A DNA stretch of 64,000 nt from a virus. Below are positions 1-64,000 of this stretch, one piece after another. The position numbers and the translations under genes were made by a program. Below the pieces are notes generated by a model. That model was not told the DNA's origin. It saw only the letters and a list, made by a program, of their open reading frames with translations, and made no database searches. The stretch is taken from the UHGV virus genome UHGV-0171999; one strand, written 5' to 3'. Within the stretch, counting starts at the first letter, position 1, and the number at the start of each line of letters is the position of its first letter.

Positions 1-528
1 AACTTCTCTGACATATGACAAATAGTTTTCAAATGTGCTAGTCCATGGAATATCAGGAACATAAGCATTTATAGCATTTATTGCTGGAGTTAATAACGTG
101 CGATCCTGATAAATGACACCAAGCATTTCCTTTATAGATTCACCTGCATCAGGGAAAAACGGTCTACCAAATTTAAGATTTTCTATAGAATGAATAGTTC
201 CCAATTCAATAGCAATGATGTTATCACCCTTTGAATCTACTGACACGGAAAAATGCTTACATCCATAAATTCGTGTTTTAACATTATTAATATCGTTTGC
301 ATTAGCTACAGAAATCTGAATTATTTCATTTCCATCCATTTTTGTATGGATGTTTTTAGAATCATAAAACTGCAGCATTCCTTCATTTCGGCCATAAAGA
401 GAATCCCGCATAGTTAATGTGGTAATAGTAGCAGCTAATTCAACAAATCTATTATTACTCCAAGCGTCGTAGCTATCAAATAATTTAACGCTGAGATTTG
501 GATATCCAGGGCGTTGCAACATACTCAT
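1..528 (-). CDS. 27: baseplate hub subunit gp27, N-terminal 176 codons only (gene continues past window start)
   Basis: Minus-strand reading from ATG at 528..526 gives [23 protein letters not shown]...; ATG overlaps gp51 stop (TAATG); frame open to position 1; order 51 then 27 as in T4. Confidence 0.8.
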
Positions 529-1277
529 TATTGTTTATCCTTCTCAATCAGTTTTAATACGAATCCGCGCTCGGCAGGAATCATTTTCATTATTGAATTT
601 AAGCTATAATTACTTTTTACAAGTGTGTGATTAATTTGATAAAAAGTAAATATTTCATCTGGGTTAACTAATAGCTTAAACACATCTACTATATCAGTGT
701 ATTTTTTTACATACTTATTACAACACGACATATGCAATGTTAAATTAATAGGATTCATTGCATCAAGAATTTTTTCTAATGTTTCTATCTCGATGGCGTC
801 AACAAGCTCTATTTGACTTGATTCACTAATTTCCTTCCAATCATACCATGTTTCATCTACTTGAACAGAATGAATATTTTCAGTAATCATCTTTGCTTTA
901 TTTTCATAAAACTCAGAAGGAAACTTTAATTTAATTTTAACATTAGCTACATCAAAAACAGGTTCCTTTAATTCTTTTTGATATATTTCAAATGGAACTG
1001 TCTTTTCTTTTTTACATTTTGGACACACAAATGTGACCGGTACCTTAGTTTTACCTATTGACCCTACAAATACCTGCAAAAATATAAATGGTTGCCAAGT
1101 CTTCGGATAGTCTCCAAAATAATCGGCAATTAAATCAGCAATTATTTCTTTTTGTTCTTGTGGTGACCGATGTTCTATATCGTTTCGAACTAACAAAAAA
1201 TCTCGATAATCTTCTACCGTAAATGGTTTAAAACGATGAACACCATCTGGTAATTTACAACGAATAATGTTTGCCAT
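528..1277 (-). CDS. 51: baseplate hub assembly catalyst gp51
   Basis: 249 aa, ATG start, length and position match T4 gp51; late promoter motif upstream. Confidence 0.85.
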
Positions 1278-1294
1278 AGATGCTCCTTTTATTC

Positions 1295-1302
1295 TATTTA
1301 TA
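1295..1302 (-). promoter_or_regulatory. late promoter core TATAAATA (read on minus strand) for gene 51
   Basis: Plus strand reads TATTTATA about 18 nt upstream of the gp51 ATG; T4 late promoter consensus. Confidence 0.6.
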
Positions 1303-1306
1303 AATA
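1299..1306 (+). promoter_or_regulatory. late promoter core TATAAATA for gene 26
   Basis: TATAAATA 22 nt upstream of gp26 ATG, overlapping the divergent gene 51 promoter. Confidence 0.6.
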
Positions 1307-1327
1307 TGATAAATAAAGGAGCTAAAT

Positions 1328-1954
1328 ATGTATGAATACAAATTTGATGTGAGAGTTGGTTCTAAAATAATCAACTGTCGCGCATTTACTCTCAAAGAAT
1401 ATCTAGAACTTATTACTGCTAAAAAGAACGGTTCAGTAGAAGAGATTGTTAAAAAGCTAATCAAAGACTGTACAAATGCAAAAGATTTAAATCGACAAGA
1501 ATCAGAACTATTGTTGATTCATTTATGGGCGCATTCTCTTGGAGAAGTTAATCACGAAAACTCCTGGAAGTGCACCTGTGGAACTGAAATACCAACCCAT
1601 ATAAATCTATTACATACACAAATAGATGCACCAGAAGACCTCTGGTATACACTGGGTGACATTAAAATTAAGTTCCATTACCCTAAAATTTTTGATGATA
1701 AAAATATAGCCCACATGATAGTATCATGTATAGAAACAATTCATGCTAACGGTGAAAGCATTCCAATTGAAGACTTGAATGAAAAAGAGTTGGAAGATTT
1801 ATATTCTATCATCACAGAGTCAGATATTGTAGCTATAAAAGATATGCTTTTAAAGCCTACTGTTTATTTGGCTGTTCCAATTAAGTGTCCAGAGTGTGGA
1901 AAAACTCACGCTCATGTAATAAGAGGACTCAAAGAATTCTTTGAGCTATTGTAA
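1328..1954 (+). CDS. 26: baseplate hub subunit gp26
   Basis: 208 aa, Cys-rich C-terminal region, length and synteny match T4 gp26. Confidence 0.85.
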
Positions 1955-2352
1955 TGTCAAATATTAATAAGCTTTATTCTGACATTGACCCAGAAATGAA
2001 AATGGATTGGGACAAAGATGTTTCTAGATCCCTTGGATTAAGGTCAATTAAAAATAGCCTTTTAGGAATTATTACAACCAGGAAAGGGTCGAGACCATTT
2101 GACCCGGAATTTGGATGTGATTTATCTGACCAGCTTTTTGAGAATATGACTCCTCTTACTGCTGATACTGTTGAGCGTAACATTGAAAGCGCAGTAAGAA
2201 ACTACGAGCCACGTATTGATAAATTAGCAGTTAATGTAATACCGGTTTATGATGATTATACTCTGATAGTAGAAATACGCTTTTCGGTCATCGATAACCC
2301 TGATGATATTGAGCAGATAAAACTGCAACTGGCTTCTAGTAATAGAGTATAA
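1954..2352 (+). CDS. 25: baseplate wedge subunit gp25
   Basis: 132 aa, start overlaps gp26 stop, synteny with 26 and uvsY. Confidence 0.85.
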   Translation: MSNINKLYSDIDPEMKMDWDKDVSRSLGLRSIKNSLLGIITTRKGSRPFDPEFGCDLSDQLFENMTPLTADTVERNIESAVRNYEPRIDKLAVNVIPVYDDYTLIVEIRFSVIDNPDDIEQIKLQLASSNRV

Positions 2353-2378
2353 TGCTTCACGTATAAACGTGGTATAAT
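2350..2378 (+). promoter_or_regulatory. MotA-dependent middle promoter of uvsY
   Basis: MotA box TGCTTCA at 2353-2359, 13 nt spacer, -10 TATAAT at 2373-2378, upstream of uvsY. Confidence 0.65.
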
Positions 2379-2418
2379 GAATCTAAGTCCATCCAATAAC
2401 AATTGAATAGAGAACAAT

Positions 2419-2832
2419 ATGAAATTAGAAGATCTTCAAGAAGAATTGAAGAAAGATGTGTTTATAGATTCGACTAAATTACAGTATGAAGCAGCTAATA
2501 ATGTGATGTTATATAGTAAATGGCTTAATAAGCATTCAAGTATTAAAAAGGAAATGCTTAGAATTGATGCACAGAAAAAAGTTGCTCTTAAAGCTAAATT
2601 AGACTACTACTCGGGACGAGGAGATGGTGATGAATTTAGTATGGATCGTTACGAGAAATCAGAAATGAAGACAGTTCTATCAGCTGATAAGGATGTTTTA
2701 AAGGTTGATACCTCGTTACAGTATTGGGGGATTTTATTAGATTTCTGTAGCGGAGCTCTTGATGCTATTAAATCACGCGGATTTGCTATTAAGCATATTC
2801 AAGACATGCGAGCATTTGAGGCTGGAAAATAA
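2419..2832 (+). CDS. uvsY: UvsY recombination mediator
   Basis: 137 aa, N-terminus MKLEDLQEELKKDVFID..., length and context as T4 UvsY. Confidence 0.9.
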   Translation: MKLEDLQEELKKDVFIDSTKLQYEAANNVMLYSKWLNKHSSIKKEMLRIDAQKKVALKAKLDYYSGRGDGDEFSMDRYEKSEMKTVLSADKDVLKVDTSLQYWGILLDFCSGALDAIKSRGFAIKHIQDMRAFEAGK

Positions 2833-3071
2833 TGAGATATAGCATTGATGATGCTTTTAATTATGAAGAAGAATTCGAAACGGAAATTCAATTCTTAATG
2901 AAAAAGTATAATCTCAAGCGTCAGGATATTCGTATCCTGGCCGACCACCCATGTGGTGAAGATGTACTTTATATTAAAGGAAAATTTGCCGGATATCTTG
3001 ATGAATATTTTTATTCTAAAGATATGGGCATTGATATGCATATGAGAGTTATAAATAGATATATAATTTAG
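2832..3071 (+). CDS. uvsY.-1: uvsY.-1-like hypothetical protein
   Basis: 79 aa ORF, start overlaps uvsY stop, position as in T4. Confidence 0.6.
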   Translation: MRYSIDDAFNYEEEFETEIQFLMKKYNLKRQDIRILADHPCGEDVLYIKGKFAGYLDEYFYSKDMGIDMHMRVINRYII

Positions 3072-3082
3072 AGGAGACAATC

Positions 3083-3250
3083 ATGTCAGATAAGATTTGT
3101 GTTGTCTGTAAAACTCCAATCGATTCTGCATTGGTTGTTGAAACAGACAAAGGTCCTGTACATCCTGGGCCTTGCTATAATTACATTAAAGAACTACCAG
3201 TTTCAGAAAGTTCGGAAGAACAATTAAATGAAACACAACTTTTGCTATAG
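3083..3250 (+). CDS. small Cys-pair protein, uvsY.-2-like (55 aa)
   Basis: ATG with GAGGAG RBS; CVVC...PGPC pattern suggests a zinc ribbon; below the ORF-track size cutoff. Confidence 0.45.
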   Translation: MSDKICVVCKTPIDSALVVETDKGPVHPGPCYNYIKELPVSESSEEQLNETQLLL

Positions 3251-3273
3251 TGTGACCTTTAGTCTATAGTTTT

Positions 3274-3300
3274 GGCCCTTCCTTTTTGGTTGGGCCTTTT
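3274..3300. terminator. stem-loop (GGCCC/GGGCC) plus T-run between convergent uvsY operon and uvsW.1
   Basis: 5-bp GC stem, 13-nt loop, followed by TTTTTT on the plus strand. Confidence 0.45.
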
Positions 3301-3305
3301 TTAAT

Positions 3306-3536
3306 TTAAAAGCTTTCTTCTACTTCATCGTCTGAATCTTCTAATTCAGCTCTTTTTCCTGCCAAAGCATCTCTGACTGAGATGTCATCAGTATCTTTTA
3401 ATTCAGTTTCTTTAACTCTTTTCTTGTAATAAGCTTCAAGTTCTTCTAGACCTTCTAATGTTTGACAAGAGGCAATTTTACCCATAAATTCATCAATAGA
3501 AGCTTCATAAAGAAATTGTTTAAATTCTAGTAACAT
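3306..3536 (-). CDS. uvsW.1: uvsW.1-like small acidic protein
   Basis: 76 aa from the first ATG (ORF-track start at 3548 is TTG); GGAG RBS 6 nt upstream; C-terminus acidic. Confidence 0.55.
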   Translation of the reverse strand: MLLEFKQFLYEASIDEFMGKIASCQTLEGLEELEAYYKKRVKETELKDTDDISVRDALAGKRAELEDSDDEVEESF

Positions 3537-3561
3537 CTTTTTCTCCAAAGGGCCGAAGCCC

Positions 3562-4254
3562 TTATAAATTAACTGTTTTTCTAAGTATTCTTAGTTTGTA
3601 CATTGATAATCCAGTAGCTTTAGAAGCGTCTTTCATACATTTATATTTAACACCATTTACTTCTATAGGTTTAGCAGCTGGGTTATTAGCTCCTGAATTA
3701 TCTGGCATGTTATCTTTAATTTTCTGAATAGATTTAGCGGAATGTTTCCTTCCGTACATGCCGTTATTTTTACCCGATTGATTGATCGAATGTAATCTTT
3801 TAGCTTCTTCAGTCCATTTCGTTGGGTTCATTCTTTTAGTTTTACTAATTTTATTTCCCCATGTAATTGGACGACTTTTCATGAGTTTTGACATATATTG
3901 TTTATGTTCTTCCGTATGGTGTTTTCCGTAAAATGGATTACCTTCGCCGGATTGAAGTTCTGCCATTTTACGACGTTCCCATGCGTAAGATTTATTGACG
4001 TGTCTTTCATGAGTATTTGAATTCATTCCCATACATATAACGGCTTTAATTATACCATAATGGTTTGGATGAATTTTAGCTAAAAGTTTATGGGCTATAA
4101 AATGTTCTTCAGCCGTTAGTTCTACTAAATTACACTTATCATTTGTACCACCCATGCATCTAGGAATTATATGATGAGTTTCAGTGTATCCATTAAGGCG
4201 AGCCCGATTCTGGGCTCTATTAATTAAATTATCATATATTAATTTATAATTCAA
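3562..4254 (-). CDS. free-standing HNH homing endonuclease with NUMOD3-like repeats
   Basis: 230 aa; HNH core THHIIPRCMGGTNDKCNLVELTAEEHFIAHK; repeated G..YGRKHS/GKHHTEEHK motifs; no ATG in frame before the HNH motif, TTG start overlaps uvsW stop. Confidence 0.75.
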   Translation of the reverse strand: MNYKLIYDNLINRAQNRARLNGYTETHHIIPRCMGGTNDKCNLVELTAEEHFIAHKLLAKIHPNHYGIIKAVICMGMNSNTHERHVNKSYAWERRKMAELQSGEGNPFYGKHHTEEHKQYMSKLMKSRPITWGNKISKTKRMNPTKWTEEAKRLHSINQSGKNNGMYGRKHSAKSIQKIKDNMPDNSGANNPAAKPIEVNGVKYKCMKDASKATGLSMYKLRILRKTVNL

Positions 4255-5759
4255 AGTTTAACCTCTTTCATCACATAATTGAACTTCTCATCAGCATAAC
4301 GCTGAATACGATCAAGTCCATGTTTTAAAAGATAGTTTAAATGCGAGTATTTTTTAGAAGATGTTTTTGATTTAGAAACTACGCCCGCGTTATCTATGAG
4401 GTCCCAGACTGTTGCGATTGTTTTAGAACCATGCTTACGTAATACACGACCGATTGTTTGTAATACAATGATTTTTGATTTAACACCGTGTGCTAAAACA
4501 ACGTGATGCAGATTTTTAACTGAAATACCAGTAGAAAATACACCATAACTAGCTACTATAATTATTCCTTTACCGTTTTCAGCTAAGGTTTTCATTATAT
4601 TGCGGGTTTCGGTATCAACTTCCCCTGATACGTAATAAACTTTATCGTATTCATTTTTAATTAAATCGAAAATAGCTTTACCGTGCGATACGTGTTTAAA
4701 CATGACAAAAGCGTTTTCATCTTTTTGCGCAAGCTTAATAGCTAATTTAGCGATCCATTTATTTCTTTTACTGAGTCCAGTAATAATTTTTATTTCTTCT
4801 TGGTAAGTTTTTCCCTTTAATTTAGTAGTGAACTCATCGGGATAGCGAAGAAAAATACTATTAATTTTTAACTCAGTTACTTGTCCATCTTCCATTAATT
4901 TAGAAGTCGTTACTGGCTTAAATATTTCACCAAACATTCCAACATACTGCATGATATTAGCTTTGCCATCACGTAATGAACCCGATAGACCAAATTTGAA
5001 CATGCAGTTATTTAAACCTGATATGATAGATGAAATACTTTTTCCTGTAGCAAGATGACATTCATCATTCATCATCATTCCAAATTGTGAGAACCATTCT
5101 TTTGGTTGTTTTACTACAGTTTGCCATGTACCAACAACGACTGGTGCATCATTTTTATATTTATCATCTTTTGATGCTCCACCGCCAATTTTCTTTATCA
5201 TTGCGTGACTGAATAAACGATAATCAACAAAGTCATCAGCCATCTGAGTTGTTAAAGCAGTTGTTGGAACAATGATAAGAATTTTACCTTCATAATTTTC
5301 CAAATAATACCGAGCGAGCAAAGCTTGAATTAAAGATTTACCTGCGGATGTTGGAAGATTAAGAATTCTACGACGATTAACTAATCCTTCGAACACTGCA
5401 TCTTTTTGATACCAATGTGGTTCAATTCTTTTATTTCCTGAATAGATTTCTAACTTAGAAAGCCATTCATCGAAATCTTTTCTTGATAATTCTTCTTTTT
5501 CGTTAATCTGTGGGTCAATCCAGGCTTTATAGCCAAAGTTATCACAGAACTTTTTAATTTGCCCGACTAAGCCGAATGGAAGAAGACGATTATAATCTAA
5601 AAGACGGATTCGTCCATCCCAGTTGCCATATCTGAAGCGAGGATTAAACCTATATCCATCGGCCTCAAACGAAAAGAAATCTCTTAATTCGTGGAACGTG
5701 CTCTCTTCACAATCGATGCGTACATGACTGAAGTCGTGAAAATGTACTTTAATATCCAT
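4251..5759 (-). CDS. uvsW: UvsW SF2 DNA/RNA helicase
   Basis: 502 aa; Walker A LPTSAGKS; DEAH-type box MNDECH; length matches T4 UvsW. Confidence 0.9.
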   Translation of the reverse strand: MDIKVHFHDFSHVRIDCEESTFHELRDFFSFEADGYRFNPRFRYGNWDGRIRLLDYNRLLPFGLVGQIKKFCDNFGYKAWIDPQINEKEELSRKDFDEWLSKLEIYSGNKRIEPHWYQKDAVFEGLVNRRRILNLPTSAGKSLIQALLARYYLENYEGKILIIVPTTALTTQMADDFVDYRLFSHAMIKKIGGGASKDDKYKNDAPVVVGTWQTVVKQPKEWFSQFGMMMNDECHLATGKSISSIISGLNNCMFKFGLSGSLRDGKANIMQYVGMFGEIFKPVTTSKLMEDGQVTELKINSIFLRYPDEFTTKLKGKTYQEEIKIITGLSKRNKWIAKLAIKLAQKDENAFVMFKHVSHGKAIFDLIKNEYDKVYYVSGEVDTETRNIMKTLAENGKGIIIVASYGVFSTGISVKNLHHVVLAHGVKSKIIVLQTIGRVLRKHGSKTIATVWDLIDNAGVVSKSKTSSKKYSHLNYLLKHGLDRIQRYADEKFNYVMKEVKL

Positions 5760-5761
5760 AA

Positions 5762-6379
5762 TTATGCCTTACTAAATTTGCCTTTAGAGTCTCTTTTCAT
5801 GAGACGACCTTTAATAAATCCGTCGGGAATAATACCGTCTGGTTGTATTAATTTATTTATTACGCCATTATTGACCCAAAAAGTTCCTGTGGTAGTCGGT
5901 TTAACTTTACATCCTTTTCTAGACTTTCTATTAGGATGAACCATCCCTTTTACAAATCCTTCTGGAACAAGTTCTCCAGGTTTAATAAAAATATTTTTAG
6001 TTCCATTAGTGTAACAAGTTTTACCTAATACCGTTCCTGGTGAGTTTTCAAATCTTTTAGCGGAAGATTCTTTCATCTTTGCTATAACCTCTGTAGTCAT
6101 AACAATTCCACCAATTCCACCGGGTTTCATATTATAATAATTTTTGCTTTTTATTAGTTCAGGAGTTATAATTTCTTCTTCATACATGTACGCTTCTTCG
6201 GAAGTTTTAAACTCTTTTAGTATTTTTCTAGAGAAATTGTTTTCACCATATTTCTTTATAGCCTGCTGAATTGCCTTACCGGAACCAAGGTAACCATCAT
6301 TCAAGTCGTCAGTAGAATGCTTTCCTATATACTTTTTACCGTTTATTAGATTTGTTGTTTCATATACAAAGTGGTACAT
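5762..6379 (-). CDS. GIY-YIG homing endonuclease, seg family (segD/segE-like)
   Basis: 205 aa; N-terminal GIY-YIG module VYETTNLINGKKYIGKH; stop lies 2 nt before the uvsW ATG; between inh and uvsW. Confidence 0.8.
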   Translation of the reverse strand: MYHFVYETTNLINGKKYIGKHSTDDLNDGYLGSGKAIQQAIKKYGENNFSRKILKEFKTSEEAYMYEEEIITPELIKSKNYYNMKPGGIGGIVMTTEVIAKMKESSAKRFENSPGTVLGKTCYTNGTKNIFIKPGELVPEGFVKGMVHPNRKSRKGCKVKPTTTGTFWVNNGVINKLIQPDGIIPDGFIKGRLMKRDSKGKFSKA

Positions 6380-6407
6380 ACTATTTTCCGAGTAATAAAT
6401 ATATCTA

Positions 6408-6415
6408 TATTTATA
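6408..6415 (-). promoter_or_regulatory. late promoter core TATAAATA (minus strand) upstream of the seg-like gene
   Basis: Plus strand TATTTATA 29 nt upstream of the seg ATG. Confidence 0.45.
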
Positions 6416-6428
6416 CTGAGGAAATATT

Positions 6429-7109
6429 ATGATAGATAAAGATTATATTGCAGAGCTGAAGGCTCTTGATGATAATAAAGAAGCTAAGGCTAAATTAGCT
6501 GAATATGCTGAACAGTTTGGTATAAAGGTCAAAAAGAATAAATCTTTTGATAATATCGTTATTGATATTGAAGAAGCCCTCCAGAAGCTCGCTAGTGAAC
6601 CTATGCCAGAGACTGATGGGTTATCTATTAAAGACTTAATTGATGCTGCTGATGCCGCAGACGGATTAAAATATGACGATGAAGAAGTCAATCCAGAAGC
6701 AGCACTTCTGATTGATTCTCCGGTTAAATCTGACATTAAAATTGAAGTAGTAGAAATGGATAAAATTCCTGAAAATACCGATGTTTTGATTGAAGATACT
6801 CCCTTTGTTGAAGAAAAGTTTGAACAGGCTGTAGCTGAGATTATTGAATCTGAAAAGACGTCTGTATTTACTCTTCCGGAAAACTTTAGTCCGAATCTTC
6901 AGCTGATTGGAAAAAATCCAGGATTCTGTACTGTTCCTTGGTGGATTTACCAGTGGATTGCTGAAACCCCGGATTGGAAATCTCACCCAACTAGTTTTGA
7001 ACATGCGTCGGCACACCAAACTTTATTTAGCTTAATTTATTACATTAATCGCGACGGATCAGTTCTAATTCGTGAAACACGCAATTCTTCTTTCGTAACA
7101 TTAAAATAA
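6429..7109 (+). CDS. inh: Inh, inhibitor of prohead protease
   Basis: 226 aa, acidic, immediately upstream of hoc as in T4. Confidence 0.8.
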   Translation: MIDKDYIAELKALDDNKEAKAKLAEYAEQFGIKVKKNKSFDNIVIDIEEALQKLASEPMPETDGLSIKDLIDAADAADGLKYDDEEVNPEAALLIDSPVKSDIKIEVVEMDKIPENTDVLIEDTPFVEEKFEQAVAEIIESEKTSVFTLPENFSPNLQLIGKNPGFCTVPWWIYQWIAETPDWKSHPTSFEHASAHQTLFSLIYYINRDGSVLIRETRNSSFVTLK

Positions 7110-7118
7110 GGATAACTT

Positions 7119-8249
7119 ATGGCTTTTACAGTTGATATAACTCCTAAAACACCTACTGGAGTTATAGATCAGACTCAGCAGTTTACTGCTACACCCAGTG
7201 ATCAAACTGGAGATGGACCTATTACATATGCTTGGACTGTAGATGATGTTCCACAAGATGGAGCTGAAGCAACTTTTAGTTATGTACTAAAAGGACCTGC
7301 CGGTAAAAAAACTATTAAAGTAGTTGCAACCAATCAAGTTGCAGAATCTGAACCTGAAACAGCAGAAGCTACTACAACTATCACAGTTCAAAATAAGACA
7401 CAGACAACTACCTTAGTTGTAACTCCTGATAGTCCTGCTGCTGGAGTGATTGGAACTCCTGTTCAATTTACTGCCGCCTTAGCTTCTCAACCATCAGGCG
7501 CATCTGCTACGTATCAATGGTATGTTGATGACTCTCAGGCTAGTGGGGAAACTAACTCTACATTTAGCTATACTCCAACTACAAGTGGAGTAAAAAGAAT
7601 TAAATGTGTAGCCCAAGTAACCGCGACAGATTATGATGCACTGAGCGTTACTTCTAATGAAGTATCACTGACTGTTAATAAGAAGACAATGAATCCACAG
7701 GTTACATTGACTCCTCCTTCTATTAACGTTCAGCAAGATGCTTCGGCTACGTTTACTGCTAATGTAACTGATGCTCCAGAAGAAGCGCAAATTGCGTATT
7801 CATGGAAGAAAGATTCTTCTCTTGTAGAAGGGTTAACTAATGTATATACCGTTGATACATCATCTATTGGAAGTCAAACTATTGAAGTTACTGCAACTGT
7901 TACTGCAACTGATTATGATAGCAAAACTATCACAGCAGAAGGTCAAGTTCAGGTAACTGATAAAGTTGCTCCAGAACCAGAAGGTGAATTGCCTTATGTT
8001 CATCCTCTTCCACATCGTACTTCAGCTTATATCTGGTGCGGTTGGTGGGTTATGGATGAAATCCAAAAAATGACCGAAGAAGGTAAAGATTGGAAAACTG
8101 AAGATCCAGATAGTAAATACTACCTGCATCGTTACACTCTTCAGAAGATGATGAAAGACTATCCGGAAGTTGATGTTCAAGAATCACGTAATGGATACAT
8201 CATTCATAAAACTGCTTTAGAAACTGGTATCATCTATACCTATCCATAA
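7119..8249 (+). CDS. hoc: Hoc, highly immunogenic outer capsid protein
   Basis: 376 aa; repeated Ig-like segments (VTATDYD motifs); length matches T4 Hoc. Confidence 0.9.
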   Translation: MAFTVDITPKTPTGVIDQTQQFTATPSDQTGDGPITYAWTVDDVPQDGAEATFSYVLKGPAGKKTIKVVATNQVAESEPETAEATTTITVQNKTQTTTLVVTPDSPAAGVIGTPVQFTAALASQPSGASATYQWYVDDSQASGETNSTFSYTPTTSGVKRIKCVAQVTATDYDALSVTSNEVSLTVNKKTMNPQVTLTPPSINVQQDASATFTANVTDAPEEAQIAYSWKKDSSLVEGLTNVYTVDTSSIGSQTIEVTATVTATDYDSKTITAEGQVQVTDKVAPEPEGELPYVHPLPHRTSAYIWCGWWVMDEIQKMTEEGKDWKTEDPDSKYYLHRYTLQKMMKDYPEVDVQESRNGYIIHKTALETGIIYTYP

Positions 8250-8253
8250 TCTC

Positions 8254-8275
8254 AGGGGCTTCGGCCCCTTTCTTC
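8254..8275 (+). terminator. rho-independent terminator after hoc
   Basis: AGGGGC-TTCG-GCCCCT hairpin followed by T-rich run. Confidence 0.6.
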
Positions 8276-8337
8276 ATTTTGAAAGCACACAAAACATAAT
8301 CAGAAAATGATGTATATAATGGCACCAACTCGATAAC

Positions 8338-8553
8338 ATGAGATTGATTATGAGAACTGAGGTTGTGGTGTTTACTCTTCATGAGTCTGGAAAGTCATTC
8401 ATTGAAATTGCTCGTGAATTAAACTTACAGGCGAAAGAAGTGGCTGTATTATGGGCTCGAGCTATGACTGCTAAGAATAAATTTGAAACCCGAGAAAAAG
8501 TTGTCTATAGAAAAAGGCATATTAATAAAAAGGTGAATAATGGAACAGTATGA
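8338..8553 (+). CDS. 24.3-like small protein with helix-turn-helix-like segment
   Basis: 71 aa ORF with ATG; segment SFIEIARELNLQAKEVAVLWARA resembles an HTH; position as T4 24.3. Confidence 0.5.
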   Translation: MRLIMRTEVVVFTLHESGKSFIEIARELNLQAKEVAVLWARAMTAKNKFETREKVVYRKRHINKKVNNGTV

Positions 8554-8818
8554 TCTTTATGAAAATGAATCTTTTGCTAATCAATTACGCGAAAAAGCAC
8601 TTAAAAGTAAACAGTTTAAACTAGAGTGTTTTATTAAAGATTTTTCGGAACTTGCTAATAAAGCAGCTGAACAAGGTAAAACACATTTTAGTTATTATTG
8701 TACTGCTCGCGATAAATTGATTACTGAAGAAATTGGTGATTGGCTGAGAAAAGAAGGATTTAGCTTTAAAGTCAATAGTGATCAGCGTGATGGTGATTGG
8801 TTAGAAATTACATTTTGA
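8540..8818 (+). CDS. 24.2-like hypothetical protein
   Basis: 92 aa ORF with RBS, between 24.3-like ORF and rnlB. Confidence 0.5.
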   Translation: MEQYDLYENESFANQLREKALKSKQFKLECFIKDFSELANKAAEQGKTHFSYYCTARDKLITEEIGDWLRKEGFSFKVNSDQRDGDWLEITF

Positions 8819-8827
8819 GGATTAATT

Positions 8828-9832
8828 ATGTTTAAAAAGTATAGCAGTCTTGAAAATCATTACAATTCTAAATTTATTGAAAAACTTTACAGTTTAGGAT
8901 TGACTGGCGGCGAATGGGTAGCTCGTGAAAAGATTCACGGTACAAATTTCTCATTGATTATTGAGCGTGATAAAGCAACTTGTGCTAAACGCACTGGTCC
9001 TATTCTTCCTGCTGAAGATTTCTTTGGGTATGAAATTATTTTGAAGAATTACGCTGATTCCATTAAAGCAGTACAAGATATTATGGAAACTTCGGCAGTT
9101 GTATCTTATCAAGTCTTCGGCGAATTCGCTGGACCTGGCATTCAGAAGAATGTCGATTATGGTGATAAAGATTTTTATGTATTTGACATTATTGTTACTA
9201 CAGAAAGTGGTGATGTGACTTATGTCGATGATTATATGATGGAATCATTCTGTAATACATTCAGATTTAAAATGGCTCCACTTTTGGGTCGTGGTAAATT
9301 TGAAGAACTTATTAAATTGCCAAATGATTTAGATTCTGTCGTCCAGGATTATAATTTTACGGTAGACCACGCTGGATTAGTTGATGCAAATAAATGCGTT
9401 TGGAATGCTGAAGCAAAAGGCGAAGTATTTACTGCTGAAGGATATGTATTGAAACCTTGTTATCCTTCTTGGATGCCTAACGGAAATCGCGTAGCGATTA
9501 AATGCAAGAACTCTAAATTTAGCGAAAAGAAAAAGTCTGATAAGCCTATTAAAGCTAAAGTTGAGCTGTCAGAAGCTGATAATAAATTGCTGGGAATTTT
9601 AGCTTGTTACGTTACACTGAACCGAGTAAATAACGTTATTTCTAAAATTGGCGAAATTGGTCCAAAAGATTTTGGAAAGGTGATGGGACTAACTGTTCAA
9701 GATATTTTGGAAGAAACTTCTCGTGAAGGTATTACTCTAACTCAAGCGGATAATCCTTCTTTGATTAAAAAGGAATTAGTTAAAATGGTACAAGATGTAC
9801 TTCGTCCGGCTTGGATTGAATTGGTAAGTTAA
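8828..9832 (+). CDS. rnlB: RNA ligase 2
   Basis: 334 aa; ligase motif I KIHGTN near N-terminus; length and position match T4 Rnl2. Confidence 0.9.
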
Positions 9833-9836
9833 ATAA

Positions 9837-9858
9837 AAAGGGACCGAAAGGTCCCTTT
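9837..9858. terminator. bidirectional terminator hairpin between convergent rnlB and gene 24
   Basis: AAAGGGACC-GAAA-GGTCCCTTT with T-runs on both sides. Confidence 0.65.
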
Positions 9859-9861
9859 GTT

Positions 9862-11145
9862 TTATTCATCGACGATAATTTTTGGTAGCTTAACACCTAA
9901 TAAAACAGACAAATCTGAACGACCCGCCATTTTATCCATGTCTCCACCATCAATTATTCTTGCTTCTTTTTCATCTTTTGCTACAGTGTAAGGATTTGCA
10001 GATAAAGCATATCTAACCAATAAACCGATAGATGGTTGTAAGCTTTCTGGATCAACTACAACTTTAAATGCACCTACATGTTCAGGGTCATCTAAGTCAA
10101 GACCTTCTGTATACGGAGCATAGAAAATTGATCCGACAATTTCTTTTTCACCGATATTTTCTACTACACCAACGATTACATAATCTAATGGGCTGTTAGT
10201 ATCGCAATAAAGCGGTAAGCCATTAGCTAAGAACCCATAGGCATTTTGTGAAAGATATTTGTCATCTTCTGGTTTATGTTTTAACCAACCTGATGCAGCA
10301 AGAATCGCAGCAGCACGAGCTGAAGCAACACAGAACGTTGCTGTATAAGTTGATTCTTTTTGGATATGCGAAACCATTTCACATACCATTCGGTATAATG
10401 AACGACCAGCTTCAGGTGCAGATGCATAACTCAAATCAATGAATCCAGTATCAGTAATTCCTGTAACTTTATAGCGTTTTGACACTGTAATCAAAGACTG
10501 TAGAATATCTTTATTGATTTCATCCGCCATTTCAGTTGCAAGCAAATCTTCCAAGAAATTAGGAGCATCGAATCCATTTGCTTCTAAATCTTGTGCTAAT
10601 TCAACTGTGATGCCAGTTTTAAGCTTACGAGATTTAACTGCGGTTTGCCATTTATTAATCTGGAATCTAGCATCCGCAATTTCACTATCAGAGCTTTCAA
10701 ATTTGCTTGTTGACGCTGCGTCAGAAAATAGACGAACCTTTAAAAGAACAATTGCAATCTGAAGAGCTAATTCTAAATCGCTTTCTTCAATGGTAGCAAA
10801 TGGTGTATCTTCTAATACTTTATAAACGATATTATTATATTTGAATAAATCGCCTTTATTGAGAGTTAATTTAGACTCTTCTGTTAATTCTGTGATTTGT
10901 TCTCGGTCTACATATCCAGCTTCGCCGGCGTAAGTAGCACCAGTTTTAAACGTAAATTCGTTATCTGGGTTAAGGTATTTGATACCATAAAAAGCAGCAA
11001 CAGGTTGATTAGTTCTTTGCGTTGCTACAATGTCAGAATATATTAATTTAGTGGTAGCGCGAGTCAAAGCAACGAGATTTGGGCGACCGATTGAGTTGCT
11101 ATTCGTTGTGGTTGATTCGCGCAGAAGTTCGTTGATTTTAGCCAT
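9862..11145 (-). CDS. 24: capsid vertex protein gp24
   Basis: 427 aa, ATG verified, paralog-like similarity to gp23, synteny. Confidence 0.9.
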   Translation of the reverse strand: MAKINELLRESTTTNSNSIGRPNLVALTRATTKLIYSDIVATQRTNQPVAAFYGIKYLNPDNEFTFKTGATYAGEAGYVDREQITELTEESKLTLNKGDLFKYNNIVYKVLEDTPFATIEESDLELALQIAIVLLKVRLFSDAASTSKFESSDSEIADARFQINKWQTAVKSRKLKTGITVELAQDLEANGFDAPNFLEDLLATEMADEINKDILQSLITVSKRYKVTGITDTGFIDLSYASAPEAGRSLYRMVCEMVSHIQKESTYTATFCVASARAAAILAASGWLKHKPEDDKYLSQNAYGFLANGLPLYCDTNSPLDYVIVGVVENIGEKEIVGSIFYAPYTEGLDLDDPEHVGAFKVVVDPESLQPSIGLLVRYALSANPYTVAKDEKEARIIDGGDMDKMAGRSDLSVLLGVKLPKIIVDE

Positions 11146-11172
11146 TGCGCTTTCCTTTTGGTTTATATGATT

Positions 11173-11180
11173 TATTTATA
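11173..11180 (-). promoter_or_regulatory. late promoter core TATAAATA for gene 24
   Basis: Plus-strand TATTTATA 28 nt upstream of the gp24 ATG. Confidence 0.55.
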
Positions 11181-11196
11181 CCATAAAAACAACTAA

Positions 11197-11214
11197 AGGG
11201 ACCCGAAGGTCCCT
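11197..11214 (-). terminator. terminator hairpin after gene 23
   Basis: AGGGACC-CGAA-GGTCCCT hairpin; T-rich on the minus strand downstream. Confidence 0.6.
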
Positions 11215-11228
11215 TAAATCGTCAAAGA

Positions 11229-12794
11229 TTAGATACCTTTAACATATACACGGCGGAAGTAAGCGTTTTTACCAAGGCTATTCAGAATAGAAGGCATACC
11301 GCTCTGAATGCGAGAAGCCGGAGCCTGAGCAGCGGATTCTGCAAATGGGTTGATACCGATACCGTAACGAGTTTTGAATCCCATTACTGGTTGGAAGTTC
11401 TTCGGATCGGAACCACGCAGCGGAGTCAGAGCTACATATGGAGCGTAGTAAATACCAGCATCCATTTCGTTCGGACCTTTATAACCTACAGTGAAATAAT
11501 CCTGTTTAGCATACTGGTCGATATATACACGGTATTTACCACCCAGAACACCAGCAAATACCGACTTGGTAGTATCAGTGTTAAAGCCGGTAGCCAGACC
11601 CTGTGCAGCATAAGAAATGCCGGTATCAACTGAAGCCAGAACGTTAACTACGTTACGGGAAGCGATAATGAAGTTACCTTCACCACGACCGGTCTGACGA
11701 GCAATTTCAACTGCTTCTTTGTCAATCTGGAACAACAGAGCTTTAAAGGATTCACCTGCCCAGCGAGCACCACGAATATCGATTGGGTCCTGGAAGTCAA
11801 ATACACCAGCTTTAGAACCCGGAGTCAGGGTCATACCAGATTTACCAACCTGAGCTGAGTAGTTAATCCAATCAACAACTTCACGGTTGATTTCCAGCAT
11901 GATTTCGGTAGCCAGAATACCAGACAGTTCAGCATCAGCATCCATACCGTGAACAGCGCGGAGGTCTTGTGCTAATTCGATAGAGTAAGCAGCTTTCAGC
12001 TGGCGAGATTTAGCTTCGATAACTTGTTTATCGATACGGAAGCCCATTTCATTCCATGGGTTATCGGTAGAACCGTTGAAACTTTCCTGAAGTTCAGCAA
12101 TAGAAGTAGCCATACCTTCAGCGATTTCTACCAGTACACCAGCTTCCATTTGTTTCTTAATTTCAGCATCTAATTTGTCTGCGTCAGATGCGCCTGAATC
12201 AATTTGTTTAGCTGCTGTAGCTTGCAGATATACAGTACCAGTGTCCTGGAAGAAGTGGGTGTAAATAGTTCCAACTTCAAGAGTATCACTTGCTTTCAAA
12301 GCAGCGAATTTCTTAGCAGCACCCTGACCAGAGAACATTGCATCTGGACCATACATTGGGTGGAATGCTTCTTTAGCGCCGGCAGCGATTGGGTCTTTAC
12401 CATATACTGCGCGCAGTGCGAATACCTGACCGGTCGGACTGTTCATCGGCTGAACACCGCAAATATCGAAAGCAATCAGGTTAGGAATAGCACGACGTAC
12501 CATACCCATAACAGCTGGGCCAATCTGAGTTACTGCGCCAGAAGTCTGACCAGCAGCGATGTTAGTAGCATTGTAACCGTGGTCACCACCGATTTCAGCT
12601 TCTGTTAAGAAAGAACCGAACGCCTGAGCGATTTTTTCGTCTTTGTACTCTGGAGCTGTCTGGAAATCTTTTTCCTGGTTTTCAAAGATTTTAGCGATAA
12701 TCGCTTGTTTGCTATTAGCAATTTCCGGTAAACCTTCACCTTCCAGTAATGGCTTCCATTTGTTCAAAAGTTCAGCTTTAGTTTTGATAGTCAT
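11229..12794 (-). CDS. 23: major capsid protein gp23
   Basis: 521 aa, MTIKTKAELLNKWKPLLEGEG...; length and sequence as T4 gp23. Confidence 0.95.
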   Translation of the reverse strand: MTIKTKAELLNKWKPLLEGEGLPEIANSKQAIIAKIFENQEKDFQTAPEYKDEKIAQAFGSFLTEAEIGGDHGYNATNIAAGQTSGAVTQIGPAVMGMVRRAIPNLIAFDICGVQPMNSPTGQVFALRAVYGKDPIAAGAKEAFHPMYGPDAMFSGQGAAKKFAALKASDTLEVGTIYTHFFQDTGTVYLQATAAKQIDSGASDADKLDAEIKKQMEAGVLVEIAEGMATSIAELQESFNGSTDNPWNEMGFRIDKQVIEAKSRQLKAAYSIELAQDLRAVHGMDADAELSGILATEIMLEINREVVDWINYSAQVGKSGMTLTPGSKAGVFDFQDPIDIRGARWAGESFKALLFQIDKEAVEIARQTGRGEGNFIIASRNVVNVLASVDTGISYAAQGLATGFNTDTTKSVFAGVLGGKYRVYIDQYAKQDYFTVGYKGPNEMDAGIYYAPYVALTPLRGSDPKNFQPVMGFKTRYGIGINPFAESAAQAPASRIQSGMPSILNSLGKNAYFRRVYVKGI

Positions 12795-12812
12795 TTGTGT
12801 TAACCTTTAAAA

Positions 12813-13622
12813 TTAGAAACGAGATGCGACTTTCGCATATACACTTACAATATCTTCTGCACCAGGTGCAGCTTTATCTTCTACAGCTTCAGTGACGAAA
12901 TTCAGTCCGGCTGCTTCAGTATCAGGAGTATTTATACCCTCAGTAATAGTGCTTTCATCTTTATTAGACTTCTTCACCATTTCTACGATGGCACTCAATT
13001 TATTTGAGAATTCATCTGAATAATCCATACCTTCGACCAGAGCAGAGACTTTTTCTTTTTGAGACTCAGTCAGATCTTTAGTACTTTCGCTCAATGCCAC
13101 TTCACGCTGCACATAATTGATATATGCGTCACGCTTATTGAGTTCTTCGAACAGACGAGCTGATTCTTCTTTATGTTCTTGCAGCTCTTCTTCCATTTCA
13201 GCTACAACATCAACTGATTCTTCTGGAACAACAACGTTGTGTTCAACAAAGAGCTCTTTTAATCCACCAAGCATGGATTCAAACAGTTCGGCTTTGATGC
13301 CTTTATCAACTGCTAATTTATTTTCAGCGAGCCATTCTTTCGCAAGATGGTCGATGAATTTAGAAGCTTGCTCAGCGATTTTCTTCTCAGCTTTTTCTTC
13401 GGCTTCTTCTTTATTTTTTTCTACTTCTTCTTCTGCTTTTTCAGCAATTTTAGCGATATGAGATTCAGCTAATTTAACGGCGTGCTGCTTGACGGTAGCT
13501 TCGAATACAGTGCCGAAAGTTTCTTTTGCTTCCGGAGAAATATTAACTGATTCGAAAATACTATCAAGAGCAACGGAAGCATCAATTTTTTGCGCTTCAG
13601 CAATCAGTTGTTCTTTAAGCAT
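12813..13622 (-). CDS. 22: prohead core scaffold protein gp22
   Basis: 269 aa, highly acidic coiled-coil-like, synteny. Confidence 0.9.
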   Translation of the reverse strand: MLKEQLIAEAQKIDASVALDSIFESVNISPEAKETFGTVFEATVKQHAVKLAESHIAKIAEKAEEEVEKNKEEAEEKAEKKIAEQASKFIDHLAKEWLAENKLAVDKGIKAELFESMLGGLKELFVEHNVVVPEESVDVVAEMEEELQEHKEESARLFEELNKRDAYINYVQREVALSESTKDLTESQKEKVSALVEGMDYSDEFSNKLSAIVEMVKKSNKDESTITEGINTPDTEAAGLNFVTEAVEDKAAPGAEDIVSVYAKVASRF

Positions 13623-13649
13623 TTTGTAGTCCTGTTGTTTAGATAATAA

Positions 13650-13657
13650 TATTTATA
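13650..13657 (-). promoter_or_regulatory. late promoter core TATAAATA for gene 22
   Basis: Plus-strand TATTTATA 28 nt upstream of the gp22 ATG. Confidence 0.5.
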
Positions 13658-14291
13658 ACGCTTTTTTCATGGCCTCTGCGAGAGCCATATAGGCGTCATC
13701 GGCACTTGTATCGGCTTCCGCCGTCTGTGATTCGGTAATTTCCTTAGGAGTTACCCATGCATCTGGAGCACTTGGACCCCATACTGCATCAACACCTACA
13801 GTTAATTTGAATCCTTCGTTTACGATACGATAACCTTTATTTGTGTCAGTCAATGAACCTAATCCACGAGAAGAAACTCCTGGAATCCATCCGGCACGAA
13901 TATTAGCTGCTAATTTATCTCCAGGACCGTGGTCACCTTCAATAACACGAGCTCGTCCGTATACGTCATTTCCTTTCCACCACATATCTTCTATAATGAT
14001 AGCGGCTTGCATCGGGTCAACATTAGCGCGTGGAGGATGATTTAATTCTCCGAGAGCTTGTTTAGTTAAAACTTGCTCATTGATATAGTCTTTTACCGCT
14101 TTTTCTAATATGCGTTTTGGATAAAGACGTTTATTTCTATTGACGACTTCCGCTTGCATGAATATTCCTTCGATGTATAAACCCGGTTTTAAACCTAAGT
14201 CTTTTCCATCATGGGATTCAAGCATTGGCACACCATCAATAATTTCGCCAGGTTGACCCCAAGTTTCAATTAGTAATTGGGGTTCATTCAT
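13653..14291 (-). CDS. 21: prohead core protease gp21
   Basis: 212 aa, synteny between 68 and 22. Confidence 0.9.
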   Translation of the reverse strand: MNEPQLLIETWGQPGEIIDGVPMLESHDGKDLGLKPGLYIEGIFMQAEVVNRNKRLYPKRILEKAVKDYINEQVLTKQALGELNHPPRANVDPMQAAIIIEDMWWKGNDVYGRARVIEGDHGPGDKLAANIRAGWIPGVSSRGLGSLTDTNKGYRIVNEGFKLTVGVDAVWGPSAPDAWVTPKEITESQTAEADTSADDAYMALAEAMKKAL

Positions 14292-14716
14292 TAGCTTAAT
14301 CCTAATGCTTTACGGCGTTTAAGAGCTTTTTTACGCTTACGCTGAGCACGAGATTGACCTGCTGGATTGGCAATCTTCGTTTTGGTAGCTTTGCGAGCAA
14401 TTTGTCTACGTTTTGCTTTAGACAGCCCGGTGGTTTGAAATGCATTACGTTCACGCGTCTTGCGGTCTTTAGTACGTGTAATTTCACCACGGGCAGAAAC
14501 ATGTTTAACGATGAATTCATTTAGCGGCATATCTTCATTAATAGAAGCTAATGCAATCGCTAAATCAGTTTCATCATCAAGCATATTCTCGACAATTGTA
14601 TTTATATCGTCTTTATTTAAAGCAGAAGACAATTCGTCGAAGCGACCCTGTGCTTCAGGAATAAGTGCTTCGACATTCTCGAGAACTAATTCATGAGTTT
14701 CAGGGATCAGAAGCAT
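14291..14716 (-). CDS. 68: prohead core protein gp68
   Basis: 141 aa, basic C-terminus, synteny. Confidence 0.85.
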
Positions 14717-14960
14717 TATTCATCATCCTCGTCTTCGTCATCTTCGTCAGAGTCTTTGTCTTTTTTGTCGTCTTTATCATCACTATCTTCGTCTTCATCA
14801 TCTTCGTCTTCAGGTTCTTCACCTTCGATTAAGAAATTACGAGCGATAGCGATTTTTTCTTCTTTAATTAAATCAATCGTTCTTGCAGCCATGGCTTCAG
14901 CAAATAATTTACGAGCGGCTACGAGGTCGTTTGATTTAATAGCTTCAATTAAACCTTCCA

Positions 14961-14961
<1 letters not shown>
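14716..14961 (-). CDS. 67: prohead core protein gp67
   Basis: 81 aa with poly-acidic DEDED tail, synteny. Confidence 0.85.
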
Positions 14962-16586
<1,625 letters not shown>

Positions 16587-16595
16587 TTAAGCAGG

Positions 16596-16613
16596 ATGGG
16601 GATTTCTCCCCAT
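16596..16613 (-). terminator. stem-loop after gene 19
   Basis: ATGGGGA-TTTC-TCCCCAT hairpin immediately downstream of the gp19 stop. Confidence 0.4.
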
Positions 16614-16618
16614 TCATT

Positions 16619-17110
16619 TTATTCCCAATAATCGAGAGCGAGAGTTACTTCAAAGGTTTGGATTTCATTGTTTGAATCCCAATCTAATTGAAGTTCACCC
16701 ACGTTAGTAGGCCACAAACCTTTAATTTCGACTTCTTTTGTTACAGTTTTAGCGTCACGAGCATATTGGCGAACAACAGCACTCTTTTTATACTCTGCTG
16801 GTTTTCCACCAGTAATTTCGTTTCCTTGTCCAGCAGCAATGCTTTGCCAGTCAACAAACTTCTGGCGTGCATCATGCGCCTCATCATTCATTACTGTAAT
16901 AGTCCAGTCATCGAATGTACGATCGCCTGCTACGTTAATTTTACGGTTCATAAACCCGACTGGAATTTTTTCTACAATACCAGCTGGTAAAGCAGTGGCT
17001 TTGCATTGAAACGTAAAATTTTGTCCAAGATAAGAAATTTCTACTTGGAATAAGTTAGGTCGAGCAAAATCACCAGATTCAAACGCTCGTGTTACATCAT
17101 CTACAAACAT
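16619..17110 (-). CDS. 19: tail tube protein gp19
   Basis: 163 aa, synteny after gp18. Confidence 0.9.
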   Translation of the reverse strand: MFVDDVTRAFESGDFARPNLFQVEISYLGQNFTFQCKATALPAGIVEKIPVGFMNRKINVAGDRTFDDWTITVMNDEAHDARQKFVDWQSIAAGQGNEITGGKPAEYKKSAVVRQYARDAKTVTKEVEIKGLWPTNVGELQLDWDSNNEIQTFEVTLALDYWE

Positions 17111-17183
17111 ATTAGCCTCTGTAGTATTTATATCCCTATGTTTAACCTAGGGCATATAGAATTAAAGAATTAAGGATATAGTG

Positions 17184-17191
17184 TATTTATA
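17184..17191 (-). promoter_or_regulatory. late promoter core TATAAATA upstream of gene 19 (second copy at 17125-17132)
   Basis: Two plus-strand TATTTATA motifs between genes 18 and 19. Confidence 0.5.
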
Positions 17192-17192
17192 T

Positions 17193-17210
17193 GGCCTGCC
17201 GAAACAGGCC
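17193..17210 (-). terminator. stem-loop after gene 18
   Basis: GGCCTG-CCGAAA-CAGGCC hairpin just downstream of the gp18 stop. Confidence 0.45.
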
Positions 17211-17226
17211 TTTAGAATGCACCGTA

Positions 17227-19206
17227 TTAACCTGCAAGACCAGTTAACTCATCGAAATCTGCACCAGTAGCAGTTGCTACGAAGTTCAAGGTAATGTAGT
17301 TAATGCTTCTAGCCGGTTGGATGTAGAATGTTGCAACAAACTCATTTCTATCAATTACTGACGGAGTGTTATTTGTTGTATCGCAAACTACACGATATTC
17401 ATAAATTCCACCGAGAGCTTTAATTCCCTGCAAGTACTGGGCAGTTTCTGTGCGGAATGATGAACGAGTAAACGCGTTGTTTAATTCGAATAAACGATAT
17501 TTTGAACTGCGTCCGATATTCGTTTTTAACATATTAAACAGACGACGAACGTTAATACGATCAAATGGAGAAGGAACAGAAGTAGCTGTTTTATCACCAT
17601 ACAATACGTAACCATCACCACCTGTACCAGTTACTGGGTTGATAGCTTCTTGGTATAAACGGTCGCGCTGCGCCTGGCGAGTTTCAATAGCAAGTTTAAT
17701 AACGTTAAGAATCTGGCCACGATTATAACCAGCTGGAGACATCCAAGTATGAGAAACGTTATCAGTTCTTGCGCATAAACCAGCAATATCAGCTGCTAAT
17801 GGAACCCAACGATTCACATCATTATATTTGTCATACTGATACTTGTAGTTACCATCAATTGCTGCGTAGGTTGAACTGATATTAAAGTTATTATCAGTGT
17901 ATGAACCTGATGCGGTTCTCCAATTGACTAAGTTGTCAACAGCACGAGTTACAGGAATTCCAACTACAGTTTCACGCGGTGGTGAGCACAATACTAAGCA
18001 ATCCTGGCGAGCATCCCCAATTGAAACGACGTGTTTTTGGACAGTAGATGCTGTTTCTAAAGATTCGCCGGCACAAGAACCCGCAATAAACAACTGAACA
18101 TCAACAGATTCACGGTCAGCAAAGAAGTCCCAAGCTTCCATCAAATCTCCTGCTGTTACTTCAGCATTTGATGATAATCCACCAGACAGAGTTAAAATTC
18201 CAGAGAAGCCTTCTGGCCAGTTTTGTGCAGTTGCGAAAATATATTCTGAACCGCCTTTTGCGAAAAAGTCATCAATATAGATGTTACTATCGTAAATATC
18301 TTTTTCACCACGCTTTGTTGAAAGAACAACGCTTTGAACAATAGCATCATTGCGACGAACTATAATAGCGTATTGTGAATCAGTTTGTGGTCCATATCCA
18401 AACACTGCTTTGGCAGTAGATGCGCGTGTTCCGCCACCTGGATAAATTGGGAGTAATGCAGAAGCCCCTTTTGTGTAGTCAGCTTTAGATACGATTTCAA
18501 TTTCAATTTTATCGCCCAACTCACCTGGATAAAGAGCTACTACTCCTGGAATTCCATATTTTTCGAGATTTGTTTGAAATTCAACAGCTGTCATAGCAGC
18601 TTCGGCATTTTCAATTTCAGCTAATAAAATACCAGAATCAGTAATAATTTTTCCAAGAGTTATTACTGCAGCTAAACCAGAGGAAGACGAAGAAATTTCC
18701 GCGGTCCAGTTAGAACCTAATTCTGGATATTCGCCTACTTCTTTCGCTTTAGCGATAATTTTTGCAGTAGGAATATTAATTTTCTTAATTTTTCCATCAG
18801 CATCTACTTCGGTAACTTTACATTCTGTTTCAATGTCTTCTGAAACATACTTAACCGTGATTTTATCTCCAACCGCGTAGTTACTACCTGGGGTAGAAAT
18901 AGTGTATTCAATATTACCGGCAATTGGAGATGAGTTTTTAGCGGTATCTCTATCGACAGCACGCACAACTCGCAAATCATTTCCGTATTGTAAGAAATTC
19001 ATTGCAGACATAAAATAGTCAGCAGTTTCAGCTGTAGGTTGACCAAAAGTATTAACTAAATCTACTTCGTTTGTAACCTGTTTAATTTGAAAAGCAGGAC
19101 CCCACTGGAATTTACCGGCCAGAGCTGCTGTACCAGTAGAGTTATTAACCACGGTGCTTTGAACCGTAGTTTCTTTGAGCTCAATGCCCGGAGATAATAA
19201 AGTCAT
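17227..19206 (-). CDS. 18: tail sheath protein gp18
   Basis: 659 aa, MTLLSPGIELKETTVQS..., length as T4 gp18. Confidence 0.95.
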   Translation of the reverse strand: MTLLSPGIELKETTVQSTVVNNSTGTAALAGKFQWGPAFQIKQVTNEVDLVNTFGQPTAETADYFMSAMNFLQYGNDLRVVRAVDRDTAKNSSPIAGNIEYTISTPGSNYAVGDKITVKYVSEDIETECKVTEVDADGKIKKINIPTAKIIAKAKEVGEYPELGSNWTAEISSSSSGLAAVITLGKIITDSGILLAEIENAEAAMTAVEFQTNLEKYGIPGVVALYPGELGDKIEIEIVSKADYTKGASALLPIYPGGGTRASTAKAVFGYGPQTDSQYAIIVRRNDAIVQSVVLSTKRGEKDIYDSNIYIDDFFAKGGSEYIFATAQNWPEGFSGILTLSGGLSSNAEVTAGDLMEAWDFFADRESVDVQLFIAGSCAGESLETASTVQKHVVSIGDARQDCLVLCSPPRETVVGIPVTRAVDNLVNWRTASGSYTDNNFNISSTYAAIDGNYKYQYDKYNDVNRWVPLAADIAGLCARTDNVSHTWMSPAGYNRGQILNVIKLAIETRQAQRDRLYQEAINPVTGTGGDGYVLYGDKTATSVPSPFDRINVRRLFNMLKTNIGRSSKYRLFELNNAFTRSSFRTETAQYLQGIKALGGIYEYRVVCDTTNNTPSVIDRNEFVATFYIQPARSINYITLNFVATATGADFDELTGLAG

Positions 19207-19234
19207 TTTTAATCCTCTTTAATATGCTTTAATA

Positions 19235-22375
<3,141 letters not shown>

Positions 22376-22416
22376 GATTTCTCCTAATCTGGGCTTTAAT
22401 TAGTTTATAATATTTA

Positions 22417-24118
<1,702 letters not shown>

Positions 24119-24131
24119 TTAAAAATCCTTT

Positions 24132-24147
24132 GGGGCCTTGCGGCCCC
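24132..24147 (-). terminator. terminator hairpin after wac
   Basis: GGGGCC-TTGC-GGCCCC hairpin followed by T-run on the minus strand. Confidence 0.55.
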
Positions 24148-24150
24148 ATG

Positions 24151-25614
24151 TTATGCTGGTGATAAAAAGGTAGAAAGTAATACCCATTCGCCGTCTTTAC
24201 GAACGTAAGCTTGACCATCTTTCGGAGCTTCAGGAATATAACCTGCTTCTTGTAGAGCTTGAACATCACCTTGCAGAGAAGATATACTACCTTTGGCTGT
24301 ATTCACTTCTTGTGTAACTGATGCGATGTTAGTTTCGTTAGCTTTTATTGAATTGGTTAATCCGCGTTCTTCGACTGTTGAACCATTTGGATTAGTTCCA
24401 TTTACTAAAGTATTTAAAGCTACAACTTGCCCTTTAATTCCTGTGCTGTTATTCCCAATCTCTACTTGCAGGTTTTGAACATCGTTATTCAAGCCTGAAA
24501 CAGAAGTTTCAATTGTAGAAACTCGGTTTAAAAGAGACCCAGGAGGAGACGGTTGTCCACCGCTAGAATCAGTTCCAACAATTTGGTTTAACCATGAAAC
24601 ATTCGCTCTTAAACCAGATGAAGTGTTTTCACCGACGATTCCATTTAGAACTTCGATTGAAGTTGTATTATCTTTAATTTGTCCTTTAATACTCGAAGGA
24701 ATATCATCTGAACCGATAGAAGTTTCTATAGCGGTTAAACGCTGTTTAATACCTCCACTTTGATTTAGCTCTAAATTAATAGATGCAATATTATCAGTGT
24801 TTGTATTAACACTCGTAATAATCGAATTATTTCCTGGATATCCTATTGAGGTCTTAATAGCACTAATGTCAGACTCAACTGTTGTCTGTTTAGTGTCAAT
24901 TTCATTTAAACGACTATAAACAGTTTGAGAAAATGACGGCGGTTTCGGTCCAAGCTCTTCACGAAGATTGCCAACTTCAATAGTCAAAGAACCTACATCA
25001 GATTCAATAAATTTTGTTTCTAATTCGCTTAAACGTATTCCCTGTGAAGTAATGACATCAGTATTATTAATAATACGATGCTTCATTCCAGTACTAGGAT
25101 TTCCTACAACAGGAAGACCATTAATATCTTGACCCGTGTATTGACCTAATTCACGTTTAATCCACAGTAAATCATTTCTGATCGTTCTATATACAGAGTT
25201 GGCCTCAGAGTTAAATGGACCAATATCAGCAAGAATGCTGTCAACCGTACTATTAGTTCCATTTAATATTTCTGTATGTTCACTGGTTAGCGTTTTAAGG
25301 TCAGAAATATCCTTTTTATTGATACTTATTTGAGCCAAAGCTTCAATATCACCAGATACATCTAAGATGCCCTGAATTGTTTTAATATCACTATTTGCGG
25401 TTTCTAAAGATGTTTTAAGTATTCCAATGTTTTTATCGAGAACTTCAACATTTCTTAGTACAGAAACTGTAGGTCTATTCATTGAACCTTCACTTCCATA
25501 CTGTGTGTCAGCTCCTAAAATTTCTTCGCCGTTTTTAATCCAGGAAATGCGGCTCTGGCCCTCTGCAGGAGGGCCGTCAACGAATGGTAAGTCATTCAGT
25601 ACAATATCTGTCAT
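24151..25614 (-). CDS. wac: fibritin (whisker) neck protein
   Basis: 487 aa, long coiled-coil with heptad repeats, C-terminal foldon-like [27 protein letters not shown]. Confidence 0.95.
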
Positions 25615-27194
25615 TCTTTTACCTTAATTATGTAGTTTAAAGAAATGTTCCATGGACGTGTTTCATTTCCAATTAATTCAGGACGATTTAATGTATATCT
25701 GGAATTTCGTTGTGATGCTGGGTCAATTTCATACCCGTCATTAGTGAAGTATGAACGGTTATCCCAGTCAAGTCCTTTACGTGTACCAACAAAATTTGAT
25801 CTACGAGTATTACCGAATGCCCCAGAATCATCCCATTCACCAAATCCGCCAGCATGTTTATGATAAGACATCTGCTGTTTTTGCACTTCGCCAACATATC
25901 CACCGGTACAACCTACACCTAATCTAGGCTTACCAAATTGGTCATTACCATTAACGTTTGGATTTGTTAAGTGAGAGCCACGACCAGAGCCACGAACAAA
26001 AAGACCACGCATATCAGGTAATCCAGGATTTGATGAGCTTCCGCCGTATCTTGTTCCAATTCTAGAAGCATACAATGGACAATCTGATGCTGAAACAGTT
26101 CCGCCATGACAGAAGCGCCAAGCATCACTAGGAAGGCTATCAGCCGCCCACATCATAATAGCTCCGACAGGAATAGTTCTATCTATTTCATTCTGCGTTA
26201 CAACACGCTTACCTTGAATATAACCACCGGTCATGTTAACTGTTCCGGTAATATTTGCTCCGCCTGAAGCTATTGTGAGCGTATTATTAATGCGAAGTGT
26301 TCCATTAATCGTTTGACCACCTCTTTGGTGGATAACGTCAGCATTCCAAGCTAGTGCTGATGAAGCATCACCTCCGCTCTGTGAACCGGCAGTTGTAGTT
26401 AATTTAACTACGCCTCTCATTGACGTTGTAGAACCACGACCATTAAGAGTTGCGCCAGTAACCGCAACAGAAGCATTATTTGAGTTAACTTCTGATTGCG
26501 TTCCTAATTTAATTACACCCTTATATTCTTCGGTAGCAGTAGAATTCATAAACGTATAAGGAGAAATTGCATAGCCTTCTCTTAAAGTTCCTTGACGAAC
26601 TTGAGCTACTGTCGCTAATTGAACAACACCTTGGGCCGATTCGGTAGCTGTGGTTTCAGAAGGAGCAATTTGTGCAATTAATTTAATAGCTAACTGTTGT
26701 GTTTTTAATGGAGTCATTGCAGTAGTATCATCAGCACCTGCCAGTGCTTGCGGTAGAGATGAAATTTTAATAACTCCATTTGATGATTCAGTTGAAACAC
26801 GGGTTTCAAAGGCGTTATTAAGGGCAACAGTAAATTTAGCAGGAGTTATAGAAGATTCATTATTAACTCCGGCAATCGCTTCATCATTGGTTGAATATCT
26901 TGTTAATCCGTAAACAGTTTCAGTTGCGTTTGGATAAGATAATCTTGTTGCTAACGTTGCTGGTGTAACTGCTTTGGTATTATCAGTTCCGTCGATAACT
27001 TCCTGTTCAGTGGCAAGAAATAAAATTCCCTTTGTTGTTGATGATGCGTCAGGAACTCCATTTACACCAGCAGGAGAAATGGCTGCTATAGCAGCCTGAA
27101 CATCAGTAATCTCTGCTGGAAAATTTGTACCAGTTGGATCAAATTTTACATAGCGAGATTCATTAGAAACGTGTTGATATGTATTATTACTCAT
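25611..27194 (-). CDS. 12: short tail fiber protein gp12
   Basis: 527 aa, synteny and length as T4 gp12. Confidence 0.95.
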
Positions 27195-27850
27195 GCTGTT
27201 CTCTCAAAATGATAAAGTACTATTGGAGTTTGCTGATTATCTAAAGTTACAGTTTGTGCACCAAGCAAATTCCATGTGCCATATCCAGGCTTAGATTCGG
27301 AAATAATTTCTTGGGAAATAGTTATTCCATATGTAGAATATGTGCTTAATACATGTTTCTGATTATCTAAATAAGTAACTTCTAATTTACTACCGTCAGT
27401 TGGATGGTCTTTATATGAATTGATAGCAGTAAATGACGCAATAGCTTCTTGCAAGGCAACACGAACTTTGGCGACAAACTCAATAGCTGTCATTCCAGTT
27501 GTTGCTGAAACTGGAAGACCAAATACTAATACAGTAACAGGAGAACCAGGAGGAAGCGAATCATCTGTTACAGTTCCCGAAAATGCCCAATAATCAGTTT
27601 GAGAAACACCCTCAGGAGAAACACCAGTTTTATTAGTAATAATTGTACCAACGTCTTTTATAGAAAAATTATGAACATCATTAATAGCTGATTCTACGTT
27701 TGGTTCATAAAATCCTTTCGCTAATTGAGAAATTGTCACTGACCCAACCGATTGACGATTCATTACATCGATGTCGCCAGTTTTAGGTCTAAAACCAAGA
27801 AAATCGGCTAAGCGGGAAATAACTCCCGCTTTATTATTAAGTAAACTCAT
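27191..27850 (-). CDS. 11: baseplate wedge and short-tail-fiber connector gp11
   Basis: 219 aa from ATG at 27850 ([10 protein letters not shown]...), overlapping gp10 stop (TAATG); ORF-track start 27868 is TTG. Confidence 0.9.
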
Positions 27851-29658
27851 TATGCAATCCTTATCCAACGATAAACTGTAATATATGGTTGAATGTTAGT
27901 TATTGATGTTGGCGGAGTGTGAGTAGAGTTAGTAGATGCTTTAGCTTCACGGTATTTCGTGTAAACTGGACCAGATTCATCTGGATCGTATTGACATCCA
28001 CCAACAATGACTGATCCATTTTCATCAACTATTAGAACTTCTTCATCCGTTTCAGTTGCAGGAAGATTAGCATTTTCCAATGTAACAGAAGTAGAACCAC
28101 CTGTTCCACCTGCAGTATGTGAAGGATTTCCACCCGAATCTAAATCGTTGTTATTTAGAGCAAAGTTAGGGTCCGAAATATCTTCATTCCATCCAACTAA
28201 AACTTTTCCTTGCCCAAATAATTTCCATGAGCCGAATCCCATATATGTAACAGGGTTATTTGGATTAACAGCGTTTTCATATATAGTTCCAATAGGATAA
28301 ATCGTATCAAAGATATTTGAAACAGCATTAAATTCGCGTTGATAGGATTGAACTGCTTCTACATTTGGCCAACCAATTTTATCGAAGTCTGTTAAATTTA
28401 CATCACCGGAAATATCTACTCCTGGTCCTTGCGATACATAAAGATTATCAGTTTCATCAATAATCTCATCTTTTGTTAATAATGTACCTAAATCATTATT
28501 AAACCAGGTGATATTGATAATGTCACCATGCTCAAATACTCTATCGAAATGTAAAATTTCCGGTATGCCGTTTTCATCAGTTTCAACTGAATAATCGGTA
28601 TGAGACTGTTCCCAAGTTCCACCTAGAACAGCGCATTCTACTTCATCGTCTGAATCAGCACCAACACAATGAAATAATGGCATTCCAACTGTTCCAGCCA
28701 ATTCTTGTAAAATTCCATTAAAACGAACCTCAAGAGAATTAGGATTAATAGGTTCACCTGGAATTAATCCAAAAGCTGAAAATGGAATTGATTTCATTGT
28801 TGATAAATCAGTAACGTAAATGCTTCCTTCTAAAGAAGTTTTTGACGTTAATTTTGAATCTAACAGTCTAATTTGGCGTCTTGTATATGAACTTCTCCAT
28901 TGTGATACACCATCCATAAATGTTTCAATTTGAACAGTGTCACCAATATTACAAGGCTGTCTTAATCGAATATTAAATCCATCAAGAGGAACCAGTTCTC
29001 CTTCATTTTCGCCCGGAGAGCCAAAATCACTGTTTTCACTAAATACATCGCCATAATACAATTCGTTACCACGATGTTTTACTCTGATGTTATTTACATT
29101 ATAACTAGTTCCACGGAAAACATCTAAAAAGTCAGTTTGTCCTTGGACTTCGACTAAAAATTCTTTACGAGCTACATTACTAATGTCTGAACTGGTAATT
29201 TTGTCAATTTGCTTATTTTTGACATATTCCCAACGTCCTGGGGCGCAATACACTAATTCCAAATCGCTGAATTGAACATTAATTTCAACTGGTACTGCAG
29301 ACCCTTTAATCGTATCGCCAGAAGCAGCTACTAGTGTAACTGGGTTGACGTTCCATGTAGCGAATACGTCTCTAGCTCTAATTACCTTGTTGTAATCATT
29401 GACAGTTCCTTTTGGAAGATTTATAGTCACTCTTCCAGAAGAGGTATTAATAGCGTATGATTTTCCCCATTCGGCTTTTAGTGTTTGACCAGATGAAGCA
29501 TCATAAGTTTTCCAGGCACCGGCTGAATATGGAACATCTCCATCACCAAGCTCATAATAAAGCTCATCAAAGTTTTCATTTATTTTTATACCACCTTTAC
29601 GCAGGTAGTCACCGGTACCATCATCAACAACATTACCGATATTAATATTTTGTTTCAT
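27850..29658 (-). CDS. 10: baseplate wedge subunit gp10
   Basis: 602 aa, synteny. Confidence 0.95.
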
Positions 29659-30524
29659 TATTGAGCCACCCCGATTTTCTGCGTAGCGATAACTTTAACT
29701 GCTGCTCTCATACCGACAGTTGAAGAACTTATAGTCGCCGTTACATAATTTTCTTTAATACTAAATGCAATATTAGCGATTTCGTCTTCTTCGGTTTCAT
29801 TCCCAACCCACATGACAGCATATTCAGAAGAAATGACCTCTGAATTAACAGTATCCACAAGAATATTTATTTCTGCTGTTTTAATTTTTCTTCCATCTAC
29901 TGATTGGCACGTAACTAGCAATTTAGCCATATTGTATTCAGTGGGATGAAATAGTGGAATATCAACTGATCCGGATGTAGAAATATTCCATGTACCTTCA
30001 GCTGGTGATTCCTTTTGGCCAAACATACTTTCAATAGAATAATTCCACACCGATGTAGAATTATCAGATGAAATACAACGTAAAGTTACTTTACTATATG
30101 GGCTAGTTACTACTAAATTACCTGAAACACCTTTAATTGAATCAATCGCTTGAATCGTTAAAGGATTAGTAACTGATATAGATCCATTTGAGTTAATAAA
30201 TTCAACGCAATCACCAAGTTCGCCTCTTTCAATGATAACTTTAACACCAACAGTAGAGGTATCAATATCATGCCTAGTGCCAACTTTTACTGGAGTTGCG
30301 TACTCTGCAATAGAGTGTTTTTGATAATATCCAGTAGCATGGATAATTTGGCCATCTGCTCCAGTGCCATTTGCTACTGCCATTTTACGTTGATCGCCAA
30401 ACGCATTATAAATTGCGTTAAAATCACTATTAATTTTATTACCACCGTCGAATAAGATATCACCAGTAGAAGCGTTACCAATTTCGCCGGTATCAATCAA
30501 TTTCTTTGGTTCTTGAATGAACAT
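29658..30524 (-). CDS. 9: baseplate wedge, long tail fiber socket gp9
   Basis: 288 aa, synteny. Confidence 0.95.
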   Translation of the reverse strand: MFIQEPKKLIDTGEIGNASTGDILFDGGNKINSDFNAIYNAFGDQRKMAVANGTGADGQIIHATGYYQKHSIAEYATPVKVGTRHDIDTSTVGVKVIIERGELGDCVEFINSNGSISVTNPLTIQAIDSIKGVSGNLVVTSPYSKVTLRCISSDNSTSVWNYSIESMFGQKESPAEGTWNISTSGSVDIPLFHPTEYNMAKLLVTCQSVDGRKIKTAEINILVDTVNSEVISSEYAVMWVGNETEEDEIANIAFSIKENYVTATISSSTVGMRAAVKVIATQKIGVAQ

Positions 30525-30548
30525 AGCGGTTTCCTTATGAGTTTATAG

Positions 30549-30556
30549 TATTTATA
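30549..30556 (-). promoter_or_regulatory. late promoter core TATAAATA for gene 9
   Basis: Plus-strand TATTTATA 25 nt upstream of the gp9 ATG. Confidence 0.55.
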
Positions 30557-30564
30557 AAGAAAAA

Positions 30565-30582
30565 GGGAGCCCATGGGCTCCC
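30565..30582 (-). terminator. palindromic terminator hairpin after gene 8
   Basis: GGGAGCCC-AT-GGGCTCCC perfect palindrome followed by T-run on the minus strand. Confidence 0.6.
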
Positions 30583-30587
30583 TTAAT

Positions 30588-31592
30588 TTAAAATGTAAAC
30601 AGAATATTGATTTCTTCTGTTTGATCCATTGCCATGATAATAGGTGGCCTATTTTCCATATAAATCATTTCGCCCGAATGCCTCATTAAATCTTCCGGAT
30701 CATAATAATCCTTTTCAGCTTTAACGTTTGGGTCATTTGGATGAGCTTTAGCTTCAAGAGGATTCGTGATTATTGATATTTGTCTAAATCCTTTATTTCC
30801 TGGCAATGCAGCTTCAGGAAAATAAACTGAATCTAAATATGCTTTAAAACGGATAGTATTTGCCTTAACACGGTAAATTAATCCAAAATCATCTTGTTGC
30901 CAAGTGAGGTTATCTTCATACCCCCATCTAGTCGGGTCTTCTTTTAATTCTTCAGGCCAAGGAACCACGATATATTCATTCGTGCATCTATTTATAGATA
31001 CATCAGGCGGAATCTCAAATAGATATTCCCATACATACCCGTCTCCAGGCTCGATTGTTCCTTCCGCGTCTCCTCGACCTTCAGGAGGAGTCATTGATCT
31101 AGCAGAAGGAGTCCATTTTCCACCTAACTTAAGGCATTCATCCTTATTAGTTAAAGACTCAATCGAGCACATTCCGGTATCAGGAACATCTAAACAGCGA
31201 TATACTAACCAGCCTGCGCCTGATTCAGTAGCATTGTAAGGAGCTGAGTTACACACTACAATATCGTTAATTCTAAATGTGTATGGATCCGGATATCTAG
31301 TATCTCCCCAATCTCGACGAGGAATAACTGCATCAAGCATAGATGGAAGAACCTTTACGGTTCCCATCATATGAGTCCACATGTCAGTTACACCTAATAC
31401 GGAATCGGTAGGATAAGGTGGAGCAAAGCCCACCTCATTTTCATTTGATGACCACGGTTCTGATCTTCCAAATGTGATAAAGATAGTGTTTTTATCCGGA
31501 CCACTTCCAATTGAATTATAAAAATTCAACATTTTTTCTGTTCTAAATTTTGAAGTAACTATCGCACGATAGATAACACTTGAGTCATTCAT
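30588..31592 (-). CDS. 8: baseplate wedge subunit gp8
   Basis: 334 aa, synteny. Confidence 0.95.
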   Translation of the reverse strand: MNDSSVIYRAIVTSKFRTEKMLNFYNSIGSGPDKNTIFITFGRSEPWSSNENEVGFAPPYPTDSVLGVTDMWTHMMGTVKVLPSMLDAVIPRRDWGDTRYPDPYTFRINDIVVCNSAPYNATESGAGWLVYRCLDVPDTGMCSIESLTNKDECLKLGGKWTPSARSMTPPEGRGDAEGTIEPGDGYVWEYLFEIPPDVSINRCTNEYIVVPWPEELKEDPTRWGYEDNLTWQQDDFGLIYRVKANTIRFKAYLDSVYFPEAALPGNKGFRQISIITNPLEAKAHPNDPNVKAEKDYYDPEDLMRHSGEMIYMENRPPIIMAMDQTEEINILFTF

Positions 31593-34500
31593 CTATTTTA
31601 ACCTGTGTTGGATTTTCAGGGTCTCTTGGATTTCCTATATTATCTTTTAGACGTTTATTAACTAAATCCCTAAATTGTGCAAATGTTGTTCCAGATGCGT
31701 CAAATAGAGGACTCATTAATTTACGTCGTTCAGACGGCAATTGACCTTGAAATATTGAATTGTTATTTTCAGCATTATAGTCATCAGGAAGAGGATATTC
31801 TACACCAGCCATTGGGCCAGGCTCATAAATTGCTTCGCCTGTTACCGAATCATGCTCAATTTCACCGGTTGGAGTTAATTTAGCTACTCTATCAGCATAT
31901 TCAGTAGGCAATCCAGAATCCCATTTATAGTTTTTGTATTTATTAATTATGGTCTCTGTATGTTTAAGAGTTAAACCAACATTAATAAACATAGTTAAAA
32001 GGGTAATTGCTATAAATCCAAATCCTACTGGATGAACAAAACGAATAACGTCAGATTTCCAACGGGAAGAAGGCAAATTGGATTTAATTTTCATTACATA
32101 ATATGATCGACTTCTATTAATATAGTCTATATTATTTTGAAGCAAATCCTTTCCTTTAACCCCACGAATAATTTCGCCTTCAAAACTAGGAAGTCTTTCT
32201 GCTTTAACTTCTTGACCGGCAATTAATCTTCCCAAAAGATTATGAATAGTTACGGTCCATTGCAATTTACCATTAGAATAGCTTCTTTCTATATAAGTAA
32301 CATTGCATCTTCCTGTAGCTGTATAAATCGTTTGTCCTACTAAGTCTTCAGTCAAAGAATCAGATTGAACGATTATATCATATTCAGTACCAGCCCCAGA
32401 TTCGATTTCAATTTCAACTTCTTCATTATAAAGAACTTTAAAAAGAAATTTGTATGATGCTTCAATTCCTTTAGTAGAATAAAAATCATAGCTACGTGAT
32501 TCGAAAAATCTTGCAACAGCATCGCGTTTGTCAGCATTTAAATAAATGTTTCTTTTATATATCTCTGACCACAAATATTCCCATGCATGCTCTTCTCGCG
32601 GATATTTGTTACGAATTAAATTTCGTAAATTGTTATACTGAGTTCCATATCCATCAGAAAGATACTGAATATATGCTTCGCAAAATGCCTCAAAATTCGA
32701 ATCCTGTAGCAAGTAAGAATCAGGCATCATTGTGCCAATCAATGGTCTTAAATCAGGGTCAGCTAATCCACGCTCTTCTTCAGGCGACCAAGGGGTTTCA
32801 TGCTCTTGGTTTTGTAAAAATGCTTTTAAAAATACTTCAGTTGGCTTCCAAATAATTTCGACAGTGTCTCTAACACGATAATTAAAATCATAGTAAGAAA
32901 TTATTTCACCGGAGGCTTTATAGAAAAGCATCCCAGATGCATATTTTTTAAATCCAGTGAATTTAACATTTGGCATTACTATAGTGCAATCGCCATCATC
33001 CCAGTATTCATGAACTAATCTATCTGGTGATGTTTCCGGAATATTTTCTATAACTTTAGTGTATTTTAAATCAGCATAAACTACTACAACCCTATCAGAG
33101 TTGTTTATCCAACAACGCGTGTTAGATTTTTTAGACCAGTTAAAGAATGGTTCAGCGTAGTATTTCATCGGCTGAGGAGTAAAAGTTTCCCAATCAGACT
33201 TTTCATCTGCTATAAATGCCATCATATGATAATGCTTATCAGCTAGCCATTCACGAGGAAATTCATATTTAACGGCACCGATTAACTGATATTTTGCCGC
33301 AGTTTCAGGGTCATCAACAACATTATCACTTAAAAATTTAAAATTACTCGATGATAGAGAAACTAATTTACCATCAGTTGACATATTCGCATACCCTGGT
33401 TGAATACGTCTTCTTTCTTCTTCAGTGTTGCCAAAAACTCTTTTCCATGTTTTTGTGTCATGATTTAAAACATATATTCCTTTATCAACAGAATCAATTA
33501 TTTTTGATGTTCTAGGATTAGCATTTAATGTTTCAACTTCACCAATAATAAGAGCAAAAACTTTATCACCGACAGAATCCATTTTATAGCATACTGCTTT
33601 AGGATTTCCGGTTATAGTCATTGTATCAGGTTCAAAAAGCCTTTCAGAATATGTTGGAGATAATGGGTCAGAATCTATAGGTGCATTACTCGTTTTTATG
33701 TATCTAACTTTGTCTCTGGCAACAACGTAAATGTAATCATCGGTGCAAGTAATAGCTTCTGCAATGCGATATACATTCGCTGGTAAAGTCGCGTAAGTGG
33801 CAAAAATTTCTACATCAAATCCTAAATGTAATTGGTCGCCAAGTTTAGCAAATGTTATATCCTGTGAACTGAATCTGACATCGTCAGCTGACCATCTAAC
33901 ATCAGTCGATTTGCGGCCATAGAAAATCTTGTCGTATCCTAGAACGTATGTTGTGTTCGCAGATTGGTAATATACTGTCTTAGATAAAGGATATCCTACG
34001 CGGTCATTGAAGAGCTTTACAGCTTTCCAGGTTTGTCCTTTATCATTAGATACTTTAACTACAGGTTGATAACGCTCAAAAAGATATAGAATCCCTTCTG
34101 ATTCCATCAAATAAACTCGGTTAATATCCTTACATACTTGTTGAATAGAACCTTGTATTTCATGATACTCATTTTCACCAATAATAAAATTACTTATTGA
34201 TGAAACATCAACATATGATGGACTGAATTGAAAAGATTCATTCATCAATGCAGCCATTATAGTGTCATTATTAAAATTGACATAATCAGAATTATTAAGA
34301 GTAAATTTTTCCTGAATGAATTTATTGGCTAATTGCATTTCAATCATGTTTTGAAATGTATAAGCATTTGTAGCAAAAGTTTCAAACTCTTCGGTATAAA
34401 TCCAATCAGACTGCTCAAAATCTTGCGCAGCTGTAGCTACTCTGATAATGTATGATGTCAATGGGTCAGCATCATCAAAAAAGAAGCTGTTATTTGCAGT

Positions 34501-34683
34501 ATATCCTAAGTTAATCCATCTGTATTGATTACTCGGGAGATTTTCCCCCGAGTTTGTTTTTGTCTCAGCGATTTCTACAAAATAGTAGAAATTAGCACCA
34601 ACGTCATCCCAGCGTACTTGCACCTGATTTGCGGATAACTTGGAAATTCTGAGACTAGTGACTGAAGGTGCTTTTACTGTCAT
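31585..34683 (-). CDS. 7: baseplate wedge initiator gp7
   Basis: 1032 aa, synteny and length as T4 gp7. Confidence 0.95.
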   Translation of the reverse strand: MTVKAPSVTSLRISKLSANQVQVRWDDVGANFYYFVEIAETKTNSGENLPSNQYRWINLGYTANNSFFFDDADPLTSYIIRVATAAQDFEQSDWIYTEEFETFATNAYTFQNMIEMQLANKFIQEKFTLNNSDYVNFNNDTIMAALMNESFQFSPSYVDVSSISNFIIGENEYHEIQGSIQQVCKDINRVYLMESEGILYLFERYQPVVKVSNDKGQTWKAVKLFNDRVGYPLSKTVYYQSANTTYVLGYDKIFYGRKSTDVRWSADDVRFSSQDITFAKLGDQLHLGFDVEIFATYATLPANVYRIAEAITCTDDYIYVVARDKVRYIKTSNAPIDSDPLSPTYSERLFEPDTMTITGNPKAVCYKMDSVGDKVFALIIGEVETLNANPRTSKIIDSVDKGIYVLNHDTKTWKRVFGNTEEERRRIQPGYANMSTDGKLVSLSSSNFKFLSDNVVDDPETAAKYQLIGAVKYEFPREWLADKHYHMMAFIADEKSDWETFTPQPMKYYAEPFFNWSKKSNTRCWINNSDRVVVVYADLKYTKVIENIPETSPDRLVHEYWDDGDCTIVMPNVKFTGFKKYASGMLFYKASGEIISYYDFNYRVRDTVEIIWKPTEVFLKAFLQNQEHETPWSPEEERGLADPDLRPLIGTMMPDSYLLQDSNFEAFCEAYIQYLSDGYGTQYNNLRNLIRNKYPREEHAWEYLWSEIYKRNIYLNADKRDAVARFFESRSYDFYSTKGIEASYKFLFKVLYNEEVEIEIESGAGTEYDIIVQSDSLTEDLVGQTIYTATGRCNVTYIERSYSNGKLQWTVTIHNLLGRLIAGQEVKAERLPSFEGEIIRGVKGKDLLQNNIDYINRSRSYYVMKIKSNLPSSRWKSDVIRFVHPVGFGFIAITLLTMFINVGLTLKHTETIINKYKNYKWDSGLPTEYADRVAKLTPTGEIEHDSVTGEAIYEPGPMAGVEYPLPDDYNAENNNSIFQGQLPSERRKLMSPLFDASGTTFAQFRDLVNKRLKDNIGNPRDPENPTQVKIDE

Positions 34684-36662
34684 TGTGATATAGGCTCCAA
34701 ATCGATAGTTAAGTATTGTGGACGTAAGTCATTTTCAAATACAATCAGTGAACCGTCGCGAGTAAAGATAACATCATCGGTTGGGTCAGAATATAATTCA
34801 ATGGTCTGAACTTCAAATTTTTCAGATGTTAAATTAATTTTAGCGATATTCCAATAAATCACATCAGCTGGATAATTTATTTCACCGATAACATAGTATT
34901 TGTCACGTCCATCAGAATTTGCTAATTTGTTAAAATCGTTGCCTGTATACGGCTGAATGTTTTCATTTTCTGTAACATCACCAGAAGCAAATGGACCAAT
35001 AATAACTTTACCAATTCCTTTAGAATCTCGGTCTGTTGATACTATGCGAACGTCATATAATACATCTTCTTCTAAACCAGTATCAGGATTTACAACCTTT
35101 CGTCCAGAATTAAATGAAAATGTATTAGATTCCATAGAACGATCTTTTATTTGATTATTGTATTTAATACCTGCTTCAGGCGTTTTATAGAAGTTTTGTA
35201 CTTCACGAACAATTTGAATTGTCGCTGATGAACCAATGATAGAATGATCTACATCATCTACATATGTCAACATCTTAGATTTAGCGAAAGATGAGTTAAA
35301 AATTTCTACATCTTCGGTATAATAACGATCAATTTTATCAATTATTTGACCTTCGAGCCACTGTTCGGATTCTTGCAGCTTATTTAAAGCATATGTGACT
35401 TTTAAATTAGTCTTAATAAAAAGATAATTAGGAGAAATAATTGATGGCGTAATAGGAGCTAAATTATAGTCTTTGAGATAATTTTTAATATCTTCACGCT
35501 GTACGGTAGTTAAATACAGACCTGATTTAGGTTTAGCAGCAATAAATGCATAACCAGGTTTAGTAGAATCAGTGAACGTCTGAACTGCTTGAATAATAGA
35601 ACCAAATCTCTCTGAAACGAATGTATCATAGTCAGTCGCAGTTACGCAGCGTTGCTGAGTTTCGCGTTTAATAGTACCCAATTCGCGAATACGTTCAATA
35701 TCTTCTGGATCACCGCCGCCATCTGCCCCAACAAAATCTGGGTCATCGTTTGGATTTTCATTAATATTGATGACAGTTATATTTGTTAATGTATCTGCGT
35801 ATGAAAATCCGACTGCGCCATTCGCATCTGCACCGTTAGTACTGATGTACTCAATAACAATCGTAGAGTTCTGAGTAGGTTTAAGACCTCCAATGTAATT
35901 AGCGGTTAATGCTCCTTCTGCCGCATTAACGGAAATCTCACCTTCACCAAAATAGAATTCAGTGTTTCCATCAATAGTTTCACGCATATAATAAATCGTT
36001 GATGTTGAACCAGCATGAACCATTGACTTTCTCGTCCAGTTAATCCATTCCGCTCCATCAACATATAATTTAACCTGGTTTCTATCAATATTTTTATCAT
36101 AAATGATAATAGGTGTTAATTTATCATAAATGATTTCGGTTCTTACTATACGCCCTTGAGCAAGTTTTAAACGTGGAAAATATTGGTTATTTTTATCACG
36201 AATAGCAATAACGTCTTCAGTAGAAACGAAGTTATATGGATTAACAGAAGTATCTTTTGCGTATGCTAAAAAGCGAGTACCACGAGGAATAGTAATGTAA
36301 TTTCTATTCAATGCGTCTGTGCACGTTAACATAATTTCAGTCTGTGCAGCGGATTTTGAAGTAGGTAAATATCCGTTATCTTGCGCAGCTTGAACAACTG
36401 AACTTCGTAAGTTAGCAGTACGCATAAAGCTTTCATACACGGCAGCATTACCAAACTGCTGAATGTATAATGTATTATAAGCCAAAAGGTCGCACAGAAC
36501 GTTTAATCTTGAGCCTTCAAAATCATAATCCAAAAATTCATTTTGACCATTAAGCCATTCAATGAGGTTTTGTTTTATTTCAGCAAATGTACCCCCGACG
36601 AATATCTCGGGAATAGCATTTGCTGTTCTTGTTAATTGATAATTTACAGGGGTATTTGCCAT
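34680..36662 (-). CDS. 6: baseplate wedge subunit gp6
   Basis: 660 aa, synteny. Confidence 0.95.
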   Translation of the reverse strand: MANTPVNYQLTRTANAIPEIFVGGTFAEIKQNLIEWLNGQNEFLDYDFEGSRLNVLCDLLAYNTLYIQQFGNAAVYESFMRTANLRSSVVQAAQDNGYLPTSKSAAQTEIMLTCTDALNRNYITIPRGTRFLAYAKDTSVNPYNFVSTEDVIAIRDKNNQYFPRLKLAQGRIVRTEIIYDKLTPIIIYDKNIDRNQVKLYVDGAEWINWTRKSMVHAGSTSTIYYMRETIDGNTEFYFGEGEISVNAAEGALTANYIGGLKPTQNSTIVIEYISTNGADANGAVGFSYADTLTNITVININENPNDDPDFVGADGGGDPEDIERIRELGTIKRETQQRCVTATDYDTFVSERFGSIIQAVQTFTDSTKPGYAFIAAKPKSGLYLTTVQREDIKNYLKDYNLAPITPSIISPNYLFIKTNLKVTYALNKLQESEQWLEGQIIDKIDRYYTEDVEIFNSSFAKSKMLTYVDDVDHSIIGSSATIQIVREVQNFYKTPEAGIKYNNQIKDRSMESNTFSFNSGRKVVNPDTGLEEDVLYDVRIVSTDRDSKGIGKVIIGPFASGDVTENENIQPYTGNDFNKLANSDGRDKYYVIGEINYPADVIYWNIAKINLTSEKFEVQTIELYSDPTDDVIFTRDGSLIVFENDLRPQYLTIDLEPISQ

Positions 36663-36670
36663 TTTAAATC

Positions 36671-36964
36671 CTATTTAATGAATACTTTAGATGATGCCTG
36701 AGCCACAGTATCACCGCATGATATTGGATCAGCCATTTGAACAGCTTTCTTTCCAGTGACATATACCTTAGAAGTTCTAGGTTGTGTCACTCCGCCATGT
36801 GTTTCATATGGCTTTTTAATTTCTGTATGTTCTGTAATTGGATCACCTGCTACGAGAACAGCAATTCCTCCAGTGAATACTTTACTCTGTGTAGCATTCA
36901 CAACTGTTGGAGGCCATGCTTCATGGCCGGCAGTAACGCACTTATCATAACTTAATCCTGACAT
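36671..36964 (-). CDS. 5.4: PAAR-repeat tail spike tip protein gp5.4
   Basis: 97 aa, small Cys/His-containing protein directly downstream of 5.1. Confidence 0.85.
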
Positions 36965-37519
36965 TTATGACCTCTCATACACGTAGCTTCTCAATTTATT
37001 AGCCCAACGACTCCAATTTCCAACTATAGTTTTTGTATAATTTTTAACAAGAGTTTTTCTTATTGGAGCTGGAGGATTCGTCGGTTCAGTAGTATCAGAA
37101 GATGACCTAGAATTACTGCCAGAACCTCCAGATTCACCTTGTTCTTGGTAGTCATATATTAATGTTACTTCGTAAGTGAATGTCTTCTGGAGGTTTTGAG
37201 GAGCTTTCCATAGATATAACTGAGTATTAGAATCAGTTGGAAGGTCTTCCCATGAAGCAGCAGTTTTAAATTCATTATCTAAACGATATTTCAACGCATC
37301 ATTTCCAAATCCAAATACAGATTCATACGTTCCATATAAACGATTTTCTTCTACTAAAACCCCAGGAGTTTCTTCGTAACTAGTTATATTTATAGATACT
37401 AACGTTTCACCTGTTTCTAATTGAGCGGTAAAGGTGACGTCGATAGAAGAACCTTCCATGGATTCTCCTAAATCAGCGCTCATTGGAAGTATATTAGCCA
37501 ATGTCAATCCTCGATCCAT
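36965..37519 (-). CDS. 5.1: gp5.1 hypothetical protein
   Basis: 184 aa from ATG at 37519 (ORF-track start 37522 is TTG); overlaps the 3' end of gene 5. Confidence 0.7.
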
Positions 37520-39221
37520 CAATTGTGTATTGACCAGATGAAATAGAACTCATAGATGCCATTTTTTCTGTCCAATCACCACCAACGTCCCAATCAACTG
37601 TCCCAGCAACTTTCCAAGAAAGATTTCCATTTACTGTATTAGTCTGATTTCCTTCAACTAAAGTGGTAGCATCTCCTTTAACTGTAATGTCAGCATTACC
37701 TTCAACTACAATAGTAACATTACCTTTAACTAGGATAGTTCCATTACCTTCAACTGTCTTAGTTTCATCGCCACGTACAAATATTGTATTACTTCCATCT
37801 ATCTGGTGAAGACGATTATCCATGTTGTAATAAATTTCTGAACCACCGACGTTAGTCTTTTTATCACCGGCTACCAAAAAATTACCATCAGCGTTGGTTA
37901 TATCATACAAATTATCAACAGTTTTTCTTGTTCTTCTTCCTGACGGTGATACTTCTTCATAAGTTCCAGTTGGATGAACTAATCTATATCGTTCTTGCCC
38001 AGGGGTATCATCAAATTCCTGAATATGACCACTTTCAGTTTCCATTGTGTGAACATACGGATATTCACCTTTATATGAAGAAACAGGTTCTTTGAATAAA
38101 ATTCTCGAATCATTCGGAATAGGAGGGTCAGCTGGATCAGAAGACTTCGCCACAGTAGCAGCCATTGCTGATAGAGACCTAGCTGGAGTTTTCACTTCAA
38201 TACCGTATGATTCCAAATTACCCGTAAGAATAATCATGGTAACACGGGATGCACGGCCTTTTGTTTGTTGATACCACAATGAATCACGACCAGCTTTATA
38301 TGCTTTTTCCCAATCTCCGGCTAACATAGCAGTTAACATTGTGTTAAATTTAGCTACACCGCCAACACCCATCTGAAATGCCATATTTTCTAATGCCATT
38401 TGACGAGAACGATTAACTGCTTGCCAAACTGGGCCAACTTTAGAATGTGATTTAATGTCACGTTGCATATCAGCCAAATCACGCTCAAATAAAGCTACCG
38501 CTTCTTCCATTGTAATAGAACCTGGATTTCCGGTAATTTCACGACCAACTTGTTTTGATAAAACTTTATTAATTTGGGTCATATCACGAACTGGCTGCTT
38601 CATGATAAGATGACCAATGCCAATTGTCGGATATCCTTCAGTATCCCAATAAACTTTTAGTCTTAATCCTTCATCACGGCGAAGCATTTCAGCCATTGAC
38701 ATATTTGGATTATCATCAGTTGGAATCTCTGATAACGGTCTATCATCGGGATTTATTGCAGTGTCTAGATTGCTATCTTGGATAATATTAGAAGACGAAT
38801 CATATCCTACTTCTCCGCCTTGGTTTAATACGTTAGTATCATTTCCTAGACGTCTAGGATACTGTCCAGTCGGGTCAGAAAATCCTTCAAGTCTATTAGG
38901 CTTTTCGCGAACTATTCCGCCATACGTGCCAAGGACAATTCCGTTAGTTTTCCATTTGTCTAAAAAATGACCATAAACTCTAGTTCCTTCTACCGGACCA
39001 GTAACGGAGCCTCCAATTCCAGACATTGCTGCAGAAGTTATAGGTTGAATAACTGACATCCATGGTAATTTATCAGTTGGAATACCCATTACGTCGCCTT
39101 GTGCTCTTTGAGGTGGATGCAGACCAACTACACGAACACGAACACGACCTAATTTTAATGGGTCCATTCTATCTTCAACAACACCAACAAACCAATTAAG
39201 GTTATTACTTATCATTTCCAT
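37494..39221 (-). CDS. 5: baseplate central spike and tail lysozyme gp5
   Basis: 575 aa; internal T4-lysozyme-like domain (MAEMLRRDEGLRLKVYWDTEGYPTIGIGHL); C-terminal beta-helix VxGxxxxx repeats. Confidence 0.95.
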   Translation of the reverse strand: MEMISNNLNWFVGVVEDRMDPLKLGRVRVRVVGLHPPQRAQGDVMGIPTDKLPWMSVIQPITSAAMSGIGGSVTGPVEGTRVYGHFLDKWKTNGIVLGTYGGIVREKPNRLEGFSDPTGQYPRRLGNDTNVLNQGGEVGYDSSSNIIQDSNLDTAINPDDRPLSEIPTDDNPNMSMAEMLRRDEGLRLKVYWDTEGYPTIGIGHLIMKQPVRDMTQINKVLSKQVGREITGNPGSITMEEAVALFERDLADMQRDIKSHSKVGPVWQAVNRSRQMALENMAFQMGVGGVAKFNTMLTAMLAGDWEKAYKAGRDSLWYQQTKGRASRVTMIILTGNLESYGIEVKTPARSLSAMAATVAKSSDPADPPIPNDSRILFKEPVSSYKGEYPYVHTMETESGHIQEFDDTPGQERYRLVHPTGTYEEVSPSGRRTRKTVDNLYDITNADGNFLVAGDKKTNVGGSEIYYNMDNRLHQIDGSNTIFVRGDETKTVEGNGTILVKGNVTIVVEGNADITVKGDATTLVEGNQTNTVNGNLSWKVAGTVDWDVGGDWTEKMASMSSISSGQYTIDGSRIDIG

Positions 39222-39795
39222 AAGATTTCTCCATTATACGTATAAGGTCGTTCATAAATGAATTGATGTCTGATTTTGCTATTATTTTTATTTGACGAAG
39301 TTTTTCATTTTCAAGAACAGCAGCTTCATACGTATCGACTGCAGCAAGTGCTCCTTCATATTGAGGATATTTTCTAGCTTTATCGCCTTTGTCATACCAA
39401 ACATATGGATTATCATCATATGATACTAAATTATAAAATTTTTCACCGTTCTCGTTCACATGATATACTATTTGGTCTCCACCTACGTTTTTGTATTTTT
39501 GTATAGATGCTTGATAAGCAGCTTCTTGCGAAGTAATCCATCCATAATACGGATCATAATTATCATTACACATCAATAAAACCCAATACAACTGCGGATT
39601 TCCATATATAGCATTTGCTAATTCTTCCGGGCGTGGTGAACCTTTAATATAATAAGTACGTAAACGGTATCCCGCAAGAGCACGTTTGAAATAGTCTTTA
39701 TAGTTTCTAAAAATATCTGTCATAGGAATAGTCGGCGCGTTTTTATTCACCGTTTTGGCCGCATATTCAATCGGATCAAAAAATGTAAAGAGCAT
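39205..39795 (-). CDS. 53: baseplate wedge subunit gp53
   Basis: 196 aa, synteny upstream of gene 5. Confidence 0.9.
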   Translation of the reverse strand: MLFTFFDPIEYAAKTVNKNAPTIPMTDIFRNYKDYFKRALAGYRLRTYYIKGSPRPEELANAIYGNPQLYWVLLMCNDNYDPYYGWITSQEAAYQASIQKYKNVGGDQIVYHVNENGEKFYNLVSYDDNPYVWYDKGDKARKYPQYEGALAAVDTYEAAVLENEKLRQIKIIAKSDINSFMNDLIRIMEKSYGNDK

Positions 39796-39808
39796 GGGCC
39801 CTCCTGTT

Positions 39809-39816
39809 TATAAATA
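39809..39816 (+). promoter_or_regulatory. late promoter core TATAAATA for gene 4
   Basis: TATAAATA 27 nt upstream of the gp4 ATG. Confidence 0.55.
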
Positions 39817-39823
39817 TATTATC

Positions 39824-39831
39824 TATTTATA
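39824..39831 (-). promoter_or_regulatory. late promoter core TATAAATA (minus strand) for gene 53
   Basis: Plus-strand TATTTATA 29 nt upstream of the gp53 ATG; divergent from the gene 4 promoter. Confidence 0.55.
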
Positions 39832-39842
39832 AGGAGAATCCA

Positions 39843-40295
39843 ATGGCATATTCTGGAAAATGGGTTCCTAAAAATATATCAAAATATAGAGGTGACCCTA
39901 AAAAAATTACGTATAGATCAAATTGGGAAAAATTCTTTTTTGAATGGTTAGATAAAAATCCAGAAATTATTGCATGGGGTAGTGAAACAGCAGTAATTCC
40001 TTATTTTTGTAATGCAGAAGGGAAAAAACGTAGATACTTCATGGATATTTGGATGAAAGATTCTTCTGGGCAAGAATTTTTTATTGAAATAAAACCTAAA
40101 AAAGAAACACAACCACCAGTTAAACCAGCACATCTAACAACTGCAGCGAAGAAAAGATTTATGAATGAAATTTATACATATTCCGTTAATACTGACAAAT
40201 GGAAAGCAGCGCAAGCTTTAGCTGAAAAGCGCGGAATAAAATTTAGAATTCTAACAGAAGATGGATTACGAGCTCTTGGCTTTAAGGGGGCATAA
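39843..40295 (+). CDS. 4: head completion protein gp4
   Basis: 150 aa, synteny 53/4/2. Confidence 0.9.
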
Positions 40296-41119
40296 TGGCT
40301 ATTTTTCAAATAATTAATGAAAGCACTCCCCAAGTTCCAAAGGTTAAGCAATCATTAAACGAAAAGAAATGGATTCAGATAGGTCTTGAATACAAAAAGG
40401 CCAAAGCAAAAGGAATGACAGGAAAGCAATTTGCCGAAGAAAGAGGAATCAAATACTCTACGTTTACTTCAGCAATGTCAAAATATGCTTCAGGAATTAA
40501 AACGGCTGAAAAGATTCAAAAGCTTGAATCAAAACCAATGAATAAACTCAATAAGCAAGAAAGACAACTGCTTATGATAAATTCATTCAGGCAAACATTG
40601 CGTGATAAAATTCGTAATGAAGGCGCAGCAATTAATAATAAAACCAGAAAGTGGTTTGCTGAAACTATTAAGCAAGTAAAAGGACATAAAGTTGTTCGCC
40701 CGCAGCCGGGACGAATATATGCTTTTGCTTATGATGCTAAACACAAAGAAACTCTTCCTTACTGGGATAAATTTCCTTTGATAATTTATCTTGGTTTAGG
40801 TAAACATAATTTAATGTACGGATTGAACTTGCACTATATTCCACCTAAAGCTCGTCAGCAATTTTTAGAAGAGCTTTTAAAGCAATATTCAAATACACCT
40901 ACTATTACTAATAAAACGAAATTAAAAATTGATTGGAGTCAAGTGAAAGGATTTAGGGGTGCAGACCAAATGATTAAGGCATATATACCAGGTAATATTA
41001 TGGGTAGCCTTGTTGAAATCGCCCCGAAAGACTGGGCGAACGTTGTGTTAATGCCACTTCAGCAGTTCGTTTCAAAAGGAAAACGTTTCTCTGCAAACAA
41101 AGTCTGGTCAAATATCTAA
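40295..41119 (+). CDS. 2: DNA end protector protein gp2
   Basis: 274 aa, start overlaps gp4 stop (TAATG). Confidence 0.9.
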
Positions 41120-41225
41120 TTCTATTATCTTCCATTCTTTTCTATTGTTTGTTCTAATTGGAATTGAATGGAAGGGACTTAGATCCATTATACCACCAAC
41201 ATTTATAAAGCATTATGAGGAATAT

Positions 41226-41756
41226 ATGTCGCAAGCACTACAACAAATTTTTAACCAAGCAAATACAACTAACTTTGTAGTATCAATACCACATAGTAAT
41301 ACTACATCTGCTTTTACTTTAAATGCTCAGTCAGTTCCTATTCCAGGAATTAGGATACCTGTTACTGATACCGTGACTGGGCCATTTGGACTGGGTCGAG
41401 CACAGCGTCCAGGAGTTACATTTGAGTACGATCCACTCATCGTGAGATTTATAGTTGATGAAGAGCTTAAGTCGTGGATAGGAATGTATGAATGGATGCT
41501 AGGAACTAGTAACTATCTTACAGGCGAAAATACTGCCCCAAAAACAGGTCCTGAATACATTACGCTTTACATTTTAGATAATAGTAAAACTGAAATCGTG
41601 ATGTCAATAAATTTTTATAAGCCTTGGGTTTCTGACCTGTCTGAAGTAGAATTTAGCTACACGGAAGATTCAGACCCGGCTTTAGTATGTACAGCAACGA
41701 TTCCTTATACGTATTTTCAAGTAGAAAAAGATGGTAAAATTATAGCAGAAGTTTAA
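41226..41756 (+). CDS. 3: tail completion and sheath stabilizer gp3
   Basis: 176 aa from ATG at 41226 with GAGG RBS; ORF-track start 41145 is TTG. Confidence 0.85.
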   Translation: MSQALQQIFNQANTTNFVVSIPHSNTTSAFTLNAQSVPIPGIRIPVTDTVTGPFGLGRAQRPGVTFEYDPLIVRFIVDEELKSWIGMYEWMLGTSNYLTGENTAPKTGPEYITLYILDNSKTEIVMSINFYKPWVSDLSEVEFSYTEDSDPALVCTATIPYTYFQVEKDGKIIAEV

Positions 41757-41780
41757 TGCTTCAGTTTCATGTGTTATAAT
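41754..41780 (+). promoter_or_regulatory. MotA-dependent middle promoter upstream of gene 1
   Basis: MotA box TGCTTCA at 41757-41763, 11 nt spacer, -10 TATAAT at 41775-41780. Confidence 0.55.
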
Positions 41781-41805
41781 CTTAACTAAATTTGAGGAGA
41801 AACAT

Positions 41806-42518
41806 ATGAAACTAATCTTTTTAAGCGGTGTAAAGCGTAGTGGAAAAGATACCACTGCTGATTTTATTATGAATAATTATTTTGCAGTTAAATATCAACT
41901 TGCTGGTCCGATTAAAGATGCACTAGCCTATGCGTGGGGTGTATTTGCATCAAACACCGTTCATCCTTGCTTAACTCGTAAAGAGTTTGAAGGAATTGAC
42001 TATGATCGTGAAACTAATTTAAATCTGACTAAATTAGAAGTAATTACGATTATGGAACAAGCATTTTGCTATCTTAATAATAAAAGCCCAATTAAAGGTG
42101 TGTTTGTTTTTGATGACGCAGTTAATTTCGTAGCATTTAACAAGATTGCTGACGTTATAAATAATATTGAAGATCAATGGTCAGTCCGTCGTCTGATGCA
42201 AGCCCTAGGTACGGATTTGATTGTTAATAACTTCGACCGCATGTATTGGGTAAAATTATTTGCTTTAGATTATCTTGATAAATTTAACTCAGGTTATGAT
42301 TATTATATCGTTCCTGATACTCGTCAAGATCATGAAATGGATGCGGCTAGGGCGATGGGTGCTACAGTAATTCATGTAGTTCGTCCTGGTCAAAAATCCA
42401 ATGATACTCATATTACAGAAGCTGGATTGCCAATTCGTGATGGCGATTTAGTAATTACAAACGATGGTTCTCTTGAAGAACTTTTTTCTAAAATTAAAAA
42501 TACACTAAAGGTACTATA

Positions 42519-42519
<1 letters not shown>
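41806..42519 (+). CDS. 1: deoxynucleoside monophosphate kinase gp1
   Basis: 237 aa; P-loop GVKRSGKDT; MKLIFLSGVKRSGKDTTADF... Confidence 0.9.
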
Positions 42520-43216
<697 letters not shown>

Positions 43217-43228
43217 TTTCACAAAGTT

Positions 43229-43258
43229 GTTTACACGTTGATGAGGTAGTGATACTAT
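43229..43258 (+). promoter_or_regulatory. T4-type early promoter upstream of ipI
   Basis: -35 GTTTAC at 43229-43234, 18 nt spacer, -10 TACTAT at 43253-43258. Confidence 0.6.
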
Positions 43259-43288
43259 TATCTCATCAAAATTAATTAGGAAAATAAA

Positions 43289-43575
43289 ATGAAAACTTTC
43301 AAAGAATTTACTTCTACAACTACCCCGGTTTCTACTATTACTGAAGCTACTCTTACTTCTGAAGTTATTAAAGCAAATAAAGGACGAGAAGGTAAACCAA
43401 TGATTAGTTTGGTTGATGGTGAAGAAATCAAAGGTACTGTTTACCTAGGCGATGGATGGTCTGCTAAAAGGATGGTGCTACAATCGTTATCTCTCCTGCT
43501 GAAGAAACTGCGTTGTTTAAAGCTAAACACATTTCTGCGGCACATCTCAAGATTATTGCTAAAAATCTTTTGTAA
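43289..43575 (+). pseudogene. ipI: internal protein I (IPI) gene interrupted by a 1-nt frameshift in an A-run
   Basis: N-terminal capsid targeting sequence MKTFKEFTSTTTPVSTITE; frame changes at 43466-43470 (AAAAG); the +2 frame continues ...DGATIVISPAEETALFKAKHISAAHLKIIAKNLL to TAA at 43573; restoring one A gives a 95-aa protein. Confidence 0.7.
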
Positions 43576-43593
43576 TAAATATTTCACAAAGTT

Positions 43594-43623
43594 GTTTACA
43601 TAGGGTTTTAGTTGTGATACTAT
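43594..43623 (+). promoter_or_regulatory. T4-type early promoter
   Basis: -35 GTTTAC at 43594-43599, 18 nt spacer, -10 TACTAT at 43618-43623. Confidence 0.6.
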
Positions 43624-43651
43624 TACCCTATCAACTACCGAGGAGAATAAA

Positions 43652-43837
43652 ATGAAACGTTGTGAATTAATTCGAAATGTTGCTATTGCAATTTCTGCTT
43701 CTGCTTTTAGTTTTTCAATGTTTGTTGGATTTATATGCGGATTATTAACTACAGCAGAAAACGTTTTTTCACTTGTAGTAGCATTTTTAATTGGTTTAAT
43801 TGCTATCGTTATGGATAAAATTTCTAAAGGTGAATAG
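43652..43837 (+). CDS. small hydrophobic membrane protein
   Basis: 61 aa; GAGGAG RBS; two predicted transmembrane segments. Confidence 0.6.
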   Translation: MKRCELIRNVAIAISASAFSFSMFVGFICGLLTTAENVFSLVVAFLIGLIAIVMDKISKGE

Positions 43838-43838
43838 A

Positions 43839-44219
43839 ATGTACAAAGTGTATGCGGATTATCAGGCTAATCCATCTGAAAAGCCAGGTTGTCAAATTGG
43901 ATGGGCTCATGATACTTTGCTTGAAGCAGTAGATGCTGCTCAAAAATTGGGATATAAATATGTAGAGATTGTTCAACCGTCAGGAAAAGTTATTACTCTT
44001 GAAGAGTTCAATAACATTAAACCAAACTTTTTACTTTTTGCAGGTGATAATTATTATCCTCGTGGTGGATATGCTGATTTAATAGCGAAAGCCGCTACCG
44101 AAGATGAACTCCGTGACATTATCAAAGAAAATGAAAACAAACCAGATTATGGTTCTAATCGCTTTGATTGGTGGCAAATTGTAAATGCCAATACGCACAC
44201 TATTGTTGATGAAGGTTGA
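43839..44219 (+). CDS. hypothetical protein
   Basis: 126 aa from ATG at 43839 with AGGTGA RBS; ORF-track start 43800 is TTG. Confidence 0.6.
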   Translation: MYKVYADYQANPSEKPGCQIGWAHDTLLEAVDAAQKLGYKYVEIVQPSGKVITLEEFNNIKPNFLLFAGDNYYPRGGYADLIAKAATEDELRDIIKENENKPDYGSNRFDWWQIVNANTHTIVDEG

Positions 44220-44221
44220 TA

Positions 44222-44509
44222 ATGATTCTTTATGCGAAAGTATCGTCCGTTGAAAATGGATATAAATATGATCAAGAAGCAGCTAAAGCCTTGATTGATG
44301 ATTATGGCATTTTAACATATTTTGAAGTTGAAAAGGTTTACATTGACCGTTCATCTTCTCAAGTTAAATTAGTGAAGGAAGACCGTAAATTTAACACAGT
44401 AAATTTTGATTTCTTTATTGAAACAGAAAAAGGTCCTCTTGAATATGATATTTTCAAGAATCCTTTGGGTCTTGAATGCATCGTAAATATGTATTATCAT
44501 AAATGGTAA
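44222..44509 (+). CDS. hypothetical protein
   Basis: 95 aa from ATG at 44222 immediately after the upstream stop; ORF-track start 44216 is TTG. Confidence 0.55.
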   Translation: MILYAKVSSVENGYKYDQEAAKALIDDYGILTYFEVEKVYIDRSSSQVKLVKEDRKFNTVNFDFFIETEKGPLEYDIFKNPLGLECIVNMYYHKW

Positions 44510-44606
44510 ATATGCTTTAAGAATTATTTGTTATTATTAACTCATATCGCACTGATTAATACCCTCTATCATCAAGGGTTCTTGCTTGAGAGCCTTTGTT
44601 AATAAT

Positions 44607-44679
44607 TGGGAATTAGCCAAGTTGGTAAGGCACTGGATTTTGATTCCAGGATGCAAAGGTTCGAGTCCTTTATTCCCAG
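44607..44679 (+). tRNA. tRNA-Gln (anticodon UUG), no encoded CCA
   Basis: Cloverleaf folded by hand: acceptor TGGGAAT/ATTCCCA, anticodon loop TTTTGAT, T-arm GGTTCGAGTCC. Confidence 0.8.
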
Positions 44680-44680
44680 C

Positions 44681-44767
44681 GCGAGAATGGTCAAATTGGT
44701 AAAGGCACAGCACTTAAAATGCTGCGGAATGATTTCCTTGTGGGTTCGAGTCCCACTTCTCGCACCA
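44681..44767 (+). tRNA. tRNA-Leu (anticodon UAA), long variable arm, CCA encoded
   Basis: Acceptor GCGAGAA/TTCTCGC, anticodon loop CTTAAAA, T-loop TTCGAGT, 3' ACCA. Confidence 0.8.
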
Positions 44768-44772
44768 AATTT

Positions 44773-44846
<74 letters not shown>

Positions 44847-44856
44847 ATTTAATTTA

Positions 44857-44931
44857 CTCCGTGTAGCTCAATGGCAGAGCGATCGCCTGTTAAGCGATTG
44901 GTTATAGGTTCGAATCCTATCACGTCCGCCA
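44857..44931 (+). tRNA. tRNA-like gene with anticodon GUU (Asn-type), acceptor stem only 4 of 7 bp paired
   Basis: D-arm GCTC-AATGGCA-GAGC, anticodon arm ATCGC-CTGTTAA-GCGAT, T-arm ATAGG-TTCGAAT-CCTAT, 3' GCCA; 5' CTCCGTG pairs poorly with 3' CACGTCC. Confidence 0.45.
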
Positions 44932-44935
44932 AATC

Positions 44936-45011
44936 CGAGGCATAGCTCAGAAGGAAGAGCAAGGACCTTCTAAGTCCTAGGTCGTAGGTTCGATCCCTAC
45001 TGCCTCGACCA
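44936..45011 (+). tRNA. tRNA-Arg (anticodon UCU), CCA encoded
   Basis: Acceptor CGAGGCA/TGCCTCG, anticodon loop CTTCTAA, T-loop TTCGATC. Confidence 0.8.
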
Positions 45012-45027
45012 ATTAAGTGAGGAAAAT

Positions 45028-45378
45028 ATGAAAGGTAATGTTTATTTAGTAGTTCATGATTTAACGTTCTATTTTAATCACAATGACACTGTTATTTCTG
45101 AACGTGTAATTAATTTGCTTTATCAGCATGCAGATTATGTTTATGTCGAAAACGAATATGGTCATTGGCAATTTCTCAAAAATCGTTCATTTGGTTTAGA
45201 TGGTTACGAATACTTTGAACGTAAAGACCTTTTAGATAAAATTCCGTTATCTACACAATATCAAAATCATAAGTCTTTATATAAATGCCGTCCAATTCGA
45301 AATGCTGAATCCGCGTATGAAGCAATTGATTTATGGCGTAAACGCCGTGAACAGATTGATTCTTTAAAAGAATATTAA
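45028..45378 (+). CDS. hypothetical protein within the tRNA region
   Basis: 116 aa ORF with GAGG RBS directly after tRNA-Arg. Confidence 0.6.
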   Translation: MKGNVYLVVHDLTFYFNHNDTVISERVINLLYQHADYVYVENEYGHWQFLKNRSFGLDGYEYFERKDLLDKIPLSTQYQNHKSLYKCRPIRNAESAYEAIDLWRKRREQIDSLKEY

Positions 45379-45380
45379 GA

Positions 45381-45690
45381 AACCGGGTCGCTACCGGTAA
45401 GTCGTCGGACTGATGTTCCCTGCGTAAGGACTGGCATTAACAAATCTTTACGATCTGTTAATGTCCCCTTACATCACAGCAGAAACGGCGCACAGAATTA
45501 TCGATTCGAGGAAATATCTTTGCCGTAAGCCGAGTAGCGTTTTTGACGGAACGTTCGGATATGGTCGAGATATGGCCTTTTAAAAATATTGAGTAGCGTC
45601 AACTGCTTAATAACCGGGTTCGAATCCCGGCGTTTCGTACAAACACTTGCCTTAGCAGGTGGAACCCCGACAAGGTTGCCGCAAGGCTTA
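45381..45690 (+). ncRNA. structured non-coding region, candidate small stable RNAs (T4 species 1/2-like)
   Basis: No plus-strand ORF over 310 bp; several hairpins; tRNA-like T-arm CCGGGTTCGAATCCCGG; ends at a terminator. Confidence 0.35.
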
Positions 45691-45717
45691 GCCCCGACCA
45701 AAAGGTTGGGGCTTTTT
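45691..45717 (+). terminator. rho-independent terminator closing the tRNA/small RNA unit
   Basis: GCCCCGACC-AAAA-GGTTGGGGC hairpin followed by TTTTT. Confidence 0.7.
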
Positions 45718-45850
45718 GGTATCTAGGCCTTTCTGGACCTCTCTAGGCATCATTTAGTTTCTACCCTTTATAATATATTATCCTATCCTTTAATTGCCCC
45801 TTTCATCCCTAGAATTCCCTAAAACTTTTTAAAAAATTTTTCACAAAACT

Positions 45851-45880
45851 GTTTACACCCCTGTTCTTCCATGGTACTAT
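45851..45880 (+). promoter_or_regulatory. T4-type early promoter
   Basis: -35 GTTTAC at 45851-45856, 18 nt spacer, -10 TACTAT at 45875-45880, preceded by A/T-rich UP-like tract. Confidence 0.6.
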
Positions 45881-45923
45881 ACAACTATCAACTACTGATA
45901 CAGAAAACAACTTGGAGAATGAA

Positions 45924-46187
45924 ATGGATAATTACGGCGAACTGTTCAACTTCTTTATGAAATGCGTTTCAGAAGATTTCGGTCGTACAGTGAATGATAT
46001 TAAAGTTATCGGTCCTGACCATCCGATGTTTGAAACTTACGCAGTAATGGGTAATGAAGATGGTCAGTGGTATACTGTAAAGGTTGTGATTAACATGTTC
46101 ACTGCTGAAGGTTATGTTAAACTGTCTTCTAAAGTTTACCATGATAACGACGAAATCGCAGAAGAATATTTCAATAATATGAAATAA
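45924..46187 (+). CDS. hypothetical protein
   Basis: 87 aa from ATG at 45924 with GGAG RBS; ORF-track start 45912 is TTG. Confidence 0.6.
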   Translation: MDNYGELFNFFMKCVSEDFGRTVNDIKVIGPDHPMFETYAVMGNEDGQWYTVKVVINMFTAEGYVKLSSKVYHDNDEIAEEYFNNMK

Positions 46188-46224
46188 GTTTACATAGGCT
46201 CATGATTGAGATATTATGAGCCTA
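46188..46224 (+). promoter_or_regulatory. early promoter embedded in a 9-bp stem-loop
   Basis: -35 GTTTAC at 46188-46193, -10 TATTAT at 46212-46217; hairpin TAGGCTCAT...ATGAGCCTA spans 46195-46224. Confidence 0.5.
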
Positions 46225-46291
46225 TAACTTGATGATAGAGTATAATACTACTTTTACGGATTTTAAATCTTAATCAACCTAAGGAAATACT

Positions 46292-46885
46292 ATGAACACA
46301 CTGAAGAAAATTGTTGAGTTTATTCGCACTAAACTTGGTTCTGCTATGGCTAAAAATTTATCTGTTGAAGAACAGTATACTGCTGCAGCAGCAAAACTAC
46401 TTGATAAAATTAAAGACCTAAAAACTGCTTCTGTTAAATCTATTAATGAAGAAAAACGTATTCGTGAACTTATTGTCGAAAAGAATCGACAGGCCGAATC
46501 AAAAGAGCGTGAAATTCGCAAGCTTCTTTCCGAAGGTCAAGATGTAACAATGCATGCTAAACTCGGCTTGCTATATCGTCGAACAGCTGAGCAGTTGACT
46601 ACTAAAGCTGATGGTTATGCTGAAATGCGAATTGAAATCGCCAAGAAAGTAGTTGAATTGGATGATGCTCGCCAAGAACTTGCAGTTAAATTGGAATATA
46701 TCCGTGAAACTCGTGCAGCAAATGCCCTTGGAATTAGTACTGCTGATGATGTAGTTGAAATTGCAGCGCTGACTAAGGTTGATATTGAAGATACTCTTGC
46801 TCGAGTTGAAACCTTTAATGGCAATATTTCTGGGGTTGAAACTACCTCTGCCGATGTTCAGGAATATATTAATTCTTTGAAATAA
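46292..46885 (+). CDS. coiled-coil protein, possibly PspA/IM30-like
   Basis: 197 aa; N-terminal amphipathic segment followed by long charged heptad-rich helices. Confidence 0.5.
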
Positions 46886-46890
46886 TGATA

Positions 46891-46906
46891 AGGGGCTTCG
46901 GCCCCT
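46891..46906 (+). terminator. stem-loop after the coiled-coil gene
   Basis: AGGGGC-TTCG-GCCCCT hairpin; weak T-run. Confidence 0.4.
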
Positions 46907-46926
46907 ATTACTTGGAGTAAATAGGA

Positions 46927-47532
46927 ATGAAAATGCAAAGTGATTTTAATTCAATGTTTGAAGAGTTCCAAAGACAGGTTGATGTTCCAGACCAATTACT
47001 AAATGCTCTTAAACGCATGGCAGAAGGACGTAATTACTATTGGGGTTCTTCATATGAAACTGATGAAAGTCTTTCTGGAAGATTTTCTAGAGGTAAAAAG
47101 TCTTTAATACGTCCTGGAATACTTATTAACAGTATTGAATCAATTCATTTATTAACATGCGATTTTGATGTTGAATTTACTGATTTCATTTCTCCTGAAT
47201 GGACGGTCTGTTATTTAAATGACGATTATGATTATCTTGGCGTTTATAGTTTAAGTGACGCATGGTTTAAACGTAATTTACAAAAGTCAAATTTATTTTA
47301 TATTGATACTACAGTAAAATTTCAGGGAAAGAAATATTTCTTTACTCTTATAGTTGACTCTGAAACAAAATATGAAAATAAGCGTATTCTTAGTAAAAAG
47401 AATATCTTGACTATTGTTGATGATCTTTTTGATAAATTCGTAGAAAATCCTAATTTTGAAAGCGATTTATTAGAAAAATTTGTTAAGGAATGCAGAGAAT
47501 ATGTCAAAGCCATCACTATACCTTCCAAGTAA
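46927..47532 (+). CDS. hypothetical protein, C-terminal FVKECR motif
   Basis: 201 aa ORF with RBS; C-terminus KFVKECREYVKAITIPSK. Confidence 0.6.
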   Translation: MKMQSDFNSMFEEFQRQVDVPDQLLNALKRMAEGRNYYWGSSYETDESLSGRFSRGKKSLIRPGILINSIESIHLLTCDFDVEFTDFISPEWTVCYLNDDYDYLGVYSLSDAWFKRNLQKSNLFYIDTTVKFQGKKYFFTLIVDSETKYENKRILSKKNILTIVDDLFDKFVENPNFESDLLEKFVKECREYVKAITIPSK

Positions 47533-47893
47533 ACCTTTGAAGTATGAATTAAAGCGCCAGATAATTTCTACCGATGTATTAATGGGTCCTGTGGTAGCTG
47601 TATCATTTGTGATTCTGCTGATTGCTGGAATGGTTATAGACGTTATGACTGATATTGAATCTGGTGTAATATTTGGAGCAACGCTAATTCTTCCATTAAT
47701 AATTCCGCTTTTATTAGTACCTGTAAATTTGGTAGGATACTGGTATCAAGGAAGACATTATCGTAAACGCGTACGTGATTGGAAAGCACAGTGTAAAAAG
47801 ATTAAAAAGGAACACCAGCTTAAACTAGATATGTATGAATTTAATGAAATTATGAAATTTGTTAAGGAATCACGATGCAAAAGCCAAAACTAA
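47501..47893 (+). CDS. small membrane protein, C-terminal FVKESRCK motif
   Basis: 130 aa from first ATG at 47501 (ORF-track start 47480 is TTG); hydrophobic core segments. Confidence 0.5.
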   Translation: MSKPSLYLPSKPLKYELKRQIISTDVLMGPVVAVSFVILLIAGMVIDVMTDIESGVIFGATLILPLIIPLLLVPVNLVGYWYQGRHYRKRVRDWKAQCKKIKKEHQLKLDMYEFNEIMKFVKESRCKSQN

Positions 47894-48237
47894 ATAAAGT
47901 CAAATATTCGTTTCCTGAGGCACTATTAATTCTTGCTGTGTCAGTATTTGCAGCTCTTGCAGGTAGTTTTATTGGATTAATGATTGACTGTATTATTTTA
48001 AACATCGATGGTTCAGCGATTATAACAGAGGTTTGGAGTGAACTTCGTTTTACTATAGCGATTACATTATTTTCATTCTTTGGCACCATGTTATATTTTC
48101 ATTATGATAATTTTAAAATAAATTGGCAAAGAAAAAAGGATTACAAAATACAATTAAAAGAATATAATAGCTATATGTCTTATATTGAAAATGAATCAAT
48201 GAAAGAGTTTGTGAGTGATTGTAGGAAAATCGGATGA
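47875..48237 (+). CDS. small membrane protein, C-terminal FVSDCRK motif
   Basis: 120 aa; two hydrophobic segments. Confidence 0.6.
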   Translation: MQKPKLNKVKYSFPEALLILAVSVFAALAGSFIGLMIDCIILNIDGSAIITEVWSELRFTIAITLFSFFGTMLYFHYDNFKINWQRKKDYKIQLKEYNSYMSYIENESMKEFVSDCRKIG

Positions 48238-48722
48238 TTTTAAAAACTCGCTGGTATGATTTAGATGATGGGGATGATGGCATTCCAGTTGATAGAGTTG
48301 ACTGGAATGGCTGTTCCGAAGATATGAAAAATTTGTTGATTAGGGAGTTTAGAATGGGATATCAACCAGTTAAGCCATCTACTATAACAGATGATAAATT
48401 CGTGTGTATTCAAAATGGCCGCGCTAAGTTAACGAATGCTGATTGGTTTACAAATAAGATTATGATTCTGTGGTATATCATTAGTCTTCCTGTGACATCA
48501 TTTGTATTTTGCTTCTTTGGAGAAAGTCCAGTAGGCAGAATGGGAGATTGGATTCTTTTAATCATACTTGTTAATATTTTGACAGCAGCAATACTATCAG
48601 GAATATGGTGTGTGTTCATCGAAATGCCATGGCGGTTACGTAAGCAGCAAAAGATTTTTGATGAAAAGAAATATACTCAAAATTTAAATAACTTTATCAC
48701 TGAATGCAGGAAATTAAAATGA
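48234..48722 (+). CDS. membrane protein, C-terminal FITECRK motif
   Basis: 162 aa; hydrophobic segments; ATG overlaps upstream stop (ATGA). Confidence 0.6.
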   Translation: MILKTRWYDLDDGDDGIPVDRVDWNGCSEDMKNLLIREFRMGYQPVKPSTITDDKFVCIQNGRAKLTNADWFTNKIMILWYIISLPVTSFVFCFFGESPVGRMGDWILLIILVNILTAAILSGIWCVFIEMPWRLRKQQKIFDEKKYTQNLNNFITECRKLK

Positions 48723-49159
48723 AAACACTATCAGCTGGTATTATCTTTATGACAGAAGATAAAGATTTATTTATGGGACGAGTTACTGGTTCTCGTAAAC
48801 ATGGAATGATGGCACATCGCTGGGATATTCCAAAGGGCCGCGTAGAAAATTCTGATTTAAACGCGCTAGATGCAGCACGAAGAGAATGCTTAGAAGAGAC
48901 CGGTTTTAGCAATTATAATCCAGACCTTCTAGAAGACCTAGGTGTATTTAAATATTCTAGTAATAAAGACTTACAGTTATTTTATTATACGATTCCAGTA
49001 GAGCATGAGATGTTTAGAAATTGCCATTGCGAGTCTTATTTTGAAAATAAAGATGGAGTTATGATTCCAGAGATGGATGCTTTTGCTCTTATTCCTCGTA
49101 CTCAGTGGCAATATGTGATGGGTCCTTCACTTTACCGAATAATGAACAGCCTCTTTTAA
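48704..49159 (+). CDS. nudE: Nudix hydrolase
   Basis: 151 aa; Nudix box GRVENSDLNALDAARRECLEETGF; immediately upstream of e as in T4. Confidence 0.85.
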   Translation: MQEIKMKTLSAGIIFMTEDKDLFMGRVTGSRKHGMMAHRWDIPKGRVENSDLNALDAARRECLEETGFSNYNPDLLEDLGVFKYSSNKDLQLFYYTIPVEHEMFRNCHCESYFENKDGVMIPEMDAFALIPRTQWQYVMGPSLYRIMNSLF

Positions 49160-49962
<803 letters not shown>

Positions 49963-49963
49963 T

Positions 49964-49993
49964 GTTTACTTCCTCCAAGGACTTTGATACTAT
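49964..49993 (+). promoter_or_regulatory. T4-type early promoter of denV inside a 10-bp stem-loop
   Basis: -35 GTTTAC at 49964-49969, -10 TACTAT at 49988-49993; TTCCTCCAAG at 49970-49979 pairs with CTTGGAGGAA at 50007-50016 (includes the RBS). Confidence 0.6.
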
Positions 49994-50020
49994 ACATTCA
50001 TCAACTACTTGGAGGAAATT

Positions 50021-50434
50021 ATGACTCGTATCAATTTAACACTTGTTTCTGAATTGACCGACCAACATCTTATGGCTGAGTATCGTGAATTACCACGCGT
50101 ATTTGGTGTAGTTCGTAAACATGTTCAAAACGGTAAACGTGTAAAGGATTTTAAAATCTCTCCAACATTTATCTTAGGCACAGGTCACGTAACATTCTTT
50201 TACGACAAACTCGAATTTTTACGTTTACGTCAAATCGAGCTAATCACTGAATGCTTGAAACGTGGTTTCAAAATCAAGGACACGACTGTCCAGGATATTT
50301 CCGACATCCCTGCCGAATTTCGTAATAATTATGTCCCGTCCGAAGCGTCCATTGCGATAAGTCAAGCACGCTTAGATGAAAAAATTGCTCAACGTCCTAC
50401 TTGGTACAAATACTATGGTAAATCAATCTACTAA
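50021..50434 (+). CDS. denV: endonuclease V, pyrimidine dimer DNA glycosylase
   Basis: 137 aa from ATG at 50021; [29 protein letters not shown]... as T4 endonuclease V. Confidence 0.9.
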
Positions 50435-50440
50435 GGAAAA

Positions 50441-50701
50441 ATGAAAATGTATCAAGAATTTATCATTGAAGCAGATGCCAAAGGTCCTAAATTTAAAGTT
50501 AAAGCTTTCATTGGTGATGCGGAAGACTTTGGCTCATTAAAACGTAATGGGTATTTTTTCTTAGGTGGCGATGGTAAAGAAATCAACACCTATGCAAAAC
50601 GTAGTGAAATTGCTTATGTTGTAGCAAGCCCTAAAGTAGATGTTGACGATATTGGATATGATTTTAACAACTTCGGAATTATTTCTGGCGGTAAAGCTTA
50701 A
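50441..50701 (+). CDS. ipII: internal protein II-like (capsid targeting sequence protein)
   Basis: 86 aa; N-terminus MKMYQEFIIEA; position between denV and ipIII. Confidence 0.65.
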   Translation: MKMYQEFIIEADAKGPKFKVKAFIGDAEDFGSLKRNGYFFLGGDGKEINTYAKRSEIAYVVASPKVDVDDIGYDFNNFGIISGGKA

Positions 50702-50704
50702 ATT

Positions 50705-50734
50705 GTTTACGCTTAAGTATTAATATGGTATAAT
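50705..50734 (+). promoter_or_regulatory. T4-type early promoter upstream of ipIII
   Basis: -35 GTTTAC at 50705-50710, 18 nt spacer, -10 TATAAT at 50729-50734. Confidence 0.6.
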
Positions 50735-50764
50735 TACTCTATCAAAACAAACAAGGAAACAAAA

Positions 50765-51343
50765 ATGAAAACGTATAAAGAATTTATCGCCGAGGCCTTT
50801 GCAGGAAAAGCTCAAGGTATTAATAAGGACGAGTGGACTTATCGTGGTGGAAACGGCTTTGACCCTAAAACTGCTCCACTTGAACGATATCTAGCCACAA
50901 AAGCTTCTGATTTTAAAGCCTTCGCTTGGGAAGGACTTCGCTGGCGTAACGATCTAAATATTGAAGTTGACGGACTTAAATTTGCTCATATTGAAGATGT
51001 TGTTGCTAGTAACTTAGACGCAGCTTTTGTTAAAGCCGACAGTGACCTTCGTCGCTGGAATTTAAAACTGTTCTCTAAACAAAAAGGCCCGAAGTTTGTG
51101 CCTAAAGCAGGTAAATGGGTTATTGATAATAAATTAGCTAAGGCTGTCAACTACGCCGGTCTTGAATTTGCCAAGCATAAATCATCATGGAAAGGTCTTG
51201 ATGCAATGGCTTTCCGTAAAGAATTTGCCGATGTTATGGCTAAAGGCGGCTTTAAGGCAGAAATAGATACCTCTAAAGGTACGTTTAAAGACGCTAATGT
51301 TCAGTACGCTTACGCCGTTGCTAATGCGGCCCGTGGTAATTAA
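50765..51343 (+). CDS. ipIII: internal protein III
   Basis: 192 aa; N-terminus MKTYKEFIAEA targeting sequence; basic; position as in T4. Confidence 0.85.
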   Translation: MKTYKEFIAEAFAGKAQGINKDEWTYRGGNGFDPKTAPLERYLATKASDFKAFAWEGLRWRNDLNIEVDGLKFAHIEDVVASNLDAAFVKADSDLRRWNLKLFSKQKGPKFVPKAGKWVIDNKLAKAVNYAGLEFAKHKSSWKGLDAMAFRKEFADVMAKGGFKAEIDTSKGTFKDANVQYAYAVANAARGN

Positions 51344-51520
51344 TAAGGCCTATACTTAGGCCTATTTACATTCAAATAACATGGGAACAAGCTGGACTTC
51401 ATGATTCTGTGAGGGATTCCCGCCAACCTATAATAAGGTCGAGCCCAAGTGCGGTAATGGGTAAATACAGAAATGGACAATTCATGCGCCATGGAATGGC
51501 CCAAATTTAGAGAGAATAAA

Positions 51521-52060
51521 ATGAGAACATTTTTAACTGGTCCTTATCTATCCCTGATGAATGCTTTTACACACCATTCTGATGCTAGAGTAGAAGAAAT
51601 TTGTAAAAACGATTATATCCCACCATTTGAAGACTTACTTAAGCAGTATTGCACACTTCGACTAGATGGTGGACGTCAATCTGGTAAATCAACTGCAGTA
51701 ACTAATTTTGCCGCTAATTGGTTGTATGACGGTGGAACAGTTATTGTTCTTTCTAATACTTCAGCTTACGCTAAAATTTCTGCGGGCCACATTAAAAAAG
51801 AATTTTCTCGTTATTCTAGCGATGATATTCGATTCCGTTTATTTACTGATTCTGTCCGTAGTTTTGTTGGTAATAGAGGTAGCAAGTTCAGAGGTTTATC
51901 GCTTTCTCGAATTTTGTATATAATCGATGAGCCTGTTAAAGCTCCTGATATGGATAAAATTTACGATATTCATATTGAAACTGTGCAACACTGTTGCAAT
52001 AGTAAATGCTGCATTGGTGGTATTACTCGTCCACAGTTTTTCGTAATTGGGATGCAATGA
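51521..52060 (+). CDS. P-loop NTPase-like hypothetical protein (vs.8 position)
   Basis: 179 aa from ATG at 51521; Walker A-like GGRQSGKST; ORF-track start 51473 gives a longer form. Confidence 0.5.
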   Translation: MRTFLTGPYLSLMNAFTHHSDARVEEICKNDYIPPFEDLLKQYCTLRLDGGRQSGKSTAVTNFAANWLYDGGTVIVLSNTSAYAKISAGHIKKEFSRYSSDDIRFRLFTDSVRSFVGNRGSKFRGLSLSRILYIIDEPVKAPDMDKIYDIHIETVQHCCNSKCCIGGITRPQFFVIGMQ

Positions 52061-52386
52061 TGACAGATACGCAACTTTTCGAATATCTTTATTTTTCGCC
52101 AAAAACTATTAAAAATAAATTGGTGAATCATTTTGAAATTTTGGCAAATAACAACGTCTTGAGCGAATTTTATCCTAAGCAATACAAATTACAAAAAGGT
52201 GTATTCAAAGGATGCAGAGTGTTGTGCACCGCTCCTAATGCAAAGTTAATGAATAAAATTCCATATTTTACCATGGAATTTATTGATGGGCCTTTTAAAG
52301 GACTAATTACCCAAAGTTTAATGGCATATGATTCTGAGCCATTTTTAATTAAAGAACAATCTTGGATAAATTTATTTTCTAATTGA
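52057..52386 (+). CDS. hypothetical protein (vs.7 position)
   Basis: 109 aa; ATG overlaps upstream stop. Confidence 0.5.
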
Positions 52387-52394
52387 GAGGTTAT

Positions 52395-52757
52395 ATGAAA
52401 GCATATCAAATTCTTGAAGGCACGCATAAAGGTACTATTTATTTTGAAGACGGTATTCAAGCACGAATTATTGTATCTAAAACCTTTAAAGAGGACTCTT
52501 TTGTAGACCCAGAAATTTTCTACGGTTTGCATGCCCGTGAAATTGAAATTGAAACACAACCTACAGTTAAAATTGAGGGTGGTCAACACCTGAACGTTAA
52601 CGTTCTGCGTCGCGAAACTCTGGAAGATGCAGTTAAGCATCCGGAAAAATATCCGCAGCTGACCATCCGTGTATCCGGTTATGCAGTTCGCTTTAACTCT
52701 CTGACTCCGGAACAGCAGCGCGACGTTATTGCTCGTACCTTTACCGAGAGTTTGTAA
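52395..52757 (+). CDS. GrcA/YfiD-like autonomous glycyl radical cofactor protein
   Basis: 120 aa from ATG at 52395 with GAGG RBS; C-terminal glycyl-radical motif [31 protein letters not shown]; 3' half GC-rich with host-like codons. Confidence 0.8.
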
Positions 52758-52978
52758 TGGCAAAGATAATTATTGAAGGTTCTGAAGATGTGTTAAATGC
52801 TTTCGCCGAATGGTTTAGTAATTCAGGCGAACAACAATTTAACGAAGCGTGGAACATGGGTGATATTAATGGAATTTATCCTACGACAGAAATTTCTGTT
52901 CAAGGATATGGCATTCATGAGCCTATTCGTTTAGTTGAATATGATTTGGGAACAGGTGAGGAAGTAAAATATGATTGA
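52757..52978 (+). CDS. hypothetical protein (vs.5 position)
   Basis: 73 aa ORF, translationally coupled. Confidence 0.5.
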   Translation: MAKIIIEGSEDVLNAFAEWFSNSGEQQFNEAWNMGDINGIYPTTEISVQGYGIHEPIRLVEYDLGTGEEVKYD

Positions 52979-53237
52979 AGATATTAAAGGCTATAAGCCA
53001 CATACTGACGATAAAATCAGTAAAGTGAATGCAATCAAAGACGCTGAAGTTCGTTTAGGACTTATCTTTGATGCTTTATATGATGAATTCTGGGAAGCGC
53101 TAGATAATTGTGAAGACTGTGAATTTGCGAAGAATTATGCTGAAAGTCTTGATCAGTTAACTATTGCTAAAACGAAACTCAAAGAAGCTAGTATGTGGGC
53201 TTGTCGCGCAGTGTTCCAACCAGAGGAAAAATATTAA
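52971..53237 (+). CDS. hypothetical small protein (vs.4 position; Acb2-type sponge candidate by synteny only)
   Basis: 88 aa ORF in the vs.3-vs.8 block. Confidence 0.45.
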
Positions 53238-53515
53238 TGGCTCAATTAAGCGCAGGGTTTGGTTATGAGTATTATACCGCCCCTCGTCGTGTATCTGTTG
53301 CTCCTAAGAAAATTCAAAGTCTTGATGACTTCCAGGAAGTAGTCCGTAAAGCTTTCCAGGACTATGCACGTTATCTTAAAGAAGATTCACAGGACTGTCT
53401 CGAAGAAGATGAAATTGCTTACTATGAGCAACGTCTTGAACAGCTCAAAAACCTACATGAGGTTCGTGCAGAAGTTACAAAGTCTATGAATAAATTGATT
53501 AGATTTAAAGAATAA
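53237..53515 (+). CDS. hypothetical protein (vs.3 position)
   Basis: 92 aa from ATG at 53237; ORF-track start 53195 is upstream in the same frame. Confidence 0.5.
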
Positions 53516-53517
53516 CT

Positions 53518-53547
53518 GTTTACTTTTCCTCTTGACTGTGGTATAAT
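53518..53547 (+). promoter_or_regulatory. T4-type early promoter of regB
   Basis: -35 GTTTAC at 53518-53523, 18 nt spacer, -10 TATAAT at 53542-53547; flanking TCCTCTT/AAGAGGA inverted repeat. Confidence 0.6.
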
Positions 53548-53574
53548 TTTTCTATCAGTTAAGAGGAGAATAAC

Positions 53575-54036
53575 ATGACTATCAACACAGAAGTTTTTAT
53601 CCGTCGAAATAAGCTCCGTCGTCACTTTGAGTCGGAGTTTCGTCAAATTAACAATGAGATTCGTGAGGCATCAAAAGCAGCAGGGGTCTCATCGTTTCAT
53701 CTAAAATATTCTCAACATCTTCTTGATCGTGCAATTCAACGGGAGATTGATGAGACATATGTTTTTGAATTATTCCATAAAATAAAAGACCATGTTTTAG
53801 AAGTTAATGAATTCCTGAGTATGCCTCCGCGTCCTGACATTGACGAGGATTTTATCGATGGGGTTGAATATCGTCCTGGGCGTTTAGAAATCACAGATGG
53901 AAATCTTTGGCTTGGATTTACAGTTTGTAAACCTAACGCGAAGTTCAAAGACCCGTCACTTCAATGTAGGATGGCCATTATCAACAGCCGTCGTTTACCA
54001 GGAAAGGCTTCTAAAGCAGTAATTAAAACTCAATGA
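53575..54036 (+). CDS. regB: RegB site-specific endoribonuclease
   Basis: 153 aa; length and position match T4 RegB. Confidence 0.85.
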   Translation: MTINTEVFIRRNKLRRHFESEFRQINNEIREASKAAGVSSFHLKYSQHLLDRAIQREIDETYVFELFHKIKDHVLEVNEFLSMPPRPDIDEDFIDGVEYRPGRLEITDGNLWLGFTVCKPNAKFKDPSLQCRMAIINSRRLPGKASKAVIKTQ

Positions 54037-54043
54037 GGTAAGC

Positions 54044-54589
54044 ATGAGAAAAGCACTACTCGCTGGTCTATTGGCCATTTCAATGATGGCACATAGCTCC
54101 GAGCATACTTTCAGTAATGTCCAACTCGATAACATGCGTTACGCGTATCAATTCGGGGAACAATTTTCTAAGGATGGAAAATATAAAACACACAAAAATA
54201 TCCATAAAAGCGGATTAGGTCATATAATGGCTGCTATTTTATGGCAAGAAAGCTCTGCCGGAGTTAATTTAAAATCTAAACCGAAGCATCATGCCTACGG
54301 AATGTTCCAAAACTATTTGCCGACCATGCGTGCAAGAGTTAAGGAACTTGGTTATAATATGACCGATGCCGAAATAAAAAGAATGTTGAATAAACGGTCC
54401 AATTCAGCTTCCTGGGCGTACATTGAACTTTCTTATTGGTTAAATATACATAAGGGTGATATAAGAAAGGCAATATCCTCTTATAATTCGGGATGGAATG
54501 TTAAAGCAGGTTCTAAATATGCTTCTGAAGTCCTAGAAAAGGCTAACTACTTTAAAAATAATAAACTACTGGAAATAGTAAATGACTAA
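54044..54589 (+). CDS. secreted lytic transglycosylase-like protein (SLT domain)
   Basis: 181 aa; signal peptide MRKALLAGLLAISMMAHS; SLT motifs AAILWQESSAG, AYGMFQ, YNSGW. Confidence 0.65.
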   Translation: MRKALLAGLLAISMMAHSSEHTFSNVQLDNMRYAYQFGEQFSKDGKYKTHKNIHKSGLGHIMAAILWQESSAGVNLKSKPKHHAYGMFQNYLPTMRARVKELGYNMTDAEIKRMLNKRSNSASWAYIELSYWLNIHKGDIRKAISSYNSGWNVKAGSKYASEVLEKANYFKNNKLLEIVND

Positions 54590-54929
54590 AATTTTGGTTT
54601 TATGTATAGGATTAATTTCATTTTCTGCTTATGCGTCAGCAGATATATCATATTCTGAAGTTAGAGAGTATGTAAACCGTACTGCCGCGGATTATTGTGG
54701 GAAAAATAAAGCATGCCAAGCTGAATTTGCACAGAAATTAATATATGCATATAAAGACGGAGAAAGAGATAAATCAAGCAGATACAAAAACGATACATTA
54801 TTAAAACGATATGCTAAAAAGTGGAATACCTTAGAATGTTCAGTTGCGGAGGAGAAAGATAAAGCCGCTTGTCATTCAATGGTTGACCGTTTGGTAGATT
54901 CTTATAATCGAGGATTGAGTACTAGATGA
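54582..54929 (+). CDS. vs: Vs, valyl-tRNA synthetase modifier-like protein
   Basis: 115 aa with signal-peptide-like N-terminus; position between regB/vs.1 and tk. Confidence 0.6.
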   Translation: MTKILVLCIGLISFSAYASADISYSEVREYVNRTAADYCGKNKACQAEFAQKLIYAYKDGERDKSSRYKNDTLLKRYAKKWNTLECSVAEEKDKAACHSMVDRLVDSYNRGLSTR

Positions 54930-55405
54930 TTGTAAAATATATCAAGGGCGATATTGTCGCCCTATTTCTTCAAGGTAATATTATTGCGCACGGGTGCAAT
55001 TGCTTCCACACAATGGGCTCTGGTGTAGCTGGTCAATTAGCAAGAGCCTATCCCAAAATTTTAGAAATAGATAAGACCACAACTGAATATGGTTCGCGTG
55101 AAAAACTCGGTGATATGTCTATTGTTTTTAGACATAAACCTAATGGTTTTGGTATATGCTATAACCTGTATACACAATACGAACCAGGTCCTAATCTTGA
55201 TTATGGTGCTTTAGTAAACTGCATGATAGAATTAAATCTACAGGCAGAAACCCTTTTGTTTAAACCAGTAATTTACATTCCACGCATAGGTTGTGGTATT
55301 GCTGGCGGTGATTGGGATAAGGTTTCTAAATTAATCGACATGTTTACTCCTGATATTGATTTAATAGTGGTGGATTATGAAAGTACATTACCCACATCCG
55401 TTTGA
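54926..55405 (+). CDS. macrodomain protein (OARD1/TARG1-like ADP-ribose processing fold)
   Basis: 159 aa; motifs IKGDIV, HGCNCFHTMGSGVAGQL, GCGIAGGDW resemble the macro ADP-ribose binding site. Confidence 0.65.
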   Translation: MIVKYIKGDIVALFLQGNIIAHGCNCFHTMGSGVAGQLARAYPKILEIDKTTTEYGSREKLGDMSIVFRHKPNGFGICYNLYTQYEPGPNLDYGALVNCMIELNLQAETLLFKPVIYIPRIGCGIAGGDWDKVSKLIDMFTPDIDLIVVDYESTLPTSV

Positions 55406-55589
55406 TCCTAAAAACAAAGCAGAAATTATTCGTCAATGGGAACGCATTTGCCGTACTAAATGCCCAATTAATAGTCCTCATGATGTAGATAAAGACTATA
55501 TTGGAACATTCGTTGAATATACCTTCATTGATAGGAAAGGTCGTAAACAACATGTAGAAGAATATTGCTTAAAGGTTACATGGTTATGA
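55377..55589 (+). CDS. hypothetical protein
   Basis: 70 aa ORF overlapping the macrodomain gene 3' end. Confidence 0.45.
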   Translation: MKVHYPHPFDPKNKAEIIRQWERICRTKCPINSPHDVDKDYIGTFVEYTFIDRKGRKQHVEEYCLKVTWL

Positions 55590-55792
55590 GCCAAACTAGT
55601 ATTCTTAAAAATGCCCATTGTGAAAAGTGTAAATGGCCTGTTGTTTTTGCTTTATGTAATGATGAAATGGCCTGTGATTTCGACTATTGGTGCTATTGTT
55701 CTAATAAAGGATGCATCAATCATAAAGGTGAAGGATTTTATTCAGGATTTTATCCTTATCCTGATTTCGTTAAAGAAGGTAAACCAAAATGA
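55586..55792 (+). CDS. Cys-rich small protein (putative zinc binding)
   Basis: 68 aa from ATG at 55586; CEKC...C...C.C...C pattern. Confidence 0.5.
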   Translation: MSQTSILKNAHCEKCKWPVVFALCNDEMACDFDYWCYCSNKGCINHKGEGFYSGFYPYPDFVKEGKPK

Positions 55793-55962
55793 ATAATTTT
55801 GAGTTACAATATGAAGTGTTACGTGAGCTTGATAATTTAATTGAACTCGCTGTTAATAAAGGTTTTGCCATTGGAATCGGTCAAAAAGATACTGACCATT
55901 TAACTACGGAAATATTTAAGCAAAAGCGAATTATTTTAAAACTCCTGGAAATTAATATATGA
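55789..55962 (+). CDS. hypothetical small protein (57 aa)
   Basis: ATG overlapping upstream stop; below the ORF-track size cutoff. Confidence 0.4.
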   Translation: MNNFELQYEVLRELDNLIELAVNKGFAIGIGQKDTDHLTTEIFKQKRIILKLLEINI

Positions 55963-56144
55963 GTCTAAGTAAAGAACAAAAAGATAAATTGTTTGAGCTT
56001 ATCCATGAACTTCTAGATGAGCATGCAGAAGCAAACACCTTTTATGATGAATACGGCCCGCTATCTCCCGAACAACAAGAAGAATTTGCTGACCGGTTTG
56101 ATAAGAAAGAAAACGAATTAATAGCTTATGTGAATACGCTTTAA
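55959..56144 (+). CDS. hypothetical acidic protein
   Basis: 61 aa ORF just upstream of tk. Confidence 0.5.
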   Translation: MSLSKEQKDKLFELIHELLDEHAEANTFYDEYGPLSPEQQEEFADRFDKKENELIAYVNTL

Positions 56145-56153
56145 GAAGGTGAT

Positions 56154-56735
56154 ATGGCGAGTTTAATTTTTACTTATGCAGCAATGAATGCTGGAAAATC
56201 TGCTTCTCTTTTGACTGCCGCACATAATTATAAAGAACGTGGGATGAGTGTATTAGTTCTTAAGCCTGCTATTGATACTCGCGATTCTGTCTGTGAAGTC
56301 GTTTCTCGCATTGGAATTAAGCAGGAAGCGAATATTATTACGGATGATATGGATATTTTTGAGTTCTATAAATGGGCTGAAGCACAAAAAGATATTCATT
56401 GCGTATTTGTAGATGAAGCTCAATTTTTAAAAACTGAACAGGTGCATCAATTAAGCCGAATTGTTGATACATATAATGTTCCTGTTATGGCTTATGGTCT
56501 AAGGACTGATTTCGCTGGAAAATTATTTGAAGGTTCTAAAGAACTTTTGGCGATTGCAGATAAACTTATTGAACTGAAGGCAGTTTGTCATTGCGGCAAA
56601 AAAGCGATTATGACAGCTCGATTAATGGAAGATGGAACACCAGTTAAAGAAGGTAATCAAATCTGTATTGGTGATGAAATTTATGTTTCTTTGTGTAGAA
56701 AACATTGGAACGAATTAACTAAAAAGCTCGGTTAG
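56154..56735 (+). CDS. tk: thymidine kinase
   Basis: 193 aa; P-loop AAMNAGKSASLL; C-terminal zinc ribbon CHCGKKA...C; length matches T4 Tk. Confidence 0.9.
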   Translation: MASLIFTYAAMNAGKSASLLTAAHNYKERGMSVLVLKPAIDTRDSVCEVVSRIGIKQEANIITDDMDIFEFYKWAEAQKDIHCVFVDEAQFLKTEQVHQLSRIVDTYNVPVMAYGLRTDFAGKLFEGSKELLAIADKLIELKAVCHCGKKAIMTARLMEDGTPVKEGNQICIGDEIYVSLCRKHWNELTKKLG

Positions 56736-56744
56736 TGCAAAAGT

Positions 56745-56752
56745 TATAAATA
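56745..56752 (+). promoter_or_regulatory. late promoter core TATAAATA upstream of the rI cluster
   Basis: TATAAATA 26 nt upstream of the ATG at 56778. Confidence 0.5.
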
Positions 56753-56777
56753 GGTTTATCTAACTAAAGGGGTATAT

Positions 56778-56990
56778 ATGCTACAATTAACTGAAAAGCA
56801 ACTTCGCAATCTTACTGTTCTTCAATTAGATGAAATTCGTAGGGAAGTTGGAAATATCATTTCAGCTTTGCGTCGAGAAGTATCACTCAACCAATCTCCA
56901 GCAGACTATACTAGATTGCGAAATTTTGAAAAATACCTTGATAAAGTTAAGGCCGTGCACCGGCACAAAGTAAATACAGGACAAAAATGA
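56778..56990 (+). CDS. rI.1-like hypothetical protein
   Basis: 70 aa ORF immediately upstream of rI. Confidence 0.5.
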
Positions 56991-57002
56991 TAGGAGGCCT
57001 TT

Positions 57003-57296
57003 ATGGCCTTAAAAGCAGCGGCACTATTCGCCATGCTAGGATTAGCGTTTGTTTTATCTCCACCGATTGAAGCGAACGTCGATCCTCATTTTGATAAATT
57101 TATGGAATCTGGTATTAGACATGTTTATATGCTTTTTGAAAATAAAAGCGTAGAATCATCTGAACAGTTCTATAGTTTTATGCGAACGACTTATAAAAAT
57201 GACCCGTGCTCTTCCGATTTTGAATGTATAGAGCGAGGCGCGGAGATGGCACAATCATACGCTAGAATTATGAACATTAAATTGGAGACTGAATGA
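57003..57296 (+). CDS. rI: RI lysis inhibition regulator
   Basis: 97 aa; N-terminal signal-anchor MALKAAALFAMLGLAFVLSPP; length matches T4 RI. Confidence 0.85.
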   Translation: MALKAAALFAMLGLAFVLSPPIEANVDPHFDKFMESGIRHVYMLFENKSVESSEQFYSFMRTTYKNDPCSSDFECIERGAEMAQSYARIMNIKLETE

Positions 57297-57679
57297 AATT
57301 CAGCGACTTTTCACAAAGTGGAAAACCTTCAAAGGCAGATGAATACTTAGGTTTATTAATGGCTGCACAAGCTTATTTTCATTCTGCGCATTTTGAAACT
57401 AAAAGTTATGCTAGACACAAAGCATACGATTTTATTTTCTCTGAGTTGCCAGATTTGATTGATAAATTTGGTGAGCAATATTTGGGGTATTCTGGTAGAA
57501 AATACACACCTTCAATTCCAGATGCCAGTAAACTTCCTACCGACACAATTAAAATGATTGATCGTATACTAGACCAATCTAACAGCATTTATAAAGAAAT
57601 GCCTCCAGCCATTCAAAGCACGATAGATGATATTACTGGAATGTTTTACCAGAGTAAGTATCTTCTTTCCCTCGAATAA
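57293..57679 (+). CDS. rI.-1-like hypothetical protein
   Basis: 128 aa; start overlaps rI stop. Confidence 0.55.
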
Positions 57680-57684
57680 CATTA

Positions 57685-57706
57685 GTCTCCTTCGGGAGAC
57701 TTTTTT
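57685..57706 (+). terminator. rho-independent terminator
   Basis: GTCTCC-TTCG-GGAGAC hairpin followed by TTTTTT. Confidence 0.7.
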
Positions 57707-57716
57707 CATTTTACCG

Positions 57717-57746
57717 GTTTACTTTCCATTTGAGCTGTGATACTAT
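57717..57746 (+). promoter_or_regulatory. T4-type early promoter
   Basis: -35 GTTTAC at 57717-57722, 18 nt spacer, -10 TACTAT at 57741-57746. Confidence 0.6.
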
Positions 57747-57774
57747 ACAACCATCGGATAAAGAGGAGAACATC

Positions 57775-57963
57775 ATGAAAATTGAAGCACTTAATCAAGA
57801 AGGAAATATCTACGTCATCATTAATGGTGATTTTTTCGTCGACATGGATGAAGTTACTAGTGAAGAACTTGTAGAACTTCTTAAGAAACGTTATGATATG
57901 TGTGATGAAGCTGCAACTCACATGGCGTGTGCAATATTCTCTCTTTCATATGTGGTGGAATAA
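57775..57963 (+). CDS. hypothetical small protein
   Basis: 62 aa from ATG at 57775 with AGAGGAG RBS; ORF-track start 57730 is TTG. Confidence 0.55.
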
Positions 57964-58166
57964 TGATTAGTATCGAACAAGCAGATAAAATTAAAGAATT
58001 GGTAGCTTTAATTCGCAAAGCAGATGAGGAACTTAGTGACTTTGCTTGGTTTTCGGCAGGCATTGCAAATAAAGGCGCTGAAGAACTTGAAGCTAAAGTT
58101 GATAATGCTGTAGAAGCTTTAGATATGTTTCTTGATGAAATTATCGATCATAATACGAGAGTTTAA
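57963..58166 (+). CDS. hypothetical small acidic protein
   Basis: 67 aa from ATG at 57963 overlapping upstream stop (TAATG). Confidence 0.5.
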   Translation: MISIEQADKIKELVALIRKADEELSDFAWFSAGIANKGAEELEAKVDNAVEALDMFLDEIIDHNTRV

Positions 58167-58168
58167 GT

Positions 58169-58516
58169 ATGCTGACACGCGAACAGTTTGAAAAAATCAT
58201 TAAATTAGTACGTGATGTTGAAATAGATTCATATCAATTAGCAGTTGAGCATTGTGAAGGATACTCATACGATGGTATAGAAGCAGCTAAAAAGGATTTG
58301 GATAAATCCAAAGCTAAGTTAGTTCAATATCTTGAAATGATTAGGTGGACTGAAAAGCAGATGTTTTTAATGAAGCTAATTGAAGAATATGCTAATGCAG
58401 TTTCTGACTATGAGTATTCTGCTCGAGAAAGAGGTACAGCTTTCGCAAAGGAAGAAATGAAAATCATGGTTGATGCTCACACAAAGCTTCAGAATTTTAT
58501 TGAAAACGTCATTTAA
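58169..58516 (+). CDS. hypothetical protein
   Basis: 115 aa ORF with ATG. Confidence 0.55.
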   Translation: MLTREQFEKIIKLVRDVEIDSYQLAVEHCEGYSYDGIEAAKKDLDKSKAKLVQYLEMIRWTEKQMFLMKLIEEYANAVSDYEYSARERGTAFAKEEMKIMVDAHTKLQNFIENVI

Positions 58517-58518
58517 TG

Positions 58519-58549
58519 GTTTACAAGTTGGCAAGGTTATGGTATAGTA
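58519..58549 (+). promoter_or_regulatory. T4-type early promoter
   Basis: -35 GTTTAC at 58519-58524, 19 nt spacer, -10 TATAGT at 58544-58549. Confidence 0.5.
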
Positions 58550-58576
58550 ATCTTGTCAACTGCCAAGGAGAAGAGA

Positions 58577-58681
58577 ATGAAAGTTTTGTTTGTTGTGTAT
58601 GTGATGATTCAATATTATCACCCGATGTTTACTTATAATCTGGTGAACAACATTATTGATATTATTCAAAGGAGTATGTAA
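58577..58681 (+). CDS. 34-aa hydrophobic micro-ORF
   Basis: Strong AAGGAG RBS; MKVLFVVYVMIQYYHPMFTYNLVNNIIDIIQRSM. Confidence 0.3.
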   Translation: MKVLFVVYVMIQYYHPMFTYNLVNNIIDIIQRSM

Positions 58682-58741
58682 TGACAAATGAACAAGCTTT
58701 TAAGTTAAGAGAATTAATTGAAACTTTAATTGGTGAATAAT

Positions 58742-59008
58742 GTGAGCTTTCCGAAATTAGAAGTAGGTGATTTAGTCTTAACAAAATTGTGGAATGATAC
58801 TCAATCAGTAGAAATCTGCCAATATCGTGGAGCAACAGGTAATTTGATGTACACGATTTATAATCCAGAAATTTTGTTAGAGTGTCATTTGGAACGCTTT
58901 ATAAAAGATACTGATAGTATGCCTTATAGTGTATCGATTGTACGTAAATCTAATACGAAGGAATACTCTAAAATTTTAGAACAAATTCATGCCAATAAAA
59001 AGGATTAA
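58742..59008 (+). CDS. hypothetical protein lacking an in-frame ATG (candidate GTG start)
   Basis: ORF-track 58730..59008 starts at TTG; candidate GTG at 58742 with GGTGA RBS; alternatively fused by frameshift to the 19-aa ORF at 58681..58740. Confidence 0.4.
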   Translation: MSFPKLEVGDLVLTKLWNDTQSVEICQYRGATGNLMYTIYNPEILLECHLERFIKDTDSMPYSVSIVRKSNTKEYSKILEQIHANKKD

Positions 59009-59009
59009 T

Positions 59010-59540
59010 ATGAAACGATTAGTATTAGAAGTTAGTCCGCTTTTTGGTGAATTGGCTATAGAAAAAGTAAATAACATGTATCGTTTGACGCAAGAAGACG
59101 ATATGCTATATTTTACGCCTAGTGAAATCATTCATTTAACCCAAATTGAATATCCTTATACCGATAAAATAGTAAGCATTAATGATGAGCATAAAATTCA
59201 TTTTTATTCTTCATGTCCAGGATTTAATATTAAAAGTGAGTCGATGTGTTTATCAGTTATCCATTGGGATAGTTTTATAGATAAGATTAAATATTTTTAT
59301 TATTCTAATGAAAGAAAACATAATTTAAAATGGTTTAAAAATTGCAATGCTATTATTACTAACGCTTGTAATCAAAATTATGAAACTGTTTTAGATGTAT
59401 CAAAATGCTATGAAGAGGGAGATGTCATAACTATTCGTCAATCGGTAAATGATGTTAATGTTGTTGTATTAAACAAAGAAGAAGCTGTTTTATTAAAGAC
59501 TTATCTTGATTCTGTCATTCCAACTATGGTTTCAAAGTGA
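59010..59540 (+). CDS. hypothetical protein, paralog of the following gene
   Basis: 176 aa from ATG at 59010 with AAGGA RBS (ORF-track start 58989); C-terminus resembles the next ORF. Confidence 0.55.
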   Translation: MKRLVLEVSPLFGELAIEKVNNMYRLTQEDDMLYFTPSEIIHLTQIEYPYTDKIVSINDEHKIHFYSSCPGFNIKSESMCLSVIHWDSFIDKIKYFYYSNERKHNLKWFKNCNAIITNACNQNYETVLDVSKCYEEGDVITIRQSVNDVNVVVLNKEEAVLLKTYLDSVIPTMVSK

Positions 59541-59546
59541 GGAAAT

Positions 59547-60068
59547 ATGTTTATTTCAAGTGGAAGCGGTTTAATTCGTGTTGAATTTAAAAATGACATC
59601 TTCCTTATTCAAGGAGATGATATTATTAAAATGAGCTATGATGAAATCAAGAAAATTTGTCATGCTCTTGAAAGTCATGGAAAGGAAAATGCTACTATCG
59701 ATATAGGTGATTTATGGGTGACACTCTATGAAGTATCCGAAGGATTTAACATTGAAGATGAAAACAACATCTTAGCTATTGATAAAAGAAGCGATTTGTT
59801 TGACGTGTTAAAAGTTTATGAACAGTCAAACGATGGAAGAAAAGCTGCATTGATTTATCAAAAACCACATTCATGTGGAACTGCTTCAATCATTTCAGAT
59901 ATTGAAGATGAAACTGATACTTATATGTGTGTTTTAAAAGCTGGTGGTGACCGTCATCCGGATTTTATTTCTATTCGTCAAAACAATGGAGAAATTTCAT
60001 TATCAAAATCAGAAGCTGAAGCTATGATTAAGTATTTAACAACTGTTACACCTTCAATGAAAGGATAA
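59547..60068 (+). CDS. hypothetical protein, paralog of the preceding gene
   Basis: 173 aa; GAGG RBS; C-terminal IRQ...YL..V.P.M motif shared with the preceding ORF. Confidence 0.6.
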   Translation: MFISSGSGLIRVEFKNDIFLIQGDDIIKMSYDEIKKICHALESHGKENATIDIGDLWVTLYEVSEGFNIEDENNILAIDKRSDLFDVLKVYEQSNDGRKAALIYQKPHSCGTASIISDIEDETDTYMCVLKAGGDRHPDFISIRQNNGEISLSKSEAEAMIKYLTTVTPSMKG

Positions 60069-60070
60069 TT

Positions 60071-60532
60071 ATGATTATTAATGAAAGCTCTTGGCACTAT
60101 AAATTATTCAAAATGTTTAACGACGAATGGAAACGACCTAAGACACTGTGCGCGTATTTTTGGTCTATTGTTATCCCTACATTTTTCGTTTCTTTTTTCG
60201 GATGTACTATACTCGCAGGTCTAACTATCATCTGTGCAGAAATCATGCAGAAATGGCTTATTTTTGGTAGTTTATGGACTCTTATTCCAGCAGCATTTAT
60301 ACTTGCCATTTTGCTTGTTTTACTTATTATTGGTTCATTTGTTATTCCTGCACAACTACATGAAAAATATAAAGATTATAAATGGAAAAAGGATTATGCT
60401 TTACATGTAGAAAATATTGATAGGGCGTATAAAGGTTTACCTCCTATTCAACCCAAGAAATCTATTATCATCGAATTTTTAAAAGCGTGTAAAGCTAAAG
60501 TATGTCCTGTTATTGAATATAAGGCTGAATAA
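60071..60532 (+). CDS. membrane protein
   Basis: 153 aa; two long hydrophobic segments; AAGGA RBS. Confidence 0.6.
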   Translation: MIINESSWHYKLFKMFNDEWKRPKTLCAYFWSIVIPTFFVSFFGCTILAGLTIICAEIMQKWLIFGSLWTLIPAAFILAILLVLLIIGSFVIPAQLHEKYKDYKWKKDYALHVENIDRAYKGLPPIQPKKSIIIEFLKACKAKVCPVIEYKAE

Positions 60533-61542
60533 TGAAAACAGTAATGAAAAGTTATTTTGGTAGTCATCTTTATGGAACTTCTACCCCAGAATCTGATGTA
60601 GATTTTAAAGAAATTTTTGTTCCTCCTGCTCGTGATATTCTTATCGGAAATGTTAAAGAGCATATGAGTAAAAACACTAACAACACATCATCTAAAAACA
60701 CTAAAGATGATATTGACCATGAACTATATAGTCTTAAGTATTTCTTTAAATTAGCAGCAGATGGTGAAACTGTAGCATTAGATATGCTCCACACTCCACC
60801 TGCACTAGTGGTTAAATCTGATTTGCCTGATGTGTGGAAGTTTATTCAAGACAACCGTTCTCGTTTTTATACAACTAACATGAAATCCTATTTAGGATAT
60901 GTCCGTAAGCAAGCTTCTAAATATGGCGTTAAGGGTTCTCGTTTGGCTGCATTACGTGATGTATTGAAAGTAGTTAATCAAATCCCTGAGCAATGGGTTG
61001 ATTACCAAGAAGATGGTTCTATTAAACAGCGTCGCACTAAAGTTGAAGATATTAAGCATCGTCTTCCAGAGAACGAGTTCTGCGAATGGGTGTTCCATAA
61101 TCATGAGAAAACAGGTCCGCAAACGTTCTATACAGTGTTGGGTCGTAAATATCAGACAACGCTTTCTCTTATTGAGCTTAAGCAGTCACTGAACAAATTA
61201 GATGCTGAATACGGCGAACGTGCTCGTAAGGCCGAAGCTAATGAAGGTATTGACTGGAAAGCTCTGAGCCATGCTTGCCGTGGTGGACTCCAACTATTGG
61301 AAATTTACAAAACTGGTGACTTGGTTTATCCACTCCAAGATGCTCCATTTATTCTCGATGTGAAGTTGGGTAAACACCCATTTAAAACGGTCCAAGAGTT
61401 TTTGGAAGATGTGGTCGATCAAGTAGAAGCAGCATCTACTGAAGCTTCTAAGAACGGTATGCAGCAAAAAGTGGACATGGGTTTCTGGGATGACTTCCTT
61501 GAGAGGGTGTATCTCGAAAACCATCGAAGTTATTATAAATGA
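60532..61542 (+). CDS. nucleotidyltransferase-fold protein (minimal NTase motif)
   Basis: 336 aa; N-terminal GSHLYGTSTPESDVD fits the G[GS]x(9-13)DhD nucleotidyltransferase signature. Confidence 0.6.
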   Translation: MKTVMKSYFGSHLYGTSTPESDVDFKEIFVPPARDILIGNVKEHMSKNTNNTSSKNTKDDIDHELYSLKYFFKLAADGETVALDMLHTPPALVVKSDLPDVWKFIQDNRSRFYTTNMKSYLGYVRKQASKYGVKGSRLAALRDVLKVVNQIPEQWVDYQEDGSIKQRRTKVEDIKHRLPENEFCEWVFHNHEKTGPQTFYTVLGRKYQTTLSLIELKQSLNKLDAEYGERARKAEANEGIDWKALSHACRGGLQLLEIYKTGDLVYPLQDAPFILDVKLGKHPFKTVQEFLEDVVDQVEAASTEASKNGMQQKVDMGFWDDFLERVYLENHRSYYK

Positions 61543-61544
61543 TA

Positions 61545-61568
61545 GGGAGCCTTCGGGCTCCCTTTTTT
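61545..61568 (+). terminator. rho-independent terminator
   Basis: GGGAGCC-TTCG-GGCTCCC hairpin followed by TTTTTT. Confidence 0.7.
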
Positions 61569-61593
61569 ATTTCAAAATTTTTTTCACAAAACA

Positions 61594-61623
61594 GTTTACA
61601 AGCATAAAGCTTTATGGTACTAT
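61594..61623 (+). promoter_or_regulatory. T4-type early promoter
   Basis: -35 GTTTAC at 61594-61599, 18 nt spacer, -10 TACTAT at 61618-61623. Confidence 0.6.
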
Positions 61624-61657
61624 ACAACTATCAACTGATACGGATTTGGAGAATAAA

Positions 61658-62626
61658 ATGAAAACTGTAACTATCAATAAGGGTATCTACTTCGGTAAAG
61701 AAATCTCTGGAACTTTTGAGCTCTTAGGCGAATGGTTCCCAGATAATGCTCCGGTAGATGCACAAGGAGATGGTAAAGTTTTTGTTGAAATTGACGGTAA
61801 ACGTCGCGGTGTTTGGGTTTACAAATCAGATATTTCATATGATGGTGTAAAAGTTGAAGAAGTTAAAGAATCATATGAAGATATGAAAACCCGCATTAAT
61901 AAAAGATTTAATGTTATGGGAATGATGACGAATGGTATTATTAACGGAAACATTCGTTCATTAATTATCTCTGGCGCAGCAGGTATTGGTAAAACGTATT
62001 CTTTAGATAAAGCTTTAAATAAAGCAAATGATATTGGATACATTGAATATAAAAGCATTAATGGTAAAATCTCTGGTATTGGTCTTTATGAGCAGCTTTG
62101 GAATAATCGTGAAGAGAATTCTGTCCTTTTGATTGATGATGTGGATGTTTTTTCTGATATGGACATTCTTAATCTTCTAAAAGCCGCTCTGGACACCGGA
62201 GAGACCCGTAAAGTATGCTGGAGCACTGCATCTTCCTACTTAGAAGAAAAAGGTATTGACCGTGAGTTTGAATTTAAAGGAACGATTGTTTTTATCACAA
62301 ACGTTGACATTGACCGCGAATTAGACCGTGGTACTAAACTTGCTCCACACTTACAAGCATTAGTGTCCCGCTCAGTTTATTTGGATTTGGGTGTTCATAC
62401 TAATGAAGAAATTATGGTCAGGGTTGAAGATGTTATTCTTTCAACTGACATGATGCAAAAGCGCGGTCTTTCTGATGAAGAAACTTATAAAGCATTATCA
62501 TGGATGAAAGTTAATGTAAACCGTTTACGCAATGTTTCACTGCGTACTGCTCTTTATCTTGCTGACTTTATTATGACCGACAAAAACGGTTGGGAAGAAA
62601 TTGCTGAGGTTACTCTTCTGAAATAA
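61658..62626 (+). CDS. AAA+ ATPase-like protein
   Basis: 322 aa from ATG at 61658 with GGAG RBS; Walker A GAAGIGKT and Walker B LLIDDVD; ORF-track start 61490 runs through the terminator and promoter. Confidence 0.6.
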   Translation: MKTVTINKGIYFGKEISGTFELLGEWFPDNAPVDAQGDGKVFVEIDGKRRGVWVYKSDISYDGVKVEEVKESYEDMKTRINKRFNVMGMMTNGIINGNIRSLIISGAAGIGKTYSLDKALNKANDIGYIEYKSINGKISGIGLYEQLWNNREENSVLLIDDVDVFSDMDILNLLKAALDTGETRKVCWSTASSYLEEKGIDREFEFKGTIVFITNVDIDRELDRGTKLAPHLQALVSRSVYLDLGVHTNEEIMVRVEDVILSTDMMQKRGLSDEETYKALSWMKVNVNRLRNVSLRTALYLADFIMTDKNGWEEIAEVTLLK

Positions 62627-62727
62627 TTCATAAGAGGACTTCTATGACAAAAAGGCAGTTCAGAAATAGATTATATGGACTGCCATTAAAAAGATGACTA
62701 GAATTAAACTGGTGAATGGAGGTAGTG

Positions 62728-63030
62728 ATGTTATACTCAAAGGCTCGTGAAATTTACGAAACTAAAATTAAAGAAGCAGTATTTCAGTTCGCAACGACAA
62801 TGCGATGGACAAATGATTGGGAGTATTCAAAAAATCATAAGAAGCCCATGGTGACAAGAAAGGCTCATATGTTAGTGTTAATAGACCGTGAGCAGATTAA
62901 AGCCCGAGAAGCCCTCCAGAATCATAAAAAGGCTGCCTTTGAATGGTTTATGGACCACACTGCTCCTGAGACTAAGAAAGCAGTGAGCGCCTGGTTCAGT
63001 GGAAAAAATTGTGAAAGAAGTTTCTTTTAG
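62728..63030 (+). CDS. hypothetical protein
   Basis: 100 aa from ATG at 62728 with GGAGG RBS (ORF-track start 62716). Confidence 0.5.
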   Translation: MLYSKAREIYETKIKEAVFQFATTMRWTNDWEYSKNHKKPMVTRKAHMLVLIDREQIKAREALQNHKKAAFEWFMDHTAPETKKAVSAWFSGKNCERSFF

Positions 63031-63032
63031 TG

Positions 63033-63062
63033 GTTTACAAGACTGTTCCTCTGTGGTACTAT
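63033..63062 (+). promoter_or_regulatory. T4-type early promoter inside a stem-loop
   Basis: -35 GTTTAC at 63033-63038, -10 TACTAT at 63057-63062; CTGTTCCTC at 63044-63052 pairs with GAGGAACAG at 63070-63078 (RBS in 3' arm). Confidence 0.6.
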
Positions 63063-63090
63063 ACAACTATCAACTACGGAGGAACAGAAA

Positions 63091-63618
63091 ATGAACGCTA
63101 AAGATATTTTCAACTTGGTAAATTACAACGATGGTAAATTTAAATCTGAAGCACAAAGCAAGTTCTTTAATGACATCTCAATCGGAGGTGAAATCACTGT
63201 TGATGGAGGACAAATTTACAAATCACGTTGGAATTGGATCGTTATTATCGATGAGATTGGTATTGTAGAAATTTACAAGAATACGAATAAAAATCGTACA
63301 TTACACTGGTCTCGTGATACTAACGAACAGTATAAAAAGGATAAAGCATCTAAATTATCTCGTGTAACTCAAGAAGATATTGAGTTCATCAAGAAAGATA
63401 TTTTAATGTATGATAACTTAATTGCTGAAGAGCAAGCTGTTATTGATAAATTTGATGAGATTAAAGCTTCTCGTGAAATTCCTGATTTTATGAAAGAATC
63501 AGTAAATGAACGATACACTCTCATTTCAGAGCGTATTGAAACTTACAAAAAGCAAAGAGCTGAACGCCAAAATACTCTTCGGAAGTTTGAAGAACGGTTA
63601 AAGACGGTACTCGCATAA
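63091..63618 (+). CDS. hypothetical protein
   Basis: 175 aa; GGAGG RBS. Confidence 0.55.
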   Translation: MNAKDIFNLVNYNDGKFKSEAQSKFFNDISIGGEITVDGGQIYKSRWNWIVIIDEIGIVEIYKNTNKNRTLHWSRDTNEQYKKDKASKLSRVTQEDIEFIKKDILMYDNLIAEEQAVIDKFDEIKASREIPDFMKESVNERYTLISERIETYKKQRAERQNTLRKFEERLKTVLA

Positions 63619-63673
63619 CCGCTTTATACCAAGGATGGTATAATGGTTCTAAGCCCTTTTAATTGAGATTATT

Positions 63674-64000
63674 ATGAAACAGTTGATAATTAAAAGATTG
63701 AATTTATTGATATGTTGTTTATGTGTAGTAGTTGCATATGGTTATTACGCAATTAATGATTATATGCACTATAAAGATTATGATGTTACTGTAGTTAATA
63801 CTATTACAGGAACACAAGGAAAGGGGTCTAGTTTATCGTTTATTGCCGTATATGAACTTAAAGACGATTATAGATTTAGTGAATATATTTCCCCAGAGAT
63901 GTATTCTTCAATAGAAAAAGGTGATAATATTACTGTAAGTTTACGTCCTTTCGACGTAAAACAGACACTGTTTGATAATATTGTTTGGTTCTTTGGAATG
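63674..64000 (+). CDS. membrane-anchored hypothetical protein, 5' part (continues past window end)
   Basis: ATG at 63674; N-terminal hydrophobic segment LNLLICCLCVVVAYGYYAI; frame open to the window end. Confidence 0.4.
   Translation, partial: MKQLIIKRLNLLICCLCVVVAYGYYAINDYMHYKDYDVTVVNTITGTQGKGSSLSFIAVYELKDDYRFSEYISPEMYSSIEKGDNITVSLRPFDVKQTLFDNIVWFFGM

Follow-up and report, generated by a model that had tools for sequence, protein, structure and literature searches.

Gene vs.6 and its product

The window analysed here is the whole 64-kb stretch of viral DNA, and the locus at 52395-52757 is gene vs.6 of a T4-like phage (Tequatrovirus). It is an auxiliary metabolic gene of textbook T4 biology, and its annotation and biochemical function are already known. 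It encodes a 13.9-kDa product of the glycyl radical cofactor type, which we take to be the orthologue of T4 Y06I on the grounds of its size, its family, and the T4 ORF nomenclature. The gene order in this region, vs.8-vs.7-vs.6-vs.5-vs.4-vs.3-regB-vs.1, agrees with that of RB51. The following features were located in vs.6 and immediately upstream:

52387..52390, plus strand: Shine-Dalgarno-like GAGG, 4 nt 5' of the vs.6 ATG, read from the sequence
52395..52757, plus strand: coding sequence of vs.6 (presumed T4 Y06I orthologue), 120 aa, with ATG at 52395 and TAA at 52755-52757
52395..52572, plus strand: phage-type 5' half, codons 1-59, with GC3 of 0.20 and 47.7% nucleotide identity to E. coli grcA
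52573..52744, plus strand: host-derived conversion tract, corresponding to E. coli grcA nt ~200-371 and to the structured glycyl-radical domain
52613..52613, plus strand: third position of the Arg73 codon, CGC here, a synonymous C/T site polymorphic in E. coli and in T-even phages
52668..52694, plus strand: glycyl radical signature RVSGYAVRF, residues 92-100, located by translation and by the PFL/YfiD alignment
52677-52679, plus strand: GGT codon of the radical Gly95, equivalent to GrcA Gly102 and PFL Gly734
52745..52757, plus strand: phage-type end codons ACC GAG AGT TTG TAA, for which E. coli has ACT GAA AGC CTG

The upstream neighbour vs.7 ends with a TGA at 52384-52386. The N-terminal start MKAYQ is kept in all phage homologues, which agrees with the ATG at 52395. 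At the other end, the stop codon of vs.6 overlaps the start codon of vs.5 (TAATG, 52755-52759). The phage-type end codons GAG AGT give the stretch GAGAG 8 nt 5' of the vs.5 ATG, where T4 has GAA. This stretch could be a candidate ribosome binding site of vs.5, and the last vs.6 codons may often remain phage-type because GAGAG serves vs.5 translation. Promoter and terminator scans around vs.6 gave scores no better than those of shuffled sequence.

The DNA of vs.6 is 97-98.3% identical to that of hundreds of Tequatrovirus genomes (T2, T4, and RB51 among them), and the identical protein sequence was found on 122 contigs in public databases. The T4 counterpart is also 120 aa long, also lies between vs.7 and vs.5, and shares the internal mosaic junction, with 97.0% nucleotide identity. 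The differences are only allelic: the window phage has the K-12-like CGC at 52613, and its host-identical run ends earlier.

The product of vs.6 is a stand-alone small protein (~14 kDa, 120 aa between vs.7 and vs.5) rather than the C-terminal part of a large glycyl radical enzyme. It scored 67.2 bits against the Gly_radical family (Pfam: PF01228), for a cutoff of 22.2, and matched E. coli YfiD (PDB: 6owr) with E = 4.6e-42, aligned to YfiD residues 28-127. The last 60 residues are 100% identical to those of E. coli GrcA. A first-pass annotation of the window, made from its letters alone, had described the protein as GrcA/YfiD-like with the signature RVSGYAVRF, and these matches bear that description out. 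Residues 697-759 of PFL, the C-terminal domain of PflB (PDB: 1h16), were also matched (E = 5e-26), with 52 of the 63 residues identical (~83%). This domain has the same fold unit and the same RVSGYAVRF signature, and it is the part replaced by the spare protein; PflB as a whole, however, is a 759-residue enzyme (~85 kDa).

PHROG 1209 was matched over the full length of the protein (residues 1-120, E = 5e-63), and the grcA-type gene of this family is present across Straboviridae, T5-like phages, and jumbo phages. Tequatrovirus vs.6 is named "autonomous glycyl radical cofactor GrcA" in both RefSeq and UniRef. Against the NCBIfam equivalog model for GrcA (TIGR04365; family IPR011140), the protein scored 154.6 bits (E = 1.4e-45), which is below the 170-bit cutoff because the N-terminal half is diverged; E. 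coli GrcA scored 234 bits on the same model. By the strict equivalog cutoff, vs.6 would be assigned to a GrcA-like paralogue lineage (PHROG 1209), though the databases call it GrcA. The radical-domain part also matched the models for GrcA2 and GrcA3 (NF008341, NF038360) with 94-106 bits, below the model cutoffs, but members of those two families have only ~80 residues and no N-terminal half.

E. coli GrcA/YfiD is likewise a small stand-alone glycyl radical protein, and its N-terminal half is homologous to that of vs.6. In this half, however, the phage protein is only ~27-32% identical to the bacterial one, is 7 residues shorter, and is devoid of the conserved bacterial NSFWLLD and C-x-C features. 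The phage gene also differs in its setting, a cluster of early genes in a lytic phage.

Mosaic structure of vs.6

The two parts of vs.6 differ in base composition and codon usage. Codons 1-59 (52395-52572) have a GC content of 0.34 and a GC3 of 0.20, whereas codons 60-120 (52573-52757) have a GC content of 0.49 and a GC3 of 0.46. Among 185-nt windows over the 64 kb (mean GC 0.36, sd 0.046), this 3' block belongs to the top 0.5%. The codon CTG was found five times in the 3' part, and CGC, CCG, CAG, and CGT three times each. In contrast, CTG, CGC, CCG, and CAG are absent from the 5' part, which has CTT/TTG, CGA and a single CGT, CCA/CCT, and CAA. The contrast between a GC-rich 3' half with host-preferred codons and an AT-rich 5' part, noticed at first pass, is thus reproduced by the GC and GC3 values and by the codon counts.

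The highest GC peaks of the window (0.51-0.54) are located at 11293-11477 and 12377-12561, inside a 521-aa ORF (11229-12794, minus strand) that presumably encodes a gp23-type major capsid protein. These peaks (11293-12561) were considered as host-derived DNA and rejected, since no E. coli match was found for them; the GC content is therefore not a sign of host origin there and may reflect a highly expressed late gene. Another GC peak, 45529-45713 (0.51 over 185 nt), lies just 3' of a tRNA cluster (44607-45011), in which ARAGORN finds four tRNAs (Gln, Leu, Gly, Arg) and Rfam adds a fifth at 44860-44924. For 45529-45713, neither an Rfam hit at the gathering threshold nor an E. coli megablast match was found.

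In a codon-aware alignment of vs.6 to K-12 grcA, the max-chi2 method placed a breakpoint after gene nucleotide 178 (52572), where identity rises from 47.7% on its left side to 96.7% on its right side (Fisher p = 1e-26; the observed value was reached in 0 of 2000 permutations). Third-position identity to E. coli grcA is 32% left of the breakpoint and 92% right of it. The nucleotide alignment of the 3' part to E. coli grcA that had been proposed as a check gave 96.8% identity. The host-like block stands as first described, but its start does not: it had been put at 52560, and the boundary lies ~13-18 nt further downstream, with the breakpoint at 52572. Across the grcA genes of all 5,426 complete E. 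coli genomes, identity to 52573-52757 is 96.8%, and the longest perfect run with E. coli grcA comprises 152 nt (52578-52729). When the whole window was searched against all E. coli genomes by megablast, the vs.6 tract was the sole match. Four synonymous differences from E. coli were found in 52745-52757 and a fifth at 52730 (ATT vs. ATC); the right end of the tract in this phage is ambiguous and lies between 52729 and 52744.

The same left junction was found in all of ~650 phage records, and the mosaic is present in T2, T4, and RB51 among other genomes, with a reading frame continuous over the junction. An assembly artefact, with host reads collapsed into a phage contig, is next to impossible as the source of the chimera, for 726 independently sequenced phage genomes have the same mosaic, the same junction, and a continuous frame. 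The tract is nearly host DNA, so contamination might change single consensus bases, a point that bears on the metagenome contig L096. The tract was seen only in Tequatrovirus and Mosigvirus. Homologues with the MKAYQ-type N-terminus are found in many genera of Straboviridae, in T5-like Demerecviridae, and in RaK2-like jumbo phages, and the 3' blocks of these other lineages are just 63-88% identical to E. coli grcA.

The 5' half is diverged from bacterial GrcA but related to it. Comparison of N-terminal profiles built from diverse phage homologues and from bacterial GrcA by hhalign gave a probability of 98.4% (E = 1e-14, 60 columns, 27% identity). Because homology to the GrcA N-terminus persists in the 5' half, the mosaic arose by replacing part of a homologue already resident in the phage, rather than by fusion de novo. 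The simplest history begins with an old grcA-type gene of the phage; in the line from which Tequatrovirus and Mosigvirus descend, its 3' half was then overwritten. Very probably, then, vs.6 is an old grcA-type phage gene, a spare part for PFL, with its radical-domain half overwritten by Escherichia grcA. The first-pass annotation had suggested a chimeric or recently host-derived gene; recent host origin applies to the 3' half (dS 0.07-0.14; Escherichia clade in 198/200 replicates) and not to the 5' half.

The position of the junction is GrcA codon 66/67. The disordered residues 1-60 of YfiD have a part in the binding of cleaved PFL and in activation, and residues 61-127 form the structured radical domain, which substitutes for the lost PFL segment (PMC8683613). 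The tract therefore spans most of the structured domain (67-127 of 61-127), and its junction is close to the domain boundary. Both end points of the tract fall inside the conserved domain-coding region. Retention of the diverged N-terminal half may point to phage-specific tuning of the binding of cleaved PFL and of activation.

Mosaics of this kind have a known counterpart. The psbA and psbD genes of cyanophages are reportedly mosaics arising from intragenic recombination between host and phage, that is, auxiliary metabolic genes of phages with host-like segments from recombination with the host homologue. The gene, the hosts, and the phage group are different here; unlike the psbA/psbD case, the vs.6 tract is nearly the host allele and fits the structured YfiD domain closely, and its carriers, T-even phages, degrade host DNA. 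In a literature search, no earlier description of the host-identical tract or of its recurrence was found, though a mention in Wagner 2001 or in the Miller 2003 T4 review (PMC150520) is possible. For a known gene the evolutionary addition is modest; the analysis adds a clean and quantifiable case of a lytic phage in which the host allele has replaced a portion of a resident gene.

Donor, direction, and number of conversions

Synonymous divergence (dS) was calculated by the NG86 method over the 61-codon block. Between T4 and E. coli the block dS is 0.068, and between the window phage and E. coli it is 0.14. For comparison, the block dS of E. coli is 0.068 to a sister Escherichia species, 0.42 to Citrobacter, and 1.06 to Salmonella. 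In a neighbor-joining tree of the block, Tequatrovirus and Mosigvirus cluster with Escherichia (bootstrap 198/200), inside the enterobacterial sequences.

An alternative without any transfer is that strong purifying selection, or convergence in codon usage, gave the same identity in a highly conserved domain. In its favor, many lineages have the domain with an unchanged protein sequence, and several other phages likewise have a 3' block whose GC content is slightly above that of the 5' half. The synonymous-site controls refute this explanation, which is highly improbable. Phage RB16 encodes the same 61 residues (dN = 0) at a dS of 1.79 to E. coli, and therefore protein conservation does not force nucleotide identity. 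Enterobacterial species with a near-identical protein have a block dS of 0.4-1.2, and in other phage lineages the block dS to E. coli exceeds 1. Moreover, GC3 in Karamvirus is nearly alike in both halves (0.15-0.24 in the 5' half and 0.21-0.29 in the 3' half).

Near-identity by itself is symmetric and would fit a transfer in which a T-even phage supplied E. coli with the 3' half of its grcA; no specific support was found for this direction, and we give it hardly any credence. The 5' and 3' halves of E. coli grcA are evenly diverged from those of Escherichia sp., Citrobacter, and Salmonella. It is thus the phage gene, not the bacterial one, that is a mosaic, and the direction of transfer is from host to phage. 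In addition, divergence of the block from E. coli rises stepwise from Escherichia sp. through Citrobacter to Salmonella, and the base composition of the block is host-like rather than phage-like.

Two other chromosomal genes, pflB and tdcE, were considered as donors and rejected. The donor is grcA and not pflB, because the DNA match of the tract to pflB is merely 79.6%, as compared with 96% for grcA; at the protein level, identity is 100% to GrcA and 52/63 residues to PFL. Thus, the 3' half of vs.6 is the result of host-to-phage gene conversion from Escherichia grcA.

The number of such conversions was analyzed by comparing T4 with Mosigvirus (JS09 and contig L098). In the tract core, 0-2 of 167 nt differ between them (dS 0.05), whereas in the 5' half of vs.6 the count is 18-21 of 178 nt (10-12%, dS 0.5), and in the last 13 nt of the gene it is 3. 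Divergence of the flanking genes is higher still: 32% in the upstream vs.7 (dS 1.17) and 26% in the downstream vs.5 (dS 2.7). The difference between the tract and the 5' half is significant (Fisher p = 6e-6 to 5e-5), and this sharp drop in divergence means that the tract is much younger than the split between Tequatrovirus and Mosigvirus. The region of low divergence coincides with the stretch homologous to host grcA.

Variation within the tract was found in both phages and bacteria. At 52613, K-12 has C and the E. coli strains SK1144, 09-00049, and STEC17-190 have T; among the phages, C was found in the window phage, G3F7, and L093, and T in T4, RB51, and JS09. The T4 block is identical to the CGT allele of E. 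coli SK1144 at 183 of 185 positions. A second polymorphism, TCC/TCA at Ser94, is common to E. coli STEC17-190 and phage contig L096. The polymorphisms shared by phages and E. coli thus amount to two sites, so that informative sites are few, and L096 is metagenome-assembled, so that host reads could have altered its consensus. The right end of the host-identical run varies as well: codon 118 in T4, ~116 in RB51, G3F7, and L095, ~115 in L094, and 111 in the window phage (nt 335 here vs. nt ~356 in T4). These right end points are nested among the phages, and the unconverted remainder is phage-type (GAG AGT TTR/CTA), as in the unconverted RB16 and Lemur_ER36; Mosigvirus has a remainder of the same type.

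Two histories are compatible with a young tract. In the first, the tract has been recopied repeatedly from the E. coli pool, separately in Tequatrovirus and Mosigvirus, and evolves in concert with grcA; we lean on this history tentatively, putting its chances slightly short of even. In the second, a single conversion took place in one T-even ancestor, and recombination between co-infecting phages then passed the tract between Tequatrovirus and Mosigvirus, the host contributing no more DNA; this is a possible course of events, though a doubtful one. A single event is the simplest explanation of one left junction in all of the ~650 phage records, and AGT at codon 118 is common to almost all sampled phages. 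T-even phages recombine readily. Degradation of host DNA by T4 early in infection should limit recombination with the host. Besides, the 5' half of vs.6 is less diverged between the genera (dS 0.5) than vs.7 (1.17) and vs.5 (2.7), and vs.6 may therefore have been exchanged among phages as an entire gene. On the other hand, the island of near-identity (0-2 of 167 nt) ends exactly where homology to the host ends, with 10-12% divergence directly 5' of it and 3 of 13 nt differing directly 3', and exchange between phages would not be expected to halt at these limits. Phages carry CGC as well as CGT, the two major E. coli alleles, and they differ in their right end points. RB69-type phages, moreover, are reported as unable to recombine with T4 (PMC6024577).

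If the tract is recopied repeatedly, the spare part would always fit the PFL and PflA of the host exactly, and the N-terminal half of the phage protein would evolve separately. Recurrence would also imply that the chromosome still recombines with a phage that is strictly lytic, breaks down the DNA of its host, and carries modified cytosines in its own. In that case, vs.6 and grcA would make a natural marker for the frequency of recombination between T-even phages and their hosts in nature, and would show how phages keep host-interacting modules matched to the host.

At a larger scale, the entire vs.6 gene forms an island of similarity between T4 and Mosigvirus (window positions 52095-53057 compared with contigs L083, L084, and L098). 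The shared host-derived tract may be a recombination anchor between these diverged phage genera.

Proposed function and homologues in other phages

The T4 protein Y06I (~14 kDa) is activated by PFL activase and restores pyruvate formate-lyase cleaved by O2 (Wagner et al. 2001, BBRC 285:456, as cited in PMC8683613). One of the two roles suggested at first pass, repair of host PFL damaged by oxygen, is thereby already on record for the T4 orthologue, as PMC8683613 describes. The window protein differs from the T4 protein by one residue (T54P), and its activation by PflA and its rescue of O2-cleaved PFL are predicted by analogy with the in vitro work on Y06I, as outlined in the same source.

The following sequence of events is proposed. 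The host activase PflA would install a radical on Gly95 of the C-terminal domain of vs.6, and this radical domain would dock into PFL cleaved by oxygen at Gly734 and restore catalysis. The infected cell would thus keep its fermentative output of acetyl-CoA and formate under micro-oxic stress, presumably to the benefit of the phage; an in vivo benefit of vs.6 to the phage was not documented in the literature covered. In Tequatrovirus and Mosigvirus, ~170-185 nt at the 3' end, which code for the structured radical domain, were overwritten by an Escherichia chromosomal grcA allele via homologous recombination, and selection or repeated conversion may keep this domain in exact agreement with the host system.

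A second suggested role, that of a spare part for the anaerobic ribonucleotide reductase of the phage (NrdD) instead of host PFL, fared worse and is very unlikely. Class III ribonucleotide reductases are also cleaved by O2 at the glycyl radical. T4-type phages encode both NrdD and NrdG, and PMC8683613 speculates about spare parts for other glycyl radical enzymes. However, in a BLASTP comparison of vs.6 with a T4-type NrdD (RB51), no significant similarity was found, the best match having E = 9.1 and lying away from the radical site. The radical motif of NrdD is different (RRTCGYLG), and no sequence similarity to its C-terminal RxCGY loop was found in vs.6. The radical domain of vs.6 is that of GrcA and is closest to PFL, and it is PFL that Y06I reportedly rescues in the account given by PMC8683613.

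Disrupted copies of vs.6 were found in two phages. In Enterobacteria phage RB55 (KM607002.1; L178:251-426), 13 nt (GGTTATGCAGTTC) are missing across the radical Gly-Tyr codons; this deletion shifts the frame, and the gene is unannotated in the RB55 record. In Klebsiella phage KPV15 (L085:301-662), a frameshift interrupts the vs.6 homologue, and the annotation lists two short ORFs in its place. Therefore, either vs.6 is dispensable, at least in the laboratory, with the RB55 copy being a pseudogene of natural or laboratory origin, or the disruptions are sequencing errors.

The 3' block of the KPV15 gene (Jiaodavirus, Klebsiella phages) has a GC content of 0.55 and is 88% identical to the best enterobacterial grcA in a panel without K. 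pneumoniae. This block may be an older, separate host-derived tract. A 19-kb IMG/VR contig labelled viral, IMGVR_UViG_2706794630_000006 (L121), was considered as a second recent transfer and rejected: it carries a complete bacterial-type grcA with the N-terminus MITGIQITK and with 86-91% identity in both halves. This grcA is Yersinia-like (91% to Yersinia grcA) and is probably bacterial DNA or a prophage flank, not a phage gene.

In the T5-like Escherichia phage HildyBeyeler (L090:58-688), a GrcA-type gene with the MKAYQ start lies directly 3' of tRNA-Ile and tRNA-Met, and its 3' block is ~71-75% identical to enterobacterial grcA. Longer GrcA homologues were found in the IMG/VR phage contigs L111-L116 and L123; their 3' blocks are mostly closest to grcA of Pasteurellaceae (79-83%), the matches belonging to Haemophilus, Aggregatibacter, and Gallibacterium. 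There are thus hints that in other phage lineages, too, the radical-domain half resembles that of the presumed host clade.

Follow-up and report, generated by a model that had tools for sequence, protein, structure and literature searches.

What does a T4-like phage do with a small macrodomain protein encoded between vs and tk.3, and does the protein work in the same way as the ADP-ribose-processing enzymes that it resembles? The gene lies in UHGV virus genome UHGV-0171999, of which one stretch of 64,000 nucleotides (the window) was analysed. A preliminary description of this DNA had read the product as an OARD1/TARG1-like macrodomain with the fold of the DarG antitoxin domain, which might reverse DarT-type host defences or edit ADP-ribosylation targets of the phage itself. 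The main yield of our analysis is that this reading, made from the letters alone, was sound; both the gene and its role had already been published. Two observations were not found in the papers that a literature search returned: the AdfM protein of T-even phages is of a glutamine type and separate from the AdfM of phage PhiKZ, and its gene body is swapped between T-even genera, which bears on the host range of phages on strains that carry DarTG2.

The tk.4 slot of a T4-like genome

The window is a Tequatrovirus (T4-like) genome, and over the 10 kb round the gene it shares ~96% identity with many T4-like phages of Escherichia and Shigella. The gene order, vs.8 - vs.7 - vs.6 - vs.5 - vs.4 - vs.3 - regB - vs.1 - vs upstream and then the macrodomain gene - tk.3 - ... 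- tk - rI.1 - rI - rI.-1, is the same in T4. The features at and upstream of the gene are as follows:
53519..53547, + strand: promoter-like site TTTACT-17-TATAAT with a TG extension, upstream of regB (consensus match only)
54926..55405, + strand: macrodomain coding sequence, positional orthologue of T4 tk.4/adfM
54926..54929, + strand: ATGA, the overlap of the vs stop with the macrodomain start (read from the sequence)
54945..54963, + strand: 8-bp hairpin AGGGCGAT-ATT-GTCGCCCT followed by a T-rich run, in codons 7-13, at the 5' recombination breakpoint

The ORF listing of the window confirms the reading frame (ATG start, 159 aa), and its translation holds both motifs that had been quoted for it, HGCNCFHTMGSGVAGQL at aa 22-38 and GCGIAGGDW at aa 122-130. 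The gene stands between vs (PHROG 1256) and a tk.3 homologue (PHROG 2008) on the same strand and overlaps the vs stop, which is the slot that T4 tk.4 occupies; RefSeq labels the latter 'phosphatase; contains A1pp phosphatase motif'. The protein aligns with T4 Tk.4 (AdfM, anti-DarT factor Macrodomain, NP_049723) over its full length, with 155 of 155 positions aligned, no gaps and 57% identity (E=2e-69). Loop 1, the LYTQ motif and all family-invariant residues are common to both, whereas the phosphate-binding loop reads IGCGIAGGDW in the window protein, as in the family consensus, and IGAGIGKGNW in T4 Tk.4. The window protein has 159 aa compared with 155, its four additional C-terminal residues reaching into tk.3; the 3' end of its gene shares 29 nt with the tk.3 homologue, the ATG of which lies at 55377.

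The window gene is the T4-type tk.4/adfM, and for the T4 orthologue the gene and its role are published. When a T4 transposon library was grown on DarTG2-expressing E. coli, tk.4 was the sole significant hit, and a clean tk.4 knockout makes T4 sensitive to DarTG2, hence the name adfM (bioRxiv 10.1101/2025.11.20.689424). The evidence in this HIDEN-SEQ preprint is genetic, and enzymatic removal of ADP-ribose from DNA is called 'likely' (bioRxiv 10.1101/2025.11.20.689424). An analogous role against DarTG1 is played by the NADAR protein AdfN, T4 gene 30.3 (PMC11825919). Synteny with tk.4 and the 2025 preprint together support the proposed reversal of a DarT-type defence, which was thus already known for the T4 orthologue; the window allele, which differs from the experimentally tested T4 protein at 67 of the 155 positions, would be expected to act in the same way.

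The gene is widespread and conserved. Homologues were found in 2,863 of 50,697 phage records, 319 of which carry the window-type allele at an amino acid identity of at least 90% (GenBank), and a large protein collection holds 794 homologues. Compared with relatives of the same allele class, dN/dS is 0.04-0.15, which places the gene under purifying selection.

The promoter-like site lies at the relative position of a 'predicted early promoter' in phage fPS-2 and is probably the early promoter of a regB-vs.1-vs-tk.4 unit. GAGGA at 54910-54914 may serve as a Shine-Dalgarno sequence, and the stop/start overlap, which has the same arrangement in T4, suggests that translation of the macrodomain gene may be coupled to that of vs. 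The hairpin at 54945-54963 is perfect, is also present in T4 and is an annotated terminator in phage fPS-2. It may be an attenuator, an element of RNA stability or a hotspot of recombination, or have no role, but it does not stand out statistically as a terminator: terminator-like sites are no commoner in the window than in shuffled sequence (2 found, 1.9 expected), the local fold at the hairpin is unremarkable (z=-1.16) and its codons encode the conserved KGDIVAL motif. Rfam and tRNA scans gave no match near the macrodomain gene.

Elsewhere in the window, a tRNA cluster spans 44607-45011 (+). ARAGORN predicts Gln, Leu, Gly and Arg tRNAs in it; a fifth tRNA-like sequence at 44860-44924, matched by Rfam over model positions 4-67 but not called by ARAGORN, may be a decayed or unusual tRNA. 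The cluster looks reduced beside the eight tRNAs of T4. The homologues of vs.5 (52757-52978, +) and vs.8 (51409-52060, +) each match T4 in two reading frames and so differ from it by frameshifts: for vs.5, aa 1-17 at 52757-52807 and aa 17-58 at 52806-52931 (window ORF 73 aa), and for vs.8, aa 1-32 at 51409-51504 and aa 26-219 at 51473-52057 (window ORF 195 aa). The vs.6 homologue (52383-52757, +; 98% to T4 Vs.6) encodes a GrcA/YfiD-like autonomous glycyl-radical cofactor with the C-terminal motif RVSGYAVRF, a known but little-studied phage auxiliary gene.

Fold and active site

The protein matches the Pfam family PF01661 Macro with 34 bits (gathering cut-off 22, E=3e-8, model positions 2-117 of 118) and PHROG 335 with E=2e-71. 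Among PDB chains, a profile of 65 homologues finds BT1257 (8e-20), TARG1 (6e-17), SCO6735 (9e-16), Poa1p (7e-15) and the DarG proteins of Mtb (5e-12) and Taq (9e-11), and reaches MacroD-type and viral macrodomains at E ~1e-3 only. An AlphaFold2 model, computed from a homologue alignment with the T4 sequence left out, has a mean pLDDT of 94.4, a pTM of 0.89 and disorder in the last three residues only, and adopts the three-layer alpha/beta/alpha fold with a mixed beta-sheet that characterizes Macro proteins. The nearest neighbours in both structure and sequence are TARG1, DarG, SCO6735/BT1257 and Poa1p, not the MacroD or PARG types. The family matches, the profile matches and the model together establish a macrodomain fold and an ALC1/TARG1-like class, in agreement with the fold and the TARG1/DarG class first proposed. 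The active-site elements are as follows:
54989..55039, + strand: loop 1, aa 22-38 (HGCNCFHTMGSGVAGQL), with the conserved Asn25 and the G-S-G-V ribose/phosphate-binding turn
55175..55177, + strand: codon CAA for Gln84, which the alignments set against the catalytic Lys of TARG1 (K84) and DarG (K80)
55280..55315, + strand: phosphate-binding loop, aa 119-130 (PRIGCGIAGGDW)

Across the 65 homologues, H22, G23, N25, C26, G33 and A35 of loop 1, Q84, and P119, G122, G124 and W130 of the phosphate-binding loop are invariant. N25 and Q84 were each found in 80 of 81 phage loci from IMG/VR, which had been retrieved with patterns that contained neither residue. We aligned the window protein with both DarG macrodomains, TARG1, BT1257, T4 Tk.4, JS98 Tk.4 and PhiKZ gp104 (L-INS-i). 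In this alignment position 84 is Gln in the window protein, both Tk.4 proteins and BT1257 but Lys in TARG1, Mtb DarG, Taq DarG and PhiKZ gp104, and both DarGs and BT1257 have an Asn opposite N25. The alignment of the profile with TARG1 likewise sets Gln84 opposite Lys84. When the C-terminal 99 aa were searched against the PDB as a single sequence, the loop gap to BT1257 fell elsewhere and the SCO6735 match left Q84 uncovered; our statements on Q84 and the loop rest on the profile and L-INS-i alignments, which we prefer. In the phosphate-binding loop, PRIGCGIAGGDW is almost the same as LPRIGCGLAGGTW of SCO6735 and MPRIGCGLAGGKW of BT1257, and Ala126 stands at the position of TARG1 Asp125.

The label OARD1/TARG1-like hence holds for the class but not for the mechanism: with Gln84 and Ala126 instead of the Lys84/Asp125 dyad, the protein is not TARG1-like in its chemistry and groups with the Gln-type enzymes SCO6735 and BT1257. 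Gln85 of SCO6735 is the equivalent of TARG1 Lys84 and DarG Lys80; the Q85A protein is inactive and N27S, a change at the counterpart of Asn25, nearly so, and a water-mediated mechanism has been proposed (PMC9411070). The same enzyme cleaves the thymidine-ADP-ribose that DarT makes on DNA and shields cells from DarT (PMC9411070).

The Gln at the catalytic-Lys position and the conserved Asn, two marks of the SCO6735/BT1257 subclass, are both present in the window protein, but the third mark, a mobile loop that is ~5 residues longer than in DarG and TARG1, is not. After Q84, BT1257 carries six inserted residues that the window protein lacks, whereas TARG1 and DarG align there ungapped; in 33 of the 81 phage homologues the loop is 3 residues longer. 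High activity on DNA has been tied to the longer mobile loop in SCO6735 (PMC9411070), and the lack of these 5-6 residues counts against the view that the window protein erases ADP-ribose from DNA. On these alignments the phage family is a Gln-type enzyme with a loop of TARG1/DarG length.

A Dhakavirus-type gene body in a T4-type genome

The macrodomain protein departs from its neighbours in its similarity to T4 and to Escherichia phage JS98, a Dhakavirus present as an IMG/VR locus (amino acid identity, window versus T4 and then JS98 versus window):
RegB: 99%; 59%
Vs.1: 99%; 67%
Vs: 97%; 44%
Tk.4: 57%; 94%
Tk.3: 93%; 74%
Tk: 99.5%; 70%

A three-way sliding comparison of nucleotide identity delimits the segment:
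54950..55429, + strand: recombinant segment, a JS98 (Dhakavirus)-type gene body in a T4-type backbone

The window matches T4 at 90-100% and JS98 mostly at 40-75% up to ~54949; over 54950-55429 the figures are 37-87% for T4 and 80-97% for JS98; and 55430-55579 is T4-like again, with the switch back at ~55430, just within tk.3. The JS98 and window alleles are 94% identical in amino acids and ~87% in nucleotides over the whole gene and have the same C-terminal tail, whereas the JS98 backbone is distant from that of the window. An identity of 57% to T4 and 94% to JS98 between T4-like flanks indicates that the gene body was replaced through recombination. The exchange was not very recent, given a dS of ~0.66 between the window and JS98 alleles: either it is old or the donor is unsampled. 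On this pattern of identities, the counter-defence gene has moved between T-even genera independently of its flanks.

We suggest tentatively, and with more doubt than confidence, that the adfM slot is an exchangeable cassette whose deeply divergent alleles differ in what they neutralize; for example, they may counter different DarT2 variants through non-catalytic binding, or act on U-ADPr RNA besides dT-ADPr DNA, as SCO6735 does. If so, T4/JS98-type AdfM would be a distinct, Lys-independent enzyme that has converged with the DarG-derived AdfM of PhiKZ.

Further downstream, the tk.2/tk.1 region is likewise unlike T4 (55580-56160). Three small ORFs lie there, at 55565-56144 (+), with 75, 57 and 61 aa; they belong to PHROGs 2306, 3452 and 653, none of which has an assigned function, and only the last ORF resembles T4 Tk.2 (54%). 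A zinc-binding protein is suggested by the Cys-rich sequence of the 75-aa ORF (CEKC...CNDEMAC...CYCSNKGC).

Function and relation to known macrodomains

The best explanation, to which we assign a probability of about 0.75, is that the protein is an early-expressed orphan eraser of the thymidine ADP-ribosylation that DarT2 places on single-stranded phage DNA, acting by Gln84/Asn25-assisted hydrolysis. Production would begin early in infection, as the promoter-like site suggests, from the regB-vs.1-vs-tk.4 transcription unit. The protein would bind ADP-ribose put on thymidines of single-stranded phage DNA by the DarT2 of DarTG2, cut the base-ribose bond and set ADP-ribose free, restoring replicable DNA and serving as an orphan 'antitoxin'. 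The chemistry is probably of the Gln type and water-mediated, as proposed for SCO6735: Gln84, held by Asn25, would position the distal ribose, with the diphosphate gripped by the GSGV and GCGIAGG loops; TARG1 and DarG, by contrast, depend on Lys for catalysis. T4-like phages would in that case survive a DNA ADP-ribosylating defence by means of their own eraser enzyme.

Protection is probably enzymatic, and we consider it unlikely that the effect is instead mainly non-catalytic, with DarT2 bound and blocked by a decoy or inhibitor like AdfA and AdfB for other DarTs. In favour of toxin binding, catalytically dead SCO6735 also inhibits DarT: in vitro, the Q85A protein is a stronger inhibitor than dead DarG or TARG1 (PMC9411070). 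The swapping of divergent adfM alleles between genera is also the pattern expected if surfaces co-evolve with toxin variants. However, the invariance of every ADP-ribose-binding and catalytic position across hundreds of phage homologues argues that an enzymatic function has been kept. In addition, the C-terminal DarT-binding domain of DarG is missing from this protein of 159 aa, which scores 27.8 bits against the NCBIfam DarG equivalog model NF048014 (cut-off 250) and covers model positions 2-142 of 338 only.

A very unlikely reading is that the protein clears small NAD-derived metabolites as a Poa1p-like ADP-ribose-1''-phosphate phosphatase or an O-acetyl-ADP-ribose deacetylase. It underlies the database labels 'phosphatase' and 'A1pp motif', and the fold is equally near to Poa1p, itself an ADP-ribose-1''-phosphate phosphatase, a point that counts against an eraser. 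Yet the labels are homology transfers with no assays behind them, the sole phenotype reported for tk.4 is specific to DarTG2, and the signature of Q84, N25 and GCG[IL]AGGxW fits SCO6735/BT1257, which are active on DNA-linked ADP-ribose. We know of no T4 pathway that makes Appr-1''-p, and T4 tRNA repair by Pnk and Rnl1 leaves no 2'-phosphate junction.

We give least credence to the idea that the main substrate is not DarT2-modified DNA but RNA that carries ADP-ribose (on uracil, for example) or ADP-ribosylated proteins, among them those modified by the phage's own Alt, ModA and ModB: genetics speaks directly to the contrary through the DarTG2 phenotype of tk.4, T4 Alt, ModA and ModB modify arginine, and cleavage of the arginine linkage is not known for TARG1-class macrodomains. 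Editing of the phage's own ADP-ribosylation targets, the other role first suggested, finds no support. SCO6735 does strip protein mono-ADP-ribose (PMC9411070), and on uracil-linked ADP-ribose in RNA it is a more efficient hydrolase than DarG (PMC13036486); activity on RNA or protein could be additional to that on DNA and not an alternative to it. Nevertheless, T-even phages stay sensitive to the RNA ADP-ribosyltransferase system CmdTAC (PMC11618068), the adenine modification of which is described as irreversible (PMC13036486).

Among known macrodomains, SCO6735 of Streptomyces coelicolor and BT1257 of Bacteroides thetaiotaomicron are the best neighbours in sequence and structure, at ~27-29% identity, and share with the window protein the Gln at the catalytic-Lys position, the conserved Asn and the PRIGCG[IL]AGGxW loop; both are bacterial Gln-type enzymes of the ALC1 class, whereas the window protein is encoded by a phage. 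Human TARG1/OARD1, for which the missing dyad excludes identity, carries Ser where the window protein carries Asn25. The DarG proteins of Mtb (5M3I) and T. aquaticus (5M31/5M3E), whose sequences came from a PhiKZ gp104 search of the PDB, have a catalytic Lys in the motif FPTK, bind DarT through a C-terminal domain and are encoded next to a darT gene. The window protein has LYTQ for FPTK and neither the domain nor a darT neighbour, and is not a DarG by model score, domain architecture, catalytic residue or gene neighbourhood.

A tblastn search of plasmids with the protein returned stand-alone macro genes and found no DarG operons; none of three plasmid macro loci inspected adjoins darT, and two lie amid many small genes of unknown function. 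On the E. coli 'plasmid' CP057073.1 (137 kb, non-mobilizable), a macrodomain gene at 19850-20308 with 41% identity is surrounded by small hypothetical genes only; the entry may represent a phage-plasmid, or else a phage genome that was misclassified.

Another phage macrodomain bears the same name. PhiKZ gp104, also called AdfM, is a stand-alone phage macrodomain of ~160 aa that acts against DarTG2, strips ADP-ribose from a DarT2-modified TNTC oligonucleotide in vitro and rescues DarT2 toxicity (PMC13309987). It is of the Lys type: gp104 (locus 12518-13006) has the FPTK motif and matches Mtb DarG with E=9e-25, whereas pairwise BLASTP with the window protein aligns two short stretches only, at ~26-27% identity (E=0.001). 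The Gln of the T-even proteins, where gp104 has Lys, marks T-even AdfM as a lineage separate from that of the chimallivirus PhiKZ. Hence, the two proteins named AdfM are not orthologues but independent recruitments from different branches of one macrodomain class.

Follow-up and report, generated by a model that had tools for sequence, protein, structure and literature searches.

Positions 58577–59008 of the window, the whole 64,000-nt stretch of viral DNA that was analyzed (UHGV virus genome UHGV-0171999), contain two very short open reading frames, followed by a frame of 92 codons that lacks an ATG start. This arrangement raises the question of how translation of the third frame begins, and of whether the short frames that precede it encode proteins, regulate the downstream gene, or are joined to it. 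A first-pass annotation, whose coordinates proved exact to the base, had offered leader-peptide regulation, a frameshift or an indel as explanations. The reading we favor, to which we give a probability of about 90%, is that the region is one T4-type early unit comprising mobD.2, a 19-codon gene remnant, an independent 88-aa tudor-family gene started at GTG, and mobD.1, with the GTG being a point-mutant allele of an ATG start, and the deletion that left the remnant having taken place on the GTG background.

The region is the early region of a Tequatrovirus (T4-like) genome, and ∼500 Tequatrovirus genomes match it at 90–96% identity. The gene order in annotated relatives is tk, rI.1, rI, rI.-1, mobD.5, mobD.4, mobD.3, mobD.2a, mobD.2, two extra genes, and mobD.1 onward to nrdC.11, and the genes from tk to nrdC.11 all lie on the + strand of the window. 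T4 early promoters have a consensus composed of a GTTTAC -35-like element, a spacer of 17–18 nt, and TGn joined to a TATAAT-like -10. The site upstream of mobD.2 (58519–58548, + strand) fits this consensus, with GTTTAC (-35 region) at 58519–58524, an 18-nt spacer containing TG at 58540–58541, and TATAGT (-10) at 58543–58548. It scored 10/12 with an extended -10 in a promoter scan, was the top + strand site in 57500–60000, and is nearly identical in alignments with T4, ACG-C40, pSs-1 and others. Its fit to the consensus and its conservation in relatives lead us to infer that it is active as an early promoter. An early promoter predicted under mobD.2 in fPS-90 was also considered and rejected; it lies inside the gene, away from the upstream site, and falls below the scan threshold here. 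Further upstream, just past rI.-1, a GC-rich hairpin with a perfect 7-bp stem (AGTCTCCTTCGGGAGACT) and a T run behind it (57684–57701) is terminator-like on the + strand, and scores on the − strand too.

Each of the three ORFs in 58577–59008 belongs to a protein family (phrog_3515, PF24219, and PF24144, respectively), so they are not chance ORFs, and each gene start lies 0–1 nt from the preceding stop (TAATG, TAAtGTG, and TAAtATG). The last of these junctions leads into mobD.1 (59010–59540, + strand), a y05I-like gene matching PF24449 and PF24448 and annotated in ACG-C40 and T4, whose ATG is 1 nt past the stop of the tudor gene. Beyond it (59547–60532), where T4 carries the mobD HNH homing endonuclease ahead of nrdC.11, the window has instead a second y05I-like paralogue (59547–60068) and a 153-aa predicted membrane ORF (60071–60532), as in ACG-C40.

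The first of the short frames (58577–58681, + strand, ending in TAA 58679–58681) encodes a hydrophobic small protein of 34 aa, and its Shine-Dalgarno, AAGGAG (58565–58570, + strand), is located 6 nt before ATG 58577, with a duplex energy of −8.7 kcal/mol with the 3' end of 16S rRNA. The protein matched phrog_3515 with E = 2.1e-20 (residues 1–34 on profile positions 2–35 of 35), a gene labeled mobD.2 in T4 and ACG-C40. By tblastn, mobD.2 was detected in 825 phage records, 744 of them covering at least 80% of its length, with identities of 85–100% in Tequatrovirus and about 46–56% in Mosigvirus-, Karamvirus- and Klebsiella-infecting T4-like phages. The length of the ORF was constant at 34–35 codons across records, and its synteny was that of T4, with mobD.2a and the early promoter upstream, and mobD.1 downstream. 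On this conservation, the 34-aa ORF is the T4 gene mobD.2, a conserved protein-coding gene rather than a leader peptide. Literature searches on mobD.2, PF24144, DUF7438 and phage tudor returned no papers.

The second frame (58681–58740, + strand, TAA at 58738–58740) begins at an ATG that overlaps the mobD.2 stop (TAATG), and its Shine-Dalgarno, AAGGAG (58669–58674, + strand; −8.2 kcal/mol), lies within the mobD.2 coding sequence, 6 nt before the ATG. At the same ATG, a gene of 61 aa (MTSEQAFKLRELIETYSKAV...NLDSYIETLIGE) opens in ACG-C40, RB3, RB14, VIPECOOM01, Ec_YwIITB1 and an IMG/VR contig, and the full-length orthologue matches DUF7438 (PF24219) with 57.8 bits, and phrog_4859 as well. When the window was aligned with ACG-C40, VIPECOOM01, Ec_YwIITB1 and an IMG/VR locus (L004), it was found to lack exactly 126 bp (42 codons), in frame, such that codons 1–12 and 55–61 plus the stop are kept. 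The flanks of the deletion, ...GAATTA/ATTGAG... and ...TCTTAT/ATTGAA..., each contain an ATTGA microhomology, corresponding to two I-E-T motifs in the protein, and the breakpoint is ambiguous within this microhomology (junction 58716–58722, + strand); alignments to non-deleted genomes begin at query base 28, which is window position 58717. The junction is spanned by 14 GenBank records, representing 12 phages, namely pSs-1, KNP1, KNP5, KIT06, ESh16, ESh34, Ec_MI-02, PBM-1 and sb1-4. As the deletion is in frame, both the start and the stop of the remnant are those of the intact gene, the stop being 1 nt before the next gene. The complete DUF7438 domain (PF24219, about 57 residues) is absent from the 19-aa ORF, which, with 19 of 61 codons kept, cannot hold it. 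Read from these alignments, the 19-aa ORF is evidently the scar of a microhomology-mediated (ATTGA) in-frame deletion in the 61-aa DUF7438 gene, and it is most likely non-functional as a protein. An indel, one of the options in the first-pass annotation, thus accounts for the 19-aa ORF, whereas the missing ATG has another cause, a substitution described below.

The deleted gene is one of a tandem array of four DUF7438 paralogues (57927–58740; mobD.4, mobD.3, mobD.2a and the 61-aa gene), which share the N-terminal motif xxEQAxKhxELh and are interrupted by the promoter and mobD.2. Within this array, mobD.3 and mobD.2a are joined in frame at 58169–58516 by a deletion of 10 bp (AATAATGAAA in relatives; junction following position 58348), and the resulting 115-aa ORF includes two stretches of DUF7438. 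This deletion is absent from all 492 GenBank Tequatrovirus records, which align with a 10-nt gap, and it is either a private gene fusion or possibly an indel of sequencing or assembly. A small length difference was also seen in a record with the 126-bp deletion allele, that of Shigella phage sb1 (PQ666539.1, 58895–58981), which aligns over 87 nt versus 86 in the window, implying an indel of 1 nt close to either the junction or the start, perhaps a frameshift, perhaps an error of sequencing.

The third frame is open from TTG 58730 to TAA 59006–59008, hence the 92 aa given in the program-made list of ORFs, and its first in-frame ATG is codon 40 (codon 36 when counted from GTG 58742). The coding sequence is 88 codons rather than 92, and extends from GTG 58742 to 59008 on the + strand. 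Its product matches the Phage_tudor family (PF24144) with 137.4 bits (gathering cut-off 27 bits), with residues 1–87 on profile positions 1–87 of 90, and also matches phrog_3215. In all 12 IMG/VR orthologue loci (47–95% identity, in four upstream contexts), the codon aligned with GTG 58742 is ATG, followed by S/G-F-P-K-L-E, and 51 of 52 homologue cluster representatives, obtained from a search of 5.8 billion proteins, carry M[SG]FPKLEVGD, or a sequence close to it, from residue 1 onward. Because the 52 representatives are all 53–99 aa in length, there is no fused or N-terminally extended form of the protein among them, and the suggestion that the micro-ORF and the 92-aa ORF might prove to be fused in orthologues was not borne out. 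A Shine-Dalgarno, GGTGA (58732–58736, + strand), is placed 5 nt before GTG 58742, its duplex with 16S rRNA reaching −7.4 kcal/mol, and the same GGTGA is found in ATG-allele orthologues. The annotations of pSs-1 (RefSeq) and PBM-1 give exactly this GTG-started CDS of 267 nt. One of the starts considered in the first-pass annotation, GTG 58742 with a GGTGA ribosome binding site, is thus the position at which orthologues also start, mostly with ATG, and these orthologues constitute an independent gene with a conserved start, a finding that the annotation itself had named, for a GTG start, as one that would refute its reading.

The missing ATG is due to a single A-to-G substitution (TAATATGAG to TAATGTGAG). 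Three start-region haplotypes were found in Tequatrovirus: TAACATGGGC, in 113 of 136 records; TAATATGAGT, in an IMG/VR locus (L004); and TAATGTGAGC, in the window. The GTG haplotype is present exactly in 17 records and additionally in PBM-1, and thus in at least 18 GenBank records. Seven GTG records (VIPECOOM01-03, UGKSEcP1 and P2, ECp13, and Ec_YwIITB1) keep the full 61-aa gene, so the GTG is independent of the deletion, and the order of events that would most simply explain these alleles is that the 126-bp deletion arose on the GTG background. In the window and the six phages with the GTG allele that were examined, seven genomes in total, the tudor ORF was intact, and codon differences among GTG alleles were mostly synonymous (7 synonymous versus 3 non-synonymous in one comparison, and 9 versus 2 between pSs-1 and VIPECOOM01). 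The intact ORFs and mainly synonymous changes indicate continuing purifying selection, and hence that the gene is probably expressed. The gene is dispensable in the genus, since it is missing at this site from T4 and from about 70% of Tequatrovirus records. The A-to-G change that made the GTG also created an out-of-frame ATG-TGA (58740–58745, + strand; recognized from sequence only), a start followed directly by a stop, which lies 3 nt past GGTGA, shares this Shine-Dalgarno, and overlaps the GTG; it could compete with or modulate initiation. A contig from Logan accession ERR14786395 (L020, 701–720) carries a tudor allele with ACG at the canonical start (GGTGAATAACACGGGC), for which the gene caller fell back on a GTG 9 nt upstream; the allele was seen in a single contig, and may be a real loss of the start codon or an error.

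The placement of the start at GTG 58742 has to be weighed against two ways in which translation of this frame might begin closer to, or within, the 19-aa ORF. In the open frame, TTG 58730 and GTG 58733 are the start codons encountered first and would give proteins of 92 or 91 aa that overlap the end of the 19-aa ORF, and the GTG matching 58733 was chosen in the annotation of Ec_YwIITB1 and in a Logan gene call (P0001). However, neither codon is preceded by a Shine-Dalgarno (−0.9 kcal/mol), the downstream position is used by nearly all of the homologues described above, and the PF24144 profile starts at the residue encoded by GTG 58742; on the absent Shine-Dalgarno and the orthologue starts we rejected both codons, and consider an upstream start very unlikely. 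A programmed +1 frameshift near the stop of the 19-aa ORF, which would produce a fusion of ∼105 aa with a MTNEQAFKLRELIETLIG- N-terminus, draws on the fact that the tudor frame is +1 relative to this ORF, and on the SD-like GGTGA just before its UAA stop, features that the window shares with prfB-type +1 sites and that superficially echo them. The resemblance ends there, because the +1 frame is shut by TAA 58727–58729, leaving 11 nt for the shift within ATT GGT GAA TAA, the site itself (GGU GAA UAA U) has no slippery codon, as a P-site GAA cannot re-pair in the +1 frame (AAU), the spacing of the SD-like element is wrong, and the orthologues have an independent ATG. Moreover, non-deleted relatives have at this same junction a complete 61-aa gene followed by an ATG-started gene, an N-terminal extension is present in none of the 52 representatives, and in other phage lineages the tudor gene is preceded by unrelated sequence. 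Homologue lengths and N-termini, as well as the closed frame and the lack of a slippery codon, therefore contradict the +1 continuation raised in the first-pass annotation, and we regard a frameshift as extremely unlikely.

Two further explanations accept the tudor gene as a separate gene, and differ from our reading in what they make of the micro-ORFs and of the GTG. If the micro-ORFs were regulatory upstream ORFs that control the downstream gene by attenuation or ribosome stalling, one would point to the pair of tiny ORFs, each with a strong Shine-Dalgarno, shortly past a promoter, and to the tight stop-start spacing, which implies some translational coupling. Against this, mobD.2 is a protein of constant length in 825 records from several genera, in T4 the gene that follows it is another one (mobD.1), and the 19-aa ORF is the product of a recent deletion in a gene of a Pfam family. 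Neither a terminator/attenuator hairpin nor an Rfam leader was found, a scan of 58500–59100 detecting no terminator-like or attenuator site, and an Rfam search at E ≤ 1 giving no leader match beyond noise. The tudor gene also occurs without either micro-ORF in other lineages; no homologue of mobD.2 or DUF7438 was detected within up to 1.5 kb upstream of it in loci L005–L007 and L011–L014, and in L015 mobD.2 directly precedes it. With these absences, and with the 34-aa ORF being a conserved gene, the leader-peptide regulation proposed earlier is highly unlikely. The other explanation is that the GTG allele represents loss of the start codon, and that the tudor gene is silenced or weakly expressed and becoming a pseudogene, which would be in keeping with its absence from T4 and most Tequatroviruses, the existence of the ACG allele, the competition of the out-of-frame AUG-UGA for its Shine-Dalgarno, and the frequency with which gene callers skip it. 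Yet the ORF is intact in every GTG-allele genome examined, from several countries, with synonymous changes exceeding non-synonymous ones, and the allele has persisted whether or not the upstream deletion is present. Initiation at a GUG with a proper Shine-Dalgarno is, furthermore, ordinary in both E. coli and T4. The start-stop, the ACG allele and the dispensability of the gene in the genus make reduced expression or incipient loss a minor rival, which we consider unlikely.

According to the reading we favor, that of a single early unit with an independent GTG-started tudor gene, host RNA polymerase would transcribe the unit early from the GTTTAC/TGnTATAGT promoter, and ribosomes would translate mobD.2, the 19-codon stump, the tudor gene and mobD.1 serially. 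Initiation on the tudor gene would take place at GUG 58742 by means of its own GGUGA Shine-Dalgarno, 5 nt upstream, and would probably be aided by re-initiation after UAA 58738–58740, that is, by translational coupling, such that the stump, though likely to yield no functional protein, would still bring ribosomes to the tudor start. Two sequence features speak against this reading, in that initiation is weaker at GUG than at AUG, and that the out-of-frame AUG-UGA at 58740–58745 may compete for the Shine-Dalgarno. It is conceivable, but improbable, that the stump has been kept as a bridge ORF that delivers terminating ribosomes to a weakened GUG, with the AUG-UGA and the GUG tuning tudor expression down, and that the arrangement has evolved as a small translational rheostat, instead of combining a neutral scar with a neutral polymorphism.

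The genes and their arrangement were already known, the identical allele was present in GenBank, and the finding is the start-codon polymorphism together with the deletion remnant. The biological weight of this finding is small, and it illustrates the plasticity of the mobD/nrdC early region of T4-like phages, where genes are gained and lost, small deletions occur at microhomologies, and start codons drift. It is of some practical use for annotation, since several GenBank records omit the tudor gene or give it a wrong start on account of its GTG, and since the 19-codon ORF should be recognized as a deletion remnant and not as a new micro-gene. The annotation of GTG alleles is indeed inconsistent, with the tudor gene unannotated in KIT06 (L001) and VIPECOOM01 (L017), and 9 nt too long in Ec_YwIITB1 (L019). 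Two names in circulation in this region also look like name-transfer errors, namely helicase loader for the 61-aa DUF7438 gene (via phrog_4859), and molybdopterin-guanine dinucleotide biosynthesis protein MobD for mobD.1 and mobD.4.

Compared with known systems, the tudor protein of the window resembles the PF24144 family in its full-length match, and its confident AlphaFold2 model (pLDDT 88.6) predicts a five-stranded barrel with a C-terminal helix. This model bears a weak likeness to Tudor, PWWP, Sm and KOW-like folds of solved structure; Foldseek gave no match in the PDB at E ≤ 0.001, its weak matches (best E = 0.075) being SH3-like and including PHF1 Tudor, PWWP, Gemin6/7 and L21e, and a PDB profile search with the protein found nothing. 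The mobD.2 gene of T4 (NP_049712; phrog_3515) is like that of the window in its length of 34 aa, about 85% identity, common promoter, Shine-Dalgarno and place after mobD.2a. It differs in that it abuts or overlaps the mobD.1 start (TAATGATG), whereas the window has two extra gene slots in between, T4 having neither the DUF7438 gene nor the tudor gene. Phages of the ACG-C40, RB3 and RB14 type share with the window the order mobD.2, DUF7438, tudor, mobD.1, the stop-start junctions, and more than 93% DNA identity, but they contain the 126 bp of the 61-aa gene, and start the tudor gene with ATG where the window has GTG. In Shigella phage pSs-1 (NC_025829; gp115 / gp113), the sequence agrees with that of the window at all 86 bases over the junction of the deletion and the GTG start, and the tudor CDS is annotated with the same extent. 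The two differ by scattered substitutions elsewhere, and by mobD.3 and mobD.2a, which are separate in pSs-1 and fused in the window. Finally, the stop-start spacings that link the genes of the window (TAATG, TAAtGTG, and TAAtATG) are typical of translational coupling in T4.

Follow-up and report, generated by a model that had tools for sequence, protein, structure and literature searches.

Introduction

Promoter-early stem-loop cassettes (PeSLs) have been described in T4-like phages (Arbiol 2010, PMC2839356; Comeau, Arbiol & Krisch 2014, PMC4122927). For the PeSLs of RB49 and phi1, promoter activity, terminator activity and the formation of mini-circles were shown (Arbiol 2010, PMC2839356). 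PeSLs were extended to the T4/PST pair, where the consensus is TTTACW-N17-TAYWAT, and PeSL-mediated exchange was proposed for ndd.4/.5 (Comeau 2014, PMC4122927). T4 early promoters carry consensus regions beyond the UP, -35, TGn and -10 elements (Hinton 2010, PMC2988021), and a consensus for these promoters was used by Nolan et al. 2006 (PMC1524935). The morons of lambdoid phages are thought to enter by illegitimate recombination and are often antisense and of deviant GC (Hendrix 2000, as cited in PMC2839356). At T4 e, soc, 49 and I-TevI, which have late promoters, hairpins sequester the ribosome-binding site (Uzan & Miller 2010, PMC3014915).

Here, we analyzed a stretch of 64,000 nucleotides from the virus genome UHGV-0171999 (the window), with emphasis on the gap between its nrdC.11 and nrdC.10 homologues. 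Very probably, an early sigma-70 promoter lies there after the nrdC.11 terminator, with a 21-bp block as its reused core, and PeSL-type crossovers swap cassettes at this site.

Anatomy of the nrdC.11/nrdC.10 cassette

The window belongs to a Tequatrovirus and is ~97% identical to Shfl2 and ECML-123-2. Over the segment 60500-64000, the identity to numerous T4-like coliphages and Shigella phages, among them ECML-123-2 and Shfl2, is 97-98%, and the annotation of the matches runs from nrdC.7 to nrdC.11. Since the window is inverted relative to GenBank T4, the early genes lie on the + strand, at about 42-64 kb. A search of the window against Rfam matched tRNA families and no other family. The features of the cassette and its neighbors are as follows.

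60532..61542, + strand: nrdC.11 homologue, 336 aa, nucleotidyltransferase-like, the gene 5' of the cassette (from the ORF list)
61544..61569, + strand: predicted intrinsic terminator, stem AGGGAGCC/GGCTCCCT with a UUCG loop (61544-61563), then a T6 run
61570..61593, + strand: UP-element-like A/T-rich tract, ATTTCAAAATTTTTTTCACAAAACA
61594..61599, + strand: -35 element GTTTAC, of T4 type; TTTACA (61595-61600) lies 17 bp from the -10
61600..61614, + strand: promoter-specific 15-nt spacer, AAGCATAAAGCTTTA, holding most of the palindrome ATAAAGCTTTAT (61604-61615)
61616..61636, + strand: 21-bp block, GGTACTATACAACTATCAACT, predicted positions -14 to +7
61648..61660, + strand: Shine-Dalgarno sequence (SD) GGAG (61648-61651) and nrdC.10 start codon ATG (61658-61660)
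61658..62626, + strand: nrdC.10 homologue, 322 aa, the gene placed under the cassette promoter (from the ORF list and the relatives' annotation)

The matches of the upstream gene in relatives are annotated as nrdC.11 or nucleotidyltransferase, and its length equals that of T4 nrdC.11. Directly after its stop codon starts the hairpin 61544-61563, with a stem of 8 bp, a dG of -17.7 kcal/mol and a z of -3.67 (terminator scan and RNA fold); the records of G2540 and wV7 annotate a terminator at the site orthologous to 61544-61569. The following tract provides A/T-rich, UP-element-like sequence from -40 to -60. Its TTTTTCACAAAAC part is common to the e.8 promoter and several T4 early promoters, and its TTTTCACAAAAC motif was found at many T4 early promoters. 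The promoter fits the T4/PST consensus of Comeau et al. (PMC4122927) as TTTACA-N17-TACTAT. Moreover, its spacer AAGCATAAAGCTTTA is kept in orthologues and has an identical copy in the T4 frd.3 promoter.

The extended -10 consists of TGG at 61615-61617 and the hexamer TACTAT at 61618-61623. From the spacing, transcription is predicted to start at the A at 61630, 7 bases after the hexamer, which places the block at -14 to +7. The block thus comprises the second and third bases of TGn, TACTAT, the discriminator ACAACT, the predicted start and AUCAACU. The downstream ATG agrees with the annotated nrdC.10 starts in the aligned relatives.

The promoter lies on the early strand, 5' of and co-oriented with nrdC.10, and is orthologous to a T4 early promoter at about 55.36 kb on the early strand, from which it shows no difference of substance. 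Indeed, from -60 to the ATG the window and T4 differ twice only, both times in the UP tract: by a C-to-A change before GTTTAC and by a T-run one base shorter. GTTTAC as -35, TGn, TAnnAT as -10, an A-rich UP tract and further conserved positions are all shared with T4 early promoters. Judged by its sequence, 61544-61660 is an ordinary terminator plus early promoter unit of a T4-type phage; the terminator of nrdC.11 is followed by the early promoter of nrdC.10, as in T4. A first-pass annotation of the window had called the unit a terminator plus early promoter cassette.

The cassette also resembles PeSLs in combining a stem-loop/terminator, an A/T-rich tract, a sigma-70-type early promoter and an SD-ATG, all intergenic, and in its position in a hyperplastic region 5' of small genes of unknown function. 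All the PeSL features that can be read from sequence were found: a stem-loop beside the promoter, an SD-ATG at the 3' end and a hyperplastic site. It differs from PeSLs whose stem-loop overlaps the -10 in having a canonical intrinsic terminator 5' of the UP tract (one of five PeSL sub-classes). Mini-circles have been demonstrated for the RB49 and phi1 PeSLs only.

Copies of the 21-bp block in the window

The block GGTACTATACAACTATCAACT occurs exactly at 45873-45893, 61616-61636 and 63055-63075, always on the + strand, and no further match with up to 3 mismatches was found in the window. In 100 shuffles, the chance expectation was 0. As the first-pass annotation had noted, an A/T-rich tract and a GTTTAC precede each of the 3 copies; the GTTTAC lies 18 nt upstream. 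The other early promoter units considered are listed below.

45851..45893, + strand: e.8 early promoter, GTTTAC at 45851-45856, block copy at 45873-45893
63033..63075, + strand: nrdC.8 early promoter, GTTTAC at 63033-63038, block copy at 63055-63075
49964..50006, + strand: denV early promoter, with a 4-mismatch relative of the block at 49986-50006
57684..57759, + strand: second terminator plus early promoter unit, GTTTAC at 57717, with a 5-mismatch relative of the block at 57739-57759

The e.8 promoter precedes the e.8 coding sequence at 45924-46187, and its T4 orthologue has its -10 at 70672; the nrdC.8 promoter precedes the nrdC.8 coding sequence at 63091-63618, with the -10 of the T4 orthologue at 53919. 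The sites at 49986-50006 and 57739-57759 had been counted as close variants of the block. With 4 and 5 mismatches out of 21, respectively, they are other early promoters rather than block copies. The second of them has the layout of the nrdC.11/nrdC.10 cassette, with a hairpin at 57684-57701 (AGTCTCC-TTCG-GGAGACT) followed by a T run.

The three units had also been called near-identical over 40-50 bp, which proved too long: the exact repeats between the copies measure 22-24 bp, since the spacers are unrelated. Pairwise, the spacers agree at between 5 and 9 of their 15 positions. In the UP tract, only the e.8 and nrdC.10 promoters are alike (20/26), and the likeness ends downstream of +7, where the three copies agree at 4-9 of the following 20 positions. 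Paralogous downstream genes were rejected as the source of the repeat because the similarity stops at +7; these genes are unrelated to each other.

The pattern GTTTAC-N18-TAnnnT was found at 11 sites in the window against 0.86 expected, all of them on the + strand (43.2-63.1 kb), and each just 5' of an ORF. All five sites discussed above (the 3 copies and the 2 supposed variants) belong to this set. A generic sigma-70 scan told little in a genome so rich in A/T, giving 82 hits where 76.8 were expected; unlike that scan, the T4-specific pattern discriminates here.

The block as a repeated module of T4 early promoters

We then scanned T4 with the same pattern (coordinates 1-76000 and 119000-168903, early strand). 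This gave 37 early-type sites, 6 of which carry the exact block; the -10 of each starts at the following T4 coordinate.

27056, early strand: imm.1
53919, early strand: nrdC.8
55360, early strand: nrdC.10
70672, early strand: e.8
163649, early strand: motA
167062, early strand: ndd.6

T4 thus carries the exact block at the promoters orthologous to the three of the window (nrdC.8, nrdC.10 and e.8) and at three more. The ndd.4/.5 locus adjoins one of the six copies. The remaining T4 early-type sites show 3-14 differences from the block. In IMG/VR, single contigs of roughly 170 kb have as many as six block copies. In the excerpts of PMC2839356 and PMC4122927 that we used, neither the exact 21-bp core nor its six-fold repetition in T4 is singled out.

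The first-pass annotation had itself raised the possibility that the shared block might be nothing beyond the usual consensus of T4 early promoters. If the columns are taken as independent, ~5e-4 exact copies are expected among the 37 T4 sites (1e-5 when the copies are excluded from the estimate), against 6 observed. Hence the consensus does not by itself explain the block, which is a module used repeatedly. The consensus of the remaining T4 sites, GATATAATAATCCTATCAAAT, agrees with the block at 14 of 21 positions. On the sequences compared, TGn, TAnnAT and CTATCAA are general early-promoter features, whereas the exact block is a repeated module.

These general features bear on the idea that the three copies arose by independent convergence on an optimal early consensus, through selection for promoter strength and with neither common descent nor exchange. 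The 14 of 21 positions shared with the consensus would fit such convergence, and so would the conservation of TGn, TAnnAT and CTATCAA in a Mosigvirus and the published description of extra consensus regions in T4 early promoters (PMC2988021). Convergence would have to produce six exact copies against the expectation given above, and it would have to do so at weakly constrained positions that are fully linked in the copies (-13 G, 0.51; -10 C, 0.43; -5 C, 0.24; -4/-3 A, about 0.44). Moreover, other strong promoters have different cores, such as TATAAT with its own continuation, and in VIPECOOM02 the core of the nrdC.8 promoter was replaced as a whole patch by another common core, GGTATTATTACCCTATCAACT, with the flanks unchanged. 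We consider independent convergence unlikely.

Other T4 early promoters share parts of their sequence in different combinations. The nrdC.10 promoter agrees with that of frd.3 in UP tract, -35, spacer and core, that of imm.1 has its leader in common with that of ndd.6, and the spacer aagactgttcttcc was found at both imm.1 and ndd.4. Read as sequence, this shows T4 early promoters to be mosaics in which UP tract, spacer, core and leader are reusable modules, one core being used six times.

Long duplications were also seen in T4 (AF158101). About 65 nt around the -10s at 55360 (nrdC.10) and 146851 (frd.3) are nearly identical although the sites lie 91 kb apart, and the promoters at 123069 and 136312 form a similar long duplicate pair.

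CTATCAA surrounds +1 in most early promoters of Tequatrovirus and of a Mosigvirus. One could suppose that the segment from -6 to +7 (ACAACTATCAACT) is a cis-element of its own or a functional 5' leader (AUCAACU) marking a co-regulated immediate-early subset, for instance as the operator of a factor from phage or host (e.g., in early-promoter shut-off) or through a preference of the Alt-modified polymerase. This we hold to be very improbable. It would accord with the wide occurrence of CTATCAA, with the fact that the exact block marks six T4 promoters, motA's among them, and with reviews according to which early shut-off is not understood. Against it, no factor is known to bind there, a pyrimidine at -1, a purine at +1 and an A/T-rich discriminator would be required of any strong sigma-70 promoter, and the six genes show no independent sign of a co-regulation distinct from that of other early genes. 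A broader version, in which the -14 to +7 core marks a distinct immediate-early class (T4 motA, imm.1, ndd.6, e.8, nrdC.8 and nrdC.10) and -6 to +7 is read by something other than sigma-70, is likewise quite improbable; the candidate readers of ACAACTATCAACT, or of its CTATCAA, would be the T4 early shut-off factor or the Alt-modified polymerase.

Alleles and junctions in relatives

The first-pass annotation had proposed that the shared units are substrates for homologous recombination and modular exchange. We compared the homologous 22-kb early region of nine relatives and T4, together with a shorter segment of G2540, by chained blastn. Breakpoint clusters were defined by indels or replacements of at least 40 bp, and a promoter unit as -60 to +45 around the -10. 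We observed 10 of 39 clusters in promoter units, which occupy 5.2% of 22.5 kb (binomial P about 1e-4); the position of three clusters is precisely the 5' edge of GTTTAC. Selection against the interruption of genes could explain part of the enrichment, since most sizeable intergenic gaps hold a promoter. The fine structure of the junctions therefore weighs more than the enrichment.

At the nrdC.11/nrdC.10 gap, at least five alleles were found in ten relatives, with junctions at the terminator tail/UP element, the -35 hexamer, CTATCAA around +1 and the SD-ATG.

Window, T4, T6, wV7 and VIPECOOM02: empty allele
G2540 and F1: two-ORF insert, left junction directly after CTATCAA
EcNP1: insert of the G2540/F1 type joined within SD-ATGAAAAC; UP tract that of the N2 cassette
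N2: complete cassette of promoter, ORF and terminator, inserted at the T-run of the terminator
AndreasVesalius: 66-aa ORF (orfZ) with its own promoter, departing from the common sequence at GTTTAC
phiD1: orfZ behind a chimeric promoter, with nrdC.10 spacer and -10 and orfZ leader, the switch lying within CTATCAA

Thus, as at PeSLs, close relatives differ at this unit by insertions, deletions and replacements. The two-ORF insert of G2540 and F1 closes with a promoter of its own, GTTTACA..TGATACTATTACCCTATCAAAAC. Because EcNP1 shares its UP tract with N2, its allele looks like the N2-type arrangement after a crossover at CACAAA..GTTTAC that deleted the cassette. The orfZ cassette was also found in the Mosigvirus p000y, at another locus. 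Its DNA is 93.8% identical over 357 nt (p000y 10003-10357 against AndreasVesalius 22109-22463, coordinates in the fetched segments) and its protein at 65 of 66 residues, compared with about 80% identity between Tequatrovirus and Mosigvirus genomes otherwise; the homology extends from the UP tract to the SD-ATG of the next gene.

The N2 allele resembles morons in being a self-contained promoter-ORF-terminator unit between two genes. Unlike morons, the cassettes are co-oriented, and their junctions lie in regulatory segments common to donor and recipient.

To look for exchange between block copies themselves, we built six synthetic chimeric queries, each joining the 5' flank of one copy to the 3' flank of another. 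Of these, the two queries of the 61616/63055 pair were searched against 50,697 phage records. Neither of the two junctions (the nrdC.10-nrdC.9 deletion and its reciprocal) was found at 80% query coverage or more; 0 of 615 and 0 of 510 partially matching records, respectively, reached it. Partial chimeras in ECp13 and teqskov, which extend about 22 nt into the "wrong" spacer, were rejected; they are ordinary orthologues in which the extension comes from the shared GTTTACAAG. In the ten relatives, the e.8 and nrdC.8 block copies have no indel junction, and only the nrdC.10 copy lies at a hotspot.

The proposed role in modular exchange is therefore supported for promoter units generally and for this cassette, given its alleles, the chimeric promoters, orfZ at two loci and the 10 of 39 clusters. 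This support is qualified in three ways: the junctions are spread over several sub-elements and not specific to the 21-mer, the repeats do not exceed 22-24 bp, and neither junction of the 61616/63055 pair occurs in any sequenced phage record searched.

The anatomy of the cassette, its identity with T4, a repetition of the block that is not random and the sub-element junctions in relatives are consistent with the following mechanism, from predicted promoter and terminator activity and start site to a putative recombination pathway. Host sigma-70 RNA polymerase would read an early promoter set directly behind the nrdC.11 terminator, and this position would make nrdC.10 and the downstream genes a unit insulated from upstream transcription. 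The block would act as the promoter core (extended -10, TACTAT, discriminator, start and first 7 transcribed bases), a module apparently reused three times in the window and six times in T4 in a mosaic with different UP tracts, spacers and leaders. Since early units carry T-run/UP, GTTTAC, TGnTAYWAT, CTATCAA and GGAG-N-ATGAAA in the same order and orientation, occasional crossovers would occur within them. The very active recombination system of the phage would perform these crossovers inside early promoter units, and they would insert, delete or swap promoter-plus-ORF cassettes or replace promoter patches while leaving the genes intact.

The interpretation given in the first-pass annotation is essentially the published PeSL model: real, mostly right and already known. 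As a discovery it is limited, since the promoter, its class and terminator-promoter recombination seams are all published. What is gained is a worked example, a single gap with five alleles whose junctions are mapped to named promoter sub-elements. Possible uses are the annotation of the Tequatrovirus pan-genome, the choice of safe insertion sites for engineering T4-like phages and the design of experiments on early-promoter strength and shut-off.

Three further variable sites were observed in the window. At 62607-62633, between nrdC.10 and nrdC.9 and away from any promoter unit, an insert of 722 bp that codes for a homing or DNA endonuclease was seen in T6, N2 and VIPECOOM02. In the internal-protein gene at 43289-43603, the replacement in relatives starts 8-12 codons into the ORF (breakpoints 43310-43323), which would agree with the shuffling at a conserved N-terminal targeting sequence known from T-even internal-protein loci. 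The tRNA cluster at 44607-45011 has shrunk to the genes for Gln, Leu, Gly and Arg. At about 44857-44930 it contains a tRNA-like hybrid, which combines the T4 tRNA-Pro 5' end with an anticodon arm like that of Asn and received no ARAGORN call and a truncated match by Rfam; the breakpoint cluster at 44851-44901 suggests a deletion via recombination between tRNA genes.

Inverted repeats at early promoters

At 6 of the 11 window promoters, the spacer forms a significant inverted repeat with sequence 3' of the -10. At four promoters the -10 lies in the loop of such a repeat (promoter 43253, repeat 43229-43272; 43618, 43594-43635; 46212, 46188-46228; 58543, 58519-58562). The repeats flanking the -10 are perfect over 7-8 bp, and over up to 13 bp in T4 orthologues; they are probably the PeSL sub-class "stem-loop overlapping the -10".

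At other promoters the spacer is reverse-complementary to the downstream SD, namely at nrdC.8 (63043-63051 with 63079-63087), at denV (49970-49979 with 50008-50017), at regB (53518-53575) and possibly at e.8 (45851-45926). In folding predictions for the transcript starting at +1, the SD was open at nrdC.8, regB and e.8 (0.77-0.89) and already largely paired at denV (0.37). In read-through RNA, it was predicted to be closed at nrdC.8, denV, regB and e.8 (0.00-0.04). As the 3' arm covers the SD, only transcripts from the proximal promoter should be translated under this model.

As a side observation, this arrangement resembles that at e, soc, 49 and I-TevI, in which an inverted repeat encloses the promoter and extends over the SD with its 3' arm. 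It differs in that the promoters here (nrdC.8, denV, regB and possibly e.8) are early ones. The SD mask is absent from the nrdC.10 cassette, as it is from the other promoter with an upstream terminator (61618 and 57741). A further reading, likewise quite improbable, is that early units are built for cassette autonomy, either by an upstream terminator (nrdC.10, 57741) or by a spacer-to-SD hairpin (nrdC.8, denV, regB); if this is true, the hairpin would silence the translation of read-through RNA at the latter three.

Among Tequatroviruses, we found no covariation in the nrdC.8 spacer/SD hairpin. All four combinations of its 2 variable outer pairs occur, which gives no support to the hairpin beyond its invariant 7-bp core. 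At the regB promoter, both arms differ from those of the Mosigvirus counterpart and the complementarity is kept.
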